DNA from: Escherichia coli | GTDB lineage: Bacteria > Pseudomonadota > Gammaproteobacteria > Enterobacterales > Enterobacteriaceae | NCBI RefSeq assembly: GCF_030013595.1 | Contig: NZ_CP122768.1 | Direction: 5' to 3' (one strand) | Length of the DNA: 64,000 bases | Shown here: in pieces, positions 1-64,000 of the stretch | Layout: the number at the start of each line of letters is the position of its first letter | Numbering within the stretch: the stretch's first letter is position 1 | The notes under the pieces: model-generated | Told to the model about the DNA's origin: nothing | The model's database searches: none | Seen by the model: only the letters and a program-made list of their open reading frames with translations | Made by a program: the position numbers and the translations under genes

Positions 1-1389
1 CGTGCTCGCATCCTCAAGCGCCACGGCGGACGCAATATCCTCTGCCCGTTTTGCCGCTGTCTCGGCGCGCGTTGCCGCGGATTCCGCCGTACTTTTGCTC
101 TGTGCTGCCGCCGTCGCACTGCCAGCTGCCTCTGTCGCCTTCGTGGATGCTGTCGTGGCGCTGCCCTTCGCTGCGGACGCTTGTCTGGTCGCCTCATCTT
201 TTGAAGCAGACGCCGATGATGCCGATGACGCCGCCGAACTGGCGGACGATGCCGCTGCCGTTTTTGAGGATTCTGCACGGGTTTCCGACGCTTTCGCGTT
301 CGTTTCGGATGTCTTCGCTGCGGAAGCTGACCTCGCTGCTGCCGTGGCCTGCTCAGTGGCTTCGCCAGCCTTCGTTGTGGCTGTTGAAGCGGATGATGCG
401 GCGCTTTCTGCCGATTTTCCGGCGGCGGTGGCACTGGCTGAGGCCTGCCCGGCACTTGTTGACGCGGCACTGGCAGACGACGCAGCCGCTGTTTTTGAGC
501 CTGCCGCAGCTGAGGCGCTCTGTCCCGCTGCCGTCTCAGAAGACCTGGCGTTCGTCTCGGACGTTTTTGCCGCCTTCGCGGAATTTCCTGCCGCCGTTGC
601 CGAGGAAGCTGCGCTACTGGCGCTCAAGGATGCGTTCGTTTCTGATGATTTCGCTGCCTCTTTTGAGGCCGCCGCATCCCGGGCTGAGGTGGCAGCTTCT
701 GACGCCTTTGTGGTCGCTGCGGATGCAGAAGTGGCTGCAGATTTTTGTGACGCTGCCGCATTCGTTTCTGACGTTTTCGCCGCAGCGGCACTGGTGGCCG
801 CCGCGCTTTTTGAGGACTCTGCAGCGGCAGCACTTTTTGATGCTTCAGTGGCCTTTGTTGATGCCGTTCCTGCGCTGGAAGACGCTGACTGAGCCGACGA
901 AGCGGCCTGTCCGGCTGACGTGCTGGCTGCGCGTGCTGAGCCTGCAGCATCAGTCGCATGGGTTGCCGCCTCACGGGCAGATGTGCCGGCATCGCCGGCT
1001 GACTTCTTCGCGGCTGCCGTGTTCTGTGCCACCACGGACGCGTTACGCGCCACCTCTTCCACCATCAGCTCAAAACGGCGCAGTGCCTCCGGACGGGCAT
1101 CATCCTCCGTCATGGCACCGAGAAAATCATTCAGCGTACCGGGTCGGGAATCTTCATACACTGTGATAGTCCCGGCATGTGACGGCGGGAATCCTTCCAC
1201 CAACAGAATAACGCTGTACTGACCGTACTCAACGTCCATACTGTAACGCCCGGCTTCATCCGGATTTTCTGAGGCCAGCGTGTTCACCACCACCGTGGTG
1301 CTGTTACGTTTTGCTTTCAGCTGGATTGTGCAGTTCTGTACCGGTTTTCCTGTGCCGTCTTTCAGTACACCTGAAATCTTTACTGCCAT
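1..1389 (-). CDS. stf: side tail fiber protein Stf, N-terminal ~463 codons; 3' end runs off the window edge
   Basis: Reverse-strand reading from ATG near 1389 (MAVKISGVLKDGTGKPVQ...) stays open to position 1; Ala/Ser-rich repeats as in λ Stf; absent from ORF track because no stop lies in the window. Confidence 0.75.
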   Translation of the reverse strand, partial: MAVKISGVLKDGTGKPVQNCTIQLKAKRNSTTVVVNTLASENPDEAGRYSMDVEYGQYSVILLVEGFPPSHAGTITVYEDSRPGTLNDFLGAMTEDDARPEALRRFELMVEEVARNASVVAQNTAAAKKSAGDAGTSAREAATHATDAAGSARAASTSAGQAASSAQSASSSAGTASTKATEASKSAAAAESSKSAAATSAAAAKTSETNAAASQKSAATSASAATTKASEAATSARDAAASKEAAKSSETNASLSASSAASSATAAGNSAKAAKTSETNARSSETAAGQSASAAAGSKTAAASSASAASTSAGQASASATAAGKSAESAASSASTATTKAGEATEQATAAARSASAAKTSETNAKASETRAESSKTAAASSASSAASSASSASASKDEATRQASAAKGSATTASTKATEAAGSATAAAQSKSTAESAATRAETAAKRAEDIASAVALEDAST

Positions 1390-1400
1390 ATTCACCCCAC

Positions 1401-1428
1401 AAAAAAGCCCGCCTGAACCGGCGGGCTG
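1401..1428 (-). terminator. rho-independent terminator downstream of lom
   Basis: GC hairpin (gcccgcc...ggcgggc) followed by T-run on minus strand. Confidence 0.55.
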
Positions 1429-1453
1429 TCATAACACTGTGTTACCTGGCTAA

Positions 1454-2053
1454 TCAGAATTTATAACCGACACCCACGATGAACCCGTCAGTGCGCCAGT
1501 CACCGCTGCCGGAGCCTTCATAAGCGACGTCAACGGCCACGGATTCGGTCGGGTTAAACTGCACGCCAGCTCCCCACGCCAGAGACGTGTTGCTGTGGCG
1601 ACCGTCATCACTTCCGGTCAGCACATCGTGCGTTTTCCCCTTGTTGTCAGTTACGCGGATATAATCTCCGGAGAAAGTCGACACACGGCTGTAAGCCATA
1701 CCCGCCATCGCATACGCGCTGAACCATTCATTCACGCGCACAGACGGCCCCGCCATCACGCTGAACCAGCGGTTACGCACGGAATCTTCATGCCAGCGGG
1801 TATCGCTGTAATGCGTTTTTTGCTCATCTTCAGCGTTGGTATAACTGAATGACGTAATCAGCCCCAGCGTGTCCGTAAACTCATAACGGTATTTCACGTT
1901 AATCCCGTTCAGATTATCGCTGCCGGGAGCGTTCGTACGGGCATGAAGATACCCTGCGCTCAGTGTGGCCTGCTGCTCAGACGCCCATGCAGGCGCACCG
2001 GATACGGCCAGACAGATGGCTGCGGACAAAATGGCTGCACAAACTTTACGCAT
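1454..2053 (-). CDS. lom: Lom/Ail-family outer membrane beta-barrel protein
   Basis: 199-aa ORF with signal peptide, C-terminal YEGSGSGDWRTDGFIVGVGYKF like λ Lom, position between J and stf. Confidence 0.85.
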   Translation of the reverse strand: MRKVCAAILSAAICLAVSGAPAWASEQQATLSAGYLHARTNAPGSDNLNGINVKYRYEFTDTLGLITSFSYTNAEDEQKTHYSDTRWHEDSVRNRWFSVMAGPSVRVNEWFSAYAMAGMAYSRVSTFSGDYIRVTDNKGKTHDVLTGSDDGRHSNTSLAWGAGVQFNPTESVAVDVAYEGSGSGDWRTDGFIVGVGYKF

Positions 2054-2074
2054 AATTACCTCTCGCTTTTCTGC

Positions 2075-2101
2075 AATAAAAAAGGCGCCATTTCTGGCGC
2101 C
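2075..2101 (-). terminator. hairpin plus T-run between J and lom
   Basis: ggcgcc-N6-ggcgcc stem followed by TTTTTTATT on minus strand. Confidence 0.5.
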
Positions 2102-2120
2102 CGTATATGGGTTATAAAAT

Positions 2121-5100
2121 TCAGCTGATACTGATGCCTGCGGTGGCTTTCTTCATCACCACAACCAGCAAATCGCTGATACTTGCTGTGGGATACCAGT
2201 TATTTACCAGCCATGCTGACACCGAAAACTCCAGTGTCATGTGACCGTGACCGGCAGGCATATCAATAACACCACTGTAAATCAGCGTATTATCCAGCGC
2301 GGTACGGTTATAAATTTCAGCACCGTTTTTCCGTACTATCAGACGGCATGAGGAGTAAATATCAGTATGCTCTTTCTCATGTTTAGCGCCGCTGAATGCC
2401 ACCGCCGGAATAACAATCTGCCGGTCAAACGGCTGATCGTCATAAACCCTGACGGTGATGGTCCCTGATGGCCACCGTTCCGGTGCACGGGAGTCCCGGG
2501 GGAAAGCTTTGCCCACTGTTTTAACGAGATCGCCTTCAATCTGGTTCGCGGACAGTTTTCCCAGAACCCGACAGTTCTCGTTAATCGTGACGTTGTTGAG
2601 CGTCCCGGAGTTCGCATTCACGTTACCGCTGATATCGGCATTTTTCGCCGTCAGCCGCCCGTCCGGTGTCAGGGAAAATGCCGGTGGATTTCCGCCGCTG
2701 GTAATGGTGGGAGCCGTCAGGCGTTTCAGGAACACGTCGTTCATGAATATCTGATCGCCCTGACCAACAAACATCGGCTTTGTGTTGCCATTCGCAGGAT
2801 TAATCATCGCAATCCGGTCAGCAGCCAGAAGCACCTGACTCTGCATACCTGCTGGCGTATTCTCAATACCGGCTCCGATACCCGCAATATAAAGGCGTCC
2901 GTCCTTCATCTGCTGCAGTTTCACGGCCCACATGCTGTTCAGGTTATTATTTGTATCAACCTGAACTTTCTGTATCTGCTGGATTGCCGCGCTCTGATTT
3001 TCCAGTTTCTTATTGACGGTCTGTGTGATTTCATTGCTGACATCCGTAATGGACGTCCTGATTTCAGCCAGGTCAGGCGCAAGCTGATCGTTATCAATCT
3101 GCGTCCACAGCTCCTGAGCCAGATGGGTTTTCCCTATCTCGCCTTTGAAAAAATCCAGATAGCCGGATGCGTCATCACTCGGCTGACCGACAGCCTCCAC
3201 GAATGCCGATTTGCCAACAGTGTTCACACTGCGAACGTAAAAATAATAATCATGGCCCGGCTTAATATTGATACTGGCAGCTATCCAGTACAGCGCCGTA
3301 CCAAGATAGCGCGCTGTGGTTTCAACCTGCCTGATATCCGCAATCCGCTTTTCCGAGAACCAGAACTCAAACTGTACCGTCGGATCATAAACGGCAAGAT
3401 GCGGCGTGGCGGTTATCTGAAAATAGCCCGGCGTCAGCTCAATCCGCGACGGTGCTGCCGGTGCGGCAATCCGGAACGATACCGATGCCGGATCGCCCTG
3501 CTGTCCCCACGCATTTACCGCCCGGACTGTCAGCCTGTAGTTCCCCAGCGCCAGCTGCCTGAAGCGGTATGTGGTTTCCGTCGTCCGGGCCGTGCTGACC
3601 AGCCGCTCACTGCCGTCATCGGCGGCCACGGTCAGGCGAAGCATAAAGCTCACACCCTTCACCACCTTCGGCGTGTCCCAGCGCGCCAGCACCTGATACT
3701 CCCCACTGTCTGCGGTGACTTCTGCGGTCAGGTGCTGCACCGCTGGCGGCGTGACACCATTCACCGTGCCGCTCTGGTCGCCGTCAAAGTGCGCCCCGTT
3801 ATCCACGATGGCTTCTTTCTCCGGTACATGCTGCACGGCAGTGATGGCATACGTGCCGTCATCGTTCTCACGGATACTCACACAGCGGAACAGGCGCTGG
3901 CGCAACGTCGGCAGCTTCAGCCCCCACACGCTGTATTCTGCAACGCCGTCAGGAACACGGCTCACTTTCACCTTCACACCGTCGGTGACGGACTGAACCT
4001 CCACGCTGACCGGATTGCCACTTCCGTCAACCAGGCTTATCAGCGTGGTACCGGAGGATGGCAGCGTGATTTCACGGTCGAGCGTCAGCGTCCGGGTCTG
4101 GCTGTTCACCGCCAGCACGCGCCCGCCGGTGCTGATACCGGCATAGTCATCATCGCAGATTTCAATGACATCGCCCGGCACATGGCGAAGCCCTTCTGCG
4201 CCCACGCTGAAATCCACGGTCTGCGTTTCCAGCAGTTCCGTTTTAATCAGCCACAGCCCGGCGCGGTGTGCCTGCCCCCGGCTGGTACAGCCAAAGGCAT
4301 CCATCTTCGTAACATTACGACCGTAACGGGCAATGGCCTGCGTATCTTCAACAAGCTCTGTCGCCGTCTCCCAGCCGTTATCCGGGTCAATCCAGTTCAC
4401 CTCAACGGCATTATGGCGGTCCTTCAGGGCGCTGAAGCTGTAGCGGAACGGCGCGCCATCATCCGGCATCACCACATTACTGCGGTTATAGGTCCACACC
4501 TTATCCGACGGTCGGTCCTGCACGAACGTCAGCGTCTGCCCGTTCCATACCGGCATACAGCGCATCGCCGAGCAGAAATCGCTGAGCACATCCCACGCCT
4601 TACGTTGTGTGGTCAGCCAGGCATTACAGGTGATGCGCGGCTCCGTGCCGCCAAAACCGTCCGGCACCGACTGGTCGCAGTACTGGCCGATGACATACAG
4701 CGCCCATTTATCCACATCTGCCGCACCAAGACGTTTCCCCATGCCGTAGCGCGGATGGGTCAGCATATCCCACAGACACCAGGCCATGTTGTTGCTGTAT
4801 GCTGGCTTAAACGTTCCATCCCAGATACCGCTGTATTGCCGCGTCTGCGGGTTATAGTTCGACGGCACCTGCAGAATGCGCCCGCGCAGATGATAATTAC
4901 GGCTCACCTGCTGGCTGCCGAACTGCTCCGAGTCCACCTGCACGCCGACCAGTGCCGTGTTCGGGTAGCACTGTTTCACATCTATAATTTCGGTGTATGA
5001 CGACCAGAGCGTTTTGTTCTGCAGCTGGTCTGTGGTGCTGTCCGGCGTCATCCTGCGCATCCGGATACTGAACGGGCGCGGCGGCAGGTTATCCACCACC

Positions 5101-5600
5101 ACCGAGGCCAGATACTGCGAGGTGGTTTTGCCCTTAATGGTGATGTCTTTTTCCGTCACCCAGCCACCGTTACGTTGTATCTGAACCAGCAGGCGGACTT
5201 CCGATGGATTCCTGTCACCCTTTGAGGTGGTTTCCACCAGTGCCTGCACACCGAAGGTAAAGCGCAGTCGGTCGATGTTTGCCGACGTGATGGCGCGGGT
5301 GATCGGCGTGTCGTATTTCACTTCCGTACCCAGCACCGTCTCGGAGCCGGAGGATTCAAATCCCTCCGGCGGAGTCTGCTCCTGCTCACCAGCCCGGAAC
5401 ACCACCGTGACACCGGCGATGTTGGTATTCCCCTCACTGTCCAGCACCGGCGTACTGTTCAGCAGCACGCTTTTTAATCCATCCACCGGACCTTCAATCG
5501 GCCCTTCACTGATGGCATCAATCACACTCAGCAACTGCGTGGATTTCAGGTTGTCCTTCGCTTCGCGCGGGGTATGCCCCTTACTGCTGCCTTTACCCAT
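2121..5600 (-). CDS. J: tail tip host specificity protein J
   Basis: 1159-aa ORF, ATG start, λ gene order (downstream of I), λ J-like sequence. Confidence 0.9.
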
Positions 5601-5671
5601 TCGTCACGCTCCATAAACGACAAAACCGCCCGCAGGCGGTTTCACATAAAACATTTTTCATCAGCGACCAA

Positions 5672-6331
5672 TCACCACAACCTGACCACCATCACCTTCA
5701 TCTGCTGTGCTGATCTCCTGAGATACCACCCGCGACCCCACACGCATTTCACCGTACAGAACGGGCAGGACATTGCCCTGGGCAACCATATTATCCAGTG
5801 AAGAAAAATAGGTGTTCTGTTTGCCGTTATCCGTTGTCTGTGTGCGGGGGTTTTGGGTTTAGGGGCCAGCATCTGCGCCACACCACCGAGCACCATACTG
5901 GCACCGAGAGAAAACAGGATACCGGTCATACCACCGGCCCCAATGGCTGCCCCCCATGCTGCAAGGGTGGCTCCGGCAGTAAAGAATGATCCGGCAATGG
6001 CGGCAGCCCCCAGAACAATCTGGAATACGCCCCCTGACTTGGCCCCGGCGACTCTGGGAACAATATGAATCACAGCGCCGTCAGGCAGAGTCTCATGTAA
6101 CTGCGCCGTTAACCCGGACGTGCTGACGTCCCGCCCGGCAATCCGTACCTGATACCAGCCGTCGCTCAGTTTCTGACGAAACGCCGGGAGCTGTGTGGCC
6201 AGTGCGCGGATGGCTTCAGCCCCCGTTTTCACACGAAGGTCGATGCGGCGGCCAAATCGTTGCAAATCCCCGTAAAGGCAGATGCGTGCCATTCCCGGTG
6301 ACGCCAGAGGGAGTGTGTGCGTCGCTGCCAT
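5672..6331 (-). CDS. I: tail assembly protein I; last ~60 codons read out of frame (apparent frameshift)
   Basis: First ~158 residues match λ gpI; tracked ORF ends in W/C-rich junk (…VMVVRLW) while the neighbouring frame encodes a clean …GDGGQVVVIGR tail ending at ~5661. Confidence 0.7.
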   Translation of the reverse strand: MAATHTLPLASPGMARICLYGDLQRFGRRIDLRVKTGAEAIRALATQLPAFRQKLSDGWYQVRIAGRDVSTSGLTAQLHETLPDGAVIHIVPRVAGAKSGGVFQIVLGAAAIAGSFFTAGATLAAWGAAIGAGGMTGILFSLGASMVLGGVAQMLAPKPKTPAHRQRITANRTPIFLHWIIWLPRAMSCPFCTVKCVWGRGWYLRRSAQQMKVMVVRLW

Positions 6332-6972
6332 TTGTCGGTGTACCTCTCTCGTTTGCTCAGTTGTTCAGGAATATGGTGCAGCAGCTCGCTGTCACCACAG
6401 TAAATGGCGGCATGATTCGGCACCGATGAACCAAAACAGCACAGCAGCACATCGCCCGGCTGCGCCGCTGACAACGGCACCTGATACAGCCCTGTGGCCT
6501 CCAGATTATCCAGATAGAGATTCTGACCGTTACGCCACCAGTCATCCTCGCGATGAAAATCCGGCATCTCAATCCCCGCCAGATGGTAAGCATCCCGGAA
6601 CAGCGTGTAACAGTCCGTCACCCCGTGCTCAAAGCGCCGCCCGGTGAGATGCGGCACACAGCGGAACTTGTGAATCGCCCCCCGGCAGACCAGCCACCAC
6701 GGCAAATCACTCTGCACCTGCAGCCGCCGGTCAGCCTCACTCAGCCAGGGCAGACCACCGGGATGACTGTGGACCAGTGCCACAATCTCACCCTGCATCT
6801 CTGCCTGCAGCCAGTCCTCCGGAGCCATCCGGAAATAATCCTCCGGCTCACCGGAAATATTCACGCAGGGAAAATATCTTTCCCCCTCCGGCGCTCTCAC
6901 CACGAAGCCGCACGACTCCGCTGGCGCACATCGCCGGGCGTGCGCCAGAATCGCTGATTCTGTCTCTGTCAT
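6229..6972 (-). CDS. K: tail tip assembly protein K (JAB/MPN + NlpC/P60 domains)
   Basis: HSHPGG…S..D JAMM-like motif; start placed at MTETES (track start minus 42 nt); alternative start at 6828 would give the 199-aa form. Confidence 0.75.
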   Translation of the reverse strand: MTETESAILAHARRCAPAESCGFVVRAPEGERYFPCVNISGEPEDYFRMAPEDWLQAEMQGEIVALVHSHPGGLPWLSEADRRLQVQSDLPWWLVCRGAIHKFRCVPHLTGRRFEHGVTDCYTLFRDAYHLAGIEMPDFHREDDWWRNGQNLYLDNLEATGLYQVPLSAAQPGDVLLCCFGSSVPNHAAIYCGDSELLHHIPEQLSKRERYTDKWQRRTHSLWRHREWHASAFTGICNDLAAASTFV

Positions 6973-6976
6973 GGGA

Positions 6977-7675
6977 TTACTGCGAAAGTTTGTTAATGGA
7001 AAGGAAGCCGCCAAAGTTGCCGACGTTATTGCGAAACTTACAGCCGCTCAGGCATTTGCTGCATTTATCCTTCGTGATATCGGACGTCGGCTGGTCATAT
7101 TCATCCGCGACTGCCGGACCGTGATAACCGCACTCATCACCGCGATAGGTCCAGGTGCAGGTGTTGGCCAGCATGATACGTCCCGGAAAAACAGCGCCAT
7201 CCGTTTCCGTCGGCGTGGACAGTACAAAGGAGGCACTCACCGCGCTCAGTTCGCTGCACTGCTCGATGCGCCAGCGGCTGATCACCTCCTGCTCCGGATC
7301 GGCGTCACTGTTTCCGTTGACGAAGTTCACCGCATCCAGAAAACGGGCGTAAACCTTACGCCGGACCACCGTTCCGCCGACCAGACTCTGCAGATCTTCC
7401 GCCATCCCGGTGACCATACCGTACAGGTTAGAAACCGTCAGCGTGGGGCGCGTACTGGTGCCTTTGCCATTCAGTTCAAAACCACTCCCCTGAATGGGAT
7501 ACGGCTGATACTGTCGCCCCTGCCAGGTGACCGGCACACCTTTTTCGTTCTGCTCATTACAGAAAAAATAACGTTCTCCACCGACCTCTGTCAGGTCGAT
7601 TTCCCAGAGCACCACGCTGGCCGACTGCTCCGCACGGGTGCATTCATTCAGTGTTTCCTGCCGGATATCCTGCAT
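6977..7675 (-). CDS. L: tail tip protein L
   Basis: 232 aa, λ gene order and size. Confidence 0.9.
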   Translation of the reverse strand: MQDIRQETLNECTRAEQSASVVLWEIDLTEVGGERYFFCNEQNEKGVPVTWQGRQYQPYPIQGSGFELNGKGTSTRPTLTVSNLYGMVTGMAEDLQSLVGGTVVRRKVYARFLDAVNFVNGNSDADPEQEVISRWRIEQCSELSAVSASFVLSTPTETDGAVFPGRIMLANTCTWTYRGDECGYHGPAVADEYDQPTSDITKDKCSKCLSGCKFRNNVGNFGGFLSINKLSQ

Positions 7676-8004
7676 CAGTTCACCACCTGTTCAAACTCTG
7701 CGCTGAACTCAACACGCAGCATACTGACCCGCGACGACCATTTTGCGCAGGTCACCTTTATCTGCCGCCACTCATAAGGCGGCGTCCACAGAAAGGCTTT
7801 CCAGCCCCCGTGCTCTTCCAGAAACGACTCCAGTACCGTGGCCTCCTCACGGGGGACAGAAAGCGTCACGCTGTACGTTTTCAGGTTGGCATTCAGCCCG
7901 GCAGGCGCTCGCTGGGAATAGCCATCACCAAAGCGCACCTTTCTTACAGAAGGGGCCGAAGCCACATCCATACCGGGTTTCACTTTCCAGCGGAAGGTTT
8001 TCAT
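7675..8004 (-). CDS. M: tail tip protein M
   Basis: 109 aa, λ gene order and size. Confidence 0.9.
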   Translation of the reverse strand: MKTFRWKVKPGMDVASAPSVRKVRFGDGYSQRAPAGLNANLKTYSVTLSVPREEATVLESFLEEHGGWKAFLWTPPYEWRQIKVTCAKWSSRVSMLRVEFSAEFEQVVN

Positions 8005-10562
8005 CGTCCACCTCCGGAGAACAGTCCACCATCACGCATCTGTGTCTGAATTTCATCACGGGCACCCTTGCGGGCCATGTCATACACCGCCTTCAGAGCA
8101 GCCGGACCTATCTGCCCGTTCGTGCCGTCGTTGTTAATCACCACATGGTTATTCTGCTCAAACGTCCCGGACGCCTGCGACCGGCTGTCAGCCAGACTGC
8201 CCGGTGTACCGACATAACCACCGGTGGCATAGCCGCGCATCAGCCGGTAGAGATTCCCCACGCCAATCCGGCTGGTTGCCTCCTTTGTGAAGACAAATTC
8301 ACCACGGTGAACAATCCCCGCTGGCTCATATTTGCCGCCGGTTCCCGTAAATCCTCCGGTTGCAAAATGGAATTTCGCCGCAGCGGCCTGAATGGCTGTA
8401 CCGCCTGACGCGGATGCGCCGCCACCAACAGCCCCGCCAATAGCGCTGCCGATACTCCCGACAATCCCCACCATTGCCTGCTTAAGCAGAATTTCTGTCA
8501 TCATGGACAGCACGGAACGGGTGAAGCTGCGCCAGTTCTGCTCACTGCCGGTCAGCATCGCCGCCATATTCTGTGCAATACCATCAAAGGTCTGCGTGGC
8601 TGCACTTTTTACCTGCGACATACTGTCCGTGGCGCTCTCTTCCCACTCACTCCAGCCGGACTTCAGGCCTGCCATCCAGCTCCCGCGAAGCTGGTCTTCA
8701 GCCGCCCAGGTCTTTTTCTGCTCTGACATGACGTTATTCAGCGCCAGCGGATTATCGCCATACTGTTCCTTCAGGCGCTGTTCCGTGGCTTCCCGTTCTG
8801 CCTGCCGGTCAGTCAGCCCCCGGCTTTTCGCATCAATGGCGGCCCGTTTTGCCCGTTGCTGCTGTGCGAATTTATCCGCCTGCTGCGCCAGCGCGTTCAG
8901 GCGCTCCTGATACGTAACCTTGTCGCCAAGTGCAGCCAGCTGGAGTTTGTACTCCAGCGTCTCATCTTTATGCGCCAGCAGGGATTTCTCCTGTGCAGAC
9001 AGCTGGCGACGTTGCGCCGCCTCCTCCAGTACCGCGAACTGACTCTCCGCCTTCCACAAATCCCGGCGCTGCTGGCTGATTTTCTCATTTGCTCCGGCAT
9101 GCTTCTCCAGCGTCCGGAGTTCAGCCTGAAGCGTCAGCAGGGCAGCATGAGCACTGTCTTCCTGACGATCGCCCGCAGACACCTTCACGCCGGACTGTTT
9201 CGGCTTTTTCAGCGTCGCTTCATAGTCCTTTTTCGCCGCCGCCATCAGCGTGTTGTAATCTGCCTGCAGAATTTTCCCGTCCTTCAGTGCCTTGTTCAGT
9301 TCTTCCTGACGGGCGGTATATTTCTCCAGCGGCGTCTGCAGCCGTTCGTAAGCTTTCTGCGCCTCTTCGGTATATTTCAGCCGTGACGCTTCAGTATCGC
9401 TCTGCTGCTGCGCATTTTTGTCCTGTTGACTCTGCTGTTCAGCCTTCTTTCTCGCGGCTTCAAGCGCAAGACGGGCCTTTTCACGATCATCCCAGTAACG
9501 CGCCCGCGCTTCATCGTTAACAAAATAATCATCCTTGCGCAGACTCCAGATGTCGTCCGCTTTCTTAAACGCAGCCTCTGCCTTAATCAGCATCTCCTGA
9601 GCGGTATCAGGACGACCAATATCCAGCACCGCATCCCACATGGATTTGAATGCCCGCGCTGTCCTGTCTGCCCAGGTCTCCAGCGTACCCATGTTCTCTT
9701 TCAGGCGGCGGGTCTGGTCATCAAACCCTTTCGTCGCGGCCTCGTTCGCCGCCTGCAATGCCCCGGCTTCATCGCCGGAACGCTGCAACTGAGCAACATA
9801 CGCAATCTGCTCCGCCGTCACGTTATGGAACTGGCGTGCCATCGCTGTCAGCCCTGACGTCGGGTCTGTGGTCAGCTTCCCGAAGGCTTCAGCGACCTTG
9901 TCCACCTCCACGCCGGATGCAGAGGAGAAACGCGCCACACTCTGGCTGATGGATGCAATCTGAGCCTCACCGCTTACTCCCGCCTTAACCAGTGCGCTGA
10001 GTGACTCGCTGGTCTGGTTAAACGTCAGCCCTGCCGCCTGCCCGGCTCTGGACAGGACCAGCATACGATCTGCCGTCAGACCCGACTGATTGCCGGAAAG
10101 GACCAGCGTTTTGTTGAAATCGGACAGGGTTGAGTTGCCCTGATACCAGGCATACGCCAGCGCACCGGTCGCCACCGCCAGCGAGGTGGCCCCGACCATC
10201 GGCAGGGTGATCGCACCGGCAAGCCCCCTGAACATGGGGATCATCCCGCCGAAGGAGTCCTTCACCTGACCACCCTGTTGCAGCAGGATCAGCCACGGAC
10301 TTTGCCCGCCTGCAAGCTGCGTGGCCACGTCGGTGAACTGCGCAGGCAGCATACGCATGGCAGCTTTATACTGCCCGACGGAAATCCCCGCTTTCTGTGC
10401 AGCCAGCGCCTGTCGGCTCAGCGACTGTTCAACGACTGCCGCTGTTTTTTTCGCATCACTTTCCGTACCGGAAAAATGACGCCTGACTCTGGCCATCTGC
10501 TCGTCAAATCTGGCCGCATCCAGACTTAAATCAACGACCAGATCGCCTACCGGTTCAGCCAT
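8001..10562 (-). CDS. H: tail tape measure protein H
   Basis: 853 aa, coiled-coil rich, λ position and length. Confidence 0.9.
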   Translation of the reverse strand: MAEPVGDLVVDLSLDAARFDEQMARVRRHFSGTESDAKKTAAVVEQSLSRQALAAQKAGISVGQYKAAMRMLPAQFTDVATQLAGGQSPWLILLQQGGQVKDSFGGMIPMFRGLAGAITLPMVGATSLAVATGALAYAWYQGNSTLSDFNKTLVLSGNQSGLTADRMLVLSRAGQAAGLTFNQTSESLSALVKAGVSGEAQIASISQSVARFSSASGVEVDKVAEAFGKLTTDPTSGLTAMARQFHNVTAEQIAYVAQLQRSGDEAGALQAANEAATKGFDDQTRRLKENMGTLETWADRTARAFKSMWDAVLDIGRPDTAQEMLIKAEAAFKKADDIWSLRKDDYFVNDEARARYWDDREKARLALEAARKKAEQQSQQDKNAQQQSDTEASRLKYTEEAQKAYERLQTPLEKYTARQEELNKALKDGKILQADYNTLMAAAKKDYEATLKKPKQSGVKVSAGDRQEDSAHAALLTLQAELRTLEKHAGANEKISQQRRDLWKAESQFAVLEEAAQRRQLSAQEKSLLAHKDETLEYKLQLAALGDKVTYQERLNALAQQADKFAQQQRAKRAAIDAKSRGLTDRQAEREATEQRLKEQYGDNPLALNNVMSEQKKTWAAEDQLRGSWMAGLKSGWSEWEESATDSMSQVKSAATQTFDGIAQNMAAMLTGSEQNWRSFTRSVLSMMTEILLKQAMVGIVGSIGSAIGGAVGGGASASGGTAIQAAAAKFHFATGGFTGTGGKYEPAGIVHRGEFVFTKEATSRIGVGNLYRLMRGYATGGYVGTPGSLADSRSQASGTFEQNNHVVINNDGTNGQIGPAALKAVYDMARKGARDEIQTQMRDGGLFSGGGR

Positions 10563-10989
10563 ACCGGACTCCTCCTGCGATCCCTTCTGATACTGTCATC
10601 AGCATTACGTCATCCTCCGTCATGTCCGCCACATCCGGGGAAACGGGGATAACTTCATTCACGTCCGGGCCAAAGCGGACGCCTCCGGCAAGCCCTGCCG
10701 CTTTCTGCATCAGCACATCATCTTCAGGCTCTTCGTCAGCCTCACGCCGGTTCAGCAGACTGAAATCCAGCGGATGCATATCCGGATCGCTGAAAAACAG
10801 GCTGAGCACGGTGTACGTCAGCCCGGAAAAGTGCATATCCAGCAGAACATCATGAAAATAATGGGTACTGTAAAAGCGGTGCCAGTCGGCATACTCCGTG
10901 GATGACATCCCGGCAAGCATGGCACGCCAGTCGGGTCGCCCCATCTCGCGCGCCAGTTTCAGGGCAAAGCTCAGCTCACCGTCGAACAC
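10555..10989 (-). CDS. T: tail assembly chaperone T reading frame (made as gpG-T fusion by -1 frameshift)
   Basis: 144-codon frame overlapping 3' end of G; slippery heptamer at the overlap. Confidence 0.8.
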   Translation of the reverse strand: MFDGELSFALKLAREMGRPDWRAMLAGMSSTEYADWHRFYSTHYFHDVLLDMHFSGLTYTVLSLFFSDPDMHPLDFSLLNRREADEEPEDDVLMQKAAGLAGGVRFGPDVNEVIPVSPDVADMTEDDVMLMTVSEGIAGGVRYG

Positions 10990-11393
10990 TTTCCCGCAGA
11001 AACAGGCTCTGCAGGCCCGGCGTCCTCTGCCTGTTCAGGGGCATCATTCACCACAAACTCATACATACCGGACAGCCGGTACACCACGTTTTCAGCATGA
11101 GAAATTGCCTCTGTGGGCCAGGTGGTAAGCACTTCCTGCTCAATCTGTTTAACGGCTTCATTCATGGAAGGCTGCTTTGTCTTCTGCGGATGGTTATGCC
11201 ACAGGGACATAGCCACCACAAAAGCACCGGTTCTGATGGCGTCTTCCACAGTAAACTTCCGGTTGCTGTCTGACTCCGCCTGTTCTGCCTGCCGTTTCAT
11301 CAGGGCGAGATGCTCAATACGCTGCAGGGCTGACAGTTCAGAAAGCGTGACGGTCACGCCGTTATGTTCAAATGATTCGGTTTTCAGGAACAT
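10971..11393 (-). CDS. G: tail assembly chaperone G
   Basis: 140 aa, λ order and size. Confidence 0.85.
   Translation of the reverse strand: MFLKTESFEHNGVTVTLSELSALQRIEHLALMKRQAEQAESDSNRKFTVEDAIRTGAFVVAMSLWHNHPQKTKQPSMNEAVKQIEQEVLTTWPTEAISHAENVVYRLSGMYEFVVNDAPEQAEDAGPAEPVSAGKCSTVS
10989..10995 (-). other. G-T programmed -1 frameshift slippery site (GGGAAAG)
   Basis: Heptamer GGGAAAG on minus strand at the G/T overlap. Confidence 0.6.
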
Positions 11394-11408
11394 CGCTGAC
11401 TCTCCGGA

Positions 11409-12149
11409 TTAACTGTCGGTGACAGTGATTTCTGCAACCGCAGCAAGTTCACCATTACCGGATACAACCGGAATGTTGACCTTACCTGCAGCAACGCCTT
11501 TCACGGTGATGGTCATACCACTGACCGACACGGTGGCTTTTGTTTTATCCGCAGACACCGCACGAAAGCTCTTGTCGGTTACGCCCTCCGGCTGGAAGGC
11601 CACGGTCAGCGTGGTGCTCTGCCCTTTCACCACCGAGGTGCTGGCAGGCGTCACGGTCATGCCGGTTGCCGCTGTTACCGTGCTGCGATCTTCTGCCATC
11701 GACGGACGTCCCACATTGGTGACTTTCACCGTGCGGGTGATCACTTCCTTCGCCGTCACCGCCTTACCGATACTGCTGACCCAGCCACGGAACACATCGA
11801 CCGTGCCGTTCGGGAAGCGGATTTTATAGGCACGGGTATCGCCTTCATTAAACCACGCCAGCAGCGCCTGCTGCCCCTGCTCTCCGGGCATCCACGCCAG
11901 CGTGAAGCTGGTATCTCCGGCAGATTTCTGCCCCTGCCCGGTCGCAGTCCAGTCTGCATCTTCATCATCGAGATAGCTGTCGTCATAGGACTCAGCGGTC
12001 AGTTCGCCGGGCGTCAGGTCTTTAACTTTTGCCAGACGCGACCAGTCAACGTCTGAAAGCGGATTCGCATAAGGGTCACCGCTCCCCTTATAAACCCACA
12101 GGGTGGTCCCGGCACCTTTCACCGGCATTACAGGATTTGGTACAGGCAT
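11409..12149 (-). CDS. V: major tail tube protein V (C-terminal Ig-like domain)
   Basis: Start set at MPVPNP (track start minus 30 nt); 246 aa as λ gpV. Confidence 0.9.
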
Positions 12150-12156
12150 AGCGTCC

Positions 12157-12552
12157 TCACATTTCATAGGTAATGACATAAGTCAGATCGGCTGAACTCC
12201 ACAGGCCCGCATCATCGTCGCGCCGGTAGTCATAGCCGCTGGCCACCATACTGGTGATCAAATCTGACAGTGCCGGGATATCGCTCATCACCGGATAAAT
12301 CCGGGACTCCATCCACGCATCCAGCTCTGAATCCGGCACCTGAGCAGGCAGGAAAACTTCGATATGCAGCTCCGCCTGCCAGGTATCGCTGTCCAGCTCT
12401 TCGCCCGTGTATTCAGCGCCGGTGAGATAAACGGCAACTGCCGGAAAATCCGCCTCATCAAAAACAGCGGGGCGACCATCAAAAAACGTCGCCCCGGTGT
12501 CATGCTTCTCCAGTGCATCCAGTACGGCTGCACGGAGTTCAGTATGTTTCAT
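12157..12552 (-). CDS. U: tail terminator protein U
   Basis: 131 aa, λ order and size. Confidence 0.9.
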
Positions 12553-13127
12553 CGCTTTATTACCATCCTCAGTTGATGCTGCAGCGCATAGCCCAGCTCT
12601 TTCGGAAGACGTTCACGCCGTATCCGCTCAATATTTTGTTTAAACGCCGTGGTCAGCGGCACCGCCATCGGGATTTTCACCACATCAATGGGGTAACGGT
12701 TTTTCCCGGCCACACGCTGCATGACATGCCACCGGCCATTTTTCAGTTGCTGAATAAACGCGCCGGGAATACGACGGTTTCCCACCACAAGCACGCTGCC
12801 GCCACCTTTCAGGGCTGAACGCTGCCCCTTTTTACGACGCCTGCGTCGGGACAGGACAATCCGCGCGTTACCCAGCTTTATTACGGGCAAATCCCCCCGG
12901 TTAACCTTGATTCTGGCCTGCGGATTTTTGACCGTGGCCCTTTTCAGCCTGGCCCTTTCCTTTACCAGTTTCCGGCGTACCTTTGTCTCACGGGCAACCT
13001 GTGACGCCGACTGCGATATCGCGGATGAAGCAACGCGGTTAATGGCCATTGCGGCGGCACCGGGCACCGCCGTTCTGCTGATACGGCTGAGGTTTTCAAC
13101 GGCCTGCTCAAGACCTTTTATGGCCAT
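12549..13127 (-). CDS. Z: tail completion protein Z
   Basis: 192 aa, λ order and size. Confidence 0.9.
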   Translation of the reverse strand: MAIKGLEQAVENLSRISRTAVPGAAAMAINRVASSAISQSASQVARETKVRRKLVKERARLKRATVKNPQARIKVNRGDLPVIKLGNARIVLSRRRRRKKGQRSALKGGGSVLVVGNRRIPGAFIQQLKNGRWHVMQRVAGKNRYPIDVVKIPMAVPLTTAFKQNIERIRRERLPKELGYALQHQLRMVIKR

Positions 13128-13138
13128 ACATCCCCCTT

Positions 13139-13492
13139 TCAGCGGCGACGGTTAACGGCAGGCGGTACGCCCCGCCCAAGCCAGAGATGACAGCTTCCGC
13201 CATCATCCGGCGAAATCCGGTCCACCCAGAAGTTTTCCTCGCCGATGGTCAGTGTGTCTCCACGCCGCAGCTGCCGCACATCATCAGTCCGGACAAACAG
13301 GGACGGGCTGGAGCCTTCAACGCGCACCCCCTGTCCGGCATAGCTGATATTTTCAGGGTCATCAAAAACACCACGTATCACAGCACCGGACAGCTCACCG
13401 GATGTCATGGTGGCTGACGTTCCCATGTACCCGCGTATCGTTTCATCGGCGCGGGCAATGGCAGCATCGAACAGGTTATCGGAATCAGCCAC
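13139..13492 (-). CDS. FII: head-tail connector protein FII
   Basis: 117 aa, λ order and size. Confidence 0.9.
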   Translation of the reverse strand: MADSDNLFDAAIARADETIRGYMGTSATMTSGELSGAVIRGVFDDPENISYAGQGVRVEGSSPSLFVRTDDVRQLRRGDTLTIGEENFWVDRISPDDGGSCHLWLGRGVPPAVNRRR

Positions 13493-13503
13493 AGCGCCTC
13501 CCG

Positions 13504-13899
13504 TTATTGCATTCTGGCCAGGCCATGTTCTGTCATTTCGGCTGCCACACCGGCAGAGACACGAAACGCCGTTCCCGGCAGCACAAATGCCACAGGCTCA
13601 TCCCGCGTGGCGTGAAGTGCATCAGTATGCAGCGTCACCAGTGCCACGACCGTGACCAGAGCAGCCGTATCAATCACGGTATCCGGCTGCGCTGATACCA
13701 CCTCATTTTCATGCCCGGTCAGCGCATTTTCCGGGCTGACAGATGTGTCCTGACCGGCAGCGTCATCCGTGTCATCAAGCTCCTCTTCCAGCTCTGCCAC
13801 ACGGAGTGCCAGTTCTTCTTTCGTCCCCGTCAGGCTGACATCACGGTTCAGTTGCTCACCCAGCACCTGAAGACGGGCAATCAGTTCATCTTTCGTCAT
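13504..13899 (-). CDS. FI: DNA packaging protein FI
   Basis: Start at MTKDELIARL (track start minus 39 nt); 132 aa. Confidence 0.85.
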   Translation of the reverse strand: MTKDELIARLQVLGEQLNRDVSLTGTKEELALRVAELEEELDDTDDAAGQDTSVSPENALTGHENEVVSAQPDTVIDTAALVTVVALVTLHTDALHATRDEPVAFVLPGTAFRVSAGVAAEMTEHGLARMQ

Positions 13900-13940
13900 G
13901 GACTCCTCCACAGAGAGAAAATGGCCCCGAAGGGCCATGA

Positions 13941-14966
13941 TTACGCCAGTTGTACGGACACGAACGCATCAGGGTCAGCCAGCAGCATCAGCGGTGCTGA
14001 CTGAATCATGGTGAACTCACGCGCCGGATCGCCGGTGGTCACCCAGTTTTTCGGGTAGCGGGCAGAGGCGTTAATACCTTCGCGCTGTGCGTCCGCATCC
14101 TGAATGCAGCCATAGGTGCGCAGACCGCGTGCCTGAGTGTTCCCCAGCACCATCGTGTTGTCCGGAAGGAAGTTCTTTTTGACGTCGTTTTCCACATACT
14201 GTCCGGAATACACGACGATCGCCGTATCGCCATACATCCCCTTATAGGACACCGCTTCGCCCAGGTCTTTTACCGCTGTCTCCAGCTCGGAATTAGAGCC
14301 GCGACGGGTATCCAGCTTCTCCCTGACGGCTTTGAAGGAACGGAACAGCGCCCAGCCTTTCGGATCAAACACGATGATATTCACCACACCGCTGGCGTTC
14401 AGCGCGTAGGCTTCGATATCGTCGGTCGGGTCATACGTGGACTTGTCACGCTTGCTCCACTCCGTACCGCCGGACTGCGTGATGTTGTTCGCCACACTGC
14501 GGCCCATATCCACTTCAACCGGATCGAAGGCTTCACCGGTCATGGTGTATTTGCCCTTAAGCACGGCAGAAACTGCCTGCATCTCTTCGACCTGAGCAAT
14601 GGCCAGCTCTTCGTCTCGCATGTTCTGCAGGATGATGCGACGGCGGCGGTAAGCCGGGTCCGCCAGATTCTGTGGATCTTCATCCGGCAGGCGACGCAGG
14701 GTCATCTGCGGATTCACCTCATGCTTGGGTTTGACATATCCCGGTGTAAATTCAGAGGTGGAGCCGCCACGGGAGCGGATAACCTCACCGGAAACAATCG
14801 GCGAAACGTACAGCGCCATGTTTACCAGTCCCGGAATTTGTGAGAGATAGACTTTCTCCGTGGTGAAGGGATAGCTCTCACGGAAAAAGAGACGCAGAAA
14901 CAGCGGATCAAACTTAAATTTCTTCTCATTTGCCGCCAGCAGCTGGGCGGTTGTGTACATCGACAT
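13941..14966 (-). CDS. E: major capsid protein E
   Basis: Start at MSMYTTAQ (track minus 27 nt); 341 aa λ gpE-like. Confidence 0.9.
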   Translation of the reverse strand: MSMYTTAQLLAANEKKFKFDPLFLRLFFRESYPFTTEKVYLSQIPGLVNMALYVSPIVSGEVIRSRGGSTSEFTPGYVKPKHEVNPQMTLRRLPDEDPQNLADPAYRRRRIILQNMRDEELAIAQVEEMQAVSAVLKGKYTMTGEAFDPVEVDMGRSVANNITQSGGTEWSKRDKSTYDPTDDIEAYALNASGVVNIIVFDPKGWALFRSFKAVREKLDTRRGSNSELETAVKDLGEAVSYKGMYGDTAIVVYSGQYVENDVKKNFLPDNTMVLGNTQARGLRTYGCIQDADAQREGINASARYPKNWVTTGDPAREFTMIQSAPLMLLADPDAFVSVQLA

Positions 14967-15021
14967 AAAAAAATCCCGTAAAAAAAGCCGCACAGGCGGC
15001 CTTTAGTGATGAAGGGTAAGG

Positions 15022-15354
15022 TTAAACGATGCTGATTGCCGTTCCGGCAAACGCGGTCCGTTTTTTCGTCTCGTCGCTGGCAGCCTCCGGCCAGAGCACA
15101 TCCTCATAACGGAACGTGCCGGACTTGTAGTACGTCAGCGTGGTGCTGGTCTGGTCAGCATCAACCGCCAGAATGCCAACGGCAGCACCGTCGGTGGTGC
15201 CATCCCACGCAACCAGCTTACGGGTGGAGGTATCCAGCATCAGCGGGGTCATTGCAGGCGCTTTCGCACTCAATCCGCCGGGCGCGGTTGCCGTATGTGC
15301 CGGGTCACTGTTGCCCAGCGGCTGGTAATGGGTAAAGGTTTCTTTGCTCGTCAT
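15022..15354 (-). CDS. D: capsid decoration protein D
   Basis: Start at MTSKETF; 110 aa. Confidence 0.9.
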
Positions 15355-15363
15355 AAACATCCC

Positions 15364-16663
15364 TTACACTGGTGTGTTCAGCAAATCGTTAACGGCATCA
15401 GATGCCGGGTTACCTGCAGCCAGCGGTGCCGGTGCCCCCTGCATCAGACGATCCAGCGCAGTGTCACTGCGCGCCTGTGCACTCTGTGGTGCAGCTGCCA
15501 GAATGCGGCGGGCCGTTTCCACGGTCATACCGGGGGTTTCGGCCAGCACGCGTGCCTGTTCTTCACGTCCGTGAGCCTCCTCACAGTTGAGGATCCCCAT
15601 AATGCGACTGTTTTCTGCCGCAACCGCTGCGGTGATCTGCGCGTTTACGTCCGGCTGCGCCGCGCTGGCGTTCTCGCCCTCCGTCGCTTGCACCACGCCA
15701 GTAACGTCAGCCTGCGAAGCAGTGGCTGAAACAGTTGTTGATTGAGTCTCTTTGGTCATTCGCCCTCCTGAGAGACGGGATTTACGTGCATCCAGTGCAT
15801 CACGCATGACGGTGATCGCATCGGTACTGTTAACAAGTTCATCAGCCAGTCCGGCATCAATGGCCTCCTGACCGCTGTACACTGCAGCCTCGGTATCCAG
15901 CACAGCCTGCACAGACAGGCCGGTATATGCCGACACCTTCTGTGCAAACATCCGGCGGGTTGCATCCATCCGGGACTGCAGTGTTTCCCGGACATCATCC
16001 GGTAGATGGCTGTAGGGGTTGCCATCCACCTTATGGCTGCCGCTGTAAATCAGCGTGATTTCCACGCCCTGTTTCTCCAGCGCAGCGCCGTAATTACTGT
16101 GAGCCATCATGACGCCGATGGAGCCTGTCCGGGCGGTCTGCGTGACCAGACGCCGGGAGGCGGCACTGGCAAGCAGCTGACCTGCGCTGCAGTTCATGTC
16201 ATTGGCCAGCGCCCATACCGGCTTTATGTCACGCACACGGGCGATGATGTCAGCGCAGTCAAATGCCCCCGCCACCATTCCGCCTGGCGTATCCATATCG
16301 AGCAGAATGCCGTCCACCATCGGGTCACTGGCAGCCTGTTGCAGACGGGCGATAATGCCGTTGTAACCGGTCATTCCCGAATACGGCTGCAGCGCCCGCG
16401 TCCGACTGACCAGCGTACCGGACACCGGCAGCACGGCGATGCCGTTCATGACCTGATAACTGCGGGCCTGTCGTGGTCCGTCATCATCACCGGATAACGC
16501 CAGCGCCGCGGGTGCCTCTCCGGCAGTCAGGCTGTCGCCGGATACTGCATCCGTCAGGCGGCTGATCCCAAGCTGGCCTGCAAGCGCACAAAAGAAAACC
16601 CGCGCATAGGCGGGTTCAAGCATCAGCGGCTCATTAAAAGCCATGCTGGCAATATGCGGGAGA

Positions 16664-16683
<20 letters not shown>
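15364..16683 (-). CDS. C: capsid assembly protease C (scaffold Nu3 nested in-frame in 3' part)
   Basis: S49/ClpP-like sequence; start at VTAELRNL codon (GTG) giving 20-nt overlap with B as in λ. Confidence 0.85.
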
Positions 16684-20364
<3,681 letters not shown>

Positions 20365-20390
<26 letters not shown>

Positions 20391-20910
20391 TCAGCAACCC
20401 CGGTATCAGTTCATCCAGCGCGGCTGCTTTGTTCATGGCTTTGATGATATCCCGTTTCAGGAAATCAACATGTCGGTTTTCCAGTTCCGGAAAACGCCGC
20501 TGCACCGACAGGGGGATCCCGTCGAGAATACTGGCAATTTCACCTGCGATCCGCGACAGCACGAAAGTACAGAATGCGGTTTCCACCACTTCAGCGGAGT
20601 CTCTGGCATTCTTCAGTTCCTGTGCGTCGGCCTGCGCACGCGTAAGTCGATGGCGTTCGTACTCAATAGTCCCTGGCTGGAGATCTGCCTCGCTGGCCGC
20701 CCTGTAATCCTCAACCTCTTTACGGAGTTTTTCATTTTCGATATCAGCTTCCCTCTGCGCATACCACTGAATTGCCATGGCGGTATCAAATACAGATTCA
20801 ACGCCCTTACCACCTCCGGAGACGCAAGGGAGTCCCTGAGACTGCCAGCGTTCAATCGTTCGCGGATCCACGTTGAAAATTTCGGCAAGTTTCTTTTTAT
20901 TAACCTTCAT
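20365..20910 (-). CDS. Nu1: terminase small subunit Nu1
   Basis: 181 aa, N-terminal HTH, λ Nu1-like sequence. Confidence 0.9.
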
Positions 20911-21059
20911 GAAACAGTCTCACAATAAATACAGGGTCCGACATGAAAGTGCCCGAAAATGACTTTTTTATGCGTTTTCATGTCGGACCTTTTACGGATT
21001 CGATATTAGAAAAAACAAATAGTTATGTTCGAGAAGTACCGACATGATTTTCCCCGGAA

Positions 21060-21110
21060 AATTTTCATAAATAGCGAAAACCCGCGAGGTCGCCGCCCCG
21101 TAACCTGTTG
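21060..21110. other. cos: cos site (cosN 12-nt cohesive end about 21087-21098, revcomp of GGGCGGCGACCT) with flanking cosB/cosQ
   Basis: Sequence cgcgaggtcgccgccc matches the λ left-end cohesive sequence in reverse orientation, just upstream of Nu1. Confidence 0.8.
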
Positions 21111-21252
21111 GATCGACGGAAAGGACCCGTAAATGAGATGCTTTGTTGTTTTCTTGTTGGCTGTTCAACTACATGCAAGCATATGGCATAATATTTAATT
21201 GATAATCTAATAGTTATAAAAACTTGCCCCAAAACCTTAACGGAGACTAAGA

Positions 21253-21945
21253 ATGTCCAGAGAAGGAACGTTAGATTTATTGCAAGAAGTTGAAGAAACC
21301 GTTGAAATATTAAAAGATACGCAACAAATAAAACCAGTAAAGGTTAAATCAATACTTGAAAATTTAAGAAGCGCATTAGAATACGTTGCGAATGATAGTT
21401 ATGAAAAACATACCACTAACCAATCAACCCCTCGGCCAAAAATTTATTTCCCATACGGCGAGAAAAAATTTTTAGATGCTTTCTTTATTAAAAAATTAAA
21501 CTGCCAGCAACCTGAATTATCTCCATTATATGCAGTTTTTGTTTCAATCCAAGACTATCAAACTGGTAATAACTGGCTTGGAATGATGTGTAACCTCACG
21601 AACGAAGCAAAACATAGGCAACCAATCCCATTGAGTGAAGATAGTATTGTTCGAGGAATAGATGTTAATATCAATGGGTTTGGATTAATTAAGGCAGATG
21701 CTACATCAAAAATCATTTTCAGAGATAATTTCACCAATGGACAGAGAATTGAAGACTTCACCATTGAAAATGGTAAAGTTGAAAAATCAGGGAACGGAAT
21801 ACCCATCAATATTAACATGACCGAAGAGAAAAAAATAAGATTCCACGGTACAGATTATGAGGTTATTCCTTTTGTAGAGTTATGTCTAAAAGAAATAAGA
21901 GATTTTGTTAATGAAGCATATGAAATTTTAGATGCCATTGAATAA
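21253..21945 (+). CDS. hypothetical protein (230 aa), AT-rich accessory gene in the bor slot
   Basis: Long ORF with GGAG RBS, candidate TTCAAC-N17-CATAAT promoter upstream, strongly AT-rich codons, opposite strand to lysis genes; no motif recognised. Confidence 0.7.
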   Translation: MSREGTLDLLQEVEETVEILKDTQQIKPVKVKSILENLRSALEYVANDSYEKHTTNQSTPRPKIYFPYGEKKFLDAFFIKKLNCQQPELSPLYAVFVSIQDYQTGNNWLGMMCNLTNEAKHRQPIPLSEDSIVRGIDVNINGFGLIKADATSKIIFRDNFTNGQRIEDFTIENGKVEKSGNGIPININMTEEKKIRFHGTDYEVIPFVELCLKEIRDFVNEAYEILDAIE

Positions 21946-22040
21946 TAATGATTAAGTAACATGGCAGGTAATCTATTTAAACCGGCCATGTTACAAATCA
22001 TTGACGTAGAGAAAAAATGTAAAGTATATCCTTTATATAC

Positions 22041-22562
22041 TCAATTGTAATTTGATGTCCTCACCGACTCATAAACGCGCTCACACGTCATTCCAGCCCG
22101 GTAGCTTTCGTCAGATCGCTCAGCATAATATCGAGCTTCTTCTGCAAGGCGGCCGAGCATGTCGGCGAGCACTGCGGCGTCGGCTCCGGCTGTTTTGCTT
22201 CTGACGGCAGCGGCAAGATCTGCGGTGTGCTTTGCGGCGTCCAGGCGGGCGGCAAGCTTTGTTGCTTCGGTGCGCAGCTGGTTAACAGTGGCAGACAGGC
22301 CAGCAGCAGTGGCAGCAGATTTAGCTGCTTGTGCTTGTGCATCTTTTACAGCCTCATCACGGGCAATTATGCGCCCTTGTTCAATCATGCGGGCTGCGGT
22401 CTGCGCGTTCGCTGTTTGCGATGATTCCGCGCTGTCACGTTCCGCCCACTTTTTTTCCCAACCGCGGCTACACCATATATTTCCAGCGATAAACGCACTG
22501 GTCACTAGTACCGCGGCAACAATAAGCTGGGAGCACAGGCTCACTGGTCTATCCCCCAGCAC
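22041..22562 (-). CDS. Rz: i-spanin Rz
   Basis: N-terminal TM segment, Ala-rich coiled-coil periplasmic region, overlaps 3' end of endolysin gene. Confidence 0.75.
22088..22342 (-). CDS. Rz1: o-spanin Rz1 (lipoprotein) embedded in +1 frame of Rz
   Basis: Signal peptide with lipobox LLTSC, proline-rich mature region, fully nested within Rz. Confidence 0.7.
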
Positions 22563-23074
22563 GTCAACGCGCTTTCCTGATCACGGCGAATAACCTGACC
22601 GTAACAGTTATTTGAACGAATGCGGCAATCACGCCCCCTGTCCTTAATCCACCAGCGAATCGCCTCGCATGCACCTTTACGATCACCAGCATTCAGCCGC
22701 TTATAAAACGTCGACGGAAAACACTTACCGGGGCCAATGTTATAGGGACAAAATGACGCGATACCCGCTTTCTGCGGTTCGGTCAGTGGTACTTTAATAT
22801 TGCGCTCCACCCATGCCAGCGCCTTATCACGTTCAATGGCGTTCACACGGTTGCATTTTTCCCTAGACAACTTCATGCCGGGAACAACAGGCTTACCGTC
22901 CACCAGAATGGCACCACGGCAGATGGTCCAGATACCAGTACCATCACGGTATGCCGTGGTGTGGTTACCTTCTTTTTCGTCCAGAAACTGGTCGAGAATA
23001 TCAGGCGCAGGCGCACCGACGGCAATCAGTGCCAGAACGGCAGCTGACAGGCCGTATTTGATTTTTGCATTCAT
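22541..23074 (-). CDS. R: SAR endolysin (GH24 lysozyme with N-terminal signal-anchor-release domain)
   Basis: E-x8-D-x5-T catalytic triad ([16 protein letters not shown]), Gly/Ala-rich weakly hydrophobic N-terminus; resembles DLP12 RrrD. Confidence 0.9.
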
Positions 23075-23201
23075 GGATATTTATCAGGATTTATCAGTTT
23101 CTAATCTATAGATATGTTAAGCACTCAGCCCGTCAGTGGTGGATACTGGCGTATGTAATAAAGGGGGGATGGCTGATTACCTCTGATAAGGGAATGTAAC
23201 T

Positions 23202-23498
23202 ATGAACGGTATAGATCCATTCAAACCAATCAGTAAGCAACTTGATGTGGTATTACCACAACTGATAAAACACGACGACCTTCTGGATAAAGTGTTGCCT
23301 TTTTATATTGCTGTTACCGCAAAATTATCAGGTAAAACTCGAGAAGAGGTTCTCAAATATAACATGCTGGCTTTAGAAACAATTTTTGGCTCAGAAAAAG
23401 CGGGAAAATCACCCAAAGAGCTGGCAGAATCTCAATTTGCTTATATGACAAATATAAGAGTATCCGAAATCTTTGATAAGCTACCAGACATTGAATAA
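23202..23498 (+). CDS. hypothetical protein (98 aa), AT-rich, opposite strand inside lysis cassette
   Basis: ORF with AT-rich composition between endolysin and holin genes; no motif recognised. Confidence 0.55.
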   Translation: MNGIDPFKPISKQLDVVLPQLIKHDDLLDKVLPFYIAVTAKLSGKTREEVLKYNMLALETIFGSEKAGKSPKELAESQFAYMTNIRVSEIFDKLPDIE

Positions 23499-23499
23499 T

Positions 23500-23525
23500 T
23501 TCTAAGCGGCAGTAATGCCGCTTTA
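23500..23525. terminator. hairpin between convergent 98-aa and 72-aa genes (possibly bidirectional terminator)
   Basis: agcggca-gtaa-tgccgct stem-loop flanked by T/A runs. Confidence 0.45.
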
Positions 23526-23741
23526 TATTTTTTCAGCCAAATTTTTCAAGAACTGTTTGGCATGTTTTACCGCAGTAACTTCATAATAATCCAAGCCAGC
23601 TCCTTCAAGTCGCTCAAGGGTGATGTTCAGATCAAAAATTTCACCGGCAAAATGTTCTTTGTCCTGTAACGTTAAGATTACCGTAACTTTATTCTCAAAA
23701 TTGCGGATCCCTTTCACAATCAGTTCATAGTTTTGAGTCAT
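23523..23741 (-). CDS. small lysis-region protein (72 aa), YdfR/DUF1327-like by recollection
   Basis: Co-oriented ORF immediately downstream of holin gene; family assignment from memory only. Confidence 0.6.
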   Translation of the reverse strand: MTQNYELIVKGIRNFENKVTVILTLQDKEHFAGEIFDLNITLERLEGAGLDYYEVTAVKHAKQFLKNLAEKI

Positions 23742-23745
23742 TGAA

Positions 23746-23961
23746 TTACTCTCCCCGTGCAGCCTTTCGTCTGTCTTCTCTGATTTTGAAATACAGATTT
23801 GTCAGATAAGTCAAAAAGCCCAGAACTAGACTTCCCAGCACACCAATTGCAGCCCACTGTGACGGACTGACCTGATCCAACCACTGCAAAAACCAGTATC
23901 CCGCACTACCAGCGGATGTTCCGTAGGCAATGCCAGTTGAGATTTTGTCCATTGATTTCAT
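23746..23961 (-). CDS. S: class II holin (S21/EssD-type pinholin, 71 aa, dual-start MKSM)
   Basis: Two TM segments, dual start motif, C-terminal basic tail; matches phage 21 S / DLP12 EssD. Confidence 0.9.
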
Positions 23962-24079
23962 AGCAACGCCTCCGCCAGTAACGGATTGCGTAGTTCTTAT
24001 ATTGGGAAGGGAGAAAAAGAAGACCGCAGCATAACTATCACTGATGAATTCAGGATAGCCAGTGGCTACGGCTCAGTTA

Positions 24080-24155
24080 TGGTGCTGGTTAACGGACTTG
24101 AACCGCTACCCATTCGCTTACAAGGCGACCGCTCTACCATTGGAGCTAAACCAGC
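24080..24155 (-). tRNA. tRNA-like gene, anticodon UGU (Thr) by hand folding
   Basis: 76 nt cloverleaf: acceptor GCTGGTT/AACCAGC, D-arm GCTC…GAGC, anticodon loop CTTGTAA, T-loop TTCAAGT, CCA end. Confidence 0.55.
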
Positions 24156-24160
24156 ATATT

Positions 24161-24235
24161 TGGCGGGACAGCGTGGACTCGAACCACGATAAGAAGGTTA
24201 ACAGCCTTCCGTAATGACCTTTATACGACTGACCC
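24161..24235 (-). tRNA. second tRNA-like element, anticodon GUU (Asn?) with imperfect acceptor/D arm; possibly a pseudo-tRNA
   Basis: T-arm CGTGG-TTCGAGT-CCACG, anticodon stem GAAGG/CCTTC loop CTGTTAA, CCA end; one acceptor mismatch. Confidence 0.4.
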
Positions 24236-32824: not shown

Positions 32825-32999
32825 CCTCACGCCCCCACCTAAAGACACATAACCAAATGTATTTATTGAAAAATAAATAGATACAACTCACTAAACCACG
32901 CAATTCTGATCTCTCCTTACATCGCCGAGGCGATACACCCACGCTAAAAAACAACACTATTAAATACAAAGCGTTATAAAAAATCACCCCATTTTAGAA

Positions 33000-33050
33000 C
33001 AAATTGTATTGACCCAATAAAGTACATATCGTACTATTTAACCGTCAGCA
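33000..33050 (+). promoter_or_regulatory. pL/OL region (TTGACC-N17-TACTAT; palindrome AGTACATATCGTACT)
   Basis: Promoter-like hexamers and operator-like palindrome upstream of nutL and N. Confidence 0.5.
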
Positions 33051-33083
33051 GGACGCTGTAAGCCAAACGGAGCAGACTGGCAG

Positions 33084-33129
33084 GCTCTTTAAACAACGTC
33101 GAACACTCGACTACGTGGCTGAAAAGCCA
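33084..33129 (+). promoter_or_regulatory. nutL: nutL: boxA (GCTCTTTAA) and boxB hairpin (TGGCT-GAAAA-GCCA)
   Basis: boxA consensus-like 33084-33092; 5-bp stem with GAAAA loop 33116-33129, upstream of N. Confidence 0.6.
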
Positions 33130-33227
33130 GATCACCCAACCATATAAGCTGTGGGATGCAATGCCGAAGCAACCGTCTCAGGAGGAGCTTCGAGATTGCA
33201 TCGCCAAAGTTTATTCGGGAGGAATCT

Positions 33228-33500
33228 ATGTCCAGAAAAACAGAATTTAAAGGCACCGCAGCTTCTCGCCGTAGAGCTCGTCGTGCAAACCTGCAAAGTC
33301 AGGAGGCGATCAGCTCTGACAAGCTACACAGGCCAACCCCTTCACGAGTGGTCTTACAATGCAAACGCAAACCAGTAATGAGAGCAGAAGTAATAACACT
33401 GACAACGTTGACCAGAAAATATGAAGGCTCAACTTGTCTTCCAAATGTAGCCATTTACGCGGCAGGCTACAGGAAATCCAAACAGCTGACAGCAAGATGA
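33228..33500 (+). CDS. N: N-type antiterminator (arginine-rich motif), non-λ allele
   Basis: 90 aa from MSRKTEFKGTAASRRRARRANL (ARM), GGGAGG RBS, downstream of nutL. Confidence 0.75.
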   Translation: MSRKTEFKGTAASRRRARRANLQSQEAISSDKLHRPTPSRVVLQCKRKPVMRAEVITLTTLTRKYEGSTCLPNVAIYAAGYRKSKQLTAR

Positions 33501-33558
33501 CTTGTGTTGGTCGCCAGAAAATGAAATTAGGCAGCAAACCACTTATTTGAGGTGAGAT

Positions 33559-33645
33559 ATGGAAGAAGAATTTGAAGAGTTCGAAGAGCATCCTCAGGAT
33601 GTGATGGAACAATACCAGGACTATCCGTATGACTACGACTATTGA
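33559..33645 (+). CDS. small highly acidic peptide (28 aa, MEEEFEEFEEHPQDVMEQYQDYPYDYDY)
   Basis: Short ORF with RBS-like GAGG upstream; overlaps ral start; coding status uncertain. Confidence 0.3.
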   Translation: MEEEFEEFEEHPQDVMEQYQDYPYDYDY

Positions 33646-33829
33646 TACAAATCAATGGTGTGGACAATTCAAACGATGCAATGGATGCAAGCTGCAATCG
33701 GAATGCATGGTTAAGCCTGAAGAAATGTTTCCTGTAATGGAAGATGGGAAATATGTCGATAAATGGGCAATACGAACGACGGCAATGATTGCCAGAGAAC
33801 TTGGTAAACAGAACAACAAAGCTGCCTGA
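33629..33829 (+). CDS. ral: Ral restriction alleviation protein
   Basis: 66 aa, λ Ral-like sequence. Confidence 0.85.
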   Translation: MTTTIDTNQWCGQFKRCNGCKLQSECMVKPEEMFPVMEDGKYVDKWAIRTTAMIARELGKQNNKAA

Positions 33830-33965
33830 TAGTGGCCTTTATTTTTGGCATAAATAACAGAATAAACACTGCACTGTGTATTCATTCCAACGAGTGAATA
33901 CACGGAGCAATGTCGCTCGTAACTAAACAGGAGCCGACTTGTTCTGATTATTGGAAATCTTCTTT

Positions 33966-33991
33966 GCCCTCCAGTGTGAGGGCGATTTTTT
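33966..33991 (+). terminator. rho-independent terminator (tL-type) upstream of ea10
   Basis: gccctc-cagtgt-gagggc hairpin followed by T-run. Confidence 0.55.
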
Positions 33992-34011
33992 ATCTATGAG
34001 GATATGAATAG

Positions 34012-34380
34012 ATGTCAAACATCAAAAAATACATCATTGATTACGACTGGAAAGCATCAATAGAAATTGAAATCGACCATGACTTAATGACAGAGGAAAA
34101 ACTTCACAAGATTAATAATTTCTGGTCAGACTCTGAATACCGACTCAATAAACACGGCTCTGTATTAAATGCTGTATTAATCATGCTGGCGCAACATGCT
34201 CTGCTTATAGCAATTTCAAGCGACTTAAATGCATATGGTGTTGTGTGTGAGTTCGACTGGAATGATGGAAATGGTCAGGAAGGATGGCCTACAATGGATG
34301 GTAGCGAAGGAATAAGAATTACCGATATCGATACATCAGGAATATTTGATTCAGATGATATGACTATCAAAGCCGCCTGA
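34012..34380 (+). CDS. ea10: Ea10-like early protein
   Basis: 122 aa ORF in λ ea10 position between ral and cIII. Confidence 0.65.
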   Translation: MSNIKKYIIDYDWKASIEIEIDHDLMTEEKLHKINNFWSDSEYRLNKHGSVLNAVLIMLAQHALLIAISSDLNAYGVVCEFDWNDGNGQEGWPTMDGSEGIRITDIDTSGIFDSDDMTIKAA

Positions 34381-34452
34381 GCGCGGCGTTACCGCATACC
34401 AATAACGCTTCACTCGAGGCGTTTTTCGTTATGTATAAATAAGGAGCACACC

Positions 34453-34617
34453 ATGCAATATGCCATTGCAGGGTGGCCTGTTGCTGGCTGCCCTTCCGAA
34501 TCTTTACTTGAACGAATCACCCGTAAATTACGTGACGGATGGAAACGCCTTATCGACATACTTAATCAGCCAGGAGTCCCAAAAAATGGATCAAACACTT
34601 ATGGCTATCCAGACTAA
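34453..34617 (+). CDS. cIII: CIII (FtsH inhibitor)
   Basis: 54 aa MQYAIAGWPVAGCPSESLLERITRKLRDGWKRL… as λ CIII. Confidence 0.9.
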   Translation: MQYAIAGWPVAGCPSESLLERITRKLRDGWKRLIDILNQPGVPKNGSNTYGYPD

Positions 34618-34729
34618 ATTCACTATCGCCACTTTTATTGGCGATGAAAAGATGTTTCGTGAAGCCGTCGACGCTTATAAAAAATGGATATTAATGCTGA
34701 AACTGAGATCAAGCAAAAGCATTCACTAA
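34586..34729 (+). CDS. kil: Kil (host cell division inhibitor)
   Basis: 47 aa [34 protein letters not shown]… overlapping cIII 3' end. Confidence 0.8.
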
Positions 34730-34804
34730 CCCCCTTTCCTGTTTTCCTAATCAGCCTGGCATTTCGCGGGCGCTATTTTCACAGCCATTTTCAGGAGTTC
34801 AGCC

Positions 34805-35101
34805 ATGAACGCTTATTACATTCAGGATCGTCTTGAGGCTCAGAGCTGGGCGCGTCACTACCAGCAGATCGCCCGTGAAGAGAAAGAGGCAGAACTGGCA
34901 GACGACATGGAAAAAGGCCTGCCCCAGCACCTGTTTGAATCGCTATGCATCGATCATTTGCAACGCCACGGGGCCAGCAAAAAAGCCATTACCCGTGCGT
35001 TTGATGACGATGTTGAGTTTCAGGAGCGCATGGCAGAACACATCCGGTACATGGTTGAAACCATTGCTCACCACCAAGTTGATATTGATTCAGAGGTATA
35101 A
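34805..35101 (+). CDS. gam: Gam (RecBCD inhibitor), 98-aa short form only
   Basis: λ Gam core sequence from [21 protein letters not shown]; upstream extension is in another frame. Confidence 0.85.
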
Positions 35102-35106
35102 AACGG

Positions 35107-35892
35107 ATGAGTACAGCACTCGCAACGCTGGCAGGGAAGCTGGCTGAACGTGTCGGCATGGATTCTGTCGACCCACAGGAACTGATCACCACTCTTCGCC
35201 AGACGGCATTTAAAGGTGATGCCAGCGATGCGCAGTTCATCGCATTGTTGATCGTCGCCAACCAGTACGGCCTTAATCCGTGGACGAAAGAAATTTACGC
35301 CTTCCCTGATAAGCAGAACGGCATCGTTCCGGTGGTGGGCGTTGATGGCTGGTCCCGCATCATCAATGAAAACCAGCAGTTTGATGGCATGGACTTTGAG
35401 CAGGACAATGAATCCTGTACATGCCGGATTTACCGCAAGGACCGTAATCATCCGATCTGCGTTACCGAATGGATGGATGAATGCCGCCGCGAACCATTCA
35501 AAACTCGCGAAGGCAGAGAAATCACGGGGCCGTGGCAGTCGCATCCCAAACGGATGTTACGGCATAAAGCCATGATTCAGTGTGCCCGTCTGGCCTTCGG
35601 ATTTGCTGGTATCTATGACAAGGATGAAGCCGAGCGCATTGTCGAAAATACTGCATACACTGCAGAACGCCAGCCGGAACGCGACATCACTCCGGTTAAC
35701 GATGAAACCATGCAGGAGATTAACACTCTGCTGATCGCCCTGGATAAAACATGGGATGACGACTTATTGCCGCTCTGTTCCCAGATATTTCGCCGCGACA
35801 TTCGCGCATCGTCAGAACTGACACAGGCCGAAGCAGTGAAAGCTCTTGGATTCCTGAAACAGAAAGCCTCTGAACAGAAGGTGGCTGCATGA
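35107..35892 (+). CDS. bet: Bet (Redβ single-strand annealing protein)
   Basis: 261 aa λ Bet-like. Confidence 0.9.
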
Positions 35893-36569
35893 CACCGGAC
35901 ATTATCCTGCAGCGTACCGGGATCGACGTGAGAGCTGTCGAACAGGGGGATGATGCGTGGCACAAATTACGGCTCGGCGTCATCACCGCTTCAGAAGTTC
36001 ACAATGTGATAGCAAAACCCCGCTCCGGAAAGAAATGGCCTGACATGAAAATGTCCTACTTCCACACCCTGCTTGCCGAGGTTTGCACCGGTGTGGCTCC
36101 GGAAGTTAACGCTAAGGCGCTGGCCTGGGGAAAACAGTACGAGAACGACGCCAGAGCCCTCTTTGAGTTCACTTCCGGCGTGAATGTTACTGAATCCCCG
36201 ATCATCTATCGCGACGAAAGTATGCGCACCGCCTGCTCTCCCGATGGTTTATGCAGTGACGGCAACGGCCTTGAACTGAAATGCCCGTTTACCTCCCGGG
36301 ATTTCATGAAATTCCGGCTCGGTGGTTTCGAGGCCATAAAGTCGGCTTACATGGCCCAGGTGCAGTACAGCATGTGGGTGACGCGAAAAGATGCCTGGTA
36401 CTTTGCCAACTATGACCCACGAATGAAGCGTGAAGGCCTGCATTATGTCGTGGTTGAGCGGGATGAAAATTACATGGCGAGTTTTGACGAGATGGTGCCG
36501 GAGTTCATCGAAAAAATGGACGAGGCACTGGCTGAAATTGGTTTTGTATTTGGGGAGCAATGGCGATGA
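35889..36569 (+). CDS. exo: Exo (λ 5'-3' exonuclease)
   Basis: 226 aa λ Exo-like. Confidence 0.9.
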
Positions 36570-36748
36570 AGCATCCTCACGATAATATCCGGGTAGGTGC
36601 GATCACTTTCGTCTACTCCGTTACAAAGCGAGGCTGGGTATTTCCCGGCCTTTCTGTTACCCGAAATCCCCTGAAAGCACAGCGGCTGGCTGAGGAGATA
36701 AATAATAAACGGGGAGCTGTATGCACAAAGCATCTCCTGTTGAGTTAA
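36560..36748 (+). CDS. small early protein (orf60a-like)
   Basis: 62-aa ORF in λ position after exo. Confidence 0.55.
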
Positions 36749-36912
36749 GAACGAGCATTGAGATGGCACATAGCCTCGCTCAAATTGGAGTCAGGTTTGT
36801 GCCAATACCAGTAGAAACAGACGAAGAATTTCATACGTTAGCCGCATCCCTTTCACAAAAGCTGGAAATGATGGTGGCGAAAGCAGAAGCAGATGAGAGA
36901 GACCAGGTATGA
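36721..36912 (+). CDS. small early protein (orf63-like)
   Basis: 63-aa ORF, λ-like order. Confidence 0.55.
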   Translation: MHKASPVELRTSIEMAHSLAQIGVRFVPIPVETDEEFHTLAASLSQKLEMMVAKAEADERDQV

Positions 36913-36988
36913 CAACCACTGAATGCATTTTTCTGGCAGCGGGCTTCATATTCTGTGTGCTTATGCTTGCCGACATGGGACTTGTTCA

Positions 36989-37204
36989 ATGACACATCAG
37001 CAAGAAAACGCCCTTCGCAGTATTGCCCGTCAGGCTAATTCTGAAATCAAAAAAGCCAGACAGCAGTTTCCGGATAAAAACGTCGATGACATTTGCCGTA
37101 GCGTACTGAAGAAGCACCGCGAAACGGTAACGCTGATGGGATTCACACCGACTCATTTAAGCCTGGCGATCGGCATGTTAAACGGCGTCTTTAAGGAACG
37201 GTGA
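36989..37204 (+). CDS. small early protein (orf61-like)
   Basis: Start at MTHQQENALRSIARQ; λ-like order. Confidence 0.5.
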   Translation: MTHQQENALRSIARQANSEIKKARQQFPDKNVDDICRSVLKKHRETVTLMGFTPTHLSLAIGMLNGVFKER

Positions 37205-37302
37205 GCATGAAAAACAAAATCATCATGGAGCTACAGGCTCCTTTTTTATTATTCGCATTCACCCTCAAGCGTATTAACCAACAATTCAGGGATTAATGAA
37301 AG

Positions 37303-37524
37303 ATGGCAGACATCATTGATTCAGCATCAGAAATTGAAGAATTACAGCGCAACACAGCAATAAAAATGCGCCGCCTGAACCACCAGGCTATATCTGCCAC
37401 TCATTGTTGTGAGTGTGGCGATCCGATAGATGAACGAAGACGCTTGGCCGTTCAGGGTTGTCGGACTTGTGCAAGTTGCCAGGAGGATCTGGAACTTATC
37501 AGTAAACAGAGAGGTTCGAAGTGA
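37303..37524 (+). CDS. TraR/DksA-family zinc-finger protein (λ orf73-like)
   Basis: 73 aa with CxxC…CxxC C4 zinc finger typical of TraR-like RNAP-binding proteins. Confidence 0.7.
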   Translation: MADIIDSASEIEELQRNTAIKMRRLNHQAISATHCCECGDPIDERRRLAVQGCRTCASCQEDLELISKQRGSK

Positions 37525-38069
37525 GCGAAATTAACTCTCAGGCACTGCGTGAAGCGGCAGAGCAGGCAATGCATGACGACTGGGGATTTGACGCAGACCT
37601 TTTCCATGAATTGGTAACACCATCGATTGTGCTGGAACTGCTGGATGAACGGGAAAGAAACCAGCAATACATCAAACGCCGCGACCAGGAGAACGAGGAT
37701 ATTGCGCTAACAGTAGGGAAACTGCGTGTTGAGCTTGAAACAGCAAAATCAAAACTCAACGAGCAGCGTGAGTATTACGAAGGTGTTATCTCGGATGGGA
37801 GTAAGCGTATTGCTAAACTGGAAAGCAACGAAGTCCGTGAAGACGGAAACCAGTTTCTTGTTGTTCGCCATCCTGGGAAGACTCCTGTTATCAAGCACTG
37901 CACTGGTGACCTGGAAGAGTTTCTGCGGCAGTTAATCGAACAAGACCCGTTAGTAACTATCGACATCATTACGCATCGCTATTACGGGGTTGGAGGTCAA
38001 TGGGTTCAGGATGCAGGTGAGTATCTGCATATGATGTCTGACGCTGGCATTCGCATCAAAGGAGAGTGA
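37521..38069 (+). CDS. ea22: Ea22-like protein
   Basis: 182 aa, λ position and size. Confidence 0.75.
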   Translation: MSEINSQALREAAEQAMHDDWGFDADLFHELVTPSIVLELLDERERNQQYIKRRDQENEDIALTVGKLRVELETAKSKLNEQREYYEGVISDGSKRIAKLESNEVREDGNQFLVVRHPGKTPVIKHCTGDLEEFLRQLIEQDPLVTIDIITHRYYGVGGQWVQDAGEYLHMMSDAGIRIKGE

Positions 38070-38260
38070 GATCGGTTTTGTAAAAGATAACGCTTGTGAA
38101 AATGCTGAATTTCGCGTCGTCTTCACAGCGATGCCAGAGTCTGTAGTGTCAGATGATGACCGTACTCAAACATCGGGTTGAGTATTATCTTACTGTTTCT
38201 TTACATAAACATTGCTGATACCGTTTAGCTGAAACGACATACATTGCAAGGAGTTTATAA

Positions 38261-38542
38261 ATGAGTATCAATGAGTTAGAGTCTGAGCAAAAAGATTGGG
38301 CGTTATCAATGTTGTGCAGATCCGGTGTCTTGTCTCCATGCAGACATCACGAAGGTGTTTATGTAGATGAAGGTATAGATATAGAGTCGGCATACAAATA
38401 TTCCATGAAGGTTTATAAGTCTAATGAAGACAAATCCCCATTCTGCAATGTGCGAGAAATGACTGATACCGTGCAAAATTATTATCACGAGTACGGTGGA
38501 AACGATACTTGCCCTCTCTGTACAAAACATATAGATGATTAA
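38261..38542 (+). CDS. ea8.5: Ea8.5-like protein
   Basis: 93 aa, Cys/His-rich, λ position and size. Confidence 0.75.
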   Translation: MSINELESEQKDWALSMLCRSGVLSPCRHHEGVYVDEGIDIESAYKYSMKVYKSNEDKSPFCNVREMTDTVQNYYHEYGGNDTCPLCTKHIDD

Positions 38543-38630
38543 ACCCAATATTACATAACAATCCTCGCACTCGCGGGGATTTATTTTATCTGAACTCGCT
38601 ACGGCGGGTTTTGTTTTATGGAGATGATAA

Positions 38631-38798
38631 ATGCACTTCCGAGTCACAGGAGAATGGAATGGAGAGCCATTCAACAGAGTTATCGAAGCGGAGAACATCA
38701 ACGACTGCTACGACCACTGGATGATATGGGCGCAGATAGCACATGCAGACATAACCAATATTCGAATTGAAGAACTGAAAGAACACCAAGCCGCCTGA
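38631..38798 (+). CDS. small protein (orf55-like)
   Basis: 55-aa ORF just upstream of xis. Confidence 0.5.
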   Translation: MHFRVTGEWNGEPFNRVIEAENINDCYDHWMIWAQIAHADITNIRIEELKEHQAA

Positions 38799-38811
38799 TG
38801 GCGGTTTTTTC
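38791..38811 (+). terminator. hairpin + T-run between orf55 and xis
   Basis: ccgcc-tgat-ggcgg followed by TTTTTT. Confidence 0.5.
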
Positions 38812-38837
38812 TTGCGTGTAATTGCGGAGACTTTGCG

Positions 38838-39056
38838 ATGTACTTGACACTTCAGGAGTGGAACGCTCGCCAGCGACGCCCAAGAAGCCTTGAAACAGTT
38901 CGTCGATGGGTGCGCGAATGCAGGATATTCCCTCCTCCGGTTAAGGATGGAAGAGAATATCTGTTCCACGAATCAGCGGTAAAGGTTGACTTAAATCGAC
39001 CAGTAACAGGTAGCCTTTTGAAGAGGATCAGAAATGGGAAGAAGGCGAAGTCATGA
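38838..39056 (+). CDS. xis: excisionase Xis
   Basis: 72 aa λ Xis-like (MYLTLQEWNARQRRPRSLETVRRW…). Confidence 0.9.
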   Translation: MYLTLQEWNARQRRPRSLETVRRWVRECRIFPPPVKDGREYLFHESAVKVDLNRPVTGSLLKRIRNGKKAKS

Positions 39057-40104
39057 GCGCCGGGATTTACCCCCTAACCTTTATATAAGAAACAATGGAT
39101 ATTACTGCTACAGGGACCCAAGGACGGGTAAAGAGTTTGGATTAGGCAGAGACAGGCGAATCGCAATCACTGAAGCCATACAGGCCAACATTGAGTTATT
39201 TTCAGGACACAAACACAAGCCTCTGACAGCGAGAATCAACAGTGATAATTCCGTTACGTTACATTCATGGCTTGATCGCTACGAAAAAATCCTGGCCAGC
39301 AGAGGAATCAAGCAGAAGACACTCATAAATTACATGAGCAAAATTAAAGCAATAAGGAGGGGTCTGCCTGATGCTCCACTTGAAGACATCACCACAAAAG
39401 AAATTGCGGCAATGCTCAATGGATACATAGACGAGGGCAAGGCGGCGTCAGCCAAGTTAATCAGATCAACACTGAGCGATGCATTCCGAGAGGCAATAGC
39501 TGAAGGCCATATAACAACAAACCCTGTCGCTGCCACTCGCGCAGCAAAATCAGAGGTAAGGAGATCAAGACTTACGGCTGACGAATACCTGAAAATTTAT
39601 CAAGCAGCAGAATCATCACCATGTTGGCTCAGACTTGCAATGGAACTGGCTGTTGTTACCGGGCAACGAGTTGGTGATTTATGCGAAATGAAGTGGTCTG
39701 ATATCGTAGATGGATATCTTTATGTCGAGCAAAGCAAAACAGGCGTAAAAATTGCCATCCCAACAACATTGCATGTTGATGCTCTCGGGATATCAATGAA
39801 GGAAACACTTGATAAATGCAAAGAGATTCTTGGCGGAGAAACCATAATTGCATCTACTCGTCGTGAACCGCTTTCATCCGGCACAGTATCAAGGTATTTT
39901 ATGCGCGCACGAAAAGCATCAGGTCTTTCCTTCGAAGGGGATCCGCCTACCTTTCACGAGTTGCGCAGTTTGTCTGCAAGACTCTATGAGAAGCAGATAA
40001 GCGATAAGTTTGCTCAACATCTTCTCGGGCATAAGTCGGACACCATGGCATCACAGTATCGTGATGACAGAGGCAGGGAGTGGGACAAAATTGAAATCAA
40101 ATAA
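39034..40104 (+). CDS. int: tyrosine integrase Int
   Basis: 356 aa λ Int-like with C-terminal R…HxxR…Y catalytic region. Confidence 0.9.
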   Translation: MGRRRSHERRDLPPNLYIRNNGYYCYRDPRTGKEFGLGRDRRIAITEAIQANIELFSGHKHKPLTARINSDNSVTLHSWLDRYEKILASRGIKQKTLINYMSKIKAIRRGLPDAPLEDITTKEIAAMLNGYIDEGKAASAKLIRSTLSDAFREAIAEGHITTNPVAATRAAKSEVRRSRLTADEYLKIYQAAESSPCWLRLAMELAVVTGQRVGDLCEMKWSDIVDGYLYVEQSKTGVKIAIPTTLHVDALGISMKETLDKCKEILGGETIIASTRREPLSSGTVSRYFMRARKASGLSFEGDPPTFHELRSLSARLYEKQISDKFAQHLLGHKSDTMASQYRDDRGREWDKIEIK

Positions 40105-40177
40105 TGATTTTATTTTGACTGATAGTGACCTGTTCGTTGCAACAAATTGATAAGCAATGCTTTTTTATAATGCCAAC

Positions 40178-40192
40178 TTAGTATAAAAAAGC
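40178..40192. other. attL: attL core (15-bp GCTTTTTTATACTAA, reverse orientation) at prophage/chromosome junction
   Basis: ttagtataaaaaagc flanked by λ P'-arm sequence on the int side and attB-like CCTGC on the ybhC side. Confidence 0.8.
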
Positions 40193-40238
40193 AGGCTTCA
40201 ACGGATTCATTTTTCTATTTCATAGCCCGGAGCAACCT

Positions 40239-41522
40239 GTGAACACATTTTCAGTTTCCCGTCTGGCGCTGGCATTGGCTTTTGGCGTGACGCTGACCGC
40301 CTGTAGCTCAACACCGCCCGATCAACGTCCTTCTGATCAAACCGCGCCTGGTACCTCTTCTCGCCCGATTCTGTCGGCAAAAGAAGCGCAGAATTTCGAT
40401 GCTCAACACTATTTTGCATCCCTGACACCAGGTGCGGCAGCGTGGAATCCTTCCCCGATTACCCTGCCTGCGCAACCTGACTTTGTTGTCGGCCCGGCGG
40501 GTACTCAAGGTGTAACGCATACCACGATTCAGGCGGCGGTAGATGCGGCAATTATCAAGCGCACCAACAAGCGCCAGTATATTGCCGTGATGCCTGGTGA
40601 GTATCAGGGAACGGTGTATGTCCCTGCCGCTCCGGGTGGAATTACTCTGTACGGTACAGGTGAAAAACCGATTGATGTGAAGATTGGGCTTTCCCTTGAT
40701 GGTGGCATGAGCCCTGCCGACTGGCGTCACGACGTCAACCCGCGCGGCAAATATATGCCAGGTAAACCGGCGTGGTATATGTACGATAGCTGCCAGAGCA
40801 AACGCAGCGACAGTATCGGCGTTCTCTGCTCTGCGGTCTTCTGGTCACAAAACAATGGCCTGCAACTGCAAAACCTGACCATCGAAAACACGCTGGGCGA
40901 TAGCGTAGATGCGGGTAACCATCCGGCGGTGGCACTGCGTACTGATGGCGACAAAGTGCAGATCAATAACGTCAACATTCTCGGTCGTCAGAACACCTTC
41001 TTTGTCACCAACAGCGGTGTGCAGAACCGTCTGGAAACCAACCGTCAGCCGCGTACTCTGGTGACCAACAGTTACATTGAAGGGGATGTGGATATCGTTT
41101 CTGGTCGCGGCGCAGTGGTGTTCGATAACACCGAATTCCGCGTGGTGAACTCACGTACTCAGCAAGAAGCGTATGTGTTTGCACCGGCAACACTGTCTAA
41201 CATCTATTACGGTTTCCTCGCCGTAAACAGCCGTTTCAATGCTTCCGGTGATGGCGTGGCGCAACTGGGCCGCTCGCTGGATGTTGATGCCAATACCAAC
41301 GGTCAGGTGGTGATCCGTGATAGCGCCATCAACGAAGGTTTTAACACAGCCAAACCGTGGGCTGATGCGGTGATCTCTAATCGTCCGTTTGCGGGTAACA
41401 CCGGCAGCGTTGATGATAACGACGAAGTACAGCGTAATCTGAATGACACTAACTACAACCGCATGTGGGAATACAATAACCGCGGCGTGGGTAGCAAAGT
41501 GGTTGCAGAGGCGAAGAAGTAA
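40239..41522 (+). CDS. ybhC: YbhC (pectinesterase-fold outer-membrane lipoprotein / acyl-CoA thioesterase)
   Basis: 427 aa, lipoprotein signal (LTAC), known neighbour of attλ in E. coli. Confidence 0.85.
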   Translation: MNTFSVSRLALALAFGVTLTACSSTPPDQRPSDQTAPGTSSRPILSAKEAQNFDAQHYFASLTPGAAAWNPSPITLPAQPDFVVGPAGTQGVTHTTIQAAVDAAIIKRTNKRQYIAVMPGEYQGTVYVPAAPGGITLYGTGEKPIDVKIGLSLDGGMSPADWRHDVNPRGKYMPGKPAWYMYDSCQSKRSDSIGVLCSAVFWSQNNGLQLQNLTIENTLGDSVDAGNHPAVALRTDGDKVQINNVNILGRQNTFFVTNSGVQNRLETNRQPRTLVTNSYIEGDVDIVSGRGAVVFDNTEFRVVNSRTQQEAYVFAPATLSNIYYGFLAVNSRFNASGDGVAQLGRSLDVDANTNGQVVIRDSAINEGFNTAKPWADAVISNRPFAGNTGSVDDNDEVQRNLNDTNYNRMWEYNNRGVGSKVVAEAKK

Positions 41523-41552
41523 GAGCTATTAACTATTTGCCGGATGCGGCGT

Positions 41553-42309
<757 letters not shown>

Positions 42310-42413
42310 ATCAGCATACTTGTCCTTAGCCTTCTGCAGTGACAGCTGGTAGTACAGCGTGCTTCTGGCCAGCCCTGCAGCCTTTAACAGGTCAGACTGG
42401 CAGTGTCCGCACC

Positions 42414-42944
42414 TCAGGCTCCGGATGACTTTCGTTTTTTCTCCAGCTCCTGGCGCTTTTTTTCCAGGAGATGCTCCTGCATGGCTTTCAGATATGCATT
42501 TTCTGCGCGAAGATAACGCAGCTCATTCTTCATCTCTTCCGGCGTCATGTTTGCCTCGTTTTCATGGGTATCATCAGAACGGGTCATGCTTTTCTCCTTC
42601 CTGCGCCTGATAAAGGCCTCATTACCAGATTTGCGGTAGCCTTTTATCCAGTTTTTAACCGTGTTGTGGCTGGGAATGTTAAACCGGGCAGCTACCCGGG
42701 GTAGAGACTCAGAATGCCCGAGAGCATAAAGAACCACGCAAAGTTTATCTTCAGGAGAATAGCTACGCTTGTGTCTGCAATCCAGTGCACGAGGACCGTG
42801 AAGAAGAAAAAGATTAATCCAGTGTGAGAGGCTGGTGTGAGAAAGTTGAAAGAGTTTTGCCGTAGAAATGATGCCTGCATGACCAGCCAGGTAATGATTT
42901 ACAGCGGCAAGTTTTACTTCAAATGAATGTTTCATAAACTGCAC
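42414..42944 (-). CDS. IS3-family transposase OrfA (HTH + leucine zipper); A-run slippery site near its 3' end for OrfAB fusion
   Basis: 176 aa; GAAAAAAAG-type slippery run at ~42420-42450. Confidence 0.8.
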   Translation of the reverse strand: MQFMKHSFEVKLAAVNHYLAGHAGIISTAKLFQLSHTSLSHWINLFLLHGPRALDCRHKRSYSPEDKLCVVLYALGHSESLPRVAARFNIPSHNTVKNWIKGYRKSGNEAFIRRRKEKSMTRSDDTHENEANMTPEEMKNELRYLRAENAYLKAMQEHLLEKKRQELEKKRKSSGA

Positions 42945-42986
42945 CTTCAGATGTCAGATTATGTCCAACATTTGGGGTGCAGTTCA

Positions 42987-43085
42987 GTAAACGCCTTATC
43001 CGGCCTACGGTTCGATGCGATTTGTAGGTCGGATAAGATGCGCCAGCATCGCATCCGACAATAAGTGCCGAATGCGACCTACATT
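42987..43085. repeat. REP/BIME palindromic units (the same cluster the IS interrupted; left remnant at 41538-41554)
   Basis: gccttatccggcctac and gtaggtcggataag…gcatccgaca palindromic units. Confidence 0.6.
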
Positions 43086-43098
43086 CACATGGCGCTTT

Positions 43099-45360
43099 TT
43101 ACATCTGACGGTTTTTATTGAAGTTAATCAAACTACCCGCCTTGATAATCTCGCGCTCTTCGGCCGTCAGGCTTTCCATGTAAAGCGTAATTTCCGTTAC
43201 CGGCGCATCTTCATGGATCACATAACCTTTAAACGTCGTACCCGGATTATCCAGCGCTGCTTTAATGCCAGGGATGTAAATGTAATCCCCCACTTCAAAC
43301 GTTGGTGCTTCCGCCATCTGCAGCGGTAACATCCCCCAGTTGATGACGTTAGAACGGTAGCGTTTAGTCGCGTACTCCTCGGCAATATTCGCCAGACCGC
43401 CAATCACACGCTGGCAGCTCGCCGCCTGCTCACGCGCAGAACCATCGCCTGGTTTCACCGCATAGACCATGCTGCCAATTTCAGTTTGCAGCGGATCAAT
43501 ATGCTCCTGACCAGCAATCTGCTTAATGCGCGCAAACACCTCTGTCAGCTCGCTGACATTCCCCGCCAGACGCTGATTTTCCAGCTCAGCAGTCGCTTTA
43601 CTTCTGCCAACATAACCTGGATCGCGGCGTGACAGGGTAAACTCCGCCAGACCAATCGGATTTGAACGATAAGAAGAGGTTTCACCGGAAGGGATCAGTT
43701 CGTCGGTGGTGGTCACTTCGTCGAGGATCTTCGAGCACACTTTGAGGACGATATTGTCAGTTAGCGCCCCCAATTCTGGCCAGTCTTTTATGTTCGGTCC
43801 GTAAATCAATGGTTGCTGGGTCGCCCCTTTCACAAAGCCCTGATAAACACGGTTTTTATACGGAGTTACATCGAAGGCGTACTCCGGTACGTTGTCCCAG
43901 CAATCAAGTTCGCTGGCAGAGGTTAAATAGCCACCGTTTGCCGCAGTCGCAGCGATAGAACGAGCGTCCATCAACGCCACCGCTGACATCTGCCCATTGG
44001 CTGGCTTAGAGCCTTCGCGGTTCGGGAAGTTACGCGTGGTGTGGCGAATACTCAAACCGTTGTTGATTGGCGTATCGCCCGCGCCAAAGCATGGGCCGCA
44101 GAACGCGGTTCTGATGATTGCGCCTGCGCCAATCAAATCTGCTACCACGCCTTTTTTGGCTAAATCCATAAACACCGGCTGTGATGACGGGTAAACCGCT
44201 AACGAGAAGGTGTCATTGCCACAGGATTGACCGCGCAGCGCATTCGCCGCCGCGATGACGTTTTCATAGTTACCGCCAGAACAGCCCGCGATAATCCCCT
44301 GCTGCACTTTCAGGCGACCATTTTCCACTTTATCCAGCAGCGAGAGTTTGGCTTTACCGTGCGCCACGCGTTCGGACTCAATTTCAATCTCACGCAGAAT
44401 ATCGGTCAGGTTCTGGTTCAGCGTGTCGATTTCATATACGTTGCTCGGGTGGAACGGCAGCGCAATCATTGGTTTGATGGCGCTTAAATCAACGCTGATG
44501 CAGCCATCGTAGTATGCCATCGGTTGAGGGTTAAGCTGGCAGTAATCCTGGCCGCGTCCGTGCAGCGCCAGCCAGTTATGGACTTCTTCATCGGTTTGCC
44601 AGACAGAACTTAAACAGGTCGTTTCAGTGGTCATAACGTCAACGCTGTTACGGAAATCGGTAGAGAGCGCAGCAACACCGGGACCTACGAATTCCATCAC
44701 TTTGTTTTTGACGTAGCCGTTTTTGAACACGGCACCGATGATAGCCAGCGCCACATCCTGTGGCCCCACATACGGCGCAGGCTTTCCGGTCAAATGCACC
44801 GCAACAACTCCCGGATAGTCGATATCCCATGTGTCATTAAGCAGCTGTTTTACCAACTCACCGCCACCCTCACCGACTGCCATTGTCCCTAATGCACCGT
44901 AACGGGTGTGGCTGTCTGACCCGAGGATCATTTTGCCGCCGCCTGCCATCATCTCACGCATATATTGATGGATGACCGCAATATGCGGAGGCACAAAAAT
45001 ACCGCCATAACGCTGAGCCGCCGATAAACCAAAAACATGGTCATCACCGTTAATGGTGCCGCCGACGGCGCAAAGTGAGTTATGGCAGTTGGTCAGCACA
45101 TACGGCAGCGGGAAACGTTCCATACCGGACGCTTTAGCGGTCTGTACAATACCAACAAAGGTAATATCGTGAGAGGCTAATGAATCAAACTTAATTTTAA
45201 GTTTATCCATATTTCCGGACGTATTATGAGAAGAGAGAATAGACCAGGCAATAGTGCCTTTTTTTGCTTCTTCTTTTTTAATTTCGCCGGTGAAATGTTC
45301 TTCGGCAATTATTTCGTTATTACTGGCGAGAAACACGCCTTTTTCAGATAACTTGATCAT
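43099..45360 (-). CDS. ybhJ: YbhJ aconitase-family protein
   Basis: 753 aa from ATG at MIKLSEKG (track start is an upstream GTG); aconitase-like Fe-S ligand region. Confidence 0.85.
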
Positions 45361-45410
45361 CAAATGCTCCAGATATCTGCGCACCGTGAAGTGCGCAGAA
45401 AGATAATAAA

Positions 45411-45540
45411 TGGATATACTCTAAATAATTCGAGTTGCAGGAAGGCGACAAGCGAGTGAATCCCCAGGAGCTTACATAAGTAAGTGACTGGGGTGAGCGA
45501 ACGCAGACGCAGCACATGCAACTTGAAGTATGACGAGTAT
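45411..45540. repeat. ERIC/IRU repetitive element
   Basis: Contains gtgaatccccaggagcttacataagtaagtgactggggtgagcg core. Confidence 0.65.
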
Positions 45541-45542
45541 AT

Positions 45543-46976
45543 TTACAGCATGTTCCAGCCGATCAGCATATTCCACCACCACACGCCGAGGGTGATATGC
45601 ACCAGGAAGGTTAATATCGTCAGTACCGCACCGACCAACCACCAGGATTTAATATCGTTGTAACCCACGCCAAAGATGACCGGACCTGCCGCGCCGCCAT
45701 AGTGAGTAACCATGCCGCCATAGGAGTTAGAGAACAACAGTGCCAGCGCGGTTAACATTAACGGTGCGCCGGAGACGTTCGCCAGCATGGCAAATACCGG
45801 TAACATAGCAACGATATAGGCACTACCGGAAGCGAAGAAATAACGAACGATGATGCTGAGGAAAATAATAACGAAGAAAGCAACGTTACCGTGACCATCA
45901 AATGCCAGGTTATTTTTAAAGACTTCAGCTAACCATTCGAAAAATTTAACTTTCGATAATAAGGAGCTTAAGCCGATAATACCGCCGTACCAGATTAAGG
46001 TATTCCATCCGCCTTTATTTTTAACCACGTCTTCCCAGGTAACGATACCCAGCAGCAGCATGGTCGCCATAACAACGATTGCCACGGTGGATTCATCAAC
46101 CCCCAGAGACTTACTGAAAATCCAGCCCAGTAGCGCCAGCACAAAGACACCGAGCAGCATTTTTTCGCGGATTTTCATCGGTCCCAGTTCGGCAAGGCCC
46201 GCTTTGGCGATGGTTTTGTTATCCACCTTCTTAATTTCTGGCGGATACATGGTGTAAATCACCAGCGGGGTGACCAGCAGCATAATGATGCCCGGCAATC
46301 CGGCTGCCAGCGCCCATCCACCCCAGCTAATTTGCAGGTGCAGAATGTCGTTGATCATTTTCAGCGCCAGAATGTTCCCCGCCATTGCGGTAAAGAACAT
46401 ATAGCTGGTGGTTTTGGTGACCATGTAAATGGACATCATCAGGTAATGTCCGACACGACGCGGACTTTTTTCCGGTTCGGACCCCAAAGCCACCGCCACG
46501 CTGTTGATGATCGGTAACACAATGCCGCCCGCACGCGCGGTGTTAGACGGTGTTGCCGGAGCCAGTACCAGATCGAGGAATACCGTAACGTAACCCAGAC
46601 CCAGCGTGGTGTTACCGATTTTACCAATCAGCAGATAGGCTATACGTTTACCTAAGCCGGTGGTCACAAATGCGGCGCTTAAGGTAAACGCCGAGAACAC
46701 CAGCCAGGTGGTACCTGAAGAGTAACCGCTTAATACGGCGGTGGTCTTAAACGCACCGTCGGATAAGTTACCGACCACCACCATTGAGGCAGCAACGGCA
46801 ATTAACAGTACGACAGGTTCCGGGAAAGGCTTGATAACCAGCCCCACAATGGCCGCCAGGTAAATACCAAAAAGCACCCACGCCAGTTCGCTTAATCCTG
46901 CCGGAGCTGGCATAAAGCCAATAATACATGGGATCGCTAATATCAGAATTAGCTTCCATAACGATTTTTTATTCAT
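45543..46976 (-). CDS. ybhI: YbhI DASS-family anion transporter
   Basis: 477 aa polytopic membrane protein. Confidence 0.85.
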   Translation of the reverse strand: MNKKSLWKLILILAIPCIIGFMPAPAGLSELAWVLFGIYLAAIVGLVIKPFPEPVVLLIAVAASMVVVGNLSDGAFKTTAVLSGYSSGTTWLVFSAFTLSAAFVTTGLGKRIAYLLIGKIGNTTLGLGYVTVFLDLVLAPATPSNTARAGGIVLPIINSVAVALGSEPEKSPRRVGHYLMMSIYMVTKTTSYMFFTAMAGNILALKMINDILHLQISWGGWALAAGLPGIIMLLVTPLVIYTMYPPEIKKVDNKTIAKAGLAELGPMKIREKMLLGVFVLALLGWIFSKSLGVDESTVAIVVMATMLLLGIVTWEDVVKNKGGWNTLIWYGGIIGLSSLLSKVKFFEWLAEVFKNNLAFDGHGNVAFFVIIFLSIIVRYFFASGSAYIVAMLPVFAMLANVSGAPLMLTALALLFSNSYGGMVTHYGGAAGPVIFGVGYNDIKSWWLVGAVLTILTFLVHITLGVWWWNMLIGWNML

Positions 46977-47051
46977 TTAAAATCCTGTTCTTTCTGTATG
47001 ACTCATACAGAAGTCCTTTATTGATTGTCCTTATCCTGACAACGAATTTTT

Positions 47052-48104
47052 TCAGGGAAGAAAAACTTCACCGGAAAATATTTTTCTGGTTGTCCGAATA
47101 ACAGATGCGCGTAACGTCGTGGCATCCTGACCTTCATTACTTAAATGAACGTCGAGCGCACCACTGGGGTGTTCAATATTGATATTGCCGTATCCTACAG
47201 AAGGGACGATTTGTCGGGTGACGGTGCCTTCCAATGCACAACTACTGGAAATGGCAATAGCACCGGTTATCGCCAGCGCGCGATGGCAAGAATGCGGCAT
47301 AAAATAACGCACATTAATTGCTCCGCCTTTCTGCGCTGGAGAAATAAGCACAGGTTTAGGGATAACCATATTACTGACATCGCCTAAGCCCATTGCTTTA
47401 CCCGCTTGTAGACGGATAGATTCAATGCGGGCTAATAATGCTTTGTCGGCATCCAGCTCCGCCGGTAATTCATAGCCTGTTTTTCCCAGATATTCAGCAG
47501 GAATAATGACAACTGGCATCGCCATATCGATACAGGTCACCGGGACATCGTCAAAATAATCAATCTGATTATCCGTCGGGAAGACTTTTCCGGTTTTGGT
47601 TCCGGCGGCATTCAGGAAAGTGAGCGCAACCGGTGCGGCAGTACCCGGTACGCCGTCAATTCTGGCGCAACCCTCGTACTCGACAACACCATTTGGCGTT
47701 TGCACATCAGCTTCGATGAACGTACCCGTATTGACGTTGCGGATACGTACGCGGGTAACTGGCGAAGTCGCTGCAATCAAACCATTTTCAATGGCGAATG
47801 CCCCAACGCCAGACAGCATATTGCCGCAGTTAGGCGTGGTATCGACACGTTGCTCATGGACGATAACTTGAGCAAACAGATAATCGACATCTGCACGCGG
47901 ATCGCTGGAGCGGCTAATAATGGCGACTTTACTGGTCAGCGGATTACCGCCGCCAATACCGTCAATTTCCAGATCGTTACCGGAACCCATAATTGCCATC
48001 AATATTTTATCGCGCTGCGTTTGATCTTCGGGTAGATGTTCCGCTAACAGGAACGCGCCCCTCGAGGTTCCACCTCGCATCATCACGCAGGGTATTTTTT
48101 TCAT
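47052..48104 (-). CDS. ybhH: YbhH PrpF-family isomerase
   Basis: 350 aa. Confidence 0.85.
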   Translation of the reverse strand: MKKIPCVMMRGGTSRGAFLLAEHLPEDQTQRDKILMAIMGSGNDLEIDGIGGGNPLTSKVAIISRSSDPRADVDYLFAQVIVHEQRVDTTPNCGNMLSGVGAFAIENGLIAATSPVTRVRIRNVNTGTFIEADVQTPNGVVEYEGCARIDGVPGTAAPVALTFLNAAGTKTGKVFPTDNQIDYFDDVPVTCIDMAMPVVIIPAEYLGKTGYELPAELDADKALLARIESIRLQAGKAMGLGDVSNMVIPKPVLISPAQKGGAINVRYFMPHSCHRALAITGAIAISSSCALEGTVTRQIVPSVGYGNINIEHPSGALDVHLSNEGQDATTLRASVIRTTRKIFSGEVFLP

Positions 48105-48287
48105 AATAATGCCCTCAATTTAAAAACATAACTTATTGCGATATGGTTACATTAAGGGCAAAGCATCTCTAATGACTTTAGCTCAACGATTAATAACATT
48201 TTTTCATTAATTTAAGTTGGCTAAATGCAGTTAAAATTTTTAACGGCCAGCTACCCAAAATCGACGCTTCCATTTTCCGGAGTAATA

Positions 48288-49241
48288 ATGAAGCATGAAT
48301 TATCAAGTATGAAGGCATTTGTCATACTGGCAGAGTCCAGTTCATTTAACAATGCCGCTAAATTACTCAATATTACGCAACCTGCATTAACGCGAAGAAT
48401 AAAAAAGATGGAGGAAGATTTACATATCCAACTATTTGAGCGTACAACTCGCAAGGTTACGTTAACAAAAGCAGGAAAAAGATTGCTCCCGGAGGCGCGG
48501 GAATTAATAAAGAAACTCGATGAAACGCTTTTTAATATTCGTGATATGAATGCTTATCATCGTGGTATGGTGACGTTAGCGTGTATTCCGACTGCAGTAT
48601 TTTATTTTTTACCGCTGGCAATCGGTAAATTTAATGAGCTGTATCCCAATATTAAAGTGCGAATTCTGGAACAAGGCACGAATAATTGCATGGAATCGGT
48701 GCTGTGTAACGAATCAGACTTTGGCATAAACATGAACAACGTCACAAATTCATCCATTGATTTTACCCCACTGGTCAACGAGCCGTTCGTGCTGGCCTGT
48801 CGGCGTGACCATCCATTGGCCAAAAAGCAGCTTGTTGAATGGCAGGAGTTAGTGGGTTACAAAATGATTGGCGTACGTTCCTCCAGCGGCAACCGATTGT
48901 TGATAGAACAACAGCTAGCCGACAAGCCCTGGAAGCTGGACTGGTTTTACGAAGTGCGTCATCTTTCGACGTCATTAGGACTGGTGGAGGCAGGACTGGG
49001 GATTTCGGCGCTTCCTGGTCTGGCAATGCCCCATGCGCCCTATTCTTCGATTATTGGTATCCCACTGGTGGAACCCGTTATACGTCGGACATTGGGGATT
49101 ATTCGCCGCAAAGATGCCGTGCTTTCTCCGGCAGCTGAACGCTTTTTTGCCTTGCTGATTAATTTGTGGACTGACGATAAAGACAATTTGTGGACCAATA
49201 TCGTCGAACGCCAGAGACATGCGTTACAGGAGATAGGTTAA
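48288..49241 (+). CDS. ybhD: YbhD LysR-family transcriptional regulator
   Basis: Start at MKHELSSMKAF; HTH LysR N-terminus. Confidence 0.85.
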   Translation: MKHELSSMKAFVILAESSSFNNAAKLLNITQPALTRRIKKMEEDLHIQLFERTTRKVTLTKAGKRLLPEARELIKKLDETLFNIRDMNAYHRGMVTLACIPTAVFYFLPLAIGKFNELYPNIKVRILEQGTNNCMESVLCNESDFGINMNNVTNSSIDFTPLVNEPFVLACRRDHPLAKKQLVEWQELVGYKMIGVRSSSGNRLLIEQQLADKPWKLDWFYEVRHLSTSLGLVEAGLGISALPGLAMPHAPYSSIIGIPLVEPVIRRTLGIIRRKDAVLSPAAERFFALLINLWTDDKDNLWTNIVERQRHALQEIG

Positions 49242-49281
49242 TACACCGGCGCAGGAGAGACTGCGCCGGGTAAATCAGCGG

Positions 49282-50313
<1,032 letters not shown>

Positions 50314-50431
50314 CTAAAATTAGTCGCTTTTGGCGGTGAATGCTGAATTAAAACGCAGAATTTTGTCCGATAGTGGTATCGGTGTACCATTCGCGCAGAC
50401 GAAAATTCTTAACCTTAATCTGGAATACGCC

Positions 50432-51250
50432 ATGACCACACGCGTGATTGCTCTCGACTTAGACGGCACCTTATTGACCCCGAAAAAGACCCTGCTTCCT
50501 TCATCGATAGAAGCTCTGGCCCGTGCTCGCGAAGCAGGCTATCAATTAATCATCGTCACAGGTCGCCATCACGTCGCTATTCATCCTTTTTATCAGGCGC
50601 TGGCGCTGGATACACCTGCTATTTGCTGTAATGGCACCTATTTGTATGATTATCATGCAAAAACAGTGCTGGAAGCGGACCCAATGCCCGTTAATAAAGC
50701 CCTGCAACTCATTGAGATGCTGAATGAACACCACATTCACGGTCTGATGTATGTGGATGATGCGATGGTCTATGAGCACCCGACCGGGCATGTCATTCGC
50801 ACGTCTAACTGGGCGCAAACCCTGCCGCCGGAACAGCGTCCGACTTTCACACAAGTCGCTTCTCTGGCTGAAACGGCGCAACAAGTTAACGCCGTATGGA
50901 AGTTCGCCCTGACGCACGACGACCTGCCGCAATTGCAGCATTTTGGTAAGCATGTCGAACATGAACTGGGACTGGAGTGTGAATGGTCCTGGCACGATCA
51001 GGTTGATATTGCACGCGGCGGCAACAGCAAAGGTAAACGTTTGACGAAATGGGTTGAGGCACAAGGTTGGTCGATGGAAAACGTCGTGGCATTCGGCGAT
51101 AACTTTAATGATATCAGTATGCTGGAAGCCGCTGGTACAGGCGTGGCGATGGGCAACGCCGATGACGCGGTAAAAGCGCGCGCCAACATTGTGATTGGTG
51201 ATAACACCACCGACAGCATTGCCCGGTTCATTTATAGCCACCTGATTTAA
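50432..51250 (+). CDS. ybhA: YbhA HAD-family pyridoxal phosphate phosphatase
   Basis: Start at MTTRVIALDLDGTLL (HAD motif I); 272 aa. Confidence 0.85.
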   Translation: MTTRVIALDLDGTLLTPKKTLLPSSIEALARAREAGYQLIIVTGRHHVAIHPFYQALALDTPAICCNGTYLYDYHAKTVLEADPMPVNKALQLIEMLNEHHIHGLMYVDDAMVYEHPTGHVIRTSNWAQTLPPEQRPTFTQVASLAETAQQVNAVWKFALTHDDLPQLQHFGKHVEHELGLECEWSWHDQVDIARGGNSKGKRLTKWVEAQGWSMENVVAFGDNFNDISMLEAAGTGVAMGNADDAVKARANIVIGDNTTDSIARFIYSHLI

Positions 51251-52309
51251 TCAGGCAGTTATCGACACACTTTTAATTTGCGCGTACAGCCACAGGCCAG
51301 GTTTGATCGCCAGTTCATCCCTGGCCCACGGGCTGATACGCGCCCACAGCGTTTTACCGCCGACTTCCAGCTCCACTTCCACCTGGCCGTTGTCGTCATA
51401 ACTATTAACAACTTTTGCCCGCAATACGTTACGAATGCTGGTTTGCTGCGGCGGTTGTAAAACCAGCGAGACATCGGAAGCCTGAATGCGGATGCGTAGC
51501 GCAGCTTGCAGCGGTTCGTCCAGCTTATTGACCCACAAATGCTGATCGCCCAGCGCCAGCGCGGTCATCGCGTAATGCGGATGATGCTCAAGCACCGTCA
51601 CTTTCAGAATGCTACTTTGTTGCTCTTTCGGCAGCCACGGATTCATCACGCTACTGCCCCACACTTCCTCCAGCGCGCCAAAGGCTTTCACCTGACCGTT
51701 TTCCAGTACCATCACTCTGTCTGCCAGATGGAGGATCTCATCCAGCGAATGGCTGACATACAACATCGGAATGTTGATTTCCCGTGTCAGCCGTTGCAGA
51801 TAAGGCAACAGTTCGCGTTTACGCGGAATATCCAGTGACGCCAGCGGTTCATCCAGCAACAGCAATTCCGGTGCTGTCAGCAAAGCCCGACCAATCGCCA
51901 CGCGCTGTTTTTCGCCTCCGGACAGGCTGCCTGGTAAACGGTCAAGCAACGGTTCAATGCCTAAAAGCGCCACCAGCTTATCGAACTGAACGACCATACT
52001 TTTCGACATGCCGTAGCGCAGATTGCCACGCACTTTGTAATGCGGGAACAGCCGCGCATCCTGAAAAACATAGCCAACGCGACGCTTTTCCGGCGTCAGG
52101 CAGATACCTTTTTCGGCATCATTTAGTACCCGCCCATTGAGGACAATCCGCCCTTTTTGCGGGCGCGTCAGTCCACTGATGGCGTTAATCAGCGAAGTTT
52201 TTCCGGCACCGGAGACGCCAAAGATAGCAGTGATGCCATTGGCGGGCAGCGTTTCATTAATGATCAGGCAATGGTTGCCCAACGTCTGGGAAAAATTCAG
52301 TTCCAGCAT
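51251..52309 (-). CDS. modC: molybdate ABC transporter ATPase
   Basis: 352 aa, Walker [11 protein letters not shown]-terminal TOBE domain. Confidence 0.9.
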
Positions 52310-52311
52310 GA

Positions 52312-53001
52312 TTAGCGCCCCGCCCGTTCACGGCTGATTCTGGCCAGCCATTCTGAAATCAACAGGGAGATCATCGCCAGCGCAATAGAAATAATGCACA
52401 GTCTCGCCGCGCCACTTTCCCCGCCGGGGGTCTGGATCAGGGTATACATGGCAGAAGGAATGGTTCGCGTTTCACCAGGAATGTTCGACACAAAGGTGAT
52501 GGTTGCACCAAACTCACCGAGAGAACGAGCAAAAGCCAGTACCGTACCAACAATAATGCCCGGTAAGGTCAGCGGTAACGTGATAGTAAAGAAAACGCGC
52601 CAGCGCCCGGCACCCAGTGTTCTTGCGGCCTGTTCCAGTTTGACATCAACCCCTTCCAGCGCCAGACGAATTGCCCGCACCATCAGCGGAAACGACATGA
52701 CGGCGGCAGCGAGAACCGCGCCGCGCCAGCTAAAGGCGAAGGTAATGCCAAACCAGTCATACAGACGTTCACCGATAAATCCGCGCCGTCCCATCGAAAC
52801 TAATAATAAGTAACCGACGACCACGGGCGGTAACACCAGCGGTAGATGCAGTACGCTATCGAGCAGAGCTTTGCCCGGAAACGTGCAACGCACCAGTAAC
52901 CAGGCAAAAAAGATCCCAAACGGCAGGCTAAACAGCACAGCCAGGGAAGAAACTTTCAGGCTTAGTAAAACCGCCTGCCATTCTGGATCGGTCAGTATCA
53001 T
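52312..53001 (-). CDS. modB: molybdate ABC transporter permease
   Basis: 229 aa. Confidence 0.9.
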
Positions 53002-53774
53002 TACTTGGTTGTAAATCCGTAACGTTTAAAGATTTCCGCAGCCTGCGGCCCCTTCAGATAATCATAAAATGCTTTCACTGTCGCATTGTTATGCCCTTCC
53101 ACAACTGCAACCGGATATTCCACTTTTTTATGTGAATCTTCCGGGAAGGTGGCAACCACTTTTACCCCTTTGCTGGCAACTGCGTCAGAACCGTAAACAA
53201 TACCCAGCGGCGCTTCATTGCGTTCGACCAACGCCAGCGCGCCACGAACATCTTCCGCCGGAGCCAGTTTCGGGGAGAGCGTATCCCATGCGCCCAGTTT
53301 TTGCAGTGCTTCTTTTGCATAAATGCCAGCGGGAACATGTTCCGGATCGCCAACCGCCAGGCGACCGCCATTCAGCAGTGAAGTCCAGTTGGTTTTGCTG
53401 TCGATGGTGAAATCTTTCTGCTCGCTGGCTTTCGGTGCTACAACGACCAGGCTATTGCCGAGCAGTGTCTGACGCGTAGCTGTATCGATCGCTTTTTTAT
53501 CAACCGCATAATCCATCCATTTCTGATCGGCAGAAATAAACAGATCCGCAGGGGCACCCGCTTCAATCTGACGGGCGAGAGTAGATGACGAAGCGAAAGA
53601 AGAAACCACATCCACGCCTTTCTCTTTTTTATACTGCGTAGCAATGTCCTGCATTGCGTTAGTCAGTGATGCGGCGGCGAACACCGTGATTTTCCCTTCA
53701 TCTGCCACTGCATTGCCAGCAACAGCGAAAGAGAGTGCCGCCCCGGCAAACAAGTTCAACCATTTACGAGCCAT
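53001..53774 (-). CDS. modA: molybdate-binding periplasmic protein
   Basis: 257 aa with signal peptide. Confidence 0.9.
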   Translation of the reverse strand: MARKWLNLFAGAALSFAVAGNAVADEGKITVFAAASLTNAMQDIATQYKKEKGVDVVSSFASSSTLARQIEAGAPADLFISADQKWMDYAVDKKAIDTATRQTLLGNSLVVVAPKASEQKDFTIDSKTNWTSLLNGGRLAVGDPEHVPAGIYAKEALQKLGAWDTLSPKLAPAEDVRGALALVERNEAPLGIVYGSDAVASKGVKVVATFPEDSHKKVEYPVAVVEGHNNATVKAFYDYLKGPQAAEIFKRYGFTTK

Positions 53775-53940
53775 TGGTAACCCCTTAATGTAACGTTATG
53801 TAGGCGACAATATAACGACTAACTCGGAATTTTCCCAGCAGTTATTGCTAACCTTTGTGAGGTAGTTAAGAAAAAATATCGGCAGGAAAAGCAGGAAGTT
53901 GAGAAAAAGAAAATGCCCGACTAAGCGGGCATTCAGGGAA

Positions 53941-54108
<168 letters not shown>

Positions 54109-54218
54109 TCATGAGACTATTCTAACCGCTAAGCACAGAAAAGCACTCCCCTTTTGTGCGGTCAGCTTTGCGTGGCGTTCGTTTTCCGTCACAATAAGAC
54201 TTTTGCCAGGACATTGTT

Positions 54219-55007
54219 ATGCAGGCCGAAATCCTTCTCACCCTTAAGCTCCAACAAAAATTATTCGCCGACCCGCGCCGCATTTCGCTACTAAAACACA
54301 TTGCGCTTTCCGGTTCCATTAGCCAGGGAGCGAAAGATGCCGGTATCAGCTATAAAAGCGCCTGGGATGCCATTAACGAGATGAATCAGTTAAGTGAGCA
54401 TATTCTGGTCGAGCGCGCAACAGGCGGTAAAGGTGGCGGCGGCGCAGTACTGACCCGCTATGGTCAGCGACTGATTCAGCTCTATGACTTACTGGCGCAA
54501 ATCCAGCAAAAAGCCTTTGATGTGTTAAGTGACGATGACGCCCTGCCGCTGAACAGCCTGCTGGCCGCGATCTCACGTTTTTCACTGCAAACCAGCGCCC
54601 GTAACCAGTGGTTCGGTACCATCACCGCCCGCGATCATGATGACGTTCAACAGCATGTTGATGTCTTACTGGCTGATGGAAAAACACGCCTGAAAGTCGC
54701 AATTACCGCACAAAGCGGCGCGCGTCTGGGGCTGGATGAAGGCAAAGAAGTGTTGATATTGCTAAAAGCGCCGTGGGTAGGCATTACTCAGGACGAAGCT
54801 GTCGCACAAAACGCCGACAACCAATTACCGGGTATTATTAGTCATATTGAGCGCGGCGCAGAGCAGTGCGAAGTATTAATGGCGCTACCCGACGGGCAAA
54901 CACTGTGCGCCACAGTGCCGGTAAATGAAGCGACTTCTCTTCAGCAAGGACAGAATGTCACGGCCTACTTTAATGCCGACAGCGTGATTATCGCCACGCT
55001 GTGCTAA
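54219..55007 (+). CDS. modE: molybdate-responsive transcriptional regulator ModE
   Basis: 262 aa, N-terminal HTH, tandem TOBE domains. Confidence 0.9.
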   Translation: MQAEILLTLKLQQKLFADPRRISLLKHIALSGSISQGAKDAGISYKSAWDAINEMNQLSEHILVERATGGKGGGGAVLTRYGQRLIQLYDLLAQIQQKAFDVLSDDDALPLNSLLAAISRFSLQTSARNQWFGTITARDHDDVQQHVDVLLADGKTRLKVAITAQSGARLGLDEGKEVLILLKAPWVGITQDEAVAQNADNQLPGIISHIERGAEQCEVLMALPDGQTLCATVPVNEATSLQQGQNVTAYFNADSVIIATLC

Positions 55008-55074
55008 GCGTGTTGACAATTTGTTATGAAACACGTATCCCTGTCAGTAATCGCTGCACAAAATGGGATATAAA

Positions 55075-56547
55075 ATGTCATCGTTGCAAATTTTGCAAGG
55101 CACGTTTCGTCTTGGCGACACAAAAACGCTGCAATTGCCTCAGCTAACGTTAAACGCGGGTGATAGTTGGGCGTTTGTCGGTTCGAATGGAAGCGGGAAA
55201 TCGGCCCTGGCCCGTGCGCTGGCGGGGGAACTTCCGCTTTTGAAAGGTGAACGGCAAAGCCAGTTTTCCCACATCACTCGTCTCTCCTTCGAGCAATTGC
55301 AAAAGCTCGTCAGCGACGAATGGCAGCGGAATAATACCGATATGCTTAGTCCTGGCGAAGATGACACCGGGCGTACCACGGCTGAGATCATTCAGGATGA
55401 AGTAAAGGATACTCCGCGTTGCATGCAACTGGCGCAGCAGTTCGGTATTACCGCCCTCCTCGACCGACTCTTTAAATACCTTTCCACTGGCGAGACGCGA
55501 AAAACCCTGCTGTGTCAGGCGCTGATGTCGGAGCCTGACTTGTTGATTCTTGATGAGCCGTTCGATGGCCTGGATGTTGCCTCACGTCAGCAGCTGGCTG
55601 AGCTACTCGCCTCGTTACATCAGTCCGGTATTACTCTGGTAATGGTGCTCAATCGCTTCGATGAGATCCCAGAATTTGTCCAGTTTGCTGGCGTGCTGGC
55701 GGATTGTACGTTAGCGGAAACTGGCGCTAAAGAGGAACTGCTCCAGCAAGCACTCGTCGCGCAACTGGCGCATAGCGAACAGCTTGAAGGTGTACAACTG
55801 CCGGAGCCGGATGAACCTTCAGCACGTCACGCCTTACCCGCCAACGAACCGCGCATTGTGCTGAACAACGGCGTGGTTTCTTATAACGATCGCCCCATTC
55901 TTAATAACCTTAGCTGGCAGGTGAATCCAGGCGAGCACTGGCAAATTGTCGGGCCAAATGGCGCGGGAAAATCGACGTTATTAAGCCTGATTACTGGCGA
56001 TCATCCGCAAGGTTACAGCAACGATTTGACGCTTTTCGGACGACGTCGCGGCAGCGGCGAAACCATCTGGGATATCAAAAAGCATATCGGTTACGTCAGC
56101 AGTAGTTTGCATCTGGATTACCGGGTCAGCACTACCGTGCGTAATGTGATCCTTTCTGGCTATTTTGATTCGATTGGCATTTATCAGGCCGTTTCGGATC
56201 GCCAGCAAAAACTGGTGCAGCAGTGGCTGGATATTCTCGGCATTGATAAACGCACGGCTGACGCTCCTTTCCATAGTCTTTCCTGGGGGCAACAACGCCT
56301 GGCGCTGATCGTCCGTGCACTGGTGAAACATCCGACGTTGCTTATTCTCGATGAACCACTACAGGGGCTTGATCCGCTCAATCGCCAGCTTATCCGCCGG
56401 TTTGTTGATGTGCTGATTAGCGAAGGTGAAACGCAATTGTTGTTTGTTTCGCACCACGCTGAAGATGCGCCTGCCTGTATTACCCATCGTCTTGAGTTCG
56501 TGCCAGACGGCGGACTCTATCGCTATGTGCTGACAAAAATAAATTGA
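55075..56547 (+). CDS. modF: ModF ABC-family ATPase (two ATP-binding domains)
   Basis: Start at MSSLQILQG; two Walker A motifs (GSNGSGKS, GPNGAGKS). Confidence 0.85.
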   Translation: MSSLQILQGTFRLGDTKTLQLPQLTLNAGDSWAFVGSNGSGKSALARALAGELPLLKGERQSQFSHITRLSFEQLQKLVSDEWQRNNTDMLSPGEDDTGRTTAEIIQDEVKDTPRCMQLAQQFGITALLDRLFKYLSTGETRKTLLCQALMSEPDLLILDEPFDGLDVASRQQLAELLASLHQSGITLVMVLNRFDEIPEFVQFAGVLADCTLAETGAKEELLQQALVAQLAHSEQLEGVQLPEPDEPSARHALPANEPRIVLNNGVVSYNDRPILNNLSWQVNPGEHWQIVGPNGAGKSTLLSLITGDHPQGYSNDLTLFGRRRGSGETIWDIKKHIGYVSSSLHLDYRVSTTVRNVILSGYFDSIGIYQAVSDRQQKLVQQWLDILGIDKRTADAPFHSLSWGQQRLALIVRALVKHPTLLILDEPLQGLDPLNRQLIRRFVDVLISEGETQLLFVSHHAEDAPACITHRLEFVPDGGLYRYVLTKIN

Positions 56548-56714
56548 GTCGGTAGTGCTGACCGTGCCGGAGGCGGCCTAAGCGCCCTCTCCGGCCAACG
56601 GTTCGACGCATCCAGGCATGAAACCGCGTCTTTTTTTCAGATAAAAAGCGCAATCATTCATAAACCCTCTGTTTTATAATCACTTAATCGCACATAAAAA
56701 AAGGTTAAACTCTT

Positions 56715-56730
56715 GTGTAAACGATTCCAC
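56715..56730. promoter_or_regulatory. gal operator OE (GTGTAAACGATTCCAC) in the galP1/P2 promoter region with adjacent CRP site
   Basis: Exact operator-like 16-mer upstream of galE. Confidence 0.7.
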
Positions 56731-56808
56731 TAATTTATTCCATGTCACACTTTTCGCATCTTTGTTATGCTATGGTTATTTCATACCATAAGCCTAATGG
56801 AGCGAATT

Positions 56809-57825
56809 ATGAGAGTTCTGGTTACCGGTGGTAGCGGTTACATTGGAAGTCATACCTGTGTGCAATTACTGCAAAACGGTCATGATGTCATCATTCTTGA
56901 TAACCTCTGTAACAGTAAGCGCAGCGTACTGCCTGTTATCGAGCGTTTAGGCGGCAAACATCCAACGTTTGTTGAAGGCGATATCCGTAACGAAGCGTTG
57001 ATGACCGAGATCCTGCACGATCACGCTATCGATACCGTGATCCACTTCGCCGGGCTGAAAGCCGTTGGCGAATCGGTACAAAAACCGCTGGAATATTACG
57101 ACAACAATGTTAACGGTACTCTGCGCCTGATTAGCGCCATGCGCGCCGCGAACGTCAAAAACTTTATTTTTAGCTCCTCCGCCACCGTCTATGGCGATCA
57201 GCCCAAAATTCCATACGTTGAAAGCTTCCCGACCGGCACACCGCAAAGCCCTTACGGCAAAAGCAAGCTAATGGTGGAACAGATCCTCACCGATCTGCAA
57301 AAAGCCCAGCCGGACTGGAGCATTGCCCTGCTGCGCTACTTCAACCCGGTTGGCGCGCATCCGTCGGGCGATATGGGCGAAGATCCGCAAGGCATTCCGA
57401 ATAACCTGATGCCATACATCGCCCAGGTTGCTGTAGGCCGTCGCGACTCGCTGGCGATTTTTGGTAACGATTATCCGACCGAAGACGGTACTGGCGTGCG
57501 CGATTACATCCACGTAATGGATCTGGCGGACGGTCACGTCGTGGCGATGGAAAAACTGGCGAACAAGCCAGGCGTACACATCTACAACCTCGGCGCTGGC
57601 GTAGGCAGCAGCGTGCTGGACGTGGTTAATGCCTTCAGCAAAGCCTGCGGCAAACCGGTTAACTATCATTTTGCACCGCGTCGCGAGGGCGACCTTCCGG
57701 CCTACTGGGCGGACGCCAGCAAAGCCGACCGTGAACTGAACTGGCGCGTGACGCGCACACTCGATGAAATGGCGCAGGACACCTGGCACTGGCAGTCACG
57801 CCATCCACAGGGATATCCCGATTAA
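56809..57825 (+). CDS. galE: UDP-glucose 4-epimerase
   Basis: 338 aa from MRVLVTGGSGYIGSH (NAD-binding Rossmann). Confidence 0.9.
   Translation: MRVLVTGGSGYIGSHTCVQLLQNGHDVIILDNLCNSKRSVLPVIERLGGKHPTFVEGDIRNEALMTEILHDHAIDTVIHFAGLKAVGESVQKPLEYYDNNVNGTLRLISAMRAANVKNFIFSSSATVYGDQPKIPYVESFPTGTPQSPYGKSKLMVEQILTDLQKAQPDWSIALLRYFNPVGAHPSGDMGEDPQGIPNNLMPYIAQVAVGRRDSLAIFGNDYPTEDGTGVRDYIHVMDLADGHVVAMEKLANKPGVHIYNLGAGVGSSVLDVVNAFSKACGKPVNYHFAPRREGDLPAYWADASKADRELNWRVTRTLDEMAQDTWHWQSRHPQGYPD
56828..56843. promoter_or_regulatory. gal operator OI (GTGGTAGCGGTTACAT) inside galE
   Basis: Operator-like 16-mer at galE codons ~7-12. Confidence 0.65.
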
Positions 57826-57834
57826 GGAACGACC

Positions 57835-58881
57835 ATGACGCAATTTAATCCCGTTGATCATCCACATCGCCGCTACAACCCGCTCACCGGGCAATGGATT
57901 CTGGTTTCACCGCACCGCGCTAAGCGCCCCTGGCAGGGGGCGCAGGAAACGCCAGCCAAACAGGTGTTACCTGCGCACGATCCAGATTGCTTCCTCTGCG
58001 CAGGTAATGTGCGGGTGACAGGCGATAAAAACCCCGATTACACCGGGACTTACGTTTTCACTAATGACTTTGCGGCCTTGATGTCTGACACGCCAGATGC
58101 GCCAGAAAGCAACGATCCGCTGATGCGTTGCCAGAGCGCGCGCGGTACCAGCCGGGTGATCTGCTTTTCACCGGATCACAGTAAAACGTTGCCAGAACTG
58201 AGCGTTGCGGCATTGACGGAAATCGTCAAAACCTGGCAGGAGCAAACCGCAGAACTGGGGAAAACATACCCATGGGTGCAGGTCTTTGAAAACAAAGGTG
58301 CGGCGATGGGCTGCTCTAACCCGCATCCGCACGGACAGATTTGGGCAAATAGCTTCCTGCCTAACGAAGCTGAGCGTGAAGACCGCCTGCAAAAAGAATA
58401 TTTTGCCGAACAGAAATCACCAATGCTGGTGGATTATGTTCAGCGCGAGCTGGCAGACGGTAGCCGTACCGTTGTCGAAACCGAACACTGGTTAGCCGTC
58501 GTGCCTTACTGGGCTGCCTGGCCGTTCGAAACGCTACTGCTGCCCAAAGCCCACGTTTTACGGATCACCGATTTGACCGACGCCCAGCGCAGCGATTTGG
58601 CACTGGCGTTGAAAAAGCTGACCAGTCGTTATGACAACCTCTTCCAGTGCTCCTTCCCCTACTCTATGGGCTGGCACGGCGCACCATTTAATGGCGAAGA
58701 GAATCAACACTGGCAGCTGCACGCGCACTTTTATCCGCCTCTGTTGCGCTCCGCCACCGTACGTAAATTTATGGTTGGTTATGAAATGCTGGCAGAGACC
58801 CAGCGAGACCTGACCGCAGAACAGGCAGCAGAGCGTTTGCGCGCAGTCAGCGATATCCATTTTCGCGAATCCGGAGTGTAA
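57835..58881 (+). CDS. galT: galactose-1-phosphate uridylyltransferase
   Basis: 348 aa, HxH active-site motif. Confidence 0.9.
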
Positions 58882-58884
58882 GAA

Positions 58885-60033
58885 ATGAGTCTGAAAGAAA
58901 AAACACAATCTCTGTTTGCCAACGCATTTGGCTACCCTGCCACTCACACCATTCAGGCGCCTGGCCGCGTGAATTTGATTGGTGAACACACCGACTACAA
59001 CGACGGTTTCGTTCTGCCCTGCGCGATTGATTATCAAACCGTGATCAGTTGTGCACCACGCGATGACCGTAAAGTTCGCGTGATGGCAGCCGATTATGAA
59101 AATCAGCTCGACGAGTTTTCCCTCGATGCGCCCATTGTCGCGCATGAAAGCTATCAATGGGCGAACTACGTTCGTGGCGTGGTGAAACATCTGCAACTGC
59201 GTAACAACAGCTTCGGCGGTGTGGACATGGTGATCAGCGGCAATGTGCCGCAGGGTGCCGGGTTAAGTTCTTCCGCTTCACTGGAAGTCGCGGTCGGAAC
59301 CGTATTGCAGCAGCTTTATCATCTGCCGCTGGACGGCGCACAAATCGCGCTTAACGGTCAGGAAGCAGAAAACCAGTTTGTTGGCTGTAACTGCGGGATC
59401 ATGGATCAGCTAATTTCCGCACTCGGCAAGAAAGATCATGCCTTGCTGATTGACTGCCGCTCACTGGGGACTAAAGCAGTTTCCATGCCGAAAGGTGTGG
59501 CTGTCGTCATCATTAACAGTAACTTCAAACGTACCCTGGTTGGCAGCGAATACAACACCCGTCGTGAACAGTGCGAAACCGGTGCGCGTTTCTTCCAGCA
59601 GCCAGCCCTGCGCGATGTCACCATTGAAGAGTTCAACGCTGTTGCGCATGAACTGGACCCAATCGTGGCGAAACGCGTGCGTCATATCCTGACTGAAAAC
59701 GCCCGCACCTTTGAAGCTGCCAGCGCGCTGGAGCAAGGCGACCTGAAACGTATGGGCGAGTTGATGGCGGAGTCTCATGCCTCTATGCGCGATGATTTCG
59801 AAATCACCGTGCCGCAAATTGACACTCTGGTAGAAATCGTCAAAGCTGTGATTGGCGACAAAGGTGGCGTACGCATGACCGGCGGCGGATTTGGCGGCTG
59901 TATCGTCGCGCTGATCCCGGAAGAGCTGGTGCCTGCCGTACAGCAAGCTGTCGCTGAACAATATGAAGCAAAAACAGGTATTAAAGAGACTTTTTACGTT
60001 TGTAAACCATCACAAGGAGCAGGACAGTGCTGA
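58885..60033 (+). CDS. galK: galactokinase
   Basis: 382 aa GHMP kinase. Confidence 0.9.
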
Positions 60034-61067
60034 ACGAAACTCCCGCACTGGCACCCGATGGTCAGCCGTACCGACTGTTAACTTTGCGTAACAACGCAGG
60101 GATGGTAGTCACGCTGATGGACTGGGGTGCGACTTTACTTTCAGCCCGTATTCCGCTTTCCGATGGCAGCGTCCGCGAGGCGCTGCTCGGCTGTGCCAGC
60201 CCGGAATGCTATCAGGAGCAGGCCGCGTTTCTGGGGGCCTCTATTGGTCGTTATGCCAACCGCATCGCCAATAGCCGTTATACCTTTGACGGTGAAACCG
60301 TGACGCTTTCGCCAAGTCAGGGCGTCAACCAATTGCACGGCGGCCCGGAAGGGTTCGACAAACGTCGCTGGCAGATTGTGAACCAGAACGATCGTCAGGT
60401 GCTGTTTGCCCTGAGTTCAGATGATGGCGATCAGGGCTTCCCGGGTAATCTCGGCGCGACGGTGCAATATCGTCTGACCGACGATAACCGTATCTCCATT
60501 ACTTATCGCGCCACAGTTGATAAACCTTGCCCGGTGAATATGACTAATCACGTCTATTTCAATCTTGACGGCGAGCAGTCTGACGTGCGCAATCACAAGT
60601 TGCAGATTCTGGCGGACGAATATCTGCCGGTTGATGAAGGCGGCATTCCCCACGACGGCCTGAAATCTGTCGCCGGAACGTCTTTTGATTTCCGCAGCGC
60701 CAAAATCATCGCCAGTGAGTTTCTTGCCGACGACGATCAGCGCAAAGTGAAAGGTTACGATCACGCGTTCTTGTTACAGGCCAAAGGCGATGGCAAGAAA
60801 GTGGCGGCGCATGTCTGGTCAGCAGATGAAAAATTGCAGCTGAAGGTCTACACCACCGCTCCGGCTCTGCAATTCTACTCCGGCAACTTCCTCGGCGGCA
60901 CACCGTCGCGGGGAACCGAACCTTACGCCGACTGGCAAGGGCTGGCTCTGGAAAGCGAATTTCTGCCGGACAGCCCGAACCACCCTGAATGGCCGCAACC
61001 AGACTGCTTCCTGCGTCCTGGCGAAGAGTATTCCAGCCTGACGGAATATCAGTTTATTGCTCAGTAA
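60027..61067 (+). CDS. galM: aldose 1-epimerase (galactose mutarotase)
   Basis: 346 aa. Confidence 0.9.
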
Positions 61068-61269
61068 TGTTAAGCCCTCGTCATGAGGGCTTTATCCTCA
61101 TATTGTTCAAATCACCAGCAAACACCGACATATTTGCAACTCAATATTCACAACAACCTTACACTGCGACACTATTTTCGCTATGGTTATGCGTAAGCAT
61201 TGCTGTTGCTTCGTCACGGCAATATAATGAGAATTATTATCATTAAAAGATGATTTGAGGAGTAAGTAT

Positions 61270-62022
61270 ATGGCTGTAACTAAGCTGGTTCTGGTTCGTC
61301 ATGGCGAAAGTCAGTGGAACAAAGAAAACCGTTTCACCGGTTGGTACGACGTGGATCTGTCTGAGAAAGGCGTAAGCGAAGCAAAAGCAGCAGGTAAGCT
61401 GCTGAAAGAGGAAGGTTACAGCTTTGACTTTGCTTACACCTCTGTGCTGAAACGCGCTATTCATACCCTGTGGAATGTGCTGGACGAACTGGATCAGGCA
61501 TGGCTGCCCGTTGAGAAATCCTGGAAACTGAACGAACGTCACTACGGTGCGTTGCAGGGTCTGAACAAAGCGGAAACTGCTGAAAAGTATGGCGACGAGC
61601 AGGTGAAACAGTGGCGTCGTGGTTTTGCAGTGACTCCGCCGGAACTGACTAAAGATGATGAGCGTTATCCGGGTCACGATCCGCGTTACGCGAAACTGAG
61701 CGAGAAAGAACTGCCGCTGACGGAAAGCCTGGCGCTGACCATTGACCGCGTGATCCCTTACTGGAATGAAACTATTCTACCGCGTATGAAGAGCGGTGAG
61801 CGCGTAATCATCGCTGCACACGGTAACTCGTTACGTGCGCTGGTGAAATATCTTGATAACATGAGCGAAGAAGAGATTCTTGAGCTGAATATCCCGACCG
61901 GCGTGCCGCTGGTTTATGAGTTTGACGAGAACTTCAAACCGCTGAAACGCTATTATCTGGGTAATGCTGACGAGATCGCGGCGAAAGCAGCAGCCGTTGC
62001 GAACCAGGGTAAAGCGAAGTAA
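61270..62022 (+). CDS. gpmA: 2,3-bisphosphoglycerate-dependent phosphoglycerate mutase
   Basis: 250 aa from [17 protein letters not shown] (RHG motif). Confidence 0.9.
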
Positions 62023-62045
62023 ACGTCATTCGTTTAAAAATGAGA

Positions 62046-62077
62046 AAGCCGACTGCAAGTGAGTCGGCTTTTTTGTT
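62046..62077 (+). terminator. rho-independent terminator after gpmA
   Basis: aagccgact…agtcggctt hairpin followed by T-run. Confidence 0.6.
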
Positions 62078-62187
62078 TGTCGTTGCTAACAATGGAGCAC
62101 ATTGCCTGATGCGACGCTGCGCGTCTTGCCAGGGCTACGGTGATTCATCGGATACGCCACTCTGACGGCGCATCCGACAATTAAACC

Positions 62188-63240
62188 TTACCCGCGACGC
62201 GCTTTTACTGCATTCGCCAGTTGACGTAACAGAGCATCGGTATCATCCCAGCCAATGCAGGCATCGGTGATGCTCTTGCCATAGGCCAGCGGTTCCCCAC
62301 TCTCGAGGCTCTGATTGCCTTCCACCAGATGGCTTTCCACCATCACGCCAATAATGGCCTTTTCGCCACCGGCAATCTGCTGGCAAACGTCAGTACAAAC
62401 ATCCATCTGCTTTTTGAATTGTTTGGACGAATTAGCATGGCTGAAATCGATCATCACCTGTGCTGGCAGGCCTGCTTTGTTCAGCCCTTCTTTCACTTCA
62501 GCAACGTGCTTCGCGCTGTAGTTAGGCTCTTTACCGCCGCGCAGAATGATATGGCAATCGCCGTTACCGCTGGTATTCACAATCGCCGAATGCCCCCATT
62601 TCGTTACGGACAGGAAGCAGTGCGGCGCACCGGCGGCATTAATGGCATCGATAGCCACTTTAATCGTACCATCAGTGCCATTTTTGAAGCCTACCGGGCA
62701 AGAAAGACCAGACGCCAGTTCGCGGTGCACCTGCGATTCCGTGGTACGTGCGCCAATTGCGCCCCAGCTCATCAGGTCAGCGAGATACTGCGGGGTGATC
62801 ATATCGAGAAATTCACCCGCCGCTGGCAGACCGCTATCGTTAATATCGAGCAGCAATTTACGGGCGATTCGCAAACCGTCGTTGATCTGGAAGCTGTTAT
62901 CCATATGTGGATCGTTAATCAGCCCTTTCCAGCCCACCGTGGTGCGCGGCTTTTCAAAATAGACGCGCATCACGATTTCCAGCTCATCTTGCAGCTCTTC
63001 ACGCAGCGCCAGCAAGCGAGTGGCATACTCTTTAGCAGCGACAGGATCATGAATTGAGCACGGACCAATCACAACCAACAGGCGATCATCATTACCTTTC
63101 AGGATCTTATGGATCGCTTTTCGGGCATGGGCGACCGTATTCGCGGCATTTTCAGTAGCGGGGAATTTTTCCAGCAATGCGACAGGAGGAAGTAACTCTT
63201 TGATTTCTTTGATGCGTAAATCGTCGTTCTGATAATTCAT
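62188..63240 (-). CDS. aroG: DAHP synthase, Phe-sensitive
   Basis: 350 aa. Confidence 0.9.
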   Translation of the reverse strand: MNYQNDDLRIKEIKELLPPVALLEKFPATENAANTVAHARKAIHKILKGNDDRLLVVIGPCSIHDPVAAKEYATRLLALREELQDELEIVMRVYFEKPRTTVGWKGLINDPHMDNSFQINDGLRIARKLLLDINDSGLPAAGEFLDMITPQYLADLMSWGAIGARTTESQVHRELASGLSCPVGFKNGTDGTIKVAIDAINAAGAPHCFLSVTKWGHSAIVNTSGNGDCHIILRGGKEPNYSAKHVAEVKEGLNKAGLPAQVMIDFSHANSSKQFKKQMDVCTDVCQQIAGGEKAIIGVMVESHLVEGNQSLESGEPLAYGKSITDACIGWDDTDALLRQLANAVKARRG

Positions 63241-63555
63241 GTCTGTTCCAGTGTTGCCATACTTATCTTAGTGAATGCAATACTTCCAATCTATATCTTC
63301 CGTCAGAATGTGTAAACGGGGTTTTACACTATGAACGGATTAATCCTGGAATTAGCAAGAAAAACGCCAGATTGTCGCGAAAAACGAGATCTCTCCTACA
63401 ATTTCTAACTGTAACTCCTTTGTTTGTTAATTATTTCAAGATTCTCTGCTGGGTATCTTTGCCTGGCTGAAATCTTAAACCATTGCCTTATATTCACCTG
63501 CAAATGCACTGTTGGAAGAGGTTATCCGACATAACGACCATAACAGGAGCATCCT

Positions 63556-63936
63556 ATGAAAATGACAAAACTGGCCACACTATTTTTGACTGCCACTCTA
63601 AGCCTTGCCAGCGGTGCCGCACTGGCTGCCGATAGCGGAGCGCAAAGCAATAACGGCCAGGCAAACGCCGCAGCTGATGCGGGCCAGGTAGCCCCTGATG
63701 CCCGTGAAAATGTCGCGCCAAATAACGTCGACAATAACGGGGTAAATACCGGTTCTGGCGGCACAATGCTGCATCCGGATGGTTCTTCAATGAACAATGA
63801 CGGCATGACCAAAGATGAAGAGCACAAGAACACCATGTGCAAAGATGGTCGCTGTCCGGATATCAATAAAAAGGTACAAACTGGTGATGGCATCAACAAT
63901 GATGTCGATACCAAAACCGACGGTACCACGCAGTAA
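63556..63936 (+). CDS. ybgS: YbgS periplasmic protein
   Basis: 126 aa with signal peptide, Asn/Gly/Asp-rich. Confidence 0.8.
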
Positions 63937-63957
63937 CCCTGCGAAATAGCCAATAAT

Positions 63958-63989
63958 GGGAGAGCGGAGTCTCTCCCTTTTAATTTTTC
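63958..63989 (+). terminator. rho-independent terminator after ybgS
   Basis: gggagag-cggagt-ctctccc hairpin followed by T-run. Confidence 0.55.
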
Positions 63990-64000
63990 CCTTCTAAAAG

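Follow-up and report, generated by a model that had tools for sequence, protein, structure and literature searches.

Wild lambdoid prophages as a rule carry an intact side tail fiber gene, stf, and its interruption by a frameshift is peculiar to the laboratory PaPa lineage of lambda. At the left end of the Escherichia coli DNA analyzed here, a stretch of 64,000 nucleotides that we call the window, a frame assigned to stf runs off the edge without a stop. Does such a frame mean that this prophage carries an unbroken stf, and what kind of fiber would the gene encode? Our answer, to which we give a probability of about 0.88, is that positions 1 to 1389 are the 5' end of stf in a lambda-like prophage of roughly 46 kb and that the gene is most likely intact and makes side fibers. 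[quoted passage not shown] Beyond the window, this fiber would continue through a conserved junction (..SSATNSTSETLAATPKAVK) and about 410 lambda-unrelated residues to a His-rich receptor-binding tip of the T4 gp37/lambda type; tfa would come next, and the side fibers would speed reversible adsorption. The expression and assembly of the fiber, the coiled-coil form of its shaft, and its receptor are the parts of this explanation that we infer.

An open frame at the end of a lambda-like prophage

On the minus strand, the frame that starts at the ATG at 1389..1387 continues to base 1 through 463 codons with zero stops (translation of 1389..1), as originally predicted. Its absence from the list of open reading frames (ORFs) also has the proposed cause, in that ORFs running off the end of the window are not listed. 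The product begins MAVKISGVLKDGTGKPVQ..., the last residues encoded in the window are ..AEDIASAVALEDAST (aa 463), and a Shine-Dalgarno-like GGGGTGA, read from the sequence at 1392..1398 (minus strand), ends 2 nt before the ATG. From base composition, the chance of a 463-codon open frame is about 6e-7, and the frame was open in none of 2,000 shuffles. As evidence for stf, however, frame length is weak, because the stf part of the window is 61% GC and codes largely for Ala, Ser, and Thr, and the other frames across it are long too, staying open for 207, 296, and 387 codons.

The minus-strand frame could, on such numbers, be a by-product of GC-rich repeats, with the real gene, if any, on the plus strand (2..892 or 51..1166), where frames inside stf run for 296 to 387 codons without a stop; lambda itself has an annotated antisense ORF, orf206b, inside orf-401. 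We give this explanation a close to negligible probability. A repeat of Ala/Ser codons (GCN/TCN) is expected to leave antisense frames open, whereas it is the minus-strand product that has a full-length PF08400 domain, a homolog solved in the virion (PDB 9e7m), and a conserved gene order. The plus-strand ORFs at 2-892 (296 aa) and 51-1166 (371 aa), which belong to stop-free runs of up to 387 codons, were rejected as composition artifacts, and the annotated orf206b of lambda is the same kind of object.

Homology settles the minus-strand frame as coding. Residues 1-134 match the Pfam family phage_tail_N (PF08400) along the whole 134-position profile (E 2.3e-72; 241.8 bits, cutoff 26.6), and BLASTP gives 87% identity between aa 1-286 and lambda orf-401. 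Identity to lambda Stf is 91.8% over aa 1-134 and 92.6% over the collar, aa 1-94, which also matches residues 1-94 of the "Tail fiber protein" in PDB 9e7m/9mgh, the solved Ur-lambda collar (E 2e-51). Tail fiber families of PHROG match the product with E values down to 5e-134; a search of NCBIfam with it gave no match. The PF08400 domain, the orf-401 identity, and the gene order J-lom-stf, all on the minus strand (5600..2121, 2053..1454, and 1389..1), uphold the naming of the gene as stf. Its codons 1-463 occupy 1..1389, and the gene extends past base 1.

The collar domain (aa 1-94; 1108..1389, minus strand) is assigned from its identity to lambda Stf 1-94 and to the solved structure, and its role is taken from Ur-lambda. 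There the collar docks the fiber on the tail at the gpV/gpM junction, where twelve collar domains form a ring and carry four trimeric fibers (PMC12617516). The tail partner residues of the Ur-lambda collar are K2, W6, and R80 of gpM and E63 of gpV (PMC12617516), and all are kept in this prophage, whose gpM is 98% identical to that of lambda.

Upstream of stf, lom (1454..2053, minus strand) encodes a 199-aa outer membrane beta-barrel protein of the Ail/Lom type, as judged from its translation, from the Pfam Ail_Lom match of the identical gene in another assembly (L003), and from the annotation of relatives. Terminator-like hairpins lie on the minus strand in the J/lom gap (2083..2102) and in the lom/stf gap (1400..1427; hairpin 1427..1406), the latter with an 8-bp stem that includes 7 G-C pairs and with a T tract. 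This second hairpin is 11 nt upstream of the stf start codon, so stf expression would depend on antitermination; presumably, as in lambda, the gene is reached by late transcription that Q-mediated antitermination carries past both hairpins around lom. The records of phages mEp460 and Ayreon annotate two terminators in the lom/stf region.

The prophage is a close relative of lambda: in the 24-kb head-tail-lysis region, 76% of the sequence aligns at 97.5% identity. At 40178-40192 (minus strand), adjoining int and chromosomal ybhC, is an exact copy of the lambda att core, GCTTTTTTATACTAA, and the integrase gene (39034-40104, plus strand) encodes 356 aa with the lambda arm-binding domain. The attR core of L003, which has one mismatch, is found beside ybhB-bioA-bioB, 5.8 kb leftward of window base 1. 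The prophage occupies the classical attB-lambda site and, with the left end taken from L003, is about 46 kb long.

Several other features of this prophage and its relatives were noted. In the b region of L003 between tfa and attR (L003 18143-21400), the ea genes of lambda are replaced by a gene for an AraC-family regulator (19648-20391) together with remnants of IS3-family transposases. Directly downstream of the cI-like repressor gene (31102-31803), at the rexA position of lambda, a 285-aa ORF (31931-32788, plus strand) matches the nuclease-type Pfam family NYN (E 6.8e-9) and, weakly, PADLOC HEC-09 (E 2e-4). A great many E. coli prophages (4,791 blocks indexed) encode an identical protein in the interval from cI to N, and the ORF may be a lysogen-expressed defense or nuclease moron. 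The space from Nu1 (20365-20910) to the lysis genes has, on the strand opposite to the late operon, a 230-aa ORF (21253-21945, plus strand) that gave no Pfam or PADLOC match and may be either a moron or spurious. The nin region holds genes for a Rha/KilAC antirepressor-type protein and a Dam-type N6-adenine methyltransferase (25964-26686 and 27425-28012, both minus strand), neither of which lambda has there. Close relatives of the early/lysis region of the prophage have a porin gene, whose annotation reads ompC or porin. The idea of a phage-borne porin interacting with an OmpC-binding fiber was rejected, since the prophage part of the window has no porin-size ORF.

The PaPa frameshift site and the length of the shaft

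That lambda PaPa carries a frameshift yielding a 401-codon product, as the original prediction stated, is borne out by the records. In NC_001416, orf-401 occupies 19650-20855 and orf-314 occupies 21029-21973, and a note in the HK630 record reads [quoted passage not shown] Both frames of NC_001416 are open only between 20819 and 20853, and the frameshift must therefore fall in that stretch. At lambda 20833-20835, where NC_001416 and HK630 have CCC, the lambda record KT232076, with its uninterrupted stf of 774 codons, has CCCC. The PaPa lesion thereby corresponds to codons 395/396 (..NRKA/P..), with six out-of-frame residues added before the stop at 401.

The prediction went on to state that the prophage in the window reads through this point. 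Because 463 open codons exceed 401 numerically, the count by itself might be taken to prove read-through of the PaPa position at about codon 401, but the two proteins cannot be counted against each other in this way. The last residues in the window, at aa 463, align with lambda ..AEDIASAVALEDADT, which ends at aa 358, and window base 1 is opposite lambda nt 20723 in the DNA alignment. With 105 additional residues in the shaft of this protein, window codon 463 corresponds to lambda codon 358, and the lambda lesion site falls 110 nt (about 37 codons) past the window edge. Moreover, similarity to lambda stf, as followed in L003, stops after the junction motif ..ATPKAVK (lambda K385), ten codons before the lesion site. 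Beyond it, L003 continues SAYDNAEKRLQKDQ.. (SAYDNAEKRLQ..), which is unrelated to the VVMDETNRKAP.. of lambda, and this allele therefore has no counterpart of the PaPa CCCC run. Proof of read-through from the open codons alone is thus highly improbable, and the window does not support the read-through claim: the alignment puts the PaPa frameshift outside the region present, an outcome that the original prediction itself had named as a refutation, and the window alone says nothing about that site.

The mapping of the edge comes from composition-adjusted BLASTP together with the DNA alignment. Whole-protein BLASTP against Ur-lambda Stf without low-complexity masking was tried and set aside, as it gave a misleading 520-residue alignment that drifts through the shaft.

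The shaft itself (aa 135-463; 1..987, minus strand) is recognized by its composition (38% Ala, 23% Ser, 12.5% Thr) and its periodicity: self-identity is about 0.40 at all offsets that are multiples of 7 and about 0.19 elsewhere. We infer that it forms a coiled coil. Tandem Repeats Finder, run on the DNA, reported only two trivial arrays, and the repeats of the shaft are visible only as protein heptads. The stretch of the shaft that can be aligned to lambda without gaps, aa 135-286, is 82% identical. By BLASTP, the gain of 105 residues over the lambda shaft consists of two parts. One, of about 84 residues (12 heptads; 280..531, minus strand), is evident from lambda aa 273-286 matching both aa 273-286 and aa 357-370 of the window protein, and its borders are ambiguous in that the flanking AAKTSETNA motif is repeated. 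The other, a gap in the alignment to lambda Stf, comprises 21 residues (3 heptads) at aa 396-416 (142..204, minus strand). Given the 7-residue periodicity, 84 plus 21 extra residues amount to exactly 15 heptads inserted in register, which suggests that fiber length changes through in-register gain or loss of heptads. Assuming a coiled coil with a rise of about 0.15 nm per residue, the 15 heptads would add roughly 15 nm.

The remainder of stf in assemblies with identical DNA

The course of stf past base 1 was read from other strains. An exact-sequence look-up of the J protein returned 15 contigs, eight of which were examined as loci. Window positions 1-1460 are 100% identical to six E. coli assemblies (L003-L007 and L009), and a further one, L008, departs from the window at a single synonymous base. 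In a search of 5,426 complete genomes of E. coli, the closest over window 1-2100 reaches 97.4%. Followed leftward, the frame ends after 1116 codons in L003-L008, whose six proteins differ at no more than two positions, and after 1137 codons in L009, where 50 of 53 differences lie beyond aa 900, nearly all of them thus in the tip. Each of the seven assemblies that share the J protein and extend through stf has an uninterrupted gene that encodes a gp37-like tip and is directly followed by tfa, which is partial in L008 and L009, where the contigs end. The Tfa of L003 has 193 aa and is 93% identical to lambda Tfa.

It could still be that stf in the source strain is a remnant, cut by a stop, a frameshift, an insertion sequence, or a deletion just past base 1, and that the prophage makes no side fibers. 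The window does end at stf codon 463, the IS3-family remnants in the b region of related loci indicate that insertion elements have been active nearby, and the protein cluster at 90% identity includes shorter members of 661 to 1050 aa, many of them labeled partial. Against this stand the seven unbroken copies of stf with tfa, six of them in DNA identical to window 1-1460 and the seventh a single synonymous base away, and the structural genes within the window, which have lambda lengths (H 853, M 109, L 232, B 533, A 641, and Nu1 181 aa). We regard a remnant as unlikely and favor an intact gene.

This left extension is other strains' DNA, identical up to the window edge, and it comes with two tips (1116- and 1137-aa proteins), so the C terminus of the window's own stf is uncertain. 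On the strength of those sequences, stf is very probably intact in the source strain too. The predicted functional side fibers accordingly keep part of their standing: an intact gene of 1116 or 1137 codons followed by tfa favors them, in the outside assemblies, and the window itself lends them no support.

A mosaic fiber, its possible receptors, and its relatives

In the full-length protein from the assemblies with identical DNA, segments of different affinity follow one another. Like Ur-lambda Stf (774 aa; orf-401 plus orf-314 in PaPa), the protein is encoded after J and lom and has the collar and a heptad shaft, which reaches to about aa 460. The likeness extends to the junction at aa 417-490 (..ALEDA.TT.KG.VQLSSATNSTSETLAATPKAVK; 84% identical), the tip (78.5%), and the Tfa chaperone (93%). 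Apart from its longer shaft, it departs from Ur-lambda Stf in the middle, where aa 491-902, some 410 residues, replace the 143-residue middle of lambda and are unrelated to it (forced global identity of 23.6%, the noise level). The head of the tip is different and shorter here, the head-region loop of lambda being 32 residues longer and unlike the one in this protein, and the segment with the CCCC run that is affected in PaPa is absent.

The middle contains segments like the phage Mu tail fiber S (PDB 5yvq, 8ju3) and the T4 gp34 trimerization domain (PF21446, aa 663-762). These are local matches, confined to aa 441-521 and 813-907 for Mu S and to aa 663-777 for gp34; overall architecture and virion context differ from both, and segments only are shared. 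The tip, aa 903-1116, is His rich and has a collar domain (PF07484) with HxH repeats. It is 72% identical to the T4 gp37 tip over the last 215 residues (PDB 2xgf, E 1e-86), with which it shares the collar domain, the HxH needle repeats, and the C-terminal ..NIAFNYIVRLA. The chaperones are of different kinds, gp38 in T4 and a lambda-type Tfa here.

Engineered fusions of the lambda Stf N terminus to foreign C termini are functional (PMC11338833), and a natural mosaic on a lambda collar should therefore assemble. What such a fiber would bind is a separate matter. In Ur-lambda, the side fibers attach to OmpC and make adsorption 10- to 30-fold faster (PMC12617516). In T4, determinants of OmpC/lipopolysaccharide binding have been mapped at T939, V941, G943, Y949, and A955, among seven positions (PMC5221442). 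All five of these are substituted in the tip head of this protein, which also has a 2-residue gap relative to T4, and the other two, G938 and Y953, are kept.

The central tail fiber may bear on host range as well. J (2121..5600, minus strand), identified by its identity to lambda J, encodes a central tail fiber/tip protein of 1159 aa that is 83% identical overall to its lambda counterpart, from which it diverges at about aa 835-870 and over the final ~150 residues. On the DNA, these divergent parts are window 2121-2600 and about 2990-3100 (minus strand; codons ~1000-1159 and ~835-870). With its C-terminal receptor-binding part divergent, the central fiber may use a receptor other than LamB. 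A tentative reading, to which we give somewhat less than even odds, is that the allele is a natural long-reach chimera that may bind a receptor other than the OmpC of K-12 and, with the divergent C terminus of J, confer a host range unlike that of lambda. To call the adsorption apparatus "wild-type-like," as the original prediction did, is too strong for a phage in which the Stf middle is unrelated to that of lambda, the tip head differs, and the end of J is divergent.

The gene is nevertheless an ordinary one of a known kind and is already annotated. NCBI already lists the identical 1116-aa protein under the accession WP_289396142.1 ("prophage tail fiber N-terminal domain-containing protein"), many lambdoid phage records have the same long shaft at 94 to 96% identity, and a query composed of lom and the stf 5' part is at least 80% present in 3,272 of the 5,426 complete E. 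coli genomes. The family to which it belongs consists of long E. coli prophage fiber proteins of 1116 to 1176 aa, some of them annotated stfR; strain 2017.09.02CC, for instance, has a 1176-aa relative, 95% identical, beside tfaQ and ydfJ. These stfR-type relatives differ from the window allele only in point changes or in variants of the tip or the middle region.

For the engineering of lambda-based delivery particles with swapped tips, the natural junction at ..ATPKAVK and the alternative tips that follow it are of modest interest. For the family, the main lesson concerns how its alleles are compared. Shaft length varies in whole heptads, and codon counts are therefore not transferable between repeat-rich fiber alleles; the position of a window edge needs to be mapped by alignment before a known lesion is called absent.

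Follow-up and report, generated by a model that had tools for sequence, protein, structure and literature searches.

A common type of lom gene beside the tail-tip gene J of an Escherichia coli lambdoid prophage: module structure and a possible role in receptor masking

Background

Lom of phage lambda is a protein of 206 aa (PDB 9wso chain C) encoded between the tail-tip gene J and the side-tail-fibre gene stf, with a hairpin on either side of its gene. In these respects, as well as in family and fold, it resembles the Lom analyzed here, which is encoded in a stretch of 64,000 nucleotides of Escherichia coli DNA (contig NZ_CP122768.1 of the assembly GCF_030013595.1), hereafter referred to as the window. 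When overexpressed, lambda Lom confers a strong defence against lambda-vir and not against T7, for which the authors proposed superinfection exclusion or the prevention of non-productive adsorption late in infection; in lambda lysogens, the native levels of Lom do not block lambda-vir (PMC12366544). The 199-aa Lom proteins of phage 434, of the cdtI phage and of VT1-Sakai-like and other long-tailed Stx phages are much closer to the window protein, being encoded at the same locus and 88-95% identical to it over their full length, with only small allelic differences located in the signal peptide, in loop L1 and at the tip of loop L2. Outside phages, Ail of Yersinia, Rck of Salmonella and OmpX of E. 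coli share with the window Lom the 8-stranded barrel and the barrel motifs, at 30-39% identity. The L2 and L3 loops of OmpX are about 13 and about 17 residues shorter, respectively, and ail, rck and ompX are chromosomal or plasmid-borne and, unlike the window lom, do not lie beside a phage receptor-binding gene.

Another group of phage proteins may resemble the window Lom in logic only, namely small envelope proteins that inactivate the receptor of their own phage. Cor of the phi80- and N15-like phages is a comparable receptor blocker, encoded beside the receptor-binding gene. Llp of T5, whose gene has the same kind of neighbor, blocks FhuA, the receptor of T5 itself (PMC9586334). Llp and Cor are lipoproteins and not beta-barrels, and have no homology to the window Lom, for which masking is putative.

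The window lom is an already known, ordinary gene of the common 199-aa type. Its family, its position and its exact sequence are public, and automatic annotation names it correctly. As things stand the finding is of little weight, and its sole forward-looking point is the testable matching of Lom types to receptors. We provide here the comparison of this gene with its relatives, and weigh the functions that have been or could be attributed to its product.

Results and discussion

Gene, protein and predicted fold

The ORF listing gives a 199-aa frame from ATG to stop at the place indicated by the initial annotation, which had named no strand; it is the minus strand (Table 1). Lambda and the 207-aa type of Lom described below have conserved the Shine-Dalgarno-like site ahead of this frame. 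Attribution to the Ail/Lom family, as initially proposed, is borne out by profile and by fold. Residues 1-199 of 199 are covered both by Pfam PF06316 (Ail_Lom), with 417.2 bits for a curated cut-off of 23, and by PHROG 108 “Lom outer membrane protein” (E = 1.7e-109); both profiles have 199 positions and are matched end to end by the window type. The AlphaFold2 model, obtained from a 41-sequence alignment, has a mean pLDDT of 92.7 and displays a signal-peptide helix (residues 2-17), a low-confidence linker and then eight strands (29-40, 47-58, 63-81, 86-106, 111-135, 141-166, 172-181 and 188-198). Its best matches among solved structures in a Foldseek search are Ail of Yersinia (3qra) and OmpX of E. 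coli (1qj9), with E-values of 1e-14 to 1e-13 against the Ail/Rck/OmpX group and TM-scores of 0.83-0.86 normalised to the target. The signal peptide, probably cleaved after the A-W-A motif, would export the protein, for which an 8-stranded Ail/OmpX-like barrel in the outer membrane is predicted, with L2 and L3 as two long beta-hairpins reaching out from the cell surface.

The protein ends with GVGYKF, and its terminal F, like the GY motif, shows little or no variation in the family alignment. An aromatic C-terminal residue is typical of barrel-assembly signals. No second Lom/Ail gene was found across the window and no Rfam family in or near lom. The exact protein is public in NCBI and UniRef, where it is found on 102 contigs under the name [quoted passage not shown], and its 90%-identity cluster has 6993 members.

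Table 1. Positions of lom and of its neighboring features in the window
Feature	Position	Strand	Description
lom CDS	1454..2053	-	199 aa + stop; Ail/Lom-family 8-stranded outer-membrane beta-barrel
Signal peptide, codons 1-24 (MRKVCAAILSAAICLAVSGAPAWA)	1982..2053	-	Putative, from sequence reading; A-W-A signal-peptidase-I-type site before SEQQ
Shine-Dalgarno-like GAGAGG	2059..2064	-	5 nt ahead of the lom ATG; sequence reading
Codons 177-199 (A-YEGSGSGDWRTDGFIVGVGYKF)	1457..1525	-	End of strand 7, L4 and strand 8; first part of the DNA block common to all Lom types
Terminator-like hairpin + T-run, J stop to lom start	2102..2083	-	8 bp stem, -15.7 kcal/mol, z = -3.25
Terminator-like hairpin + T-run, lom stop to stf start	1427..1406	-	8 bp stem, -18.7 kcal/mol, z = -2.56
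Tail-tip host-specificity protein J	2121..5600	-	1159 aa; upstream neighbor; PHROG 31/2148
Side-tail-fibre gene stf, 5' part	1..1389	-	Downstream neighbor, crosses the window edge; PHROG tail-fibre families

Prophage setting

As the lambda lom, the window gene is placed between J and stf on their strand. The lambdoid prophage to which it belongs occupies roughly the first 40 kb of the window, with tail, head, terminase and lysis genes following beyond J in lambda order, as judged from the closest annotated relatives. A lambda-like early region is confirmed by the lambda cIII thermoregulator element, matched over its full length (RF01804, 34440-34498, plus strand, 88.5 bits), and a tyrosine integrase adjoins ybhC/ybhJ (about 39000-44000), the neighborhood of lambda attB. 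The prophage origin put forward in the initial annotation thus holds, and the gene is almost certainly the lom of a lambdoid prophage at lambda attB and the positional counterpart of lambda lom. Taken together, the identity, fold, position and module structure of the window Lom can be stated with very high confidence.

Several other features were observed in this region. The prophage is a mosaic, no complete E. coli genome exceeding 96.5% identity over 91% coverage of its first 25 kb, and an IS1397 element distinguishes the best-matching genomes in the integrase/ybhC/ybhJ region. Two adjacent tRNA genes lie within the prophage (24083-24235, minus strand; RF00005, 61 and 55 bits). On the plus strand, two alanine-rich ORFs of 296 and 371 aa (1-1166) run antisense to stf, whose GC-rich sequence (0.61) most likely gives rise to them as frame artefacts.

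Flanking hairpins and expression

That lom is bracketed by terminators was also correctly seen in the initial annotation: a hairpin followed by a T-run was found on each side of the gene (Table 1). In related loci the stem of the upstream hairpin is kept by compensatory changes (GGGCGCC/GGCGCC, GGGCACC/GGTGCC, GGGCGTC/GACGCC), and lambda has hairpins at both positions, the upstream one weaker and the downstream one near-identical with an altered loop. A crude consensus scan of 4 kb upstream (2000-6000) revealed no sigma-70-like promoter on the lom strand, and the -35-like TTGACT/TTGCAG seen by eye past the upstream hairpin has no matching -10 hexamer. The GC content of lom (0.557) is close to that of J (0.565). 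Of the attributes expected of a moron, the gene consequently displays its own terminator, and neither an own promoter nor a distinct base composition.

In lambda, Q-modified late transcripts read through terminators, and Q-antiterminated late transcripts of the window prophage should similarly pass the hairpin between J and lom, resulting in strong late expression. According to ribosome profiling data as cited in PMC12366544, lambda lom is expressed in the lysogen with a sharp rise late in infection. Stable lysogens and induced cells express a lom orthologue of phi24B to a similar extent (PMC3342100). By analogy with both phages, a low level of lom expression may be assumed in the lysogen. Expression from the prophage, as stated in the initial annotation, would thus be expected from lambda and phi24B, the crude scan having found no sigma-70-like promoter on the lom strand over these 4 kb.

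Lom types and their divergence

According to the initial annotation, the loops of the window Lom appear to differ from those of lambda Lom, and an alignment was proposed to check it. Far from being essentially identical, the two proteins share 43% identity by BLASTP (89/207, 9 gaps) and 44.4% by tblastn. The difference is concentrated in the loops, L1-L3 being 21% identical (15/70) and the barrel strands 63% (54/86; Fisher p = 2e-7), with an approximate topology that counts about 10 residues per membrane crossing from the periplasmic turns of the model. L1 carries an 8-residue deletion relative to lambda, and L4 is identical (6/6). With 63% DNA identity over the gene body, the window lom falls in a cluster separate from the lambda type.

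The word “divergent” that had been applied to the window protein is nevertheless justified relative to lambda only. Searches of 5426 complete E. coli genomes with the type-specific lom body, leaving out the shared 3' end, retrieved the window (199-aa) type in 4094 of them, with a median of 2 copies and up to 13 (about 14,000 copies in total), a third type (207 aa) in 397, and the lambda type in 94, among them laboratory strains like J53 and BLR(DE3). The window Lom thus seems divergent because lambda Lom is a rare type: the latter is an atypical reference, and the window type represents the norm in E. coli. Of the 163 lom places recovered from the related loci (IMG/VR, with lambda and the window), 103 encode the 199-aa form and only 4 yielded no complete ORF.

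Loop variation had also been suggested to reflect interaction with the host. Within the 199-aa type (85 distinct CDS), pN/pS is 0.36 in L1, 0.17 in L2, 0.15 in L3 and 0.20 in the barrel. Since no region reaches a ratio of 1, diversifying selection on the loops of this type is rejected. What distinguishes the loops of one type from those of another is old and does not reflect ongoing diversification, and the pattern within the type looks like that of a fixed binding surface and not that of an arms race. Such variation as the 199-aa type shows lies mostly in the signal peptide, L1 and a short cassette at the tip of L2 (residues 73-81, window 1811-1837). This cassette has two discrete alleles: NAEDEQKTH, and GDKNRQLTR/H, which is carried by the largest protein cluster (P0032, 24,859 members). 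Among the J C-terminal clusters, the latter allele was found in one with 4/4 loci and in a second with 1/4.

Conserved C-terminus and module boundary

The C-terminal beta-strand had been reported as conserved. The segment in question, YEGSGSGDWRTDGFIVGVGYKF (residues 178-199), is indeed identical to residues 185-206 of lambda Lom over its 22 residues, and it exceeds a single strand, since on the AlphaFold model it includes the end of strand 7, L4 and strand 8. Over codons 177-199, any two of the three types display 0 nonsynonymous and 5-6 synonymous differences (pS about 0.35), as compared with a pS of 0.65-0.73 and a dN of 0.27-0.61 over the rest of lom. Within the 199-aa type the pS of these codons is 0.37, a synonymous diversity equal to that observed between types. 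The synonymous differences, together with the absence of nonsynonymous ones, show that protein-level constraint is at work too, and this constraint is very strong. A recent recombination tract as the sole origin of the C-terminal identity is rejected on the same count of differences.

The same codons also open a block that recombines independently of the remaining lom. DNA identity to lambda is about 60% over most of the gene, rises to about 90-95% at about codon 177 and remains so past the stop and the terminator until 200 nt into stf, a transition which is found again when the three types are compared (Table 2). The 5' end of stf in the window is about 94% identical in DNA to lambda orf-401, and one stf N-terminal cluster (at least 90% identity) is common to all three Lom types. 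The last 23 codons, which are invariant at the protein level, thus constitute with the terminator and the 5' end of stf a shared block where modules exchange, and the identical C-terminus marks the boundary of a recombination module as well as a constrained assembly signal.

Table 2. Median DNA identity to the window along lom and downstream, for about 150 related IMG/VR loci and lambda
Segment	199-aa type	207-aa type	Lambda type
Gene body	0.95	0.62	0.63
Last 72 nt	0.94	0.93	0.92
Next 250 nt	0.89	0.94	0.92

Coupling of lom to J

Over its last 250 aa, the window J is 98.8% identical to J of VT1-Sakai, 57% to J of lambda and 55% to J of phage 434. Association between J ends and Lom types was analyzed in 134 loci containing both genes, taken from the best 80 hits per query, a sample in which physical linkage confounds the pairing. 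When J C-termini (160 aa) are clustered at 80% identity or more, 8/8 clusters carry a single Lom type. At a 70% threshold in the same best 80 hits per query, one cluster mixes type 1 (199-aa) and type 3 Lom, and another lambda-type and type 3. Conversely, among these hits type 1 Lom is found beside four J C-terminal clusters with mutual identities down to 39%. In this linkage-confounded sample, each J cluster goes with one Lom type at the threshold of at least 80%, and the relation becomes many-to-many at 70%, so that a strict one-to-one pairing of Lom type and J end can be proposed only tentatively. Phage 434 illustrates this, its Lom being 89% identical to the window Lom, yet its J end only 55%. 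OmpC serves as the receptor of phage 434 and of phi330, a long-tailed phage (PMC12502783).

The occurrence of a single Lom type per J cluster, together with a start of stf common to all types, indicates that the inheritance of the variable lom body follows the receptor-binding end of J, not stf. The two would move together as one unit, and their co-inheritance fits a “bind and then block” pair, although adjacency alone would give the same pattern.

Possible functions of the window Lom

PDB entry 9wso comprises two chains “Outer membrane protein lom” plus the maltoporin sequence of the J-LamB complex 8xcj, with no J chain. From these chain sequences only we infer a Lom-LamB assembly: the presence of Lom and maltoporin without J designates a deposited assembly of Lom with lambda's own receptor. 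Our literature search found no published description of 9wso or of a Lom-LamB complex. Considered together with the protection restricted to lambda-vir, this entry favours receptor masking, and for lambda Lom a partnership with the phage's own receptor is now better supported than adhesion or serum resistance. The recent evidence thus points to Lom binding the receptor of its phage instead of, or besides, ligands of the animal host.

By analogy, the window Lom would bind the receptor of its own phage's J through the type-specific loops L1-L3, and sibling phages would as a result adsorb less to cells that are infected, lysing or lysogenic. Masking of the outer-membrane receptor of its own phage is the function that we tentatively favour for the window protein, while regarding it as far from assured. 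The conservation of L1-L3 within the type is as expected of a fixed binding partner and would speak for it; against it, the coupling of J and Lom could be plain physical linkage. The J receptor-binding end of lambda being only 44-57% identical to that of the window, binding of LamB by the window Lom is not to be assumed.

The main competing explanation, adopted in the initial annotation, is a lysogenic-conversion factor whose loops would bind epithelial cells, extracellular matrix or complement regulators and so provide adhesion or serum resistance, effects that have been described for Ail, Rck, PagC and lambda Lom. Family membership and the Ail/OmpX-like fold are consistent with it, as are the similar expression of the phi24B orthologue in stable lysogens and induced cells and the high frequency of the 199-aa type, of which a genome may contain as many as 13 copies, in E. 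coli, pathogenic lineages included. An effect of lambda lom in promoting the adhesion of K-12 cells to human buccal cells was moreover reported (Vica Pacheco 1997, cited in both PMC3594210 and PMC12366544). However, the window Lom misses the cut-offs of both relevant NCBIfam equivalogs, with 113.5 bits for 258 required in the case of Rck (NF011777) and 99.7 bits for 176 in the case of OmpX (NF006917), which reduces the link to the family name. Both L2 and L3 greatly exceed their OmpX counterparts in length, as L3 does that of Rck, and they are not alignable with them residue for residue, so that the functions mapped on Ail do not transfer by sequence. The loops are also under purifying and not diversifying selection, and the fixed place beside J and the co-inheritance with it are left unexplained. 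We consider a conversion factor rather unlikely for the window protein, though next in likelihood after masking.

Two further explanations appear much less probable. A role of Lom in the envelope during the lytic cycle, acting with the lysis machinery or altering the outer membrane late without any specific receptor, is suggested by the frequent co-transfer of lom and holin across lambdoid phages, from which a part in lysis was proposed (PMC9836094), and is in line with the strong late expression of lambda lom in the ribosome profiling cited in PMC12366544. The holin gene is nonetheless distant from lom, no mechanism or phenotype is known, and neither the lambda-vir-specific protection nor the Lom-LamB entry 9wso would be explained, which makes such a role very improbable. 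About as improbable, or slightly more so, is a passenger gene with little current function, kept mainly as its 3' end and flanks form the recombination joint between J and stf. The module boundary indeed falls inside lom. It is also established for lambda that lom is dispensable for growth. This explanation conflicts with purifying selection on the whole protein, loops and barrel included, and with the intactness of most copies, both among the 163 lom places and in the 4094 complete genomes that have the body of this type. Whatever likelihood is left beside receptor masking and adhesion or serum resistance goes to some other function of the window Lom, or to none.

Receptor masking, if retained as the working explanation, can be extended to the family as a whole. 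The three or more Lom types might be receptor-matched masking proteins, with L1-L3 of each binding the receptor of the co-inherited J end; in that case the receptor masked by the 199-aa type would not be LamB but, for example, OmpC, and the J end and the lom body would form a single “bind it and then block it” cassette exchanged among lambdoid phages. We put this forward as a speculative proposal, more likely to fail than to hold in its entirety. No defence model of PADLOC-DB 2.0, a library that predates the 2025 Lom report, matched the window Lom or lambda Lom. Should Lom types prove receptor-matched, the most widespread “virulence” gene of E. coli prophages would become a factor of competition between phages, and Lom typing could help predict the receptors of lambdoid prophages.

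As an observation on the copy number of the gene, one IMG/VR contig carries a tandem pair of lom genes about 1.5 kb apart (L054:4310-6402, on the same contig as L157:3505-5597), whose products are 94% and 92% identical to the window protein.

Follow-up and report, generated by a model that had tools for sequence, protein, structure and literature searches.

The tail tip gene I of a lambda-like Escherichia coli prophage is out of frame at a cytosine tract in its assembled sequence

The window, by which we mean the whole stretch of 64,000 nucleotides of E. coli contig NZ_CP122768.1 that was analysed, carries a lambda-like prophage whose tail-tip genes are arranged in the order L-K-I-J, all on the minus strand, as in the annotated homologous loci. 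The features of this region are the following.

6977-7675, minus strand: gene L, 232 aa, intact
6229-6972, minus strand: gene K, intact, for tail tip assembly protein K (C40-family peptidase), overlapping the start of gene I at its 3' end
5661-6331, minus strand: gene I (tail tip assembly / insertion protein gpI) in its entire extent, with an ATG of lambda type at 6331, the canonical stop at 5661-5663 and a 1-nt deletion
5672-6331, minus strand: the open reading frame as written, 219 aa, made of gpI residues 1-162 and 57 out-of-frame residues rich in W and C
5876-5880, minus strand: approximate recombination junction in gene I, lambda-like upstream, with an mEp332 / strain-20-like allele bearing the C tract downstream
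5846-5850, minus strand: C5 homopolymer (plus strand GGGGG), from which the base is missing; the tract is C6 in intact alleles of the same context
5661-5845, minus strand: remainder of gene I on its 3' side, now in the -1 frame with respect to the start codon, encoding gpI residues 163-223 and otherwise undamaged
2121-5600, minus strand: gene J, intact; its product of 1159 aa (central tail fibre / host specificity protein) is the structural partner of the gpI C-terminus

The first 158 residues encoded by gene I are identical to those of lambda gpI (158/158, 100%), which is specified from the same position in the L-K-I-J cluster. Past residue 158 the minus strand reads AAAACCCCCGCACA, including the C5 tract, and the protein passes from ...MLAPKPKTP into AHRQRITANRTPIFLHWIIWLPRAMSCPFCTVKC... 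before ending in ...APKPKTPAHRQRITANRTPIFLHWIIWLPRAMSCPFCTVKCVWGRGWYLRRSAQQMKVMVVRLW. The first residue changed by the shift is 163; the 57 out-of-frame residues take the place of residues 163-223, and translation terminates 11 nt ahead of the normal stop. The neighbouring frame is open as far as that stop and encodes ...QTTDNGKQNTYFSSLDNMVAQGNVLPVLYGEMRVGSRVVSQEISTADEGDGGQVVVIGR. A preliminary description, made from the sequence alone, had reported a lambda-like frame of about 158 residues continuing as W/C-rich sequence to 5672 and a protein-like adjacent frame ending at about 5661, and both frames are found where it had placed them. It had further proposed that one nucleotide restored near a C run at about 5840-5857 would give 223 codons, the size of lambda gpI. 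The run lies exactly at 5846-5850, the re-insertion of one C yields 672 nt (223 codons and a stop), and the restored protein is identical to lambda gpI at 220 of its 223 positions (62 of 65 in the C-terminal part).

The annotated start of the gene varies between sources. The start given by PGAP to gene I homologues is a GTG that overlaps the stop of K (window position 6232, 190 aa), and the one annotated in lambda is an ATG 100 nt upstream, inside K (window position 6331, 223 aa). With the PGAP start the Lambda_tail_I domain would be truncated, its Pfam match beginning at residue 14. A further open reading frame of 42 codons (5661-5789, beginning MVAQGNV) in the 3' part was considered as a separate unit of translation; it does not contain the plug described below, and no convincing ribosome-binding site was seen by eye.

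The remainder of the prophage has the dimensions of lambda. Lambda-like lengths were found for the head genes (Nu1 181 aa, A 641, B 533) and for the tail genes (Z 192, U 131, G 140, T 144, H 853, L 232, J 1159 aa), and int (356 aa), exo (226), bet (261), O (299), P (233) and Q (207) are of lambda size. The slippery heptamer of lambda G/GT, GGGAAAG, is present at 10989-10995 (minus strand), within the overlap of the G (10971-11393) and T (10555-10989) frames, which indicates that the known programmed -1 frameshift of the operon is intact. The lambda att core TTAGTATAAAAAAGC occurs at 40178-40192, next to int (39034-40104), with ybhC beyond, and the prophage is thus integrated at lambda attB, between ybhB and ybhC. 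Between ybhC and ybhJ lies IS1397 (41587-42944), an element of the IS3 family with two ORFs joined by programmed frameshift, and its placement is the same in the near-identical pig isolate HCP5S3_I2. The host DNA of the window differs from that of strain HCP5S3_I2 by 8 substitutions and no indel over 23,827 nt, and no other broken gene was found among about 60 in the 64 kb, the host genes and the other late genes being of expected length. The lambda-like lengths of the other late genes, the lack of indels in the host DNA and the undamaged 3' part of gene I together point to a single recent lesion (or artefact) and not to general decay of the prophage. The earlier suggestion of a decaying prophage is consequently not retained.

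The comparison with other alleles locates the missing base. Against lambda, MB30 and other lambda-type alleles, the window displays five substitutions and the 1-nt gap within 25 nt (GCC CCT AAA CCC AAA AC- CCC CGC in the window, GCA CCG AAA GCC AGA ACT CCC CGT in the lambda type), and relative to lambda itself the gap corresponds to a lost T in ACT-CCC-CGT. This cluster of substitutions marks a natural allele different from that of lambda, the intact form of which reads AAA ACC CCC CGC and contains C6. The C6 tract is present in each of the 26 contigs that hold this context (18 viral ones from IMG/VR, 8 from metagenomes), every one of which encodes the canonical C-terminus, and the protein is nearly invariant despite 3-6% divergence of the DNA. 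Among complete E. coli genomes, the C6-type allele was counted in about 1,133 records (those matching a C6 69-mer at 95% or more) and C5 in only one; for the identical 110-nt haplotype the figures are 276 records with C6 against 1 with C5. The nearest relatives of window positions 5300-5878 among complete E. coli genomes are strain 20 and PSS-08-2 (99.7%), which differ from the window by one substitution and the extra C, and in which gene I is annotated as intact. The out-of-frame 3' part of the gene in the window is identical to the intact allele of strain 20 except for the missing C. A scan of one genome per species gave no match to the C5/C6 context. Because intact alleles of the same context, nearest relatives included, have C6, the lesion is best described, at the level of sequence comparison, as a shortening of C6 to C5 in a haplotype that is intact in its closest known relatives. 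The preliminary description had attributed the shift to the loss of a single base at the C run, by mutation or by homopolymer error; the alignments to lambda, to the mEp332 type and to the nearest E. coli alleles bear out this loss and place it in C6, and functional homologues do not share the frame of the window.

The gene itself is a recombinant. Its 5' part (window 5876-6200, minus strand) encodes the same protein as lambda, and from about 5875 the 3' part matches the mEp332 / strain-20 allele, which makes the gene a mosaic. In the mEp332-type gene I the central part diverges strongly, by as many as 58 differences per 100 nt.

The position of the shift relative to the known architecture of gpI indicates what would be lost. 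The Pfam domain Lambda_tail_I (PF06805; residues 14-97, E = 2e-28) lies upstream of the shift and is identical to that of lambda. The best match of the gene I product among solved structures is 8iyk_I, 'Tail tip assembly protein I', and the phmmer alignment of the ORF as written to this lambda gpI chain ends at residue 165. Similarly, the ORF as written reaches position 155 of 203 in the PHROG tail-assembly profile phrog_32, whereas the restored gpI reaches position 202. No NCBIfam model matches gpI, either intact or frameshifted. In cryo-EM structures of lambda, a trimer of gpI is located inside the tail tip (PMC11101478, PMC10721106), with residues resolved from 135 to 223 (PMC10721106) or from 101 onward (PMC11101478). 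A plug made up of residues 159-175 closes the tube below the tape-measure protein's C-terminus, and the beta-strands that follow, up to residue 223, thread the hub domains of gpJ by beta-sheet augmentation (PMC11101478, PMC10721106). The hydrophobic helices H1/H2 correspond approximately to residues 101-155 (PMC11101478) and are kept in the window, where residues 1-158 are those of lambda. The C-terminal plug and beta-strands are present in the same frame only after one C is added; the frameshifted gpI is thus predicted to lose most of the plug and all of the gpJ-binding strands, which lambda gpI possesses in frame (PDB 8IYK, 8IYL, 8K35, 8XCG). Considering that the features upstream of residue 163 are present and that the frame is lost from this residue, the locus can be regarded as the gpI gene in a disrupted form. 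Another profile, phrog_28576 (399 positions, 'unknown function'), aligns through the out-of-frame tail of the frameshifted protein as far as profile position 399, with an equally good score for the frameshifted and the restored gpI; it may have been built in part from K-I read-through or frameshifted ORFs.

The same C6-to-C5 change was found in two other records. In E. coli 19A14 (NZ_CP147046.1, 1688641-1689182), gene I is locus WAZ55_RS08010, which PGAP describes as 'tail assembly protein, frameshifted' and treats as a pseudogene. The local allele is that of the window, the tail operon is otherwise intact and gpJ is of equal length. However, the 19A14 prophage occupies the ydfJ/Qin site and has a different tape measure and head module. 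Since both the prophage and the downstream flanking haplotype differ from those of the window, the C5 event is independent. Over 50 kb of the 19A14 genome no gene other than gene I is frameshifted, an observation consistent with a genuine hotspot of mutation. The second record is that of phage mEp332 (GenBank PV340541.1, 34044-34673), in which the product of gene I (XSB41054.1, 209 aa) bears the ordinary annotation 'tail tip assembly protein I', with no flag. Its C5 tract is identical to that of the window and its out-of-frame tail differs at one residue, but the central part of the gene is divergent. It is known that mEp332 forms plaques, and in 2012 its counts of DNase-protected genomes agreed with plaque counts (PMC3442831). 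Given that the phage is plaque-forming, the C5 of PV340541.1 must be an error, a mutation of the sequenced lysogen, or a tolerated change. The record has Brenes and Laub 2025 (Cell Host Microbe) as its source paper; its sequence begins with int, in the order of a prophage, and for this reason may come from a lysogen. The annotation of gene I in mEp332 probably needs correcting. A C5 shared by descent between the window and mEp332 was considered, as this record first looked closest over window positions 5300-5878 (99.3%, no gap; the rest at most 97.4%). It was abandoned on account of the closer C6 relatives (99.7%) in complete E. coli genomes, which make an independent origin more parsimonious. 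The same C5 has thus appeared independently in three places, namely the window, 19A14 and the record of mEp332, which makes the C6 tract a recurrent hotspot, whether of mutation or of sequencing error.

The frameshifted protein itself was not encountered in public collections. When its out-of-frame tail was compared with 5.8 billion clusters in a word-indexed search, it was not retrieved, and exact look-ups of four start variants found none in a collection of about 15 billion proteins. Searches with the out-of-frame sequence returned only other fragments of frameshifted gene I, artefact-looking in appearance. One of these public frameshifts (P0001, 43 member sequences) is situated at GCCCAGGGC, which contains the Dcm site CCAGG, and among the fragments P0001, P0003, P0007 and P0010 there are compensating pairs of shifts at the C tract and at GCCCAGGGC. 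Judged from the sequences, this pattern resembles long-read errors at homopolymers or methylation motifs.

We consider it probable that the deletion is real, one C having been lost from C6 in an otherwise intact lambda-like prophage, and we infer that the base is missing from the DNA rather than from the assembly only. This proposition is supported by the near-identity of the restored protein to lambda gpI, the C6 relatives, a clean assembly and the integrity of the other late genes. It can be hypothesised that replication slippage reduced C6 to C5 at 5846-5850 and that translation of gene I would then shift after codon 162. The resulting gpI would retain the Lambda_tail_I domain and the two hydrophobic helices and would be deprived of residues 163-223. 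Upon induction, the prophage would fill heads but would not make functional tail tips, a tail-defective phenotype that is deduced from the structures. Infectious particles would then be formed only by reversion of C5 to C6, by recombination, or by complementation with the gene I of another resident lambdoid prophage; the median number of gene I copies in E. coli genomes is 2. A comparable case is the stf frameshift of laboratory lambda, likewise a single-base change that inactivates a lambdoid tail gene (PMC10721106). However, stf is dispensable for plaque formation, while gpI is a structural component of the tail tip, and the expected phenotype here is therefore a loss of infectivity.

The principal alternative is that the DNA has C6 and an intact gene I of 223 codons, one C having been dropped in base-calling or consensus; we regard this as a credible possibility, if not the probable one. 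The change is of one base in the length of a homopolymer, a classic site of sequencing error, and the 3' part of gene I is that of an intact allele save for this base, the absence of further decay being what an artefact would also predict. The presence of C5 in the record of mEp332, a plaque-forming phage that was not tail-defective in 2012, suggests that the base can be dropped by sequencing. Other public frameshifts of gene I, with the Dcm-site shift and the compensating pairs mentioned above, are typical of long-read errors, and the absence of the frameshifted protein among about 15 billion proteins would mean that the C5 allele is not established in nature. Against this, several broken genes would normally be expected over 64 kb from an error-prone long-read assembly, and here none of the about 60 other genes is broken and no indel separates 23.8 kb from a near-identical genome. 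The latter comparison is nevertheless powerless for this type of tract, since the host part contains no G/C run of six or more.

It is very unlikely, in our opinion, that the C5 tract is real and tolerated, gpI being supplied by a -1 slip of the ribosome on C_CCC, by polymerase slippage or by frequent reversion, or the tract serving as an on/off switch of tail production. Several observations are compatible with such a role: three copies of gpI suffice per virion, a -1 shift does restore the frame, tRNA-Pro in the P site could re-pair perfectly one base back on CCCCC, C5 stands in the record of a viable phage, and it has arisen at least three times. Slippage on the tract would imply the junction peptide KTPRTQTTDNGK. 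However, the zero frame (CCT AAA CCC AAA ACC CCC GCA) contains no X_XXY_YYZ heptamer, which leaves a single-tRNA slip on C_CCC as the one possibility. For the 111 nt that follow downstream, the folding energy was -27.6 kcal/mol, compared with a mean of -26.8 for shuffled sequences (z = -0.22), and there was no Rfam match at E values up to 1. A tract of five C is too short for efficient transcriptional slippage. The arrangement in two frames is not conserved, a single frame being found in the 26 contigs and the about 1,130 E. coli records. As for a contingency locus, C5 occurs in one of these records and in none of the contigs, and such a near-invariant tract length is the opposite of what either a recoding site or a contingency locus would display. 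Programmed frameshifting at gene I was rejected on these grounds. The G/GT site (GGGAAAG) likewise concerns a tail gene of this operon and a -1 shift, but it has a conserved slippery heptamer in the right frame.

Finally, that there is no frameshift at all, the W/C-rich tail being the natural C-terminus of a variant gpI as the annotation of the 209-aa product in PV340541.1 would have it, is extremely improbable and is refuted by the identity of the restored frame to lambda, by the arrest of the 8iyk_I and phrog_32 matches at the shift, by the canonical C-terminus that all in-frame homologues encode nearly invariantly across divergent DNA, and by the flag that PGAP places on the same allele in 19A14.

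The lesion described here is an ordinary homopolymer frameshift in a prophage gene, and it does not call for a new mechanism. If the deletion is real, the strain harbours a lambda-like prophage complete except for one base, which would give DNA-filled heads and few or no infectious particles; this would bear on the prediction of prophage inducibility and transmissibility, and gene I would call for annotation as a pseudogene. An artefact, on the other hand, would point to one particular C6 tract, within a prophage gene very common in E. coli, that pipelines can miscall, and PV340541.1 of mEp332 may contain the same miscall with no flag. If C5 were both real and functional enough, the tract would crudely throttle or switch the production of tails by lambdoid prophages, which would explain the 'broken' gene I in the record of a plaque-forming phage.

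What the first reader, a model, noticed from the sequence alone, without database searches (positions are those of the whole stretch)
6229..6972. gpK reading frame extends ~48 codons upstream and includes the JAMM-fold N-terminus
The open frame continues upstream of the internal Met (at 6828) that would give a 199-aa protein. The upstream part (MTETESAILAHARRCAPAESCGFVV…) contains the E…CG element that, with HSHPGG…S..D downstream, forms a JAB/MPN metalloprotease-like motif. The longer form overlaps the end of L by a few bases, which suggests translational coupling.
Basis: inference. Interest (0 to 1): 0.3.

Follow-up and report, generated by a model that had tools for sequence, protein, structure and literature searches.

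The report
Full-length lambda-type tail protein K
The tail-assembly gene K of this lambda-like prophage really does encode a 247-residue two-protease protein rather than the textbook 199-residue one, but this is already known from newer annotations, and the short textbook form comes from one missing base in the 1982 lambda reference sequence.

Summary
The main observation holds. On the minus strand, an ATG at 6972 opens a 247-codon frame ending at 6229, and the ATG at 6828 would give the classical 199-aa gpK.

The 48 extra codons are coding sequence:
- They raise the Pfam Prok-JAB score from 23 bits (below cut-off) to 52.9 bits.
- They carry the catalytic Glu (E19, 92/93 homologs) and other invariant residues.
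- They show the same purifying selection as the rest of the gene.
- They fold, at pLDDT 97, into the first helix and two core strands of a JAMM/MPN domain.
- They sit at the N-terminus of about 95% of distant full-length homologs.

Met49 is not conserved (13/93). It is Ile in Stx-phage K genes.

One detail is wrong. K does not overlap L: a 4-nt spacer follows the L stop codon. The start has no Shine-Dalgarno sequence but lies in an unusually unstructured stretch of RNA.

The 199-aa annotation has a simple cause. J02459/NC_001416 lacks one G at 14266/14267. Every independent lambda sequence has that G, including a de novo assembly of lambda cI857 ind1 Sam7 itself.

The JAB + NlpC/P60 architecture was published in 2003 and 2006, and PGAP already calls the 247-aa form. 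The finding is correct, ordinary and already known.

The parts
6229..6972 (-). K coding sequence, full-length form (247 aa plus stop, 28.3 kDa)
   Evidence: ORF list and sequence. Close relatives and E. coli RefSeq annotate the same 744-nt CDS. AF2 gives pLDDT 97.1 over all 247 residues.
6829..6972 (-). The 48-codon N-terminal extension that is missing from the classical 199-aa gpK
   Evidence: On its own it matches Prok-JAB profile positions 3-51 and phrog_30/2635/7305. It holds H11, A12, P17, E19, C21, G22, N38 and F47, each conserved in 75-93 of 93 sequences. pN/pS is 0.17-0.24, and 16 of 23-26 differences fall at third codon positions. In the model it forms helix 3-15 and strands 21-27 and 30-36.
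6679..6963 (-). JAB/MPN (JAMM) metalloprotease domain, residues 4-98
   Evidence: Pfam PF14464 at 52.9 bits (cut-off 25), profile positions 4-103 of 114. Foldseek top hits are P. furiosus JAMM1 5ld9/5lda, AMSH, CSN5 and Rpn11. PDB 2kks aligns to residues 7-105.
6916..6918 (-). Codon for E19, the JAMM catalytic glutamate, which lies inside the extension
   Evidence: Glu in 92 of 93 aligned homologs.
6730..6771 (-). HSHPGGLPWLSEAD, the H-S-H-x7-S-x2-D zinc-site motif (residues 68-81)
   Evidence: H68, H70 and D81 are invariant. S69 and S78 are Ser in 88/93.
6301..6642 (-). NlpC/P60 (C40) papain-like peptidase domain, residues 111-224
   Evidence: Pfam PF00877 at 47.6 bits, full-length profile match. 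D120 and H199 are invariant, and C121, H187 and H200 are conserved in at least 90% of sequences. Foldseek hits include MepS and other NlpC/P60 structures.
6973..6979 (-). L stop codon TAA (6979..6977) and the 4-nt spacer TCCC before the K ATG
   Evidence: Read directly from the sequence. The spacer is 5 nt in lambda and 10 nt in Stx phages. There is no anti-SD pairing (dG +0.7 kcal/mol). The surrounding RNA is almost unstructured.
6826..6844 (-). Internal GGAGG (6844..6840), 11 nt of spacing, then ATG (6828..6826), the classical lambda K start (Met49)
   Evidence: Anti-SD dG is -9.5 kcal/mol, but the site is buried in a -19.5 kcal/mol local fold. Met occurs here in only 13/93 homologs, and the codon is ATC/ATT in PhiR5_1, BP-4795 and VT1-Sakai.
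6977..7675 (-). Upstream gene L (tail tip protein, 232 aa)
   Evidence: ORF list. Annotated as L in all relatives.
5672..6331 (-). Downstream gene I (ubiquitin-like tail assembly protein). It overlaps K by 103 nt and is frameshifted in this window near 5850.
   Evidence: ORF list. Pfam Lambda_tail_I covers residues 14-97. A 1-nt deletion relative to five functional phages.

Best explanation
The gene at 6229..6972 (minus strand) is a lambda-type tail tip assembly gene K. Its real product is the 247-residue protein that starts at the ATG at 6972. That protein is a fusion of an N-terminal JAB/MPN (JAMM) zinc metalloprotease domain (residues about 1-105) and a C-terminal NlpC/P60 cysteine peptidase domain (about 111-224). 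The 48 codons upstream of the classical start encode the first helix, two core beta-strands and the catalytic glutamate of the JAMM domain. The 199-aa form would therefore have a broken first domain. The textbook 199-aa lambda gpK is an annotation artefact. The 1982 reference sequence (J02459/NC_001416) omits one G between 14266 and 14267. This closes the frame six codons upstream of an internal ATG that happens to follow a GGAGG. Translation of the long form probably starts by coupling to termination of L. This step is inferred: the start lies 4 nt after the stop, has no Shine-Dalgarno sequence and sits in unusually unstructured mRNA. Function is also inferred, from the published prediction of Iyer et al. 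2006. In that view K is a non-virion assembly enzyme that processes the ubiquitin-like N-terminal domain of its neighbour gpI during tail-tip assembly.
For: Domain. The Prok-JAB score is 52.9 bits for 247 aa (residues 4-98, profile 4-103/114) but only 23.0 bits, below the cut-off, for 199 aa.

Homologs. Of 2739 relatives found, nearly all distant full-length ones (228-281 aa, 32-58% identity) align from query residues 1-20 to their own first 1-30 residues. In the 93-sequence alignment E19 is present in 92/93, G22 and N38 in 93/93, F47 in 91/93, C21 in 86/93 and P17 in 84/93. Met49 is present in only 13/93, with Ile in 62.

Selection. Against three Stx-phage K genes (pS about 0.4), the extension has pN/pS 0.17-0.24 and the rest of the gene 0.16-0.18. 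Differences concentrate at third codon positions. Those phages have ATC/ATT at codon 49.

Structure. AF2 with the alignment gives pLDDT 97.1 and pTM 0.91, with residues 1-48 at 97-98. Foldseek returns JAMM1, AMSH, CSN5 and Rpn11, plus MepS/NlpC.

Reference error. Lambda imm21, HK630, DE3, PV340536, LC730321 and many others have GGAGGCGTATTTCC where J02459 has GGAGGC-TATTTCC. MW057783.1 differs from J02459 at exactly six sites: delG 139, insG 14267, and the ind1, cI857, 43082 and Sam7 substitutions. It is therefore an independent assembly of lambda cI857 ind1 Sam7, which I recall (not checked here) to be the strain sequenced in 1982, and it carries the G.

Annotation. The 744-nt K is already called in VT1-Sakai, ev207, phage 21, PhiR phages, lambda PV340536 and E. 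coli RefSeq.

Start context. The 53-nt window round the ATG at 6972 has an MFE of -2.5 kcal/mol, which places it among the least-structured 0.9% of the operon. The same holds in 7 relatives at -2.4 to -5.8.
Against: No protein-level evidence was available. gpK is not detected in virions (PMC10721106), so virion proteomics cannot map its N-terminus. No ribosome-profiling data could be read. The ATG at 6972 has no Shine-Dalgarno pairing (dG +0.7), whereas the internal ATG at 6828 has a strong one (-9.5 kcal/mol, 11-nt spacing). Internal initiation in the lambda clade therefore cannot be excluded. Two records share the reference's missing G (OR474059 and OR974322). One of these is an UNVERIFIED record. 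The other carries only the Sam7 marker, on reference coordinates, so neither is clearly independent of the reference. Catalytic activity and the gpI substrate are predictions.
Confidence: 0.9

Rival explanations
1. Two isoforms. In the lambda clade, which includes this window, both the 247-aa protein and a 199-aa protein are made. The short one starts at Met49 (ATG 6828) behind the internal GGAGG and supplies extra NlpC/P60 domain without a working JAMM domain.
For: The internal GGAGG pairs strongly with the anti-SD (-9.5 kcal/mol), and ATG is conserved at codon 49 in the window, lambda, 21, HK630, ev207 and PhiR68_2. Gene callers pick this start in thousands of assemblies (199-aa clusters P0057, P0060, P0061 and P0075). 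The NlpC/P60 domain matches its full profile within the short form.
Against: The spacing of 11 nt is longer than optimal. Both the SD and the AUG are paired in a -19.5 kcal/mol local structure. The GGAGG is part of the CCG-GAG-G codons for the P43-E44 pair. Codon 49 is Ile in Stx-phage K genes and Met in only 13/93 homologs, so there is no selection for a start there. The short product would begin in the middle of a beta-sheet domain.
Confidence: 0.1
2. The classical reading is right. K is only the 199-aa protein starting at 6828, and the upstream 144 nt is an untranslated L-K spacer.
For: The lambda reference annotation and several derived records use this form. The internal ATG has a strong SD.
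Against: The spacer shows codon-level purifying selection equal to that of the gene. It is conserved as protein in homologs down to 32% identity and is needed for a significant JAB match. It is modelled at pLDDT 97-98. The reference frame break is a single missing base that is absent from independent lambda sequences. No RNA family or promoter explains the region.
Confidence: 0.02
3. The frame starts still further upstream, at the TTG at 7014 (261 aa). K would then overlap L by 38 nt, which is what the reader's 'overlap' remark would require.
For: The frame is open to 7014, and TTG is a permitted start codon.
Against: There is no SD (-1.7 kcal/mol). The upstream open stretch varies arbitrarily among relatives (254, 272 and 337 aa). 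The Pfam match is unchanged by the extra 14 residues. In 87 of 92 distant homologs there are 0-7 residues upstream of the M1 column. The ATG is invariant in all aligned relatives.
Confidence: 0.03

Closest known systems
Bacteriophage lambda gpK (tail tip assembly protein K; TAPK of Iyer, Burroughs and Aravind 2006, PMC1779556)
   Same: The gene is about 96% identical over the 199 shared residues and has the same position between L and I. It has the same JAB + NlpC/P60 architecture described in 2006 and the JAMM motif listed for lambda K in 2003 (PMC300881). Resequenced lambda (PV340536, MW057783) is annotated with the same 744-nt CDS.
   Different: The reference entries (J02459, NC_001416) and papers built on them give 199 aa, for example PMC7291167. 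They lack the first 48 residues because of a one-base omission at 14266/14267. The window has a 4-nt L-K spacer instead of lambda's 5 nt.
Stand-alone prokaryotic and archaeal JAMM/MPN+ isopeptidases (Pyrococcus furiosus JAMM1, PDB 5ld9/5lda; Haloferax desampylase; Pfam Prok-JAB PF14464)
   Same: Same fold in the model (Foldseek E 3e-5, target TM 0.68-0.69). Same E...HxH...S..D motif. 5lda shows such an enzyme bound to a ubiquitin-like protein (SAMP2), which parallels the predicted K-gpI pair. A weak NCBIfam desampylase match covers residues 3-114.
   Different: K is fused to a second peptidase domain and sits in a phage tail operon. Sequence identity is only 20-23%. The NCBIfam score of 28.6 is far below the equivalog cut-off of 130, so K is not a desampylase orthologue.
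NlpC/P60 (C40) peptidases such as E. coli MepS
   Same: The C-terminal domain matches the full Pfam profile and MepS structures, with conserved Cys121, His187 and His199.
   Different: There is no signal peptide or cell-wall targeting domain. The likely substrate is a phage protein rather than peptidoglycan (inference from PMC1779556).

Membership tests
JAB/MPN+ (JAMM) metalloprotease, Pfam Prok-JAB PF14464 | Whole-protein score at or above the curated gathering threshold (25 bits) | tested here: met
   52.9 bits for the 247-aa form, residues 4-98. The 199-aa form scores 23.0 bits and fails.
JAB/MPN+ (JAMM) metalloprotease, Pfam Prok-JAB PF14464 | E-x(n)-H-S/T-H-x7-S-x2-D active-site motif | tested here: met
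   E19, H68-S69-H70, S78 and D81. They are conserved in 92, 93, 88, 93, 88 and 93 of 93 homologs respectively. The glutamate lies in the extension.
JAB/MPN+ (JAMM) metalloprotease, Pfam Prok-JAB PF14464 | MPN fold | tested here: met
   AF2 model at pLDDT 97.1. Foldseek top hits are JAMM1, AMSH, CSN5 and Rpn11. This rests on a predicted structure, not a solved one.
JAB/MPN+ (JAMM) metalloprotease, Pfam Prok-JAB PF14464 | Zinc binding and (iso)peptidase activity | not testable with these tools
   Needs purified 247-aa protein, metal analysis and a cleavage assay on gpI.
NlpC/P60 (MEROPS C40) peptidase, Pfam PF00877 | Score above the gathering threshold, with a conserved Cys-His-His/polar catalytic set | tested here: met
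   47.6 bits against a cut-off of 23, full profile 1-105. C121, H187 and H199 are present, and H199 is invariant.
Lambda gpK / TAPK tail assembly family | JAB + NlpC/P60 fusion encoded between gpL-like and ubiquitin-like gpI-like genes of a siphophage tail-tip module | tested here: met
   The gene order H-M-L-K-I-J is seen in the window. Identity is 95.7-98.5% to the lambda-clade phages listed (95.7% to lambda imm21). phrog_30 scores 543.7 bits. I carries Lambda_tail_I.
Lambda gpK / TAPK tail assembly family | Required for tail assembly but absent from the finished virion | not testable with these tools
   Literature only: gpK was not found by MS in virions (PMC10721106) and its location is unknown (PMC12617516).
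Translationally coupled gene pair (termination-reinitiation) | The start codon lies within a few nucleotides of the upstream stop and lacks its own SD | tested here: met
   The spacer is 4 nt and the anti-SD dG is +0.7 kcal/mol. The spacer is 5 nt in lambda and 10 nt in Stx phages.
Translationally coupled gene pair (termination-reinitiation) | K translation depends on translation of L | not testable with these tools
   Needs reporter fusions with and without a premature stop in L.

The most novel reading that the evidence does not exclude
Much experimental and structural discussion of lambda has used a truncated, JAMM-dead 199-aa gpK. Under this reading, the true 247-aa protein is an active deubiquitinase-like enzyme that removes the ubiquitin-like N-terminal domain of gpI during tail-tip assembly. 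This would explain why only gpI residues from about 101/135 onward are seen in tail-tip cryo-EM maps. In the lambda clade a second, internally initiated NlpC/P60-only isoform might also be made. This would be a phage-encoded Ubl/DUB maturation step, predicted in 2006 but never tested.
Probability: 0.35. Interest if true: 0.55.

Novelty: already known. Interest (0 to 1): 0.15.

Why it matters
For this window it matters little. Modern pipelines already call the 247-aa 'C40 family peptidase'. The practical value is curatorial. The lambda reference entries (J02459, NC_001416) and papers that rely on them still describe gpK as 199 aa. That form lacks the catalytic glutamate and a third of the JAMM domain. 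Anyone who clones, models or mutates lambda K from the reference will work with a broken protein. Clone sets built from the reference ORFs may have had this problem (an inference, not checked). The two-hybrid map, for example, found no K interactions with other tail proteins (PMC3224144). The correct frame is also the precondition for testing the long-standing prediction that K is a DUB-like processor of the ubiquitin-like gpI.

Tried and rejected
- Single-sequence AlphaFold gave a useless model (pLDDT 34.6). I replaced it with an alignment-based run.
- Two literature searches for the 14266 insertion found nothing relevant. A broader search, and one resequencing preprint it turned up, did not list the site either.
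- Casjens and Hendrix 2015 and the lambda ribosome-profiling paper (Liu et al. 2013) are not held. I could therefore check neither experimental start-site data nor any earlier published correction.
- I considered that the missing G might be a real property of the sequenced strain. I rejected this because MW057783.1 carries the ind1, cI857 and Sam7 markers together with the G.
- OR474059 and OR974322 share the reference state but are not clearly independent sequences, so I gave them little weight.
- I considered an RNA element or promoter in the 148-nt 'gap'. Rfam gave only a chance-level hit (E 0.76), and there is no promoter-like site there.
- I considered the TTG at 7014 as the start and rejected it.
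- The terminator-like hairpin at 6857..6840 is simply the local stem that includes the internal GGAGG. It lies inside the coding sequence.

Full report
**What is in the window.** Positions 2121-10562 on the minus strand carry a lambda-type tail-tip module in the order H, M, L, K, I, J. In the K frame the sequence is open from a TTG at 7014 to the TGA at 6231..6229. An ATG at 6972 gives 247 aa (MTETESAILAHARRCAPAESCGFVV...; 28.3 kDa). An ATG at 6828 gives 199 aa (22.9 kDa), exactly 48 codons shorter. One detail is wrong. L (6977..7675) ends with TAA at 6979..6977, and four bases (TCCC) separate it from the K ATG, so K does not overlap L.

**Is the extension coding?** Four independent lines say yes.

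- **Domain match.** Pfam Prok-JAB (PF14464) matches residues 4-98 of the long form at 52.9 bits (cut-off 25), covering profile positions 4-103 of 114. The 199-aa form retains only profile positions 63-103 and scores 23.0 bits, below the cut-off. The 48-residue piece alone matches profile positions 3-51.
- **Homologs.** An exhaustive HMMER search of 1.84 billion representatives found 2739 relatives. Among the roughly 100 distant ones listed (32-58% identity, mostly 228-281 aa), all but a few align from query residues 1-20 to their own first residues. Only P0243 and P0147 lack the region. In a 93-sequence alignment the extension holds several of the best-conserved columns of the protein: E19 (92/93), G22 and N38 (93/93), F47 (91/93), C21 (86/93) and P17 (84/93). 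Position 49, the classical start, is Met in only 13 sequences and Ile in 62.
- **Selection.** I compared the window with three Stx-phage K genes at about 40% synonymous divergence. The extension has pN/pS 0.17-0.24 against 0.16-0.18 for the rest of the gene, and 16 of 23-26 differences fall at third codon positions. Those phages have ATC or ATT at codon 49, so they cannot make the short form from that codon.
- **Structure.** AlphaFold2 with this alignment gives pLDDT 97.1 and pTM 0.91. Residues 1-48 score 97-98 and form helix 3-15 and strands 21-27 and 30-36. Foldseek against the PDB returns P. furiosus JAMM1 (5ld9, and 5lda bound to the ubiquitin-like SAMP2), AMSH, CSN5 and Rpn11 for the N-terminal half. 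It returns MepS and other NlpC/P60 enzymes for the C-terminal half. The only sequence-level PDB match, 2kks, aligns to residues 7-105.

The JAMM motif is complete only in the long form: E19, then H68-S-H70-x7-S78-x2-D81.

**Why the textbook says 199 aa.** In NC_001416/J02459 the K frame is open for only six codons upstream of the annotated ATG at 14276. Alignment shows that the reference reads GGAGGC-TATTTCC. Lambda imm21, HK630 and all other relatives read GGAGGCGTATTTCC (or GGAGGATTATTTCC in the window), so one G is missing between 14266 and 14267.

Of 186 phage records matching this stretch, only four share the reference state:
- J02459 and its RefSeq copy NC_001416;
- OR474059, an UNVERIFIED record;
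- OR974322, which carries only the Sam7 marker on reference coordinates and is of doubtful independence.

Lambda imm21, imm434, h434 imm21, DE3, KT232076, PV340536 (lambda from MG1655) and LC730321 all carry the G.

The decisive record is MW057783.1. It is deposited as 'Campylobacter phage CJLB-4' and differs from J02459 at exactly six sites:
- deletion of G at 139;
- insertion of G at 14267;
- 37589 C>T (ind1);
- 37742 C>T (cI857);
- 43082 G>A;
- 45352 G>A (Sam7).

This is lambda cI857 ind1 Sam7. From my own recollection, not checked here, that is the strain Sanger's group sequenced and the common commercial lambda DNA. The record is an independent assembly of it and it has the G. The missing base is therefore best explained as an error in the 1982 sequence. 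With the frame apparently closed, the original annotators took the next ATG, which happens to follow a GGAGG.

**How it probably starts.** The ATG at 6972 has no Shine-Dalgarno complementarity (dG +0.7 kcal/mol), unlike H, M, L, I and J (-6.8 to -10.8). It lies 4 nt after the L stop, against 5 nt in lambda and 10 nt in Stx phages. The 53-nt window around it folds at only -2.5 kcal/mol. The operon background is -14.0 +/- 4.2, and only 0.9% of windows are as open. Seven relatives show the same property, at -2.4 to -5.8. By contrast the internal GGAGG (6844..6840, 11-nt spacing, dG -9.5) and the ATG at 6828 are paired in a -19.5 kcal/mol local structure.

I infer termination-reinitiation or structure-free initiation coupled to L. 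This is not demonstrated. The strong internal SD is the one real argument for a second, shorter isoform in the lambda clade, and I give that rival about 10%.

**What it does.** K is a two-peptidase protein, JAMM plus NlpC/P60. The catalytic residues of both domains are present, and H68, H70, D81 and H199 are invariant across the family. The literature lists lambda K among JAMM proteins (PMC300881). It describes TAPK as JAB + NlpC/P60, genomically linked to the ubiquitin-like TAPI, and predicts that K cleaves the Ubl domain from I at its C-terminal glycine (PMC1779556). gpK is not detected in virions (PMC10721106) and is unresolved in Ur-lambda (PMC12617516). Only gpI residues from about 101 or 135 onward are seen in tail-tip maps. 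That is compatible with removal or disorder of the Ubl domain but does not prove either. The enzymatic role is inference.

**Comparison with what is known.** The architecture has been in print since 2003 and 2006. The 744-nt CDS was annotated in VT1-Sakai (accession AP000400). It is what PGAP calls in phage RefSeq and in E. coli chromosomes ('C40 family peptidase'), and it is used in the latest lambda record. The gene is ubiquitous: 4374 of 5426 complete E. coli genomes have it, with a median of three places per genome. The finding is thus correct but already known. What persists is an uncorrected reference and papers that still quote 199 aa, for example PMC7291167. Thousands of automated gene calls also pick the internal start (199-aa clusters).

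**Verdict.**
- **Observation:** partly confirmed, because the claimed overlap with L is wrong.
- **Interpretation:** supported.
- **Novelty:** already known.
- **Interest:** low, 0.15.
- **Confidence:** 0.9 that the 247-aa form is the conserved product.

Noticed in passing
L018 (J02459) 14266/14267; corresponds to window about 6838: The lambda reference sequence lacks one G that is present in every independent lambda-derived record, including an assembly of lambda cI857 ind1 Sam7. This single omission closes the K frame and explains the 199-aa textbook gpK.
   Followed up: yes
window 5672..6331 (-), deletion between 5850 and 5849: Gene I lacks one base relative to lambda, phage 21, ev207, PhiR68_2 and Lambda_AGU (AAC-CCCCG against AACTCCCCG). 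Its last 63 or so residues, the plug domain seen in tail-tip cryo-EM, are therefore out of frame. The correct C-terminus is readable in another frame. This is either a decaying prophage or an assembly error.
   Followed up: partly
window 6331, 6292 and 6232 (-), candidate starts of gene I; L002, L010, L020: Public records annotate gene I with three different starts, giving 223, 201 and 190 aa. The Pfam Lambda_tail_I domain begins at residue 14 of the 223-aa form, and the ATG at 6331 has an SD and unstructured RNA. The 190-aa GTG start overlapping the K stop, as called in the E. coli RefSeq and PV340536 records, therefore probably cuts about 20 residues off the ubiquitin-like domain.
   Followed up: partly
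L019 (MW057783.1, whole record): The record deposited as 'Campylobacter phage CJLB-4' from poultry faeces is lambda cI857 ind1 Sam7. It has six differences from J02459, all of them the known markers plus two indels. It is almost certainly laboratory lambda DNA rather than a Campylobacter phage.
   Followed up: yes
L017 (OR974322.1, whole record): 'Escherichia phage Lambda isolate P6/2022/SA' from chicken cloacal swabs carries the Sam7 amber marker and reference coordinates, but not cI857 or ind1. It looks like control DNA or a reference-guided consensus. It should not be counted as independent support for the reference state at 14266.
   Followed up: partly
L016 (LC730321.1) position 20836: Lambda_AGU carries an extra C at 20836. 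From memory, this is the stf frameshift site that distinguishes Ur-lambda from lambda PaPa, so the strain may have intact side tail fibres.
   Followed up: no
L007 (BP-4795 ORF70), L011 (KT232076), L001, L002: K itself is annotated with at least four lengths in GenBank: 199 aa (lambda, HK630, imm21, DE3), 211 aa (KT232076), 247 aa (most records) and 293 aa (BP-4795, running 128 nt into L).
   Followed up: partly
window 6229..6331 (-): K and I overlap by 103 nt in different frames if the lambda-type I start is used. The K C-terminal helix (residues 230-243, high pLDDT) and the N-terminus of I are then encoded by the same DNA.
   Followed up: no

Follow-up and report, generated by a model that had tools for sequence, protein, structure and literature searches.

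In lambda and in many E. coli prophages, the interval between Rz and cos is usually occupied by Bor or Iss. What, then, is the role of a gene that fills this same slot, runs against the late genes, and differs sharply in composition from the phage DNA around it? The question is raised by the window analyzed here, a stretch of 64,000 nucleotides (64 kb) of DNA, which carries a lambdoid E. coli prophage on its minus strand, integrated at the lambda attachment site and adjoining ybhC. The flanking genes were identified by PHROGs searches, and all of them lie on the minus strand. On one side of the slot are a Q-like antiterminator (24510-25133), a holin (23746-23961), an endolysin (22541-23074) and an Rz-like spanin (22041-22562), and on the other side are the small terminase TerS/Nu1 (20365-20910) and the large terminase TerL/A (18465-20390). 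The packaging side of the slot is marked by the 12-nt cosN cohesive-end sequence (21087-21098, minus strand), an exact match to lambda GGGCGGCGACCT.

An AT-rich gene between the lysis genes and cos

The slot is filled by an AT-rich island of about 900 bp (21139-22040), treated below as cargo, with a GC content of 0.323. An earlier note on this DNA had described a single 693-bp gene in the bor slot, opposite to the lysis genes and far below the surrounding phage DNA in GC content, and both observations hold. The ORF (21253-21945, plus strand; 693 bp including the stop codon, with an ATG start) faces late genes on the minus strand, and the GC content on the two sides of the island is close to 0.54 (0.539 for the terminase genes, 0.541 for Rz plus R). 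The kilobase bin 21001-22000 is the lowest in GC of the whole window (0.342, the next lowest being 0.410 and 0.412), and the ORF itself has a GC content of 0.326 and a GC3 of 0.255. Beside the ORF, the island leaves 114 bp upstream and 95 bp downstream, which is no room for a second gene. The encoded protein, of 230 residues, 26.4 kDa and pI 5.0, belongs to the unannotated family phrog_13652. Its N-terminus is hydrophilic and without a signal peptide, and the maximum Kyte-Doolittle mean over 19 residues is 0.77, in agreement with the previous reading that a transmembrane segment is absent.

The signals around the gene were examined next to those of related loci. The GGAG ribosome binding site noticed earlier is seen in the sequence as a Shine-Dalgarno element 7 nt before the ATG (21242-21245, plus strand), and purine-rich GGAG, GAGG or AAGG sequences stand at the equivalent place in related loci. 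The promoter proposed together with it, TTCAAC-N17-CATAAT with a TG extension, fared less well. The sequence is present on the plus strand (21164-21192), with TTCAAC at 21164-21169, a 17-nt spacer and CATAAT at 21187-21192, preceded by TGG, but it is weak: TTCAAC scores three out of six in the -35 hexamer, the whole element falls under the threshold of the promoter scanner, and promoter-like matches in this AT-rich stretch occur at chance density (5 found, 4.8 expected). Nor is it conserved, as none of 8 related loci has it in the aligned upstream region. When 9 enterobacterial loci were aligned, a conserved block emerged, TAGnTATAA(n)A, 32-42 nt before the ATG (21211-21221, plus strand). Its TAGnTATAA columns are invariant in all 9 loci, in upstream regions that otherwise average 63% identity, and in one locus (L026) the block is duplicated in tandem. 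Judging from this conservation, it may be a candidate -10 region or the site of a regulator.

Directly after the stop codon, the sequence forms a stem-loop (21946-22003). The perfect 10-bp hairpin stem that had been pointed out downstream of the gene was recovered by an inverted-repeat scan as GTAACATGGC/GCCATGTTAC (21956-21965 and 21985-21994), and it proved to be the core of this longer, interrupted stem. Folding of the 106 nt from 21940 to 22045 gives -29 kcal/mol, much more stable than shuffled sequence (z = -6.6). Since no T-run follows the hairpin, it is not a canonical intrinsic terminator; it is probably a transcript end or an insulator. In about 15 of 23 homologous loci the stop codon is likewise followed by a stem-loop, unrelated in sequence and sometimes with a T-run, and this recurrence fits the notion of an independent transcription unit.

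A widespread family at the lysis-packaging junction

Is this gene an orphan, as the earlier note supposed? It is not, as hundreds of full-length relatives exist. The protein matches phrog_13652, a family of unknown function, from end to end (E 9e-107). Its 59 close relatives, all named 'hypothetical protein', come from Enterobacter, Klebsiella, Cronobacter, Citrobacter, Raoultella, Atlantibacter and E. coli. When 1.84 billion cluster representatives were searched exhaustively with phmmer, about 298 clusters at 50% identity were returned (E<=1e-3), the members of which are nearly all 220-250 residues long and aligned over their full length. Foldseek gave 105 matches in AFDB50 at E<1e-3, essentially all labeled 'Uncharacterized' and spanning Proteobacteria, Firmicutes, Bacteroidota, Spirochaetes and candidate phyla. 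Conservation over the full length across these relatives indicates that the family is real and under purifying selection for a full-length product.

The same family is undescribed in every source that we searched. The query has no match in Pfam or in NCBIfam, and no Pfam HEPN family was hit at E<=0.1 by the query or by 108 diverse members. PADLOC-DB v2.0.0 gave no component-model match beyond a single hit to BrxC, which we rejected as an identity for the protein, reading this match of 45 residues (E 0.0077, 11.9 bits) as noise. Sequence and profile searches of the PDB at E<=10 returned only chance hits, with no HEPN or HepS entry among them. In a set of 5.8 billion proteins, every name retrieved by a profile search was 'hypothetical protein', and the hits had no Pfam domains. 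No relative turned up by tblastn in 50,697 cultured phage genomes, and among the papers searched by text none mentions the RefSeq protein WP_073528137 or phrog_13652.

How is the gene distributed among related prophages? It is present, at 99% identity, in 4 of 5426 complete E. coli genomes, and the flanking Nu1/cos and lysis sequences in 4705 of the same 5426. On the cos side, homology with other lambdoid prophages, for example that of E. coli 536, ends at about position 21138. Three of the E. coli loci were inspected. In two of them, S43 and MB06022, the gene lies in a decayed prophage adjoining paoCD, and the MB06022 copy is split by IS1; in TK3889, the packaging and lysis genes around the gene look intact. 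Related prophages hold other genes in the Rz-cos interval instead. In E. coli 536 these are iss (a bor homologue, on the same strand as the ORF), a small hypothetical gene and one that is tonB-like; phage PhiR57_1 has Bor plus hypothetical genes, and phage IdasGreatGrand an anti-repressor.

Homologs at 46-66% identity are found in prophages of the HK97-like, Gifsy-2/GpA-like and lambda-like kinds, where they have lysis genes on one side and terminase genes on the other, both on the opposite strand. In HK97-like prophages of Enterobacter and Raoultella the homolog stands between a GH19 endolysin/spanin and HNH-TerS-TerL; another homolog's prophage has a Hendrixvirinae-type small terminase and a GH108 endolysin, and yet another is of the Gifsy-2/GpA-DUF1441 type. 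A scan of IMG/VR, in which the neighbors were typed by tblastn with terminase and lysis proteins from homologous loci, yielded 28 loci with a homolog, and in at least 22 of these 28 it is flanked by packaging genes and by lysis genes, both encoded on the other strand. Placement at the lysis-packaging junction thus spans four terminase (packaging-module) types and three endolysin types. Relatives at 28-36% identity directly follow holin-endolysin-spanin genes at prophage ends. In these distant relatives the gene is on the strand of the lysis genes, directly downstream of them, so that it may be expressed with the late operon there. Two members that are very distant lie in the chromosome: the neighbors of one are PLD-nuclease, caspase-like and AAA genes, and the neighborhood of the other is unremarkable. 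Neighbors of the homologs in Enterobacter prophages include PHROG 'moron' glycosyltransferases. One of these, a recurrent neighbor of 485 residues, was considered as a partner and rejected: it is itself such a glycosyltransferase, it had no PADLOC hit, and it is missing from the window and from many loci.

The gene is therefore patchily present at one site among close relatives and atypical in composition, as morons are, and many unrelated prophage backbones have the same family at the lysis-packaging junction, opposite in strand to the late genes. This strongly suggests that it is cargo, as the earlier note had read it, and on the sequence evidence cargo (moron) status is our best-supported conclusion. 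Cargo similar to Bor, that is, a surface protein, was rejected because the protein has neither a signal peptide nor a transmembrane segment.

What else could such a gene be, given this distribution? A non-functional remnant, or a spurious ORF in AT-rich DNA, would agree with the rarity of the gene in E. coli and with the copy interrupted by IS1, but hundreds of full-length relatives with a maintained length, invariant residues and a confident fold prediction speak against it. Because of this conservation it is effectively excluded, as far as sequence data can refute it. It is also very unlikely that the protein serves a late function of the phage tied to lysis or packaging, for example as a lysis-timing or DNA-end accessory protein. 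Nearly all informative contexts, including those of relatives at only 28% identity, do place the gene beside a lysis cassette, as this reading would explain, and in distant relatives it follows the lysis genes on their own strand. In the window and in the enterobacterial loci, however, it runs against the late operon, its composition is foreign, the 50,697 cultured phage genomes hold no relative, and most related prophages lack it and have bor/iss or other genes in the slot. Lysis and packaging cannot depend on a gene that most related prophages do without. Moreover, the ends of lysis modules are known moron sites, which counts against a late function as well. Marginally more credible, and still improbable, is a toxin for prophage maintenance or competition, either as part of an addiction module with an unrecognized RNA antitoxin or as a growth-arrest factor. 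The island is too small for a second gene, no partner gene recurs across contexts, and an Rfam search over positions 19000-26000 found nothing in the island (21139-22040). An inverted-repeat scan of 20900-22100, which detects inverted and not direct or tandem repeats, found only six pairs and nothing resembling the array of a type III antitoxin. A type III toxin-antitoxin system or a partner ncRNA was consequently supported by neither of the two analyses over the respective ranges. The only ncRNA candidate close to the island, a hit to an miRNA model at 20931-20995, was dismissed as chance (E 0.45; its 24 bits fall far below the gathering score of 90). The same Rfam search also returned tRNAs further along the window.

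A predicted HEPN-like bundle with an inserted beta-sheet domain

If the gene is cargo, what does it encode? The AlphaFold2 model, built on a 23-sequence alignment, has a pLDDT of 88. Residues 1-121 (21253-21615, plus strand) comprise helices 1-3 of a HEPN-like bundle together with an insert between helices 2 and 3: the model has long helices at 3-23 and 28-53, a partly helical insert at 54-107 and a third helix at 108-121. A beta-sheet domain between helix 3 and helix 4 follows (residues 122-203; 21616-21861, plus strand), with a modeled seven-stranded sheet at 127-197, and a long C-terminal helix 4 (residues 204-227; 21862-21933, plus strand) is modeled as closing the bundle. Among the best 20 fold hits, about 11 are HEPN proteins, including LsoA, HI0074, HepT-type toxins, Csm6 and Csx1. 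A HEPN domain is a bundle of four helices in which a variable insert separates helices 2 and 3; the Rx4-6H motif sits at the end of helix 3, with a polar N, D or H after the R, and helix 2 bears a second conserved acidic motif (PMC3710099). As modeled, the protein shares with the HEPN superfamily the bundle and the insert.

The residues that the family conserves were counted over the 108 diverse members. H121 and K120 are present in all 108 and N117 in 102. H121 is placed at the C-terminal end of the helix 108-121, and N117 stands four residues before it, so that these two supply the His and the polar residue of Rx4-6H. Together they belong to a variant motif, T116-N117-E118-A119-K120-H121 (21598-21615, plus strand), which occupies, at the end of helix 3, the place of Rx4-6H in HEPN RNases. 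None of the 108 members has the Arg of the motif: position 116 holds T (77), N (11), V (9) or A (3) and in no case R or K, and no conservation is seen further upstream. Helix 2 presents a conserved face made up of K32, E36, R39, S40, D/E43, Y44 and D48 (E36 in 91/108, R39 in 103/108, S40 in 99/108 and D/E43 in 108/108), with the spacing E-x2-R as opposed to the E-x3-[KR] typical of HEPN. Q100 and the YFPY loop 65-68, both in the insert between helices 2 and 3, are nearly invariant. The beta domain is by far the most variable region, with a mean pairwise identity of 0.17 versus 0.51. The earlier note recognized no catalytic motif, but a candidate that is invariant or nearly so, N117-x-x-K120-H121, stands at the position that is catalytic in HEPN domains, within a HEPN-like fold. 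No sequence- or profile-level link to any described HEPN family came from Pfam, NCBIfam, PADLOC or PDB profile searches. Overall, we regard HEPN homology as rather probable and the catalytic competence of the HEPN-like site as plausible.

Which function would such a protein have in a lysogen? Our preferred reading, by analogy with HepS and Tha, is a self-contained HEPN-type RNase that confers abortive-infection defence, and we hold it tentatively, at slightly less than an even chance. HepS of Gifsy-1 is a prophage-borne, partner-less HEPN protein that rests as a tetramer. Tail-tip proteins of infecting siphoviruses activate it allosterically, whereupon it cleaves the anticodon loops of tRNAs (PMC13043305). 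Tha of S. aureus phages is likewise prophage-borne, partner-less and of the HEPN type, and it is activated by minor tail proteins (PMC11087260). In the model that we infer, HEPN homology is combined with RNase activity, expression in the lysogen, sensing by the beta domain and a defence phenotype. The cargo gene would be transcribed independently in the lysogen and would provide a 26-kDa cytoplasmic protein, built on a HEPN-like four-helix bundle and inactive at rest. A superinfecting phage would supply a component that switches the protein on, and the hypervariable beta-sheet domain just after His121 would be the likely sensor or gate, setting which phage component activates it. Once activated, the protein would cut tRNA or another RNA and the infection would be aborted. 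The putative non-canonical active site would consist of His121, Lys120 and Asn117 at the end of helix 3. The near-invariant Arg39 of helix 2 may stand in for the usual Arg of Rx4-6H, and the invariant K120 is, like R39, a possible substitute. A cytoplasmic, HEPN-like protein would in our view favor defence over a surface function of the Bor kind.

Two other readings accept the predicted structure and depart from the proposed RNase activity. The protein may be a HEPN-like but non-catalytic binder of nucleic acids, nucleotides or proteins, working, for example, in anti-defence, in the regulation of host physiology or as a decoy. All 108 members, after all, lack the canonical Arg of Rx4-6H, HEPN domains that lost the motif act as non-catalytic binding domains in some cases (PMC3710099), and a cargo position suits any accessory function. 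Against this, the invariance of H121 and K120 and the near-invariance of N117, R39, S40, D/E43 and Q100 across phyla resemble the signature of an active site, and some HEPN families have kept the His, lack the Arg and have conserved basic residues elsewhere (PMC3710099). We consider a non-catalytic binder unlikely. Alternatively, the helical bundle may resemble HEPN by convergence only and be part of a new fold combination with an unrelated biochemical activity. We judge this to be improbable too, though by a hair less so.

It is tempting to speculate further on the RNase reading. The protein could be the founding example of undescribed one-protein immune sensors that occur across phyla, are mainly prophage-borne at the lysis-packaging junction, have an Arg-less HEPN RNase site (N-x2-K-H plus a helix-2 Arg), and are gated by a hypervariable beta-sandwich after the catalytic His. 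This wider proposal is doubtful; if it is true, sensor and effector would be interleaved within one fold, not fused end to end.

Relation to known prophage-borne systems

Should the RNase reading be correct, the family at stake is a large one: its roughly 300 clusters at 50% identity extend over Proteobacteria, Firmicutes, Bacteroidota and others. Without the motif Arg, the chemistry of its active site would be out of the ordinary, and so would an architecture in which a sensor domain is inserted beside the catalytic His. The lambdoid bor/iss slot, known for virulence morons, would swap these with defence cargo, with a bearing on prophage-mediated phage resistance in E. coli, Enterobacter, Klebsiella and Cronobacter. 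As the gene is small and standalone and offers clear targets for point mutation (H121, K120, N117 and R39), the hypothesis is cheap to test.

How does the protein compare with its nearest functional precedents? It differs from HepS in that HepS has a canonical R-x4-H motif, the Arg of which is absent here, and no HepS entry was returned by the PDB profile search. In the Gifsy-1 LT2 record, neither of two translated candidates was an ORF with R100-x4-H105. The likeness to Tha-1/Tha-2 is that of a single prophage protein in which HEPN is combined with another domain that is unassignable and presumed to sense a structural protein of the phage, and defence of the abortive type would be expected of both. 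Tha, however, has 301 residues, a C-terminal HEPN domain and a canonical R265NSIMH270 (PMC11087260), whereas the present protein has 230 residues and no motif Arg. The extra region of Tha is N-terminal and poorly predicted, whereas here a confidently predicted beta sheet is inserted inside the HEPN fold; the host phylum and the genomic site differ as well. Departures from the canonical motif have precedents among described HEPN families, since HEPN-T PaREP1/8 keeps the His without the motif Arg, and AbiV and AF0298 have relocated catalytic residues (PMC3710099). PaREP1/8, AbiV and AF0298 have no sequence-profile relationship to the phrog_13652 protein, possess no inserted beta domain, and differ from it in their conserved residues.

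The comparison with the usual occupants of the slot is of another kind. The 230-residue protein shares with Bor/Iss the slot, the strand relative to the late genes, its moron status and, presumably, expression in the lysogen. Bor and Iss are outer-membrane lipoproteins of about 97 residues with a signal peptide; our protein is larger and acidic, is without a signal peptide or transmembrane segment, and is unrelated to them in sequence. It stands outside the families of HepS, Tha, AbiV, Abi_2, PADLOC v2 and Bor/Iss. If the RNase reading holds, a widespread and unannotated family would join the few prophage-borne, partner-less HEPN defence proteins, HepS and Tha.

Cargo-gene copies and variation in E. 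coli

The window ORF of the cargo gene differs from the E. coli S43 and TK3889 copies by four nonsynonymous and only two synonymous changes, counts that are too few for a statistical test. The replacements relative to S43/TK3889 are A119V (window 21607-21609), Q123K (21619-21621), A148T (21694-21696) and M189I (21817-21819), and two of the four lie on either side of the invariant K120-H121 of the cargo protein. Four E. coli genomes carry the cargo gene, and in MB06022 (L002 5144-7891), one of these, an IS1A is inserted in the gene, so that this copy is inactivated. An IS3 copy lies immediately past the split gene at this locus.

Distribution, upstream block and neighbours of the cargo gene

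No relatives of the cargo protein were found in 50,697 cultured phage genomes. A relative of the gene was present on 28 IMG/VR contigs (L026-L053), many of them from isolate genomes and hence prophages, and the family seems to be restricted to temperate phages that are either integrated or uncultured. When nine enterobacterial loci were aligned, a TAGnTATAA(n)A block (window 21211-21221), located 32-42 nt ahead of the cargo-gene start codon, was found to be invariant, the remaining upstream sequence having diverged. This block could be a -10 element or a regulator-binding site. In one IMG/VR locus, L026, it is present as a tandem duplicate (about 4955-4990).

In HK97-like Enterobacter prophages, genes for a 485-aa and a 196-aa protein adjoin the cargo gene in divergent orientation, with a spacing of about 89 bp (L003 5381-7912; L019 4692-6721; also L032, L033, L041-L043, L048 and L049). 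The PHROGs classes of these two neighbours are 'moron' glycosyltransferase and glucosyltransferase. Since the cargo gene stands beside PHROGs morons in these prophages, the slot can hold a cargo-gene cluster.

Further elements of the prophage and its flank

A second AT-rich insert (window 23150-23750, GC 0.35-0.38) separates the endolysin and holin genes within the lysis cassette and may be another moron. It contains two small ORFs on opposite strands, one of 98 aa (23202-23498, + strand) belonging to phrog_25324, of unknown function, and the other of 72 aa (23523-23741, - strand) belonging to the YdfR-like phrog_2735; the same pair is also found in E. coli S43 and TK3889. The stretch from the Nu1 start codon to cosN contains imperfect inverted repeats (window 20930-21047) that have a CATGTCGGAC-like core in common. 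They pair 20930-20959 with 20965-20994 and 20978-20991 with 21034-21047, and are probably cosB terminase-binding (R) sites. The host DNA on the integrase side of the prophage (window 40150-44150) carries an IS3-family IS1397 copy adjoining ybhC and ybhJ.

A possible connection to tRNA

AFDB entry A0A2G2Q1D2 (rank 12), a member of the cargo family, bears the UniProt name 'B3/B4 tRNA-binding domain-containing protein'. This name would suit a tRNA-directed activity, but it is uncorroborated, because none of the 108 cargo-family members scanned gave a B3_4 Pfam match. Two tRNA genes are located on the - strand at window 24083-24235, with the Q antiterminator on one side and the holin on the other; if the cargo protein cuts tRNA, these phage-borne tRNAs of the same late region could matter. 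tRNA genes at such a position are common to many Stx-like and lambdoid prophages.

Follow-up and report, generated by a model that had tools for sequence, protein, structure and literature searches.

What two small open reading frames are doing between the holin gene and the endolysin gene of an Escherichia coli prophage is the question raised by the locus described here. In the window (the whole stretch of DNA that was analysed, 64,000 nucleotides), the holin gene S and the endolysin gene R lie on the minus strand with 671 bp (23075–23745) between them. An earlier reading, made from the letters with no database searches (the sequence-only reading in what follows), had put this distance at about 670 bp and had seen in the gap a 72-residue ORF oriented as S and R, an AT-rich 98-residue ORF on the opposite strand and a stem-loop between their convergent ends; this description is borne out in all its parts, since both ORFs were located, the stem-loop lies between their stop codons, and the region of the 98-residue ORF has 34–37% GC, against about 50% in S and R.

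The explanation that we hold to be moderately probable is that the gap as a whole would be a mosaic, composed of a late gene, the core of ydfR, and of a self-contained moron on the opposite strand; it is carried by observations on gene content, conservation, polarity of the terminator, covariation within the leader, mobility and exchange of cargo.

The Lysis Cassette and the Gap between S and R

The features of the region are collected in Table 1. The cassette is composed of a class II holin, a SAR-like lysozyme and spanins, as recognised from PHROG matches; the SAR segment is predicted, the N-terminus of R being hydrophobic and SAR-like as read off the sequence, and a homologue of S is named 'class II holin family protein' in RefSeq. 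The genes for tRNA-Thr and tRNA-Asn are placed between Q and S.

Table 1. Position and strand of the lysis genes and of the elements found between S and R (window coordinates).
Feature	Position	Strand	Basis or remark
Q late antiterminator gene	24510-25133	minus	PHROG 127 'anti-termination protein Q-like', 6.6e-83
tRNA-Asn(GTT)	24161-24235	minus	ARAGORN; Rfam tRNA (two tRNAs: 61 and 55 bits)
tRNA-Thr(TGT)	24080-24155	minus	ARAGORN; Rfam tRNA (two tRNAs: 61 and 55 bits)
Holin S, class II/S21-like, pinholin-type, 71 aa	23746-23961	minus	PHROG 9876 and PHROG 20 holin, 2.8e-35
72-aa ORF (DUF1327/YdfR core)	23523-23741	minus	PF07041
Intrinsic terminator of the 98-aa gene	23504-23533	plus	8-bp stem, GTAA loop and T-tract
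98-aa ORF	23202-23498	plus	PHROG 25324
SD AAGGGA of the 98-aa gene	23188-23193	plus	
Leader conserved block GGATGGCTGATTACCTCT	23167-23184	plus	
Leader P2 hairpin	23131-23137 with 23145-23151	plus	Covariation
Leader P1	TCAGCC 23125-23130 pairs with GGCTGA 23171-23176	plus	
Conserved 5' leader of the 98-aa gene, 80 nt	23123-23201	plus	
Putative sigma-70 promoter	TTATCA 23091-23096, 16-bp spacer, TATGTT 23113-23118	plus	Predicted start ~23124-23126
Endolysin R (lysozyme, SAR-type), 177 aa	22541-23074	minus	PHROG 7 endolysin, 1.8e-59
Spanin Rz	22041-22562	minus	Rz-like spanin families PHROG 312, PHROG 11621
Rz1, embedded in Rz	22088-22342		Rz-like spanin families PHROG 312, PHROG 11621

The full 671-bp arrangement, inclusive of the 98-residue cargo, was found in 56 of 5426 complete E. 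coli genomes and in phage Evi; in these carriers it lies without exception between S and R, and their S alleles are 76–99% identical to that of the window. The gap had been said to hold 'two extra genes', a description which suits the uncommon version with the 98-residue cargo and does not suit the 72-residue ORF, since a ydfR gene, of which this ORF is the conserved core, fills the same slot in 2145 of the 5426 genomes (about 40%), as well as in phages such as mEp460.

The 72-Residue Protein Is the Core of YdfR

The 72-residue protein matches Pfam PF07041 (DUF1327; 1.3e-26), residues 1–71 falling on positions 1–71 of the 93 in the model, and PHROG 2735 (1.3e-30); in all, five PHROG families are matched, whose profiles are 105–296 positions long, the matching part being residues 1–72 only. 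The common forms of YdfR count 103–114 residues, of which the first ~72 align with the window protein and a variable tail follows; at the DNA level, the first 165 nt of the window gene are about 87% identical to common ydfR. The gene begins 4 nt past the stop codon of S, and its SD, GGAGAG, is inside the 3' end of S. The ORF is the conserved core of ydfR and no oddity. The AlphaFold model (pLDDT 90.8) has a beta-beta-beta-alpha arrangement; a PDB sequence search and a PADLOC search gave no match for this protein.

The closest studied protein is YdfR of the K-12 Qin prophage (P76160; gene order essQ-ydfR-rrrQ), a member of the same family which occupies the same slot between holin and endolysin. 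Compared with it, the window protein ends at residue 72, devoid of the variable C-terminal tail of the 103–114-residue forms, and the 3' end of the gene is rebuilt so as to encode the terminator of the moron (see below). Residues 1–72 of K-12 YdfR, which are exactly the portion retained in the window protein, are enough for a two-hybrid interaction with the N-terminal half of RNase E and with RNase G, as reported in 2026; moreover, K-12 YdfR co-purifies with RNase E 1–598 and pulls down DNase-resistant nucleic acid (PMC13232886).

As judged from dN/dS and from the length kept across homologues, both small ORFs are, to all appearances, real genes. For the 72-residue gene dN/dS is 0.19–0.43, against diverged homologues; for the 98-residue gene it is 0.08–0.13, a value indicative of purifying selection, with synonymous sites saturated in most comparisons. 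The length of both proteins is maintained in homologues down to about 35–60% identity.

The 98-Residue Protein and Its Gene

The 98-residue protein matches PHROG 25324 (1.6e-60), a PHROG to which no function is assigned; there was no match in Pfam, NCBIfam or PADLOC, and no relative of known function was detected by these searches or by structure comparison, the PDB sequence search giving nothing below E = 0.06 and Foldseek against the PDB nothing below E = 1.9, with no informative structural neighbour. Homology searches and structure prediction, which the sequence-only reading had proposed for both proteins, thus place the 72-residue one in DUF1327 and give four helices for the other, with no informative relative. 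From its AlphaFold model (pLDDT 84.5), the latter is predicted to be a soluble, cytoplasmic four-helix protein; transmembrane segments and signal peptides are absent from both small proteins, in their sequence and in the structure models.

The family is small: it counts 16 clusters among 5.8 billion proteins, and a profile search of 1.84 billion representatives returned six proteins, one of which, a eukaryote-like protein of 1077 residues, was discarded as a chance repeat match. Homologues are 97–100 residues long and 27 residues are invariant. An opposite-strand ORF of 90 residues, found in the ydfR slot of E. coli 4/0, was compared as a possible relative and turned out to be unrelated; it belongs to PHROG 2411.

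The comparison with mEp460 is instructive. In this phage the order is S-ydfR-R with no cargo, and the 98-residue cassette of the window is therefore, by comparison, extra DNA between genes which are adjacent in a related phage; the alignment of the two breaks directly after GGATATTTATCAGGAT, beside the start codon of R, and again inside ydfR near codon 55. To this are to be added the distinct base composition given above, a factor-independent terminator on the strand of the gene itself, a conserved -10-like TAnnnT followed by a structured leader upstream, and the varied positions of the relatives in other prophages. The earlier proposal that the 98-residue gene is an independently expressed moron is supported by these features, expression being predicted: in its sequence it looks like a classical moron, that is a known kind of element, standing beside a common ydfR gene.

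The putative promoter has 8 of the 12 consensus positions, which is under the threshold of a consensus scan, and it was not called. The leader's TCAGCC is preceded, at a distance of exactly 6 nt, by TAnnnT in 72 of 87 distinct cassettes; the -35 region is poorly conserved across cassettes, or its spacer is unusual (15–16 bp). In the ydfR slot of E. coli 4/0 the promoter region is as in the window, but it is followed by another leader and by another cargo, the 90-residue ORF. On this pattern, TTATCA-16-TATGTT is a putative sigma-70 promoter of the moron, presumably a weak one.

The Hairpin Is the Terminator of the Moron

The hairpin between the two stop codons, AAGCGGCA-GTAA-TGCCGCTT at 23504–23523, folds with a dG of -16.1 kcal/mol (z = -3.9), and none of 200 shuffles folds as well. 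On the plus strand it is followed by the T-tract TATATTTTTT (23524–33), which the final codons (EKI-stop) of the 72-residue gene provide; on the minus strand the stem is followed by AGAAAUUAUUC. A terminator scan called the hairpin on the plus strand only, and in the scan of the minus strand no late-strand terminator was called at this place. In the Cronobacter cassette the hairpin is identical, though the 98-residue protein encoded there has only 86% identity; phage Evi retains the stem, with an inverted loop.

This polarity bears on the role which the sequence-only reading had attributed to the hairpin, namely that of a terminator within the lysis operon, stopping transcripts that have not been antiterminated before they reach R, so that R and Rz/Rz1 would be made only by Q-modified polymerase. 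The stem is indeed stable and GC-rich and lies between S/ydfR and R; besides, true late-strand terminators exist in the family at the far end of the cassette, where AGCCACC-TTCG-GGTGGC followed by a T-run was found in 41 of 87 cassettes, many of them in tail clusters, and where the record of ES18 annotates one. The window, however, has no such far-end terminator, because its cassette abuts the start codon of R, and at the hairpin the U-tract is on the plus strand only. Furthermore, lambdoid late transcription depends on Q in the lambda model; S is on the late strand downstream of the Q gene, so that by this model S and R should both need Q, the whole cassette should depend on it, and the hairpin adds no special Q dependence for R, Rz and Rz1. 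A gate of this kind is thus very improbable. The hairpin is the terminator of the moron and not a gate for R.

A Conserved Leader Upstream of the Moron Gene

About 100 nt upstream of the 98-residue relatives are conserved better than the proteins themselves. The elements follow each other in a fixed order: a -10-like TAnnnT, 6 nt, TCAGCC(CG), a variable hairpin, the block GGATGGCTGATTACCTCT, the SD and the ATG; the GGCTGA contained in the block is complementary to TCAGCC. Among 50 distinct leaders the P2 hairpin is 92.6% paired, with 46 cells in which both sides have changed, a number that none of 500 shuffles reached, and compensatory changes are found at 3–4 pairs; at pair 11:29 there are 16 U.G, 13 C-G and 12 U-A, and the U.G intermediates favour an RNA made from the plus strand. 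The outer helix, TCAGCC:GGCUGA, has only U.G variants; a third helix, GAGG:CCUC, which would form a pseudoknot with P1, is tentatively suggested by the sequences. The invariance of the 18-nt leader block is in part due to the fact that the block is also the search pattern. RNAalifold, applied to the leader alignment, gave only part of P2 and an alternative hairpin, and the structure was therefore specified by hand and its pairs counted; for the window leader alone, the fold is no better than that of shuffled sequence (z = 0.26), and no match to Rfam 15 was obtained at E <= 5 over the window leader or over the copy of HK022.

A leader more conserved than its cargo would also suit a plus-strand product acting as an antisense or regulatory RNA on the late transcripts of incoming related phages, the ORF being incidental, and STnc6030 of phage BTP1, an antisense RNA which is expressed in the lysogen from within late genes and excludes superinfecting phage, provides a precedent (PMC7067206). 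This is highly improbable for the present locus, given the strong purifying selection on the protein and the preservation of the ORF length and of the 27 invariant residues; moreover, the terminator ends the transcript before ydfR and S, and the product would be antisense only to non-coding spacer and to its own cassette.

Relatives, Partner Genes, and Exchange of Cargo

The relatives of the 98-residue gene are not confined to lysis cassettes. They are found between J and I in Serratia, between H and M in Escherichia sp. and E. coli, between M and L, downstream of the lysis genes in Cronobacter, and upstream of a holin gene in a Xenorhabdus contig and in a metagenomic contig. At all of the 17 loci that were looked up, the gene is oriented antisense to late genes, in convergence with a small late-strand gene 2–29 bp away. 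This partner encodes either a short DUF1327 protein (71–75 residues) or a protein of 93–99 residues; no relationship between the two was detected by hhalign, which assigned a probability of 1–2% with two alignment sets.

The spread of the leader was followed by means of the pattern GGRTGGCTGWTYAMCTCT, taken from its 3' block, which occurs in at least 120 viral contigs, the full leader context being there in nearly all of them. In a set with one genome per species the pattern gave 119 loci, to be compared with about 140 estimated by chance; the number of matches being so close to chance, only the 44 loci with full leader context were kept. All of those with a visible title are from Enterobacterales, among which Escherichia, Citrobacter, Enterobacter, Serratia, Pantoea, Erwinia, Xenorhabdus, Rosenbergiella and others are represented.

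Downstream of the leader at least 20 unrelated cargo families were found, 63–169 residues long, the 98-residue family being one of them, and each cassette contains a single cargo ORF. The 93–95-residue partner accompanies 13 cargo families and the short DUF1327 partner two, and some cassettes are partnerless yet have a proper terminator. None of 99 distinct cassettes has flanking long ORFs solely on the cargo strand on both sides; the flanking long ORFs are on the opposite strand only in 39 cases on the left and in 44 on the right, and most of the others are mixed. No match to known defence proteins was found among the few cargos compared with PADLOC. Taken as a comparison of sequences, these data indicate that a promoter and a leader, often with one of two late-strand anchor genes, flank exchangeable cargo ORFs in prophages of Enterobacterales.

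The convergent partner found at 17 of 17 loci could mean that the two genes form a functional unit rather than a cargo beside an anchor. The most explicit form of this idea is a dedicated pair resembling toxin and antitoxin, or effector and immunity protein, in which one of the two, the lysogen-expressed 98-residue protein or the late-expressed YdfR core, would neutralise or regulate the other; the two genes do diverge jointly, with paired identities of 98%/92%, 86%/61%, 62%/39% and 58%/31%. Such a pairing is, however, quite unlikely in view of how freely partners and cargos are mixed: the 98-residue family is joined to two partner families that have no detectable relationship, the 93–95-residue partner serves 13 cargo families unrelated to each other, a second cargo family goes with the DUF1327 partner, HK022 has a cassette with no partner, and mEp460 has YdfR with no cargo. 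In addition, the two genes are on opposite strands and under different control, and PADLOC found nothing for the 98-residue protein, the 72-residue protein and two 93–95-residue partner sequences, so that membership in a toxin-antitoxin or known defence system finds no backing.

A role of both genes as lysis accessories, tuning the timing of holin or endolysin, is suggested by their location between S and R, by the fixed presence of ydfR at this place in some 40% of E. coli, where it is probably coupled to S in translation, by several cassettes which adjoin holin genes in other genera, and by a genetic screen, known here from its citation in PMC13232886, which ties ydfR to envelope integrity. 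The same partner and cargo cassettes, on the other hand, occur within tail clusters (ES18 gp24/25, Serratia, Escherichia sp.), and the two proteins lack membrane-spanning segments and signal peptides (see above). The 98-residue gene is antisense to the late transcript and should therefore be off while the lysis genes are on; furthermore, the binding of K-12 YdfR to RNase E's catalytic domain and its co-purification with RNA (PMC13232886) point to a cytoplasmic, RNA-related role. We consider this role unlikely.

A Model for the Mosaic

The mosaic of a late ydfR core and a moron leads to the following model, in which promoter activity, expression in the lysogen, stabilisation of the mRNA, shut-off on induction and the function of the protein are conditional steps. 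The ydfR core would be co-transcribed with the holin gene, probably with translational coupling, and would as such be part of the Q-dependent late transcript. The moron unit would consist of a weak sigma-70-type promoter, a structured leader, the SD, the 98-residue ORF and a one-way intrinsic terminator. In the lysogen, with the late operon silent, the moron would be transcribed alone and the 98-residue protein made; the leader structure would start almost at the 5' end of the transcript (start at ~23124, at the base of the leader helices), and its 5'-terminal stem-loops may shield the moron mRNA from 5'-end-dependent decay, in the manner of ompA-type stabilisers, 5' stem-loops which protect mRNA from this kind of decay. 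With the terminator in place, the moron transcript would not extend antisense into ydfR and S. Once the prophage is induced, Q-modified polymerase arriving from S and ydfR would ignore the hairpin, in any case no terminator for transcripts of this strand, and read head-on through the moron into R and Rz, and this late transcription would shut the moron off by promoter occlusion, collision of polymerases and antisense RNA. As to the 98-residue protein, a role of benefit to the lysogen, such as phage exclusion or modulation of host physiology, is most likely by analogy.

A more ambitious reading, improbable in our estimate, assigns a joint function to the leader and the late-strand anchor gene, which would be a portable on/off platform: cargo expressed in lysogeny would be switched off once the phage turns lytic, and the DUF1327 core, weakly dsRBD-like, would recognise the convergent moron mRNA by its conserved 5' hairpins and act as a late adaptor handing it to RNase E at induction. 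The model for such an adaptor is RapZ, which hands GlmZ to RNase E.

Independently of this joint function, the locus alone has nothing unusual as a mosaic: a prophage gene of wide distribution stands beside a moron. What may matter is the promoter and leader of about 100 nt which appear to drive at least 20 unrelated families of small ORFs. The motif TCAGCCCG-hairpin-GGATGGCTGATTACCTCT would make it easy to search enteric prophages by sequence for small proteins expressed in the lysogen, the small proteins borne by this leader are candidate exclusion, anti-defence or host-modulating factors, and the moron leader may be suggested as a candidate natural RNA partner for YdfR, recently reported to bind RNase E.

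Comparison with Known Systems

The definition of morons in lambdoid phages reportedly goes back to Juhala et al. in 2000 (the Juhala/Hendrix definition). Two phages served to define morons, of which HK022 is one (PMC3594210), and gp23 of HK022, annotated as 'srb protein; moron gene product', is preceded by the same leader as the window gene; so is gp25 of ES18, a 'possible moron' which converges on gp24, annotated DUF1327, exactly as the 98-residue gene of the window converges on its own DUF1327 partner, and the ES18 record marks putative terminators for both gp24 and gp25. Like the unit of the window, those of HK022 and ES18 are extra units among late genes, antisense to them, with their own promoter (putative in the window) and terminator, and promoter and leader have the same sequence in all three. 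The differences concern the cargo, which is of the 98-residue family in the window, a 73-residue protein in HK022 (gp23) and a 95-residue protein in ES18 (gp25), the location, which is the gap between S and R in the window and the tail genes in HK022 and ES18, and the far-end late-strand terminator, which the window copy lacks. In a limited literature collection, no paper was found on the shared leader or the anchor genes, on HK022 'srb' or on ES18 gp24/25; the platform made of shared leader and anchor genes may be the only part of the present picture that is new.

The morons HK97 gp15, Cor and Bor/Lom are small genes within late operons which a repressed prophage expresses (PMC3594210). The window unit has the same genomic logic, its expression being presumed from the sequence; these morons, which act in superinfection exclusion or to the benefit of the host, are membrane proteins or lipoproteins with known targets, whereas the 98-residue protein is predicted to be soluble.

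Cargo hotspots have reportedly been described in P2/P4-like elements by Rousset et al. in 2022. As in these hotspots, conserved flanks surround a highly variable cargo which is exchanged among related prophages; unlike them, the unit described here carries a single ORF of 60–100 residues, shares its promoter and leader, and lies antisense within late operons.

Opposite-strand genes in the late region

The slot between the holin gene S and the endolysin gene R is a recurrent site of opposite-strand cargo; in E. coli strain 4/0, which carries the common long-ydfR version of the slot, it is occupied by a 90-aa ORF (WP_000369850) which extends 35 nt into the 3' end of ydfR, and whose promoter region is the same as that of the window but whose hairpin leader is different (CAGCCTG…CAGGCTG). 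A second moron candidate, also in the late region of the window, is the AT-rich 230-aa ORF found beyond Rz (GC about 33%), which matches PHROG 13652, a family of unknown function, at 8.7e-107; neither a Pfam match nor a credible PADLOC match was obtained for this ORF, and it lacks the conserved leader shared by the cargo cassettes.

Positions of the features discussed
Feature	Locus	Position	Strand	Context
tRNA Thr(TGT) and tRNA Asn(GTT)	window	24080-24235	-	late strand, between Q and the holin gene
90-aa ORF, WP_000369850, PHROG 2411	L004 (E. coli strain 4/0)	2079-2351	+	opposite strand, S-R slot
230-aa ORF	window	21253-21945	+	opposite strand, flanked by Rz and, further downstream, by the 181-aa and 641-aa late-strand ORFs
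181-aa ORF	window	20365-20910	late	downstream neighbour of the 230-aa ORF
641-aa ORF	window	18465-20390	late	downstream neighbour of the 230-aa ORF
MADYL mini-ORF	window	23169-23186	+	within the conserved leader block
Segment upstream of R	window	23075-23100	-	precedes the R start codon
Segment compared at the terminator hairpin	window	23499-23522
Segment compared at the terminator hairpin	L001 (phage Evi)	3425-3448

Cargo families and a mini-ORF of the leader cassettes

Three of the leader-driven cargo families (C3, C7 and C18, found for example at loci L049, L035 and L088) encode proteins of 65-74 aa, beta-rich and with a C-terminal helix, that weakly match DUF1327 in hhalign profile comparisons (probability 55%, E = 1.2e-4); DUF1327-like proteins may therefore be encoded, as judged from these profiles, on either strand of the leader cassettes.

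The conserved leader block also contains a mini-ORF (ATG GCT GAT TAC CTC TGA, MADYL-stop), immediately preceded by a GGGGGG/GGAGG run; its GAU(U/C)ACCUC segment is near-identical to the 3' end of 16S rRNA (GAUCACCUCC). The mini-ORF may not be translated, since it has a different end or reads on in other cassettes.

Terminators and late-strand signals

The terminator of phage Evi has a stem identical to that of the window, with the loop inverted (TTAC instead of GTAA), as though template switching had flipped the hairpin loop. A late-strand terminator (AGCCACC-TTCG-GGTGGC followed by a T-run), present in 41 of the 87 distinct cassettes, closes many of those in tail clusters (L005, L006, L010-L012, L154 and L155), where it lies upstream of the leader and directly before the ATG with which the following tail gene starts; the window copy lacks this terminator. 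The start codon of R is preceded by ATCCTGATAAATATCC, and no recognisable Shine-Dalgarno sequence is found upstream of it in the window, in phage mEp460 or in E. coli 4/0. Finally, the window carries two tRNA genes between Q and the holin gene, a position at which tRNA genes are found in many Stx-like and lambdoid prophages.

Follow-up and report, generated by a model that had tools for sequence, protein, structure and literature searches.

What does the short reading frame between the antitermination gene N and the restriction alleviation gene ral encode, and does its product help a phage to escape host restriction? The window analysed here is a 64,000-nucleotide stretch of Escherichia coli DNA (contig NZ_CP122768.1). 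An earlier note on this DNA singled out a 28-codon open reading frame (ORF) and proposed that its acidic product, encoded next to ral, might act as a DNA mimic that inhibits restriction.

An acidic peptide gene between N and ral

The ORF lies on the plus strand at 33559..33645 (stop included), exactly as it had been placed and translated, and runs from an ATG start to a TGA stop. Its 28-aa product, MEEEFEEFEEHPQDVMEQYQDYPYDYDY, is acidic and rich in Tyr and Phe: 12 of the 28 residues are Asp or Glu (43%), none is Lys or Arg and seven are Phe or Tyr, giving a net charge of about -12. The earlier description of the peptide as extremely acidic holds, with 'about half Asp/Glu' being slightly generous. 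Among the window's 801 six-frame ORFs with a minimum length of 25 aa, it ranks first in acidity (the runner-up has 21%), and it has the high carboxylate density and strongly negative net charge that are traits of DNA mimics. The GAGG noticed upstream is part of a strong Shine-Dalgarno sequence, GAGGTGA (33549..33555, plus strand), located 3 nt 5' of the ATG. The reported overlap with the start of ral is also found: the last 17 nt of the ORF are shared with ral (33629..33829, plus strand; ATG at 33629), which is read in the +1 frame and encodes a 66-aa protein identified by PHROG 1055 (E 1.9e-49) and Pfam PF11058. The ral Shine-Dalgarno sequence, AGGA (33617..33620, plus strand), falls within the Gln-Asp codons of the ORF, 8 nt 5' of the ral ATG.

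Both the DNA and the protein are 100% identical to lambda orf28 (lambdap47, NP_040623.1; NC_001416 complement 34271..34357), with the same position between N and ral and the same 17-nt stop/start overlap. The peptide matches PHROG 16060, a family annotated as having unknown function, over positions 1-28 of 28 (E 7.1e-19). The ORF is the lambda gene orf28, already known as a 'hypothetical protein' since the original lambda sequence and not recognized as such in the earlier note; what is new here is the comparative evidence that the gene is under purifying selection, occurs as a module and is coupled to Ral as well as to Lar. In GenBank J02459 the orf28 CDS (34271..34357) is wrongly labelled 'ral(restriction alleviation;66)', PGAP leaves the gene unannotated between N and ral (as in E. 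coli NZ_CP082120, locus L287), and the curated phage 21 record omits it too. Although lambda is the best-studied temperate phage, for four decades its orf28 has gone no further than 'hypothetical protein', and current annotation pipelines pass it over.

A literature search for orf28 translation, function or phenotype found no report, and a full-text search for the peptide sequence returned no match. In a CRISPRi essentiality map of lambda, constructed in a host lacking type I restriction, orf28 scored as non-essential, its knockdown having no effect on plaques (PMC10695390). Phages carrying an orf28-ral deletion have been used with orf28 passed over without comment (PMC2327257); past clones and deletions such as these may have removed or included both genes together. 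The peptide has no match in Pfam, NCBIfam or the PDB, and it does not match the Ral profile PF11058: the two parts occur together only in the frameshift fusions P0002 and P0004. In these 89-aa proteins, orf28 residues 1-20 are joined to full-length Ral by a 1-nt deletion (MEQYQ/TIRMTTT..). P0002 is the representative of 76 member sequences, so that it may reflect a variant in circulation and not an error of sequencing. Programmed frameshifting as a route to an orf28-Ral fusion was considered and rejected: the overlap has no evident slippery site and the 89-aa fusions in the databases carry the 1-nt deletion.

The upstream N gene is of the Stx/933W type (33228..33500, plus strand; Pfam N_peptide, 112 bits) and is separated from orf28 by 58 nt. 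About 50 nt in this region (33499..33550, plus strand) are colinear with the 3' end of phage 21 N and constitute a remnant of a phage-21-type N (..TCVGRQKMKLGSKPLI followed by a stop codon), in a frame different from that of the resident N, that carries the orf28 ribosome-binding region. The TGA of the remnant (33548-33550) overlaps the orf28 Shine-Dalgarno sequence, and in phage 21 and several other phages it is the true N stop codon that occupies this position. Judged by this colinearity, the remnant is a recombination scar, at which the N module would have been swapped and the orf28 ribosome-binding junction kept. The window and lambda are alike in having orf28, identical in sequence, after N and overlapping ral by 17 nt; they differ in the type of N and in the sieB module, which is absent between N and orf28 in the window. 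Lambda, too, has sequence similar to the 3' end of an N gene directly 5' of orf28, a pattern that insertion of the sieB module into an N-orf28 junction would leave. The Rho-dependent terminator tL1 presumably lies between N and orf28 in lambda, and the window lacks the sieB segment where it would be located.

Conservation of the reading frame

Ral homologues were gathered by protein search, and their loci from Providencia, Proteus, Pantoea and Erwinia were fetched blind to orf28. All of these loci contain a small acidic ORF that ends inside ral, with the DNA diverged and the peptide conserved: MEDDIEEFDEHPDDDMSQYQDYPYEYDY in Providencia, (M/V)EDDIEEFDEHPDDDMSQYQDYPYEHDY in Proteus, MDEEEFDEHPADDMSQYQDYPYEFDY in Pantoea and MEEFDQHPDDDMSQYQDYRYEY in Erwinia. 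Degenerate DNA patterns run on viral and metagenome contigs recovered about 40 peptide variants in 142-162 unique contexts. The variants change in length by whole codons only, and no frameshifting indels were observed in the related loci examined.

The earlier note looked to the synonymous-site pattern of the frame as a check on the ORF, and this pattern is present. In nine lineages found through Ral alone, pN/pS in the orf28 frame is 0.14 (pS 0.88, saturated; pN 0.125), while the two other frames, both of which contain stops, have values of 5.3 and 1.2; in a 15-lineage set the value for orf28 is 0.13. Variable sites at the three codon positions number 5/5/15 in the Ral-anchored loci and 7/9/21 in 57 unique core DNA variants. 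In the latter set, the EEFEEHPx stretch, which lies outside the ral overlap, has 1/1/8 variable sites, and the five EEFEE codons, which were absent from all of the search patterns, vary at third positions only.

Ten columns of the peptide are invariant (E7, F8, H11, P12, D14, M16, Q18, Y19, Q20 and Y22), forming the core E-F-x-x-H-P-x-D-x-M-x-Q-Y-Q-[DE]-Y, which is located 3-6 residues from the stop codon. Acidic positions interchange freely among D, E, Q, N and G, and the conserved residues are mostly aromatic or hydrophobic together with the His-Pro pair. The C-terminus is variable (..DYDY, ..EY, ..YEN, ..YDN, ..YD or ..YDS). Mimicry of the SSB C-terminal tail was rejected as a role because of this variability.

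All homologous loci have a Shine-Dalgarno sequence before the orf28 start despite their unrelated upstream sequences; in mosaic phages, shared homology begins approximately 15 nt 5' of the orf28 ATG. The consensus RNA structure over the orf28 loci has an energy of -1.09 kcal/mol and no supporting covariation. A single-sequence fold is only slightly more stable than shuffled sequences (z = -2.0) and contains a candidate pairing between the start regions of the two genes, orf28 and ral. Neither conservation nor covariation supports this pairing, and an RNA-level explanation was rejected.

On these substitution data, orf28 is a real protein-coding gene under purifying selection. It is hardly credible that the ORF has no function as a peptide and owes its conservation to the ribosome-binding site of ral and to recombination of modules at this junction. 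Such a reading would suit a segment that is nearly invariant among E. coli phages, that lies exactly at a mosaic boundary and that PGAP and several curated phage records leave unannotated; it is contradicted by the substitution pattern, with saturated synonymous sites and few nonsynonymous changes in one frame only. Conservation also persists without ral, and the Shine-Dalgarno sequence is kept in unrelated upstream contexts. Because the CAGGAY TAY CC stretch is retained in loci without ral, the ral Shine-Dalgarno sequence alone does not explain the conservation of this stretch.

Arrangements with ral, with lar genes and alone

Loci of the orf28 family carry the taxonomic labels Escherichia, Salmonella, Enterobacter, Citrobacter, Cronobacter, Providencia, Proteus, Pantoea and Erwinia. 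Protein homologues were searched for using a tandem of two peptide variants as the query. A profile search of 1.84 billion representative proteins returned 30 matches at E <= 0.001, all of which are family members except for two repetitive giant proteins; no host protein or known domain resembling the orf28 motif was found in this set. Gene callers often extend the ORF 5' into variable sequence, and the conserved part always starts at an internal Met. A scan of species-representative genomes gave four matches, including two on Segatella copri-binned contigs (L095/L096) and one in Chryseobacterium sp. (L098, on a 799-kb contig); these Bacteroidota-labelled loci are probably mis-binned or contaminating enterobacterial phage DNA.

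Four arrangements are observed. In the first, found in 133 of 162 unique contexts, the order is N, orf28 and ral with the 17-nt overlap. This overlap is present in 86 of the 88 Ral-anchored loci (the other two being a Q>L variant and the shorter Erwinia form), and orf28 itself in 15 of 17 distinct Ral lineages examined. Two lineages, in Citrobacter and Kluyvera prophages, have ral without orf28, and on this basis the idea that Ral always requires the peptide was rejected. In Kluyvera (L284/L285) exactly the orf28 ORF is gone, and the GTG start of ral immediately follows an orf28-type Shine-Dalgarno sequence (TGAGGTGAGAT); in Citrobacter (L282/L283) an unrelated 66-aa ORF is ATGA-coupled upstream of ral. 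Conversely, lambda-like phages in which ral is deleted or disrupted keep orf28 intact (L157, L169, L180, L209 and L211), and peptide types and Ral types recombine independently of each other. Since orf28 occurs without ral, ral occurs without orf28 and the two recombine independently, orf28 is a separable module: by its distribution, it is not tied to ral as a leader or to Ral as a partner.

In the second arrangement ral is absent, and orf28 lies between a Lar-family gene and an intrinsic terminator. The upstream protein scores 35.2 bits against Pfam PF14354 (Lar_restr_allev; cut-off 28.6), and the peptide start (GTG or ATG) is 5 nt before the Lar TGA, with the Shine-Dalgarno sequence GGAGGTGA. 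This arrangement occurs in ten unique viral contexts plus metagenome copies. The peptide gene is present in 9/9 close relatives of this Lar, fetched through Lar itself, and absent beside distant Lar homologues (29-38% identity). In the K-12 Rac prophage, no orf28-like ORF was found in the 56-nt gap after recT, and none lies beside ralR; ralA is unrelated to orf28; RalR is Lar-type by eye and has no similarity to lambda Ral.

In the third arrangement the orf28 motif forms the C-terminal tail of Cys-rich proteins of 56-69 aa, encoded after Lar or before Ral. One long form (L113) is ATGA-coupled to a second Lar clade (45.8 bits against the PF14354 cut-off of 28.6), a second (P0134, in L275/L276) has the 17-nt overlap with ral, and P0143 (L277) is a third with an orf28-motif tail. 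The N-terminal half of the long forms is Cys/His-rich and conserved (..C.KCR.Y..PSER..H.C..). In L277, a gene for an AcrIF11-like ADP-ribosyltransferase is located 2.3 kb downstream.

In the fourth arrangement orf28 stands alone after N and is followed by a terminator (L143, L161, L098, L239 and L248). A terminator hairpin, GGCTGCCTAACCCGCAGCC, with a T-run (TGA-GGCTGCCTAACCCGCAGCC-T6) is conserved 1-2 nt after the peptide stop in Lar-linked and some stand-alone loci (L140, L171, L238-L249 and L098); at this spacing a terminating ribosome would cover the 5' arm of the hairpin. In L143 and L161 the terminator begins about 25 nt after the stop. In the window, the first terminator-like sites 3' of N, orf28 and ral are a weaker site at 33821-33836 and an intrinsic-terminator-like hairpin with a T-run at 33964..33985 (plus strand, 3' of ral); both are also present in lambda.

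These endings raise the possibility that orf28 is a cis-acting regulatory nascent peptide, in which a destabilizing acidic N-terminus and the C-terminal motif would set the number of ribosomes reaching the ral start; in ral-less phages, its translation would decide whether the hairpin just after the stop forms. The small size of the gene is consistent with such a role, as are its ending inside the start of the next gene or 1-2 nt before a terminator stem in many ral-less loci, the location of the ral Shine-Dalgarno sequence and ATG inside orf28, and the C-terminal placement of the motif even in the 56-69-aa forms. Intrinsic ribosome destabilization, counteracted by bulky residues, has been reported for sequences that are D/E-rich at the N-terminus (bioRxiv 10.1101/2021.02.02.429294), and the acidic, Pro-containing N-terminus of orf28 resembles these sequences. 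The leader and arrest peptides MgtL, TnaC and SecM are likewise encoded by short ORFs that end at a terminator or inside the next gene, and orf28 shares this anatomy through its ral overlap and, in Lar-linked and some stand-alone loci, the adjacent terminator stem. It differs from them in three respects: the distance from core to stop is not fixed, varying between 3 and 6 residues; the loci show no conserved, mutually exclusive RNA structures (the consensus being the -1.09 kcal/mol fold above); and the motif is also found on longer conserved proteins, whose Cys-rich domain suggests a folded protein with a functional tail. The more distant terminators of L143 and L161, and the intact ORF in lambda-like phages that lack ral, also count against a role in cis. 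We consider this reading unlikely; if it were correct, orf28 would provide phages with a new case in which an early terminator is controlled through coupling to translation.

Candidate roles of the peptide

The comparative data partly vindicate the anti-restriction idea of the earlier note and not its DNA-mimic mechanism. The suggested anti-restriction neighbourhood is real, with ral adjoining orf28 in the window, and the link is stronger than the note had it, because in other phages the same peptide gene is coupled to Lar-family genes that are unrelated to Ral. Lambda Ral (PF11058) and Rac Lar (PF14354) thus represent the genomic partners of orf28-family genes, which overlap the ral start or the lar stop, and the orf28 peptide is homologous to neither.

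Known DNA mimics are folded proteins whose charges are spread over a surface of DNA dimensions; Ocr of phage T7 is a folded mimic of a stretch of B-DNA and blocks both restriction and modification. Plasmid ArdA is also a folded B-DNA mimic, blocking restriction and modification alike (PMC2731889). These proteins are very acidic, are expressed early and are directed against type I restriction-modification (R-M) systems, and orf28 resembles them in composition and context only: they are folded and several times larger, whereas orf28 is 28 aa in length, predicted to be disordered and without homology to them. Action of orf28 as an Ocr- or ArdA-like mimic, occupying the DNA-binding site of type I (or other) restriction enzymes, would fit its 43% Asp/Glu content with zero basic residues, its position in the early leftward operon 5' of the first terminator-like sites and its anti-restriction neighbours. 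It is nevertheless very unlikely. The peptide has no sequence relation to any known mimic (the profile search returned only its own family), and a predicted disordered product of 22-28 aa would be unlikely to display a DNA-length carboxylate array. Its conserved residues are the aromatic, hydrophobic and His-Pro positions, not the interchangeable acidic ones. Finally, blocking of DNA binding by M.EcoKI would oppose the enhancement of modification by Ral (PMC3874165): Ocr and ArdA block modification, whereas orf28 is partnered with proteins that need an active methyltransferase.

Our leading interpretation, which we hold tentatively, is that the orf28 product is made early, is disordered and acts in trans, with a conserved host protein as its target and support of anti-restriction as its probable purpose. 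In the leftward early operon the gene is the first cistron downstream of N. An N stop codon adjoins or overlaps its ribosome-binding site, and its last 17 nt overlap the ral start, from which we infer that translation of N, orf28 and ral is probably coupled in series, presumably on the earliest pL transcript. Very early synthesis of the peptide would fit the position of all three genes 5' of the first intrinsic-terminator-like sites. The product, an acidic, aromatic-rich peptide of approximately 25 aa, would remain disordered until bound; with its invariant aromatic/His-Pro core as a short motif, it would bind a host protein that is conserved throughout the Enterobacterales. AlphaFold2 gave a low-confidence model of the peptide part (pLDDT 44-51) with a 4-residue helix only, and on this weak indication the peptide is probably disordered. 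The modelled chain was orf28-(GGGGS)4-Ral with 29 paired rows; its mean pLDDT was 52.6 and there was no confident docking, Ral itself being poorly folded.

In the proposed role, the peptide would work side by side with Ral or Lar to let the phage escape type I restriction; it might, for instance, target the restriction subunit or the control of that subunit, with Ral or Lar driving the methyltransferase to de novo methylation. The target is tentatively placed in the restriction pathway by the physical coupling of orf28 to two unrelated proteins that share only restriction alleviation as a known activity. The only known common activity of Ral and Lar is alleviation of type IA restriction, and Ral acts by speeding methylation by the same enzyme, EcoKI (PMC3874165, PMC12707154). 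On these comparative grounds, orf28 would be a credible helper in escape from host restriction. Against this, orf28 may be associated with Ral and Lar simply because accessory genes share a slot downstream of N, and the occurrence of Ral without the peptide (in Citrobacter and Kluyvera) and of distant Lar proteins without it indicates that neither protein needs orf28.

The same observations bear on a further alternative, in which the trans-acting peptide has a host target unrelated to restriction and its position beside ral or lar is synteny only. It would then belong with the small early-left takeover factors such as Kil and CIII, and might, for example, use its acidic and aromatic residues as a decoy for a host enzyme. 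Some loci have the peptide but neither Ral nor Lar, and each of these two proteins is also found without it; its extreme cross-genus conservation points to a core component of the host as target more than to the hsd genes, which are variable, and the region downstream of N is a general slot for accessory genes. However, start/stop overlaps with two unrelated restriction-alleviation families, including two Lar clades, exceed loose synteny. We regard an unrelated target as possible but doubtful, and retain a contribution to anti-restriction as the preferred reading.

A peptide of this size that modulates a type I R-M enzyme has a precedent in T4 Stp, a phage peptide of approximately 26 aa reported to act on the type IC enzyme EcoprrI. 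Stp is like orf28 in size but is unrelated in sequence, is not acidic and comes from a different phage group. A more specific proposal, that the orf28 peptide is the second component of Ral/Lar escape from type I restriction, in the form of a disordered acidic factor of approximately 25 aa, is one that we consider improbable, more so than a role in cis. If it were true, the peptide could alleviate restriction via HsdR or its control by ClpXP, with Ral or Lar supplying the enhancement of modification, and the classical lambda ral phenotype would be the work of two cistrons. If the peptide does contribute, the known anti-restriction factors would gain a class of very small, disordered members. 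Selection on orf28 and its coupling to two unrelated restriction-alleviation proteins make it a concrete and cheap experimental target.

One further ORF near N is noted here. A 285-aa ORF at 31931..32788 has an NYN (predicted nuclease) domain (Pfam PF01936, 36.8 bits) and sits between a CI-like repressor gene (31102..31803) and N, where lambda has rexAB. In a Proteus prophage (L091) an NYN gene is likewise located directly 5' of N. This ORF may be a prophage-encoded exclusion or defence gene.

Follow-up and report, generated by a model that had tools for sequence, protein, structure and literature searches.

The gam gene of the lambda-type prophage in the stretch of Escherichia coli DNA analysed here (64,000 nt of contig NZ_CP122768.1, hereafter the window) reads, with a probability that we put at about 0.9, as an ordinary cistron for the 98-residue GamS form of the protein, with a non-functional ATG at 34684 upstream of it; on this reading the TTTT run in the gam leader is a common allele, and the 138-codon ORF of phage lambda is a less common state that is not conserved. 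Allele frequency, conservation across the Gam family and the gene's own Shine-Dalgarno (SD) sequence are the grounds for this reading, and therefore for taking the gene as the standard GamS cistron and the lambda 138-codon ORF as the minority state. The SD (AGGAG, 34793-34797) would drive translation of the 98-residue GamS from 34805, and the ATG at 34684 is probably not a working Gam start, as it has no SD and as a difference in the length of a T-run leaves it at the head of an out-of-frame ORF of 50 codons.

Positions 34453-36569 (+ strand) of the window hold the leftward early block of a lambda-type prophage, cIII-kil-gam-bet-exo, as identified from the list of ORFs and from annotated homologous records. 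The lambda-matching part of the window, running from int to nin (45%, a 24-kb stretch), is about 98% identical to lambda. The features on which the analysis draws are the following.

34440-34498, + strand: cIII thermoregulator (RF01804), lying over the start of cIII; Rfam match of 88.5 bits, E 4e-22; an expected, known element.
34453..34617, + strand: cIII, 54 aa, the first gene of the block; an ORF annotated as cIII in lambda, 933W and Stx2-86.
34586..34729, + strand: kil, 47 aa; Pfam PF06301 (Lambda_Kil), 72.4 bits; PGAP gives kil as 144 nt in matching genomes.
34684..34836, + strand: out-of-frame ORF of 50 codons, a remnant of the lambda GamL extension, overlapping the end of kil and the start of gamS.
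34730..34804, + strand: kil-gam intergenic leader, 75 nt, with a C-run (34730-34734) and a T-run (34788-34791), as delimited in the haplotype alignment.
34748..34750, + strand: TAA stop in the gamS frame, closing that frame 18 codons 5' of the gamS ATG.
34788..34791, + strand: TTTT run, which is TTT in lambda; the 1-nt difference breaks the long ORF.
34793..34797, + strand: SD of gamS, AGGAG, 7 nt 5' of the ATG.
34805..35101, + strand: gam (GamS form), 98 aa, predicted RecBCD inhibitor; Pfam PF06064 and matches to GamS structures.
35107..35892, + strand: bet, 261 aa; an ORF that is bet in homologous records.
35889..36569, + strand: exo, 226 aa; an ORF with a YqaJ-family exonuclease at the homologous position in related loci.

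With bet (RecT-like) and exo (YqaJ-like) adjoining it downstream and with kil and cIII upstream, gam stands in the red-operon context of its family, and in lambda the gene (NC_001416 32816-33232, annotated as the 138-aa GamL) occupies the same position within cIII-kil-gam-bet-exo. At 34805-35101 the lambda Red operon carries its gam gene intact and in ordinary form, a standard GamS cistron in its commonest allelic state.

Residues 1-98 of the Gam core encoded in the window cover all of the 98 positions of the Pfam profile PF06064 (profile positions 1-98) with 216.8 bits against a cut-off of 25. Over its full length the core shares 95 of 98 residues (about 97%) with the GamS chain 5mbv_A (E about 2.5e-61), and it likewise matches 2uuz_A from end to end (E 2.6e-61). 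The solved Gam structures are structures of GamS: the core aligns through residues 1-98 with 2UUZ/2UV1 (crystal) and with 5MBV (the RecBCD-GamS complex, cryo-EM), and no structure is known for the 40-residue GamL extension. Three substitutions separate the core from the GamS of 5MBV; compared with lambda gam the 98-aa core differs at two residues (L22I, S61A), and the SD and the start context are identical. GamS corresponds to residues 41-138 of full-length Gam, its dimer sits in the DNA site of RecBCD, and it is active in vivo (PMC5218532). Given the identity of about 97% to the protein in the RecBCD-GamS structure, the Gam encoded here would be expected to bind and inhibit RecBCD (PMC5218532).

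The ATG that corresponds to the GamL start lies at 34684-34686, within the last 46 nt of kil and in another frame. A preliminary description of this DNA had reported an ATG at about 34687 that opens a GamL-like extension; the ATG and the extension are borne out, and the position was 3 nt off. The ORF that starts there was given as about 42 codons long, but it has 50 codons and ends at TGA 34834-34836. Its residues 1-36 are those of the lambda GamL extension except for T5A, P25L and Y35H, and its frame leaves that of lambda after codon 36. The description was correct in placing extension and core in different frames: the core ORF is one frame over from ATG 34684, the two ATGs being 121 nt apart compared with 120 nt in lambda, and the core frame is closed at TAA 34748-34750. 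It was also correct that the core frame has no start upstream of 34805, as none of the 18 open codons that follow this TAA is ATG, GTG or TTG.

Alignment to lambda gam, which had been proposed as a check on these claims, shows that the frame structure is not shared: lambda is in frame, with 138 codons, unlike the window. The arrangement that defines the 138-aa GamL, an in-frame ATG 120 nt upstream with an open ORF in between, is absent here, and the 121-nt spacing of the window leaves the 98-aa form only. That no Gam other than the 98-aa protein can be made without recoding, as had been stated, is a direct consequence of the frame structure, and from the sequence we would expect no long Gam product from this prophage.

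In the alignment with lambda NC_001416 a single extra T separates the two frame states, the window reading AGCCATTTTCAGGAG (TTTT, 34788-34791) and lambda AGCTATTTCAGGAG. This T lies directly 5' of the SD AGGAG and is linked to a substitution at 34786, two bases upstream of the T-run (T in lambda, C here). The 138-codon ORF is broken in the window because the one extra T puts ATG 34684 out of frame. Since short homopolymers are the usual site of sequencing and assembly errors, an artefact of this kind had to be weighed, and the allele counts make it exceedingly improbable. The exact 90-mer of the window across the site has perfect (100%) matches in 47 records of complete E. coli genomes; searched as a 40-mer, the TTTT allele is present in 2236 of 5426 complete genomes (2537 places) and also stands in the Sanger-era phage records of 933W and Stx2-86. 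We therefore rejected sequencing error on the allele counts and regard resequencing as unnecessary, because the 47 records were independently sequenced and the TTTT run recurs in 2236 genomes.

The corresponding 40-mer of the lambda TTT allele has hits in 900 complete genomes (972 places); the two probes cannot cross-seed, as megablast requires an exact shared word of 28 bases. Phage isolate records divide into 89 with TTTT and 90 with TTT, the latter figure being inflated by many laboratory derivatives of lambda. The Stx phages 933W, Stx2-86, BP-4795 and AU5Stx1 have the TTTT allele and the 121-nt spacing seen here, and they are 98.9-99.5% identical to the window over cIII-kil-gam, with few SNPs (for example GCGCTAT here and GCGATAT there, or CCCCC here and CCCCA there after the kil stop). 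The remainder of the window is closer to lambda than to the Stx phages, and the close lambda relatives in the phage collection share the cIII-kil-gam block (652 nt) with the window at about 99% DNA identity. In the two Stx-phage records that were inspected, 933W and Stx2-86, gam is annotated with 98 aa, as here. The TTTT state is natural and common: 933W, Stx2-86, BP-4795 and thousands of E. coli prophages have it as well. The anomaly or prophage defect that the preliminary description had implied does not hold up, as it is the in-frame long ORF that is in the minority among close relatives.

This minority was counted by searching IMG/VR for the gamS start context, which gave 120 stretches; once the window and the reference phages were added, the set for classification comprised 122 sequences, all of them close relatives and phylogenetically non-independent. 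The in-frame 120-nt spacing of lambda occurs in 23 of the 122. A further 33 have kil upstream with the frame or the ATG lost, through a 121-nt spacing (26), a 119-nt spacing caused by a shorter C-run after the kil stop (6) or a mutated ATG context, ATGTAT (1). In 66 of the 122 a different gene takes the place of kil and the GamL ATG is absent. A long Gam would thus be possible in only about one fifth of the close relatives. The replacement gene encodes a protein of 68-97 aa (C-terminus …RDLLVEVFLDGRGNGLNH, followed by the stop), for which a Pfam search gave no match. The 66 relatives share a mosaic junction at which homology to the window resumes exactly at the stop of the replacement gene (CACTAA; equivalent to 34727-34729), and 3' of it leader and gam hardly differ from those of the window; these relatives are locus L007 (- strand, 5082-5372) and some 65 others in IMG/VR. 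In the haplotype alignment the leaders of the relatives vary in their C-runs (4 to 6) and T-runs (2 to 4), and one 12-nt deletion occurs.

The same distribution bears on an explanation in which GamL is a real, functional second isoform of lambda-type phages that this lineage has lost by a one-base insertion. Lambda Gam has been described as two isoforms, GamL and GamS, and cloned GamL is active, in some fluoroquinolone-potentiation assays at least as active as GamS (PMC5218532); the GamL extension can thus be tolerated, and a role for it in lambda itself is conceivable. Across the 23 in-frame haplotypes the extension is open and its peptide is well conserved, with few amino-acid changes; the ratio of synonymous to non-synonymous changes is 5:5 in the extension after the kil stop, where there are only 10 variant sites, and 37:36 in gamS. 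At about 1:1 in both regions, these counts, like those by codon position, do not tell coding from non-coding sequence and speak neither for nor against coding constraint within the in-frame lineage. Against isoform loss stand the lack of an SD at the upstream ATG, several independent breaks of the frame (by the C-run, by the T-run and by the change of ATG to ATGTAT), the different upstream gene and missing ATG in more than half of the close relatives, and the absence of the extension from every divergent homologue. We consider isoform loss unlikely, and keep a modest probability for GamL as a real product of lambda because the cloned protein is active (PMC5218532). The extension itself would, as far as the comparison of frames indicates, be free of protein-coding constraint.

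The reading of gam as a GamS cistron extends to the family at large. Clusters of Gam proteins retrieved with the 138-aa protein of lambda, from E. coli, E. albertii, Salmonella, Citrobacter and Raoultella, are nearly all of 97-100 aa; only three clusters are of 138 aa, all of them small and with 59 members in total, compared with 1844 members in one 98-aa cluster alone. The Pfam profile PF06064 matches residues 41-138 of lambda GamL, and PGAP calls a 98-aa gam also at loci that have the long ORF in frame. In the Salmonella homologues (72% amino-acid identity) the upstream similarity is confined to ATTCAGGAGTTCAGCC and ATGAACGC, that is, to SD, spacer and start codon, and divergent homologues cannot be aligned to the window upstream of the SD. 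A second E. coli Gam lineage, with 81% amino-acid identity, starts within the 3' end of a RecE-like gene.

In this second lineage (loci L126-L128, 1501-1797; N-terminus MSTCPIFDRIEEQ…) gam overlaps the large RecE-like (Exonuc_VIII) gene by 23 nt, and homologues of bet and exo still lie downstream. Among the predicted proteins there are also rare ones of 171-213 aa from run-level assemblies (P0002, P0005-P0008) that combine a Kil (PF06301) and a Gam (PF06064) domain; presumably these fusion calls represent other frame states of the homopolymer runs, or assembly errors.

The two candidate starts differ in their translation signals. The duplex of the gamS SD with the 3' end of 16S rRNA has a calculated energy of -6.9 kcal/mol, and kil, cIII, bet and exo range from -6.9 to -8.5 kcal/mol; the ATG at 34684 gives +0.2 kcal/mol and has no complementarity to the anti-SD, and so no SD. 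The minimum free energy (MFE) of the kil-gam leader is -18.8 kcal/mol, no better than that of shuffled sequences (z -1.2), and an Rfam scan found no element in the leader, the cIII thermoregulator being the only one nearby. A structured regulatory or recoding RNA in the leader is unsupported in view of this z-score and of the lack of an Rfam match.

These signals also bear on the idea that programmed +1 frameshifting or transcriptional slippage at a T-run restores a long, GamL-like protein. A +1 shift at any point of 34751-34833 would join the frames of extension and core, and two slippery UUU-C codons lie in this interval, UAU UUU C at 34773-34779 and CAU UUU C at 34786-34792, followed by the A-site codons CAC and CAG; at both, tRNA-Phe could re-pair from UUU to UUC. 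In the prfB-type +1 frameshift site, CUU UGA C, an SD stands 3 nt upstream. The arrangement here is unlike that of prfB, as the A-site codons are neither stop nor rare, hungry codons and as the only SD (34793-34797) is downstream. Runs of four T do not suffice for efficient transcriptional slippage, and lambda, which is in frame, has the same context, so that nothing in it is specific to a need for frameshifting. Nor is an arrangement that requires a frameshift conserved, since relatives have spacings of 119, 120 or 121 nt, have lost the ATG or carry another upstream gene. With no SD at the upstream ATG few ribosomes would enter that frame, and the leader offers neither an Rfam element nor a fold that stands out from shuffles. 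Recoding thus appears very improbable. A weaker and more exotic form of the idea is that low-level +1 frameshifting at CAU UUU C might give some long Gam in phages with the TTTT allele.

A further alternative takes the 50-codon ORF at 34684-34836 for a small protein gene in its own right. It is an open frame that begins with ATG, and its equivalent has been annotated once publicly, in Stx2-86 alone, as 'gam alternate'. It has no SD and a Pfam search of its product gave no match; the 119-, 120- and 121-nt alleles give it entirely different C-terminal parts, relatives in which kil is replaced lack the ORF, and it lies wholly inside kil, the leader and the 5' end of gamS. We find such a gene very hard to credit, and judge the ORF not to be one.

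For annotation, the GamS reading means that the 98-aa start at 34805 is correct, that gam needs no frameshift or pseudogene flag here, and that the 50-aa 'gam alternate' should not be annotated. Current annotation practice and the family models already agree with this finding. Beyond the window, the 40-residue N-terminal extension of lambda GamL is unconserved among Gam-encoding phages, which provides a small piece of comparative evidence about lambda. We give about even odds to the view that the 138-aa GamL of lambda, far from being a conserved isoform, is an accidental, lineage-restricted ORF that arose from a one-base length state of the T-run near the 3' end of kil; if this is true, the 'two isoforms of Gam' would be a matter of cloning-era annotation rather than of phage biology. 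The non-conservation of the extension also bears on whether a GamL or a GamS construct is chosen for recombineering, cell-free expression or work on RecBCD inhibition.

Several smaller observations concern the leader and its surroundings. In the MFE fold of the leader (z -1.2), CCUGU at 34737-34741 pairs with CAGGA at 34792-34796, which contains part of the gamS SD, and such pairing would occlude the ribosome-binding site. A weak terminator-like hairpin with a T-tract is located in the leader at 34754-34771 (+ strand; GCCTGGCATTTCGCGGGC followed by GCTATTTT); position 34757 within it is T here and C in lambda, and the stem would stay paired (C-G to U-G). Another terminator-like hairpin with a T-tract lies 5' of cIII at 34404-34423 (+ strand; AACGCTTCACTCGAGGCGTT followed by TTTCGTT). 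The hairpins at 34404-34423 and 34754-34771 may be the counterpart of the tL2 terminator cluster located between bet and ral.

In Stx-phage records kil is given as an 89-codon ORF that starts almost at the start of cIII (34460-34729 in the window; 308-577 in loci L002 and L003), whereas kil has 47 aa (34586-34729) according to PGAP and in lambda; the 89-codon version looks over-extended. Finally, the record MW057783.1 ('Campylobacter phage CJLB-4', 48.4 kb) matches the window as lambda does, with 45% coverage, 97.9% identity and the same gene names, and it looks like lambda under another name, or like contamination.
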